Below are positions 1 through 12,038 of a DNA stretch of 12,038 bases, in pieces. Source of the stretch: Candidatus Hermodarchaeota archaeon (GTDB lineage: Archaea > Asgardarchaeota > Hermodarchaeia > Hermodarchaeales > Hermodarchaeaceae). The translations under genes were made by a program, and so were the position numbers. Location: NCBI GenBank assembly GCA_016840065.1, contig JAEOTB010000107.1, positions 1 through 12,038 on the forward strand. The letters are read 5' to 3'. How positions within the stretch are numbered: the stretch's first letter is position 1; each line of letters opens with the position of its first letter. Under the pieces are notes generated by a model. It did not search any database, had not been told where the DNA came from, and saw only the letters and a list, made by a program, of their open reading frames with translations.

Positions 1-134
1 AATTTTAGGCGAAGTTCTGCAAGTTCTGGAACGGCTCCATCCTCACCAATCCCCCACCAGACCCTCAATCTCCGTTCGCGTCCAGCAGCTTTTACCTCTC
101 CTCGGTTTTCTTTATCGTCGCCACTGGCGGACAG
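1..134 (-). CDS. Partial CDS (N-terminus) running off the left edge, hypothetical protein
   Basis: The minus-strand frame is open from CTG at 134 to the window edge (LSASGDDKENRGEVKAAGRERRLRVWWGIGEDGAVPELAELRLK...). An AGGGTG SD-like motif precedes it, and it is divergent from the gene at 304. The start codon is uncertain. Confidence 0.35.
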   Translation of the reverse strand, partial: MSASGDDKENRGEVKAAGRERRLRVWWGIGEDGAVPELAELRLK

Positions 135-303
135 GCTACACCCTAGAGAGTGAAGCTGCCCTCAAACGTTTCGCTTACCAGTACCTTAGCGGGCAAATAC
201 CCAGCTTCGAGTAAATCATCTCGAGAAGCGATTACTATCTTTGGCAAGGTTTTTGAAGACAACTTCACTAGGTACTGTGTAGCTTAGTTAGGAGAATAAT
301 CCC

Positions 304-1203
304 TTGAAGCTCGATGGTGTCGTGGTAATCGATTCCGAATCCGGTATTCCCCTCTTCTCCCAAGTGAAGTCAAGTATTCCTCCAGCGCTTTTCTCTGGGT
401 TTATGAAGGCTATTCAGAATTTCTCGAAGGATATTGCACTAGGCGGACTTTCCTCCTTCACAACTGAGGAGAACCGAGTATTCCTTGCAGTCCGCTCGTT
501 TGTGGATGTAGCAGTAATTACGCCGCGCGACGAAGAAACAGAGGTCATCCTTTCACTTGCATATCAGTTGGGTGAGGCCTTTGAGAAGGAATACCCAGAA
601 CCAGTTTCACACGATGTTTCGCTGTACAAAGGTTTTGGTTCTATAATCGATGATATCGTCATGAGGAATGAGCAGCCCTTTCTTGTACGTGTGGCTATTT
701 TTGCACAAAAAGAGATGGGGGGCAACATATCTGTCCAGCCGCTTCTCAGGACACAAGAAGGGGAAGATATTCAGATTGATGTAGTTGTGGATTTCGGAGA
801 GAGGCGGGATAAAGGCGGAATCGGTGGGAGAATTATCCATAGTAGAACCAAAGCCTTCTCCAAGGAATTAACATTCATCAAAGTAGTGGATGGGACAGCT
901 GGTAGAGGAGAGGTTATAGAGTTTATAGAAACCGTTCAGCGGTTTGGGACCACACATAGAGCCAAGGGGGAAGAGGGAACTTTTCCATTCTTTCCATCCA
1001 GAGCTGCTATCGTGGCGAGAGATTTTTCACCGACTGTTTTCGAAGAACTCGAGAAATTAGAGAAAATTAAAGGAAAGACGTTTGTGGCTCCCTCCTATGC
1101 TCCAAGGCCCTTCCGTCATAAAAGGGCACCAATGCTAATGAAGTGCCTTATCGAGCTTTGGAAATGGCACGACAGCAAGTATCCTGAGCGCATCTTTGAC
1201 TAG
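304..1203 (+). CDS. Longin-like domain fused to a degenerate PD-(D/E)xK/Mrr-like domain
   Basis: 299-aa ORF with a TTG start after AGGAG. Residues ~1-120 (VVVID-SGIPLFS...LFSGFMKAIQNFSKDI...LAYQLGEAFEKEY...FGSIIDDIV) follow the pattern of Asgard longin/roadblock-like domains. Residues ~125-250 follow the Mrr_cat secondary-structure order (helix, IDVVV, FIKVV, G-EV-EF helix, AAIVARDFS). Confidence 0.65.
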   Translation: MKLDGVVVIDSESGIPLFSQVKSSIPPALFSGFMKAIQNFSKDIALGGLSSFTTEENRVFLAVRSFVDVAVITPRDEETEVILSLAYQLGEAFEKEYPEPVSHDVSLYKGFGSIIDDIVMRNEQPFLVRVAIFAQKEMGGNISVQPLLRTQEGEDIQIDVVVDFGERRDKGGIGGRIIHSRTKAFSKELTFIKVVDGTAGRGEVIEFIETVQRFGTTHRAKGEEGTFPFFPSRAAIVARDFSPTVFEELEKLEKIKGKTFVAPSYAPRPFRHKRAPMLMKCLIELWKWHDSKYPERIFD

Positions 1204-1222
1204 CTGAACCTGAAAGCTAGGG

Positions 1223-1759
1223 CTAGGTTGGCTTGAATTCTTCTGCAAGGATATCCATCAGGAACACGTCTGTGTATTTTCCGTCCAAGAATTCAGCCTG
1301 ACGGTAGCGGGCGACCTGCTGGAAACCGACCTTCAGGTAGGAACGAATTGCCCTTTTGTTTTTCTCGTTAACTCGTAGATAGACACGGTGTAGGTTCAGG
1401 TATTTGAAGCCATATTCGAGGAGTAACCGCAGGGCTTCGGTTCCGAGTCCCTGTCCCCAGTATTGCTTATTGAAGATGACGATTCCCATCTCGGCTCCCC
1501 GATGGATTGGGCTTATGTCCGTGAGTTCACAGCATCCTATTAGCAGTTGGCTCTTATTCAGTTCAATCCCAAAGACATGACCTCTCCCGCTCTTGCGCTT
1601 AGCCCAAGTGCTACGTATCCATTCTTCCTCTTCCTGCTTTGAGACGGGTCTTGGTCCTCCGATGAAGCGGCGAACCTCCGCGTCGTTGAAATGCTCGAAG
1701 GCCTCCTCAGCGTCTTCGAGTTCCAGGCCACGGAGTGTAACATGCTTTCCCTTCAACAA
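1223..1759 (-). CDS. GNAT N-acetyltransferase, RimJ/RimL family
   Basis: Starts LKGKHVTLRGLE. Contains AEMGIVI, the acetyl-CoA motif YWGQGLGTEAL, LNLHRVYLRV, N-RAIRSYLKVGF and DGKYTDVFLM. A GAGGTG SD precedes the TTG start. Confidence 0.93.
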   Translation of the reverse strand: MLKGKHVTLRGLELEDAEEAFEHFNDAEVRRFIGGPRPVSKQEEEEWIRSTWAKRKSGRGHVFGIELNKSQLLIGCCELTDISPIHRGAEMGIVIFNKQYWGQGLGTEALRLLLEYGFKYLNLHRVYLRVNEKNKRAIRSYLKVGFQQVARYRQAEFLDGKYTDVFLMDILAEEFKPT

Positions 1760-1931
1760 GGAGGAACACCTCTTGGTTACCTTGAATGGTTCTCAAATCT
1801 GAATTCAACTTAACTCTTTCTCTACCTTCGCACCGTTGATGTCGCGGTTAGAAAGTTACCTTTTTCACTTACTGCGAAAGTAGGCATTAGGTTTTTCATT
1901 ATCAAATACATAAACATGGATGGTGATTATC

Positions 1932-2126
1932 TTGACTGAAAACCTAATTGTAGATGCTGGTAAGTTAGTTAAAGGCTTAGTTAGTCCTCAGGATCTGACT
2001 GCAACCTATATTTTGCTAAGGCATATGAGACCCTTAAGGCTCGTCCAAGCAGCCAACCTGTTAGTGAAGTATGGGTGGCGAGCTGTTGGGTTTGGACAAG
2101 GCACCGTCATGATGGAGCGAATGTAG
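1932..2126 (+). CDS. Small hypothetical protein (C-terminus loosely DUF4177-like)
   Basis: Open frame 1920-2126. The likely start is TTG 1932, after a GGTGAT SD. The C-terminus ANLLVKYGWRAVGF...VMMER resembles the N-x4-GW..V...(K/E)R pattern. Confidence 0.6.
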   Translation: MTENLIVDAGKLVKGLVSPQDLTATYILLRHMRPLRLVQAANLLVKYGWRAVGFGQGTVMMERM

Positions 2127-2184
2127 AAAGCTGCACTCAATGGGCGGCTGATGCATTGGTTCTACCAGTATCCTTGTTCTAGTT

Positions 2185-2718
2185 CTATCTGGGGCGGTTC
2201 CATCCACCCATTACGCGGATTACGTGGCCGCTGAAGGTGCAAACTAGGATGAAGGGGAAGGCTATGACTAAGAAGAATGTGAGACTGTTTAGATAAAGAA
2301 TCCAGAAGCCCAGAGTTGTTTCAGGGAGTATTGCATACCAGTCTGGGCTGACCCCGTAGACGTCTTGCCACTGGGGGATAAGGCTAGAGGCGTAAGCAGG
2401 ATTCTGGATGAGGAGCACATGAATGATGAATCCGTTGAGGATAAGGAAAAGGATTGGCCCAAATATCCCTGCAACCAAGGCGTCCTTGGTCTCAAAGTTC
2501 ATGAGGAGCCCGACAAGGAATGAGACACCGGCGAACATGCCGACATAGAACCAGAAATCTGACCCAGCAGTTGCGCTCATGTAACTGACGAGATAGGTGA
2601 ACTTTGTACCGAATACCATTAGGTGTAGCCAGTCCACTCCAACATAGATCAATGCAAGAATCACTGTGAATAACAGTGTGTGTTTCCAAGTGATTGGGTG
2701 TTTCATGTCTTGTGCCAT
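2185..2718 (-). CDS. Integral membrane hypothetical protein (about 4 TM helices)
   Basis: 177-aa ORF with four long hydrophobic segments. A TTTATAAA box lies about 55 nt upstream. Confidence 0.8.
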   Translation of the reverse strand: MAQDMKHPITWKHTLLFTVILALIYVGVDWLHLMVFGTKFTYLVSYMSATAGSDFWFYVGMFAGVSFLVGLLMNFETKDALVAGIFGPILFLILNGFIIHVLLIQNPAYASSLIPQWQDVYGVSPDWYAILPETTLGFWILYLNSLTFFLVIAFPFILVCTFSGHVIRVMGGWNRPR

Positions 2719-2769
2719 AGCTAATCACGATGGTCCTTTTGTGTACGTTTCAGTTTGTGTGGGGCTTGT

Positions 2770-2780
2770 GTTTATAAAGC
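2770..2780. promoter_or_regulatory. Palindromic TATA box (TTTATAAA) in a divergent intergenic region
   Basis: gtttataaagc lies between the divergent genes at 2718(-) and 2845(+) and reads TTTATAAA on both strands. Confidence 0.45.
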
Positions 2781-2844
2781 TCGTGAAATAAGCAATAATT
2801 TAAGGGTGCACTTATCTTTAATTGCCTGTTGTTGGTAGCGCGAG

Positions 2845-4254
2845 ATGGTTGTTATGGTTCAACTTCGGAGGAAAAGATTGTGGTATGTTTTCGCCCTCTT
2901 GCTTCTAGTCCTAACCATACTGAACTGGTTCGGTATTCGAGAAAGAGACAACACTAGTATATTCCCCTTTCCTGGAGCAGAGGGTGTCGTCATCGGTGAT
3001 GTTGATTGGACCTATAATGGTTCTGAGGTCGTAGTCTTTTCTCCCTCCCACGTATTTGCAGTCGGTGGTTTTAGCCAAGTTGTACAACAGGACACCGTCT
3101 ATTACCACACAGATTGGCTAACCGATCCCATTGTTGAGGTTGCCATCGGAGAATTCGACTTGAATGTGACCGATCAAGAAATAATCGTCTTGACCGAGAA
3201 TGGCAATCTACTACTACTGAATAAAGAAAGTGGTGCCTGGACTTTGACCAACCTTGTGAGCCTTCCCTGGTCTACTCCAGTGTGGACAACAAGAGCTCTG
3301 GCTTGTGGTGATTTAGACCCAGTTACTCAAGGCATGGAGATAGCGGTTGTGGGAGAAAAGTATAACTGGACATCCTTGACCCGGACAGACCATGTATTGA
3401 TTGCCAATCGCCCAGATAATGTTTCCTGGCAGGTTGCCAGTGTCTATTCAGAATCCGGTACTCTATTATCTGCGGCGGTAGGGGATTTGAACACTACCCT
3501 GTCTGATGAGCTTGTTTTCGGTGGGAGCCAGGCTTCTGTGAACGTCCTGACTGGCGAGAATAATACCTGGCAGGTAGATGAGCTATTTTCCTGGTCAGGA
3601 GCTGCCATCGAGTCCTTAACCATCGGTGAATTTAGTGCGCTCCACCCAGAAAACGAGATTGGTGTGGCGATCGGAGGACACGTTTTCACTCTCCACTTGG
3701 CTGGTAGTTCGTGGGAACCAAGACAGGTCTGGCACGGAGACTCTATCGCTGGTTTCATGAGCAGCGTCGATGCTGGTGACCTTGATCCCACTCATCCTGG
3801 TGATGAGATGCTCACTACTTGTACGAGTGTGGCTTCTGGACTCAACTTCTACATACTCGAGCCTTTCCCTAGATGGGTAGGGAATCGTCCCTTTTGGTTT
3901 ATTCCTGCGCTCCCCAATGATGTTGCAGTTGGTGACTTTGATGCTCTACATCTAGGAGCCGAAATCGTTGTTGTCACTGATGATGACTTTCAGGTGCTTT
4001 CGAATCCGAACTTCTTTGACCGCGCCCTCCGTGTGGCATCAGGTGTCTTCCTACCTGCAATAATCTTGTTCCCTGCTGCTGCGGTTCTCTTTGCTGTCGC
4101 TGATCGTATCAATCGTGTTGCCACCGAACGGCGCGACCACTATGCAATGGAAATGCGTGCTAAAGGCTACATCCGCTGTCCAAGGTGCAAGCGCTTTGTA
4201 TCAAAAGAGGACATGGAGAAACACCAAAAAGCTCACAGGTCTTTCTTCTACTAG
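2845..4254 (+). CDS. Membrane-anchored FG-GAP/VCBS-like beta-propeller protein with a C-terminal C2H2 zinc finger
   Basis: N-terminal basic plus hydrophobic signal/anchor. Seven G(D/E)hD...Ehhh repeats. Seven N-x-S/T sequons (NTS, NGS, NVT, NWT, NVS, NTT, NNT). A TM helix (VASGVFLPAIILFPAAAVLFAVA) is followed by the tail CPRC-x11-H-x3-H. Confidence 0.85.
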   Translation: MVVMVQLRRKRLWYVFALLLLVLTILNWFGIRERDNTSIFPFPGAEGVVIGDVDWTYNGSEVVVFSPSHVFAVGGFSQVVQQDTVYYHTDWLTDPIVEVAIGEFDLNVTDQEIIVLTENGNLLLLNKESGAWTLTNLVSLPWSTPVWTTRALACGDLDPVTQGMEIAVVGEKYNWTSLTRTDHVLIANRPDNVSWQVASVYSESGTLLSAAVGDLNTTLSDELVFGGSQASVNVLTGENNTWQVDELFSWSGAAIESLTIGEFSALHPENEIGVAIGGHVFTLHLAGSSWEPRQVWHGDSIAGFMSSVDAGDLDPTHPGDEMLTTCTSVASGLNFYILEPFPRWVGNRPFWFIPALPNDVAVGDFDALHLGAEIVVVTDDDFQVLSNPNFFDRALRVASGVFLPAIILFPAAAVLFAVADRINRVATERRDHYAMEMRAKGYIRCPRCKRFVSKEDMEKHQKAHRSFFY

Positions 4255-4323
4255 AAAACTAAGCGACCCGTAGTTCCGCTATACTAAAGGATTAAGCTCG
4301 AACCCTTTGTAGGTGAAACAGGA

Positions 4324-4629
4324 TTGAATATCGAGTTGAAAGGAAAAGACAAGGAAGGAAGAATAGAACGAATCGATCTGGAAGAGGCCTTGGAGAATCC
4401 CTCCATCCTTTTCCTGGAGAAGGAAGAACCAGAGATTGCGACCTGCTACAGAGTCACTGTTGAAAGACTGAAAGTAAGTTTTGTCATCTCAGAGGGATAT
4501 GCAAAGAGGATTGGGGAAGCCATCAAAGCAGTTGACAGTAAGGCAGACGTCGATGGACTAACGCAGCTTTTCCTTCTACTTCAAGCAAAGATGCTTGCCT
4601 CTTTGGGAGCCACTACTTCTAACGAATGA
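4324..4629 (+). CDS. Hypothetical protein
   Basis: 101-aa ORF with a TTG start after an AGGTGA SD and protein-like composition. Its 3' end overlaps the convergent gene by 11 bp. Confidence 0.7.
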   Translation: MNIELKGKDKEGRIERIDLEEALENPSILFLEKEEPEIATCYRVTVERLKVSFVISEGYAKRIGEAIKAVDSKADVDGLTQLFLLLQAKMLASLGATTSNE

Positions 4630-5710
4630 GGACATTACCGGGAAGTGTTTTGAGAAGGCTGGCTGCTTCTTCAATTATACTTCTAACGAGTTGCTTCACC
4701 GTTGGTAAATCCGTGATGCGACCAGTCACCTCTCCTCCAAACATCAGTGCGGTATCCTCTTTACCGTCCATTAGATCCACGAAGCCTTGTTGTTCTAGCT
4801 TGAGGATTGCTGAGTTTGATTCAACTGGGTCGCCTAAGTAGAAACGGGGCGCATCTGATAGGGTCTGTTCCACAATTTTCTCTGCGCAGTTGTTTCGAAG
4901 GAATCGCATGGGACCGAAGAGTCCCCGGGCCACCAGGGTCTGCCGCTCTTCACGTTTTATGATAGCCTCCTTCCAGACTGGCTGGAAATCACTTTCCTTT
5001 GTGGCGATGAACCTGGTTCCCAGCTGAACACCTATTGCCCCCAGGCAAAGGGCGGCAGCGAGTGAGGCACCATCACAGAAGCCGCCAGCTGCTACCACTG
5101 GAGTTTTCACTGCTCTAGCCACAGCGGGTACCAGAACCATTGAATGAACGGGATCCCAGGCACAGTGTGCTCCACCTTCGTGACCTGATGCGATTATTAC
5201 ATCAGCCCCCGCGCTTTCTGCTTTCTTTGCGTGATACACTGAAGGTACAACATGGAGCCATAGTAGCCCATGCTCTTTGACTTTCGCCCAGGGTTTAGGG
5301 TTGCCCGCAGATGTGACTATTACACGGAGCTGGCGTTCTGTATCGGAGTCTGCCTCCCGTGCTTCGATGACCTGTTTGACAAACATCTGCGAAGCTATCA
5401 AGAATTCAGAAGCTACTGGCACATTCACACCAAATATGGCGCGAGATGATCTGGTTGCCTTTGTCACAGCTTCTATGGATTTCTGGAGAAGTACCAAGGG
5501 CGGGTCATCACCAAACATCCGCTTAGCATCCACTGGTGCTGCCTCAGGTAGTAGGGTGGCAGCCATTCCAATTGTGCTTATCACCCCTAGTGCCCCAGCG
5601 TTTGATACTGCGATGGCTAGGTCTTCAGTCTTATAGGGACCCATTCCTCCTTGGAGAATGGGATGGGGTATTCCCAGAAGGTCACAGAGTTCAGTGCGAA
5701 GAACAGACAT
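4619..5710 (-). CDS. Nitronate monooxygenase / FabK-like FMN-dependent oxidoreductase
   Basis: Motifs LRTELCDLLGIPHPILQGGMG, LAIAVSNAGALGVI, FGVN, AGADVIIASGHEGGAH, PVVAAGGFCDG, ALCLGAIGVQLGTRFIATKES and GRITDLPTVKQLV. Confidence 0.93.
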   Translation of the reverse strand: MSVLRTELCDLLGIPHPILQGGMGPYKTEDLAIAVSNAGALGVISTIGMAATLLPEAAPVDAKRMFGDDPPLVLLQKSIEAVTKATRSSRAIFGVNVPVASEFLIASQMFVKQVIEAREADSDTERQLRVIVTSAGNPKPWAKVKEHGLLWLHVVPSVYHAKKAESAGADVIIASGHEGGAHCAWDPVHSMVLVPAVARAVKTPVVAAGGFCDGASLAAALCLGAIGVQLGTRFIATKESDFQPVWKEAIIKREERQTLVARGLFGPMRFLRNNCAEKIVEQTLSDAPRFYLGDPVESNSAILKLEQQGFVDLMDGKEDTALMFGGEVTGRITDLPTVKQLVRSIIEEAASLLKTLPGNVLIR

Positions 5711-5838
5711 GTCTAAAACTGGGCTACACTGTTCTTTAACAGTTTGTACACGATTAGATTCCCTGAGTCCAGGGGAATAATGATAGTGTGGTGAATCTGA
5801 AAAACTCGAGATTAAATGCCTTGCAGGTTGTTGTGACT

Positions 5839-5850
5839 GAAACTTTATAA
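5839..5850 (+). promoter_or_regulatory. BRE/TATA promoter of the 5909 gene
   Basis: gaaacTTTATAA matches the archaeal BRE-TATA consensus. A GAGGAG SD follows just before ATG 5909. Confidence 0.55.
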
Positions 5851-5908
5851 CGAATTTATACGGAAGGTCTAGTGGATTTCCTTGTATGTTTGAGGAGAAT
5901 GAATAATC

Positions 5909-6547
5909 ATGTCAGCTAGAATCGGCGGCGGTGGAGCCTCAGGCGCTGCAACTTTTCGATCAATGGAAGGGCAGATTCCCTTCCTCGTTTCAAGCCTCCA
6001 GGGTTGTCTGCGCTGGATTCAGGAATCCCAAAAGGAACTTGAGGACATCAGCAGCAAGTTGGGACGACATGTTGCAAAGCATGAGTGGAGAGCCTTGGTT
6101 ATTGAAACGAAGGCAATTGTTGAAAGGCAGGAGAAACACCGTCTTACCATCAAGCAGGACCTTCAGAAGGTCGGGGATGCCCTACAAGAAATGCACGGGG
6201 CTGTTGAAGATTTTCATGGTTCTAGTGGTAGGCTCGATGAAGAATGGAAAACTCGATTAAATCAATTGCTTAGTGGTATTCACAGAATCAGGAACCTAGT
6301 ACACAGGAGCGTTTCCATATCAGAAAAAGCGTCCAAAGCCTTAGCTGAATGGACCTACACTGGGAACCCAGATGACGGGATTACAGAAGTTGACCAGCAG
6401 AGAGAACAGGTTAGAGAAACCCGCCAGGAAATGAGTTCTGCTTTTCAAAAAGCAAATGAACAATACGAGCAATTCACAAAGACCCTAATCTCTGTGATAA
6501 AGCTCTTGCAAGAAATACGGATGGGCCTTACCAGCCGTCTAGCATGA
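5909..6547 (+). CDS. All-alpha coiled-coil hypothetical protein (paralog A)
   Basis: 212-aa ORF with a good SD, heptad-like periodicity and a Gly-rich N-terminus. It aligns without gaps to the 7448 protein over residues 69-130. Confidence 0.85.
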   Translation: MSARIGGGGASGAATFRSMEGQIPFLVSSLQGCLRWIQESQKELEDISSKLGRHVAKHEWRALVIETKAIVERQEKHRLTIKQDLQKVGDALQEMHGAVEDFHGSSGRLDEEWKTRLNQLLSGIHRIRNLVHRSVSISEKASKALAEWTYTGNPDDGITEVDQQREQVRETRQEMSSAFQKANEQYEQFTKTLISVIKLLQEIRMGLTSRLA

Positions 6548-6624
6548 TTATATAGTAGGGAAGATATCCACCTACAGTTTCGGTTTCTATGCTGAAATGA
6601 CAAGGTAATTTGAGGTGGATGTAT

Positions 6625-7344
6625 TTGCTAGAGAAAGTTCTGAAGAAAATCGCGCACCTTAAACGCTCGACTTGGTTGCCAAAAGTGGAGGAGGGCGATG
6701 GAGGCCTGTCAGACTCCAAGTTTGCTGGGAAGCCCTGGCTCAACAATGACGAAGAGTGGCCCAAATGCCCGATATGTGAGAATCCTATGCAATTCTTCCT
6801 ACAGCTCAACCTCGAAAAACTACCTAAGGAAACAAGAGACCAATTTGGTAAGGGGATCCTACAGATGTTTTACTGCATGAACTGTGAACCAGATTGCTGC
6901 GAAGTACTAGCTAATGCTTGGGAACCCTTTGCCAAATCCGAGCTCATCAGGGTCATCGAGCCAAAAGAGCCAGCAGAAGGAATTGAGGTGCCCAAGTTTG
7001 AACACCCTTTTCCGTCAAAGAGAATCGTGGGATGGGAGGAAAAAGACGACTACCCCCACTACTATGATCTACACAACATGGGTGTGAAGCTAGAAGCTGA
7101 AGAGATTGCACTCTTAGAAGCCGCCCATTATCCACTAGAGGGAGAAAAACTAGCAGGTTACCCCTACTGGGTGCAAAGCCCAGAGTACCCGAATTGCCCA
7201 ATCTGCAAGAAAAGGATGGAATTTGTCTTCCAGATCGACTCTGAGAAGAACTTACCTCATATGTGGGGTGACGTAGGTGTCGGTCACATTACCCAGTGCC
7301 CCGAACATAAGACCCAACTCGCCTTTGGATGGGCTTGTCACTAG
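6625..7344 (+). CDS. YwqG/DUF1963 family (TYPP-domain) protein
   Basis: Internally duplicated motif SKFAGKPW...WPKCPICENPMQFFLQLN / EKLAGYPYWVQ...YPNCPICKKRMEFVFQIDS, plus GILQMFYC and MWGDVGVGHI. The likely start is TTG 6625 after GAGGTG (the ORF track starts it at 6610). Confidence 0.88.
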   Translation: MLEKVLKKIAHLKRSTWLPKVEEGDGGLSDSKFAGKPWLNNDEEWPKCPICENPMQFFLQLNLEKLPKETRDQFGKGILQMFYCMNCEPDCCEVLANAWEPFAKSELIRVIEPKEPAEGIEVPKFEHPFPSKRIVGWEEKDDYPHYYDLHNMGVKLEAEEIALLEAAHYPLEGEKLAGYPYWVQSPEYPNCPICKKRMEFVFQIDSEKNLPHMWGDVGVGHITQCPEHKTQLAFGWACH

Positions 7345-7447
7345 CAGGAAACCATTCCCTGAGAGTTTATACCTGATTCAATGGGTATTAGCCTAAATTA
7401 ATAAACCCTGAAATAAGAAGTCTATTACAAGATTTGATTAATAATCG

Positions 7448-8107
7448 GTGACTTCTTTGCCATCTGCAGAAGGAATTGTAAAAGACTCAATAAAGACCGT
7501 ATCCAAAGACTTGGATAAGGTTCGTGACCGAGTCAAGAAATTCTTGAAGGACCAACGAGATCTCATGAAGAGATGGGTTAAGCTTCGTGTGTGGAAACGG
7601 GAAAAATCCTTCTTCTTCTCTAATCCAGGACGACAGAAGAGGAGGATGGAGGCGCTGGTCAAGCGACAGAAAAACGAAGAGCACGAGATGAAGCGTGCAA
7701 TTCAGAAGCTAGCGTCGAACATCGAAAGACTTCAGGAAAACATGGATGAACATCAGCTGGAATCAGGCGCTTTCGCCTATGAATGGGGCAAGAGATTCAA
7801 GAAACTGACCGACAAGCTCGACGAGATCAGAGAGATTGCTGAGGAAGTTGAAAACTCCTTCCAGCAAATGACCGGGGACGAGGAATACATTGACTGGTGG
7901 GCAACAATAAGGAACTGGTACAAAGATATCTGGAAAGACCCCCAAATGGATACTGATGAAAAGTACCGTGCCTGGCGGGCTCACAGCACCAGCGACAAAG
8001 CCAAGTTCGATTCGGAAACGGGTTTCATCTTTTGCGTTCTCCGTGATATCGTCGCCTATCTCCTAGAAAAGACCGAAGAATTCAAGAAAATACTCTACGC
8101 CCTCTAG
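7448..8107 (+). CDS. All-alpha coiled-coil hypothetical protein (paralog B)
   Basis: 219-aa charged helical ORF with a GTG start and an AT-rich TTAATAAA box upstream. It shares the AhVxRQ...QK...SG-x4-EW-x2-R...IR pattern with the 5909 protein. Confidence 0.85.
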   Translation: MTSLPSAEGIVKDSIKTVSKDLDKVRDRVKKFLKDQRDLMKRWVKLRVWKREKSFFFSNPGRQKRRMEALVKRQKNEEHEMKRAIQKLASNIERLQENMDEHQLESGAFAYEWGKRFKKLTDKLDEIREIAEEVENSFQQMTGDEEYIDWWATIRNWYKDIWKDPQMDTDEKYRAWRAHSTSDKAKFDSETGFIFCVLRDIVAYLLEKTEEFKKILYAL

Positions 8108-8117
8108 CCAAGAAAGT

Positions 8118-8906
8118 CTAACCCTCTGACCTAGGCGTCCTACTAGCATGGAGGACCAGAGCGTAGGCGAGGTACTGGTCTAGGAAGGTTCCACGCTCCC
8201 TCCGCCTCCGGTGGGAGCTTTTCTCTTTCTGAGGTCTGAAGGCCTTCCTTACCAGACTGAAGGGGTTGAGGAAATCCAGTGAGGAGAGGAGGGAATCACC
8301 GAAGAAGCCATAATCTTGGATTTTTAGGTGTTGGCAGATCCTCTCTAGCTCTGAGCGGGAATAGGGTACCTCATGACCTATCCGCCACATCCCTGTCCGT
8401 TCAGCTACAAGCTTGAAGAGACGGTAGGGGAAATTTATCTTGTTGGGAACCGAGACTATAGTGAAGCCTGATTCCTTTAACGTGTCAAGATGAGACTTGA
8501 TTATTTTCATCCTGTCCTGTTTGTGGAAGTGCTCAGCTAGCCCATAGGACATGGATACATCATATCTTCCCTTCAGGCTTGACGGAAGGGATAGGGCATC
8601 TTCTTTCACAAACCTAGCTTTCAATCCCCTCCTCTTATAGTAGGCACGGGCCCGTTTTAGGGCAGCCTCGGAATAATCAAGAAGTGTCACCTTGGCTCCT
8701 CTCCCAGCCATGAGCGAGGAATAGATGCCTACACCTGACCCGATTTCAAGGACCTCCAATCCCTCAAAAGAGCCGAATCTACGTTCTATTAGCTTCCCAA
8801 TACGTTCCCAGATGATGCTATTCGCTACTCTCTGGAGCATAACCAAGTCCGCATCGAAGGATTCGGTTTCCCAGAAGGCATCCCAGACTTCATGTGCGGC
8901 AACCAA
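8118..8906 (-). CDS. Class I SAM-dependent methyltransferase
   Basis: Motif I VLEIGSGVG, then VTLLDYSEAAL, EDAL, YDVSMSYGLAEHF and LKESG-TIVSVPN. Confidence 0.92.
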   Translation of the reverse strand: MVAAHEVWDAFWETESFDADLVMLQRVANSIIWERIGKLIERRFGSFEGLEVLEIGSGVGIYSSLMAGRGAKVTLLDYSEAALKRARAYYKRRGLKARFVKEDALSLPSSLKGRYDVSMSYGLAEHFHKQDRMKIIKSHLDTLKESGFTIVSVPNKINFPYRLFKLVAERTGMWRIGHEVPYSRSELERICQHLKIQDYGFFGDSLLSSLDFLNPFSLVRKAFRPQKEKSSHRRRRERGTFLDQYLAYALVLHASRTPRSEG

Positions 8907-8955
8907 GACAACACCGTCCCTATCCCATTACAACTCCAAGACGAATTTAGGAGTC

Positions 8956-9345
8956 TCATGGGAGGTGGGCAATGGCTTCAATTTCTATTGCCACACCCTT
9001 AGGTAGTGCTGCAACCTGCACCGTGGATCGGGCAGGGGGAGCTAGGTCAAAGTAGTTGCCGTACACTTCGTTAACTATGGCAAAGTCAGCCATGTTGGTC
9101 AAGAAGATGGTGGTTTTGACTACATGAGTCAGGTTACAGCCAGCTGCCTTGAGGATTGCCTTGATGTTCTCCATACATTGACGGGCTTGGTCAGCGATAG
9201 AACCTCTAACGAACTCTCCAGCCACAGGGTCAAAGGGAACCTGACCCGCAACAAAGAGGAGGTCACCCACACGAATAGCCTGACTATAAGGACCCACAGG
9301 CCGAGGGGCATCCTTGGTAAAGACCGCTTCTTTCTCAGATGGCAT
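8956..9345 (-). CDS. ridA: RidA (YjgF/YER057c/UK114) reactive intermediate/imine deaminase
   Basis: Motifs APRPVGPYSQA, LFVAGQVPFDP, VVKTTIFL-NMADF, VNEVYGNYF and PARSTVQVAALPKG-AIEIEAIA, including the catalytic Arg. Confidence 0.95.
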   Translation of the reverse strand: MPSEKEAVFTKDAPRPVGPYSQAIRVGDLLFVAGQVPFDPVAGEFVRGSIADQARQCMENIKAILKAAGCNLTHVVKTTIFLTNMADFAIVNEVYGNYFDLAPPARSTVQVAALPKGVAIEIEAIAHLP

Positions 9346-9496
9346 TACAAATCATCTCTAAACACGATGGGGGAAGTGGAGAAGGTTTCAGCACAGGGAG
9401 CCTATTAGGCTTTTCCTAAAGACATACAAATGAACCAAGACAGTACAAAGCCCCATCAACACCTGTCAACCCCAAAGGTTTCATCGCCGCTTCTCC

Positions 9497-9556
9497 AAAA
9501 AGGTTTAAAGGATAGATTGTGGCGTTTTTCGTACACCCCTCACGGCTCTGGCCGTG
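9497..9556 (+). promoter_or_regulatory. Ferredoxin promoter (BRE/TATA) and 5' leader hairpin
   Basis: aaaaaggTTTAAAg with the TATA box at 9504-9509. A perfect hairpin CACGGC-tctg-GCCGTG lies at 9541-9556. Confidence 0.5.
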
Positions 9557-9591
9557 CCGGTGAATCCGTAAACAAAGGAATGTTAAAAGAA

Positions 9592-9768
9592 ATGCCCCCG
9601 AAAGTAGATTTAGAGAAATGCAACGGCTGCGGTTCATGCGCTGACGTTTGCCCTTCTGAATGCTTCGTAATGGAAGAAGAAAAGTCCAAGGTTGTCAATC
9701 CCGACGACTGTGTTGACTGCGAAAGCTGCGTCGAGAACTGTCCTGAAGGTGCTATCGTCCTGGAGTAG
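9592..9768 (+). CDS. 2x[4Fe-4S] dicluster ferredoxin
   Basis: MPPKVDLEK-CNGCGSCADVCP...CVDCESCVENCP-EGAI contains two CxxCxxCxxxCP motifs. The true start is probably ATG 9592, and the 9430 extension runs over the promoter. Confidence 0.95.
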   Translation: MPPKVDLEKCNGCGSCADVCPSECFVMEEEKSKVVNPDDCVDCESCVENCPEGAIVLE

Positions 9769-9819
9769 GCGCCAAAAACGCCTAATCCGCCGGTTGCCGC
9801 TCTCCGGATTCCTCGGCGG

Positions 9820-9854
9820 GGGCTGCCACCATGCAGCCCAACCCCTTCTTTTTC
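9820..9854 (+). terminator. Hairpin plus T-tract after the ferredoxin gene
   Basis: GGGCTGC-caccat-GCAGCCC (9820-9839) is followed by cttctttttc. Confidence 0.55.
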
Positions 9855-9896
9855 AAAACTAACAATCCTAAGAGTAATCGAGGCGATTTTAACCCT

Positions 9897-10450
9897 AAAG
9901 GCTTTTAAGGGGTTCAGCAACTGCGCAGCTGCGCACCAAAAAACCTACCAAAGTACTCGAAACCCAATTTTTCTTCTAATATTTCCGACAAACATCGTCA
10001 AAAAATGCACCACAATGCCCCCAAAACCACCGTGAACCACGCAATTGCGCAGTTTCCCATCCTCAAACCCCGCAGCTAAAACCCCCAGGTAGTATATAGT
10101 GGAAGCACAGACTCCATGGGAAAGCACCAAGGACGTGGGAACCGGGAACCCGGAACCCCCGACCCCAATCGGGGAACCCTCCCTTCCTGTCCTCCCAAAT
10201 CCCTCCCTCCCGTTGTCCGAACCTCCCTTTTTTTGGGGGCACCGGATCCCGGCTCCTGTCCTCTGGTGGGATCCCAGGGTCGTCCTCCCTTCATTTGCGG
10301 GGAGAAGGGGGATGACCAGACACAGGTAGAAAAGCGAGGCCCCTACCTCCTTTTTGGTAGGGGAATTCCCTATCACGAAATCACAATTGGAACGCTTTTC
10401 CACTTCCTATAAGGAAACCTTTTAAAAGCAGAAAGCATATCCTATATATA
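9897..10450 (+). promoter_or_regulatory. Tandem TATA-like promoters upstream of the BHB stem
   Basis: aaaggcTTTTAAgg (9903), gtagTATATAg (10093) and gaaaccTTTTAAAAg (10420). All lie in a long region with no credible CDS. Confidence 0.5.
9922..10051. repeat. Pair of related palindromes (tgCGCA-N2-TGCGCA)
   Basis: TGCGCAGCTGCGCA (9922-9935, perfect 14-bp palindrome) and CACGCAATTGCGCA (10038-10051). With flanks they also form a 13/15 inverted repeat around an A/C-rich spacer. Confidence 0.7.
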
Positions 10451-10487
10451 GAACCGGGAAAATCCCGAGGCGAATGAAACAAAACAA
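10130..10487 (+). ncRNA. Structured non-coding leader resembling a pre-rRNA 5' external transcribed spacer
   Basis: Nested helices at 10130-34/10189-93, 10142-46/10149-53, 10157-62/10169-74, 10278-88/10307-17 (with G-U pairs), 10329-36/10393-400 enclosing 10340-47/10356-63, and 10455-59/10463-67. Confidence 0.55.
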
Positions 10488-10630
10488 CACCCCAATACTA
10501 TAGTAGCCACTGGCGAATGGATAGAGTCATCCTCTCCCTGTGTCTTTCATTCCCCTCTCCCCCTCTCCTCCTTTATGTCCTCGTTCTAAGGACTGCTCTA
10601 TCCCGCTTTTGGTGGCGTCGTGTTGGGGTG
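10488..10630 (+). ncRNA. Long stem with a canonical bulge-helix-bulge motif: a 16S-type rRNA processing stem with no rRNA inside
   Basis: Helices at 10488-98/10620-30 (11 bp) and 10506-11/10611-16 (6 bp). The central 4 bp GGCG/CGCU (10512-15/10604-07) carry 3-nt bulges AAU (10516-18) and UUU (10608-10), each 3' of the central helix. The inner helix is 9 bp (10519-27/10595-603). G-U pairs fix the + strand. The loop contains ATTCC|CCT at 10549-10556. Confidence 0.75.
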
Positions 10631-10759
10631 ACCATTTCTTTTCTTAGTGACAGTGAGTTTACACTTTCCTGTGTGAATGCATTCTCCACCCCGGGGCAGA
10701 GTCAGACGAGACCGATCGGGGTCGTGACCGACCACTTACCTACCCGTATCACCTTTACA

Positions 10760-10827
10760 TGGAATGTTACTGCACGTATTTGCTGAGAGGGTCTAAGTGG
10801 AATGTTAATGCACGTGTAAGCTGAGAG
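10760..10827. repeat. Imperfect 30-bp direct repeat (2 copies, period 38)
   Basis: TGGAATGTTACTGCACGTATTTGCTGAGAG (10760-10789) versus TGGAATGTTAATGCACGTGTAAGCTGAGAG (10798-10827), 26/30 identical. Confidence 0.85.
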
Positions 10828-10833
10828 AAGGTA

Positions 10834-11172
10834 GTGTGTGCTGAACTAATAGCTTCTCTGATCCCCACTTCAGCCTTCTGGACAACCACCATGTTAGCCG
10901 CTTCAGTGATTGAATTCCTTTCCCCTGGACTACTCACCGTAACCCCATTTACAATCTTATTTGTTGGGATATATGCCATACTCTGGGTTTGTGGAATTCC
11001 AGTACACATGCGATTGTTAGACTGTTGGTCTGTCGTCTATCCCCCTGACAAGCATGGATTTCCAAGAGTAAAAGAGTGGGGTAGCCTTAAGCGAGTATTT
11101 GCCATTTTCTTATTTGGTTTGATTCTTTGGGTTATAGTAACATTCAGTGTATTTGCACTCCCCACTTCGTAA
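10834..11172 (+). CDS. Small membrane hypothetical protein
   Basis: Two clear TM segments flank a polar loop (YPPDKHGFPRVKEWG). The start is uncertain (GTG 10834 or ATG 10891). Confidence 0.6.
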   Translation: MCAELIASLIPTSAFWTTTMLAASVIEFLSPGLLTVTPFTILFVGIYAILWVCGIPVHMRLLDCWSVVYPPDKHGFPRVKEWGSLKRVFAIFLFGLILWVIVTFSVFALPTS

Positions 11173-11348
11173 TCGTCTAAACCTCGCTAGTAAGTTAAAA
11201 TCTTGTGGGATAGGTAATTGGTAGTGGAACCGAAGGCTATGCGATAAACACCTAGGGATACTTTAGTGAAAACAGGAAAAACAGCTAGCTAGACCTAGTG
11301 TTTTTTATCTCTGAAGGCAGAATACTTGGAGTTAGGAGGGTATGTAAA

Positions 11349-11894
11349 GTGTCTCGGCAGCAACCGCTAATCCCCCATTGGGAGTACCTAGCAGTAGGCA
11401 TGCTCCTCATCATAGGAGGAGCCTTTCTATCCATTGTTATCAGTTCACAGATAAGCTCAGCAGCGATTGAAACCGGTAACTATTCCCTATTGGAAACCTA
11501 TCTGCTAGTACATTTCGTTGGGCTTTCAGTCATCTCACTTGGAGGCGCATTCAATTTCTACTGGTTCTTATTGATGATTCGGCGAGTTAGCTCGCCAACG
11601 CGACCCGAAGGATTTCGCATTTGCCCCAGATGCCGTAACTCCTGTAACCCAGCCGCACCCCACTGCTGGAGCTGCGGACTTCGACTAGTCCCAACCCCCT
11701 CGCCATGGAGACGACTAACAAGCCCAACACAAGAACTACCAGAATCGAGGACCGCTACTACCGAAAAGGGCACAGCTACCCCCACAAGTAGTGAACCCTC
11801 ACTAGTACACACCTGCGCGGTGTGTGGCCAACCCGCTACTCGCAAGCTCGTTGATCGCTGGCTCTGCGACGAACACCTCGGAGCCGCATGGTAG
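11349..11894 (+). CDS. Two-TM membrane protein with a zinc ribbon and a C-terminal CxxC...CxxH finger
   Basis: The likely start is GTG 11349 after AGGAGG. Two TM helices are followed by CPRC...CWSC, a P/T/S-rich linker and CAVC...CDEH. Confidence 0.8.
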   Translation: MSRQQPLIPHWEYLAVGMLLIIGGAFLSIVISSQISSAAIETGNYSLLETYLLVHFVGLSVISLGGAFNFYWFLLMIRRVSSPTRPEGFRICPRCRNSCNPAAPHCWSCGLRLVPTPSPWRRLTSPTQELPESRTATTEKGTATPTSSEPSLVHTCAVCGQPATRKLVDRWLCDEHLGAAW

Positions 11895-11950
11895 TCACCA
11901 AGTTCAACCAGGACAGGCAAAATGGTAAGTCCTCCAACACATGTGTCATT

Positions 11951-12037
11951 TCAATTCCGTGCTCTGAGGATCTCAAAGCAGTCCTTCCAGGGGAATTCTC
12001 CGTTGATGGCAGCTTCCAGGAAGCGGTCATTCATGTC
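11951..12037 (-). CDS. Partial CDS (C-terminus) entering from the right edge
   Basis: The minus-strand frame reads ...DMNDRFLEAAINGEFPWKDCFEILRARN-stop, which is protein-like and convergent on the 11349 gene. Confidence 0.55.
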   Translation of the reverse strand, partial: DMNDRFLEAAINGEFPWKDCFEILRARN

Positions 12038-12038
12038 C

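Follow-up and report, generated by a model that had tools for sequence, protein, structure and literature searches.

Archaeal circular RNAs formed by the tRNA-splicing enzymes are already known as introns, as rRNA intermediates, and as one permuted SRP RNA. In Thermoproteus tenax, the ends of a circular SRP RNA are processed at a tRNA-splicing-endonuclease site and ligated, giving a circle that is stable and functional (Plagens et al. 2015, PMC4731332). In Haloferax volcanii, a bulge-helix-bulge (BHB) intron in the 5'-UTR of HVO_1309 gives a 46-nt circle, and other BHB-flanked circles and rRNA circles have also been reported (Schwarz et al. 2020, PMC7714728). Circular pre-16S and pre-23S intermediates are described in two further sources (PMC12918454; bioRxiv 10.64898/2026.03.23.713588), the latter of which places the BHB motif in rRNA processing stems. 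The circular non-coding RNAs of Sulfolobus are mostly C/D box RNAs, RNase P RNA, tRNA introns, and rRNA intermediates, and the paper on them uses neither "BHB" nor "bulge-helix-bulge" (Danan et al. 2012, PMC3326292). The EndA endonuclease of Asgard archaea has been reported to be an (alpha-beta)2 enzyme with an L1 loop, a kind that shows broad specificity for relaxed motifs (PMC5829648).

Here we describe a locus in a window of 12,038 nucleotides, which is the whole of contig C112 in a Hermodarchaeia MAG (G000; 84% complete, 131 contigs). We consider it quite likely that the locus is a stand-alone, promoter-driven non-coding gene, the main conserved product of which is a covalently closed ring of 92 nt. 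The T. tenax case and the present one are alike in that the transcript of a stand-alone non-coding gene is cut at such a site and yields a stable ligated circle. The T. tenax ring, however, is a permuted universal RNA with a fold restored by circularisation, whereas the present ring is uncatalogued, largely unstructured, C/U-rich, and lineage-specific. As with HVO_1309, a BHB motif outside tRNA and rRNA gives a small circular RNA; that circle is an mRNA-leader intron, the host mRNA being presumably the point, whereas here there is no coding or known-RNA exon and the circle is the conserved part. The locus shares with the circular pre-rRNAs a long leader-trailer stem with a BHB motif, its cleavage, and the circularisation of the enclosed RNA, but it encloses no rRNA and has no sequence relation to the 16S flanks of its genus. 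The Sulfolobus set is likewise made up of archaeal circular non-coding RNAs, some of which have no assigned function. C/D box circles are not known to need a BHB motif for their closure. The mechanism proposed below matches BHB-dependent circularisation in these cases, but the ring differs in that it is probably not a known RNA in permuted form and is not the intron of a recognisable host. In the searchable literature we found no description of genes that solely make a novel ring; the present ring gene is one of a small family, is conserved across a whole Asgard class, and is supported directly by RNA from the environment.

Structure of the proposed ring gene

The minimum-free-energy (MFE) fold of positions 10480-10640 reached -48 kcal/mol, compared with -31.5 +/- 3.6 kcal/mol for shuffled sequences (n = 200; z = -4.5), and none of the 200 shuffled sequences folded as well. 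The 11-bp helix, the 6-bp helix, the canonical BHB motif, and the 9-bp helix that the first-pass annotation had read from the letters were all reproduced by this fold at the same positions. The elements are as follows:

10488-10498 with 10620-10630, plus strand: outer helix of 11 bp including one G-U pair (MFE fold)
10506-10511 with 10611-10616, plus strand: second outer helix of 6 bp (MFE fold)
10512-10515 with 10604-10607, plus strand: central BHB helix GGCG/CGCU of 4 bp (fold; 100% paired in 15 distinct sequences)
10516-10518, plus strand: 5' bulge AAU, with a predicted cut at 10517/10518 that is compatible with the RNA joint
10608-10610, plus strand: 3' bulge UUU, with a predicted cut at 10609/10610 (fold and RNA joint)
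10519-10527 with 10595-10603, plus strand: inner helix GGAUAGAGU/GCUCUAUCC of 9 bp (fold and covariation)
10577-10593, plus strand: small hairpin GUCCU-CGUUCUA-AGGAC beside the inner helix (fold)
10535-10582, plus strand: invariant C/U-rich single-stranded core of the ring, 48 nt identical in 15 distinct sequences from two genera, with diverging flanking stems
10518-10609, plus strand: RNA that is excised and closed into a circle, 92 nt here, 91 nt in the organism behind the RNA contigs, and predicted at 87-90 nt in the sister genus

The hBHBh' geometry is present, with 3-nt bulges on opposite strands, 4 bp between them, and each bulge 3' of the central helix; helices flank the motif on both sides (6 and 11 bp outside, 9 bp inside). 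A bulge lying 3' of the central helix on each strand is the polarity and geometry of the BHB motifs of tRNA introns. In the relative G003, the outer helix is retained despite its altered sequence (CACUUCAGCAC with GUGCUGAGGUG).

The transcribed region is delimited by the following elements:

10414-10427, plus strand: promoter, a BRE-like purine run and the TATA box TTTTAAAA (TATA at 10420-10427), aligning with the conserved AAAGCGTTTTAAAT that precedes the conserved sister-genus leader by about 30 nt
10448-10517, plus strand: 5' exon (leader), with a leader motif conserved in both genera
10610-10646, plus strand: 3' exon, comprising the 3' strands of both outer helices and a T-rich stop (10635-10645), as read from the sequence

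The TATA box TTTTAAAA aligns with the conserved TTTTAAAT in relatives. In both genera the box precedes the conserved leader by about 30 nt, a spacing that would place the transcription start near 10448. Of the tandem promoters suggested earlier, the TATA box at 10420-10427 is borne out by its conservation, whereas the second TATA-like run (10443-10450) sits at this presumed start. The leader contains a hairpin, CGGG-AAAAU-CCCG, at about 10455-10467, and its CGAGG (10466-10470) is able to pair with CCUCG (10579-10583) within the ring. The motif CGGGAnnnCCCGAGGYGRAU is common to the leaders of both genera.

A C-rich stretch further upstream (10095-10370), which had been considered as a structured leader, gave a fold z-score of -0.25 and is unsupported in that role. 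The stretch is non-coding, with a TATA-like run at 10089-10097 as well as a run of T7 at 10228-10235. A segment of about 60 nt (10300-10363) is seen again in contig C397 of the relative G001, and G003 matches from 10300 on. It may be another small transcript.

Distribution and conservation

The class Hermodarchaeia is represented in the genome set used by 19 species in two genera. Of the other 18 Hermodarchaeia genomes, 13 carry the element of about 100 nt without interruption, as do 6 metagenome contigs. Exact matches to the core came solely from MAGs that bear the label Hermodarchaeota, Candidatus Hermodarchaeum, or Promethearchaeota. A search with a covariance model built on the ring region gave strong matches only within Hermodarchaeia (13/18). 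The element was not found with this model in the 132 non-Hermodarchaeia Asgard genomes sampled, a search run with the stricter filters of Infernal, which weak relatives could escape.

The central and inner helices together comprise 13 pairs, and all 195 of the 195 cells in the 15 distinct sequences are paired (100%), compared with 43-57% in control structures slid by 1-3 columns. Three of the nine inner-helix pairs are changed on both sides across the relatives: the helix is GGAUAGAGU/GCUCUAUCC here, and GGAUGGGGU/GCCCCAUCC and GGAAUCGGGGU/GCCCCGUUCC in relatives. This covariation shows that the BHB motif is kept by selection.

Genes for RidA and a 2x[4Fe-4S] ferredoxin adjoin the ring gene in G003, G008, and G018. 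In both genera the ridA/ferredoxin pair (8956-9768 in the window; L020, L023, and L027 in relatives) remains the neighbour of the ring gene, although the orientation of the ring gene with respect to the pair is inverted in the sister genus.

The sister-genus form and a second, predicted type of ring gene

The sister genus keeps the 4-bp GGCG/CGCU helix, the inner helix, and a 3-nt 5' bulge (ACA, AAA, AUA, or AAU). Its leader forms no outer helix (1-4 bp at most), and a terminator hairpin (GGGUGNNGC...GCNNCACCC followed by U7) takes the place of the trailer, mostly 3 nt after CGCU. The motif would thus at best be a relaxed one (HBh'-like), or the hairpin may substitute for the outer helix; ring formation in this genus is a prediction from the modelled structure. 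The sister-genus leader is about 190 nt long and has its own 110-nt hairpin domain. Its AACGAGG is able to pair with CCUCGUU of the ring, and in G007 the corresponding segments are AAUGAGG and CCUCAUU, a single compensatory event.

At least three further ring-type genes, designated type B, occur in the genome of G000 and share the architecture and the motif CAUUCCCUCUCCCC with the gene described above (type A). They first surfaced as weaker full-length matches of the covariance model (loci L079 and L080 cover type B):

Contig C11 of G000, 9926-10027 (gene region 9886-10050), plus strand: type B copy, covariance-model match
Contig C52 of G000, 3991-4093 (gene region 3985-4110), plus strand: type B copy, covariance-model match
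Contig C38 of G000, near 7064 (gene region 6980-7139), minus strand: third type B copy

Type B is also present in four relatives (G003, G008, G016, and G010). Its genes have their own TATA box, and their outer helices vary among the copies yet pair in every copy. The motif is BHB-like, with GGCG/AGCG opposite CGCU/CGCC, a 5' bulge of AAA/AUA, a looser 3' site, and an inner helix of about 11 bp, and the C-rich loop is almost invariant (...CCAUUCCCUCUCCCCUCCAAUUGUGUCCUUUUUUGGAC...). Types A and B share CAUUCCCUCUCCCCUCC and a GUCC...GGAC hairpin. From these features, the type B loci are predicted to be ring-type genes. No neighbour genes are shared among the four ring loci.

Ring-type RNA contigs in metatranscriptomes

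The core was found in eight RNA-labelled runs. One DNA run (X1) and three RNA runs (X4 from one study, X6 and X8 from a second study) were examined for the joint. Each of X4, X6, and X8 contained one contig of 121 nt that is at least 99% similar to the window and reads 10575-10612, then ATAGAGT, then 10529-10604. Because the first and last 30 nt of the contig are identical, it represents a closed 91-nt circle (91 plus the k-1 overlap). The joint in these contigs is CGCUUUU-GGAUAGAGU. Cuts at 10517/10518 and 10609/10610, between the second and third nucleotides of each bulge, predict CGCUUU followed by UGGAUAGAGU, which is the same string. Since UGG is common to both cut sites, the joint is ambiguous within 3 nt; as a caveat, such a microhomology is also where template switching by reverse transcriptase occurs. 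No back-joint was seen in the DNA run X1, and the joint sequence of 16 nt occurs nowhere in the genome or in any of the loci compared.

The RNA comes from a relative at least 99% alike, with a 1-nt difference, rather than from this exact strain, and the ring is 91 instead of 92 nt there because C10528 is missing. The RNA runs examined contain only the form of the ring found in the first genus. The contigs stop short of the flanks, and the ring is thus the form that assembles; these are assembled contigs and not raw reads, so that strand, abundance, and ligated exons are not readable from them. A stand-alone BHB transcript releasing a circle of about 92 nt (10518-10609) had been the third option of the first-pass annotation, which proposed looking in RNA data for a back-splice junction from 10609 to 10518. 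Exactly this back-joint is seen in the contigs of X4, X6, and X8, and the cut sites proved right as well.

The genome of G000 encodes two EndA paralogs (frames of 197 and 205 aa) and one RtcB. In the mechanism that we propose, the primary transcript would be about 200 nt long, and pairing of its leader and trailer would form the canonical hBHBh' motif. The tRNA-splicing endonuclease would cut both bulges and RtcB would join the ends, both enzymes being assigned on the basis of gene presence. This would release the ring along with what is presumably a hairpin of ligated leader and trailer. The expected shape of the ring is a dumbbell, in which a 9-bp stem carries at one side a 7-nt loop with the ligation joint and at the other a 67-nt loop that is mostly single-stranded and C/U-rich and includes the small hairpin.

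Alternative explanations

The shape of the locus had led the first-pass annotation to call it an "empty" 16S rRNA processing stem, with a 16S gene removed in silico or by the assembler, or with a vestigial rRNA locus, as its other options. A loss of about 1.5 kb of 16S between 10553 and 10554, through the assembler, the submitter, or a pipeline, could appeal to the fact that neither a 16S nor a 23S was found across the MAG (84% complete, 131 contigs). The window, however, is the whole contig as stored, 15 assemblies contain the same short insert, and the junction sequence is identical in these independent assemblies and in the RNA contigs. Since the element is uninterrupted in the 13 of 18 genomes and the 6 metagenome contigs, a deletion by assembly or pipeline is excluded, and we give this explanation virtually no weight. 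Contigs of the best-matching DNA run tile 10397-10720, with no single record having 31 letters on both sides of 10553/10554. The loose ends listed for that run are the sister-genus variant, a downstream 3'-half copy, or, at 10397, variant upstream sequence, and none of those listed reads GGTTGATCC, as an end continuing into 16S would. A genuine relic, that is, the stem of a former unlinked 16S lost by deletion, would account for the shape of a processing stem with a BHB motif, for ATTCC and CCUCCU in the loop, and for the fact that the 16S genes of this family are unlinked from 23S. The complete 16S of the same genus (G001:C21), however, starts with ACACTGGTTGATCC (ACACUGG) and ends with GGATCACCTCCT, and its flanks fold into a different long leader-trailer stem of their own. 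The best blastn match between those flanks and the element had E = 0.23 over 15 nt, which is no homology. SSU rRNA searches of the window (gathering threshold and E <= 10) found none, and the inner helix encloses 67 nt. The letters ATTCC (10549-10553) followed by CCT are indeed present, but they are part of the 48-nt C/U-rich block and have no rRNA meaning. A relic would also be expected to decay, yet 48 nt are invariant in two genera and the stem covaries; moreover, paralogous ring genes exist. We therefore regard a vestigial rRNA locus as very improbable. A BHB stem without rRNA inside is not necessarily an assembly fault, a point that may serve as a warning in annotation.

Equally improbable is a small-protein gene, either the ORF at 10517-10786 (89 aa) or a shorter in-frame version. 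Its product is predicted to be hydrophobic, and an ATG, as read off the alignment, is in frame with the invariant block in both genera; this ATG, however, would be split by the predicted cut. Indels of 1, 2, and 3 nt between relatives and genera lie past the block and leave C-termini that are unrelated among relatives, the 48 nt have no substitution even at third codon positions and hence no synonymous variation, and a Pfam search of the locus gave no match; on these three grounds coding is excluded. Among known RNAs, no tRNA was found in the window, and no Rfam family at the gathering thresholds; at E <= 10 the sole Rfam match was a Yersinia sRNA (E = 0.59) on the opposite strand, which was rejected as spurious. 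For a permuted known RNA (SRP, tRNA, or Asgard 5S), the two halves were scanned separately with Rfam and gave no match even at E <= 10, and a C/U-rich, poorly paired ring resembles no universal RNA. An intron of a tRNA or mRNA is not indicated, the exons being a leader of about 70 nt and a trailer of about 37 nt that pair only with each other. The remaining alternative, which we consider unlikely but which carries more weight than the deletion, relic, and coding readings, is that the functional molecule is a linear sRNA of about 200-290 nt or the ligated leader-trailer, with the ring as a by-product or turnover form. The conserved leader motif speaks for it, as do three features of the sister genus: the conserved 5' hairpin domain of about 110 nt, the lack of the outer helix, and a normal terminator hairpin at the end. 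On the other hand, conservation is highest in precisely the piece that is excised, 15 of 15 sequences retain the 4-bp helix and the positions of both 3-nt bulges, which have no obvious role in a linear sRNA, and in three RNA runs the closed ring without flanks is the sole assembled form. The ring as main product is thus preferred, and the linear or spliced-exon RNA, its leader being conserved, may also matter.

The 16S genes of the relatives showed further features. That of the same genus (L011; G001:C21:5951-7493, minus strand) has pairing arms spanning tens of nucleotides with interrupted helices, and it stands alone, with no tRNA-like or 23S-like sequence seen by eye in the 400 nt downstream. 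Its trailer ends in GGGGUGGACGACCAC and a T-run, much as the ring gene and the downstream copies described below do (GGGGUGACCA/C and a T-run); this ending may be a genus-typical terminator context. Other 16S genes are heavily interrupted: L012 (G012:C71:619-4212) spans 3.6 kb for 1478 model positions, and L016/L017 (G002:C142) consist of several separated pieces. Large introns are likely in the 16S rRNAs of G012 and G002.

Candidate function

The working part of the ring is most likely the single-stranded C/U-rich loop, to judge from the 48 nt invariant in two genera. Within a ring that resists nucleases, the loop would be available to a protein that binds C/U or to purine-rich RNA, for example Shine-Dalgarno (SD)-like tracts. 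Because the tests for a base-pairing partner were negative, we tentatively favour a platform that binds a protein or else short-seed pairing to purine-rich (SD-like) tracts; the two taken together are possible rather than probable.

Several partners were examined. A role as rRNA guide or chaperone was rejected, duplex energies of the loop with 16S (G001) and 23S (G003) being no better than those of shuffled loops; the longest Watson-Crick/G-U runs against the 16S and 23S of three relatives were likewise at or below the shuffle means. An antisense target in the 84%-complete genome of G000 was sought with blastn-short and a mismatch motif scan, which gave only matches of 12-14 nt, at the level of chance; two of them on contig C90 that resemble sites of SD plus AUG are within expectation. 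In viral contigs, the conserved 3' block was not found, and a degenerate C-rich 18-mer had 7 matches, none in a ring context.

More speculatively, Hermodarchaeia could possess a multigene family of purpose-built circular RNAs (at least four genes here), in which the invariant loop would act in trans as a regulator, serving as a long-lived sponge or platform to which a poly(C/U)-binding protein or SD-like purine tracts would bind, with the 3' end of type A used in addition as the docking site of an integron-like cassette array. If true, the archaea most closely related to eukaryotes would have a prokaryotic counterpart of the regulatory circRNAs of eukaryotes. The role of dedicated archaeal circRNAs can be tested on this concrete molecule of 92 nt, which has an invariant face of 48 nt.

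A cassette array downstream of the ring gene

The window ends as follows:

11912-12038, strand not assigned: contig end, with the same sequence as nt 1-127 of contig C88 (exact 127-nt overlap), from which the cassette array continues

Contigs C112 and C88 overlap by exactly 127 nt and are thus neighbours, which places five copies of the 3' half directly downstream of the ring gene. A single 5' half of the gene is present in the whole genome. An early idea, that the five 3'-half copies would pair in trans with this single 5' half, is not needed. The arrangement resembles the outcome of cassettes being inserted one after another at the ring gene's 3' end, in an att-like or integron-like manner. 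A search for an integrase near the array, covering the window and the first 10 kb or so of C88, found none.

The five 3'-half copies are on the same strand (C88:230-293, 1246-1330, 2013-2080, 2788-2852, and 4300-4348; locus L061). Each has the conserved block UUCUAAGGACUGCUCUAUCCCGCUU, a variable stretch, and then GGUGUUGGGGUGRCCAC and a T-run. By eye, the variable stretch pairs with sequence just upstream of the block in copies 1-4; the partner in copy 5 was not found. The copies separate units of 0.75-1.5 kb, which carry small uncharacterised genes, membrane-like or RING-like, in either orientation. G003 has one such unit and a copy after its ring gene.
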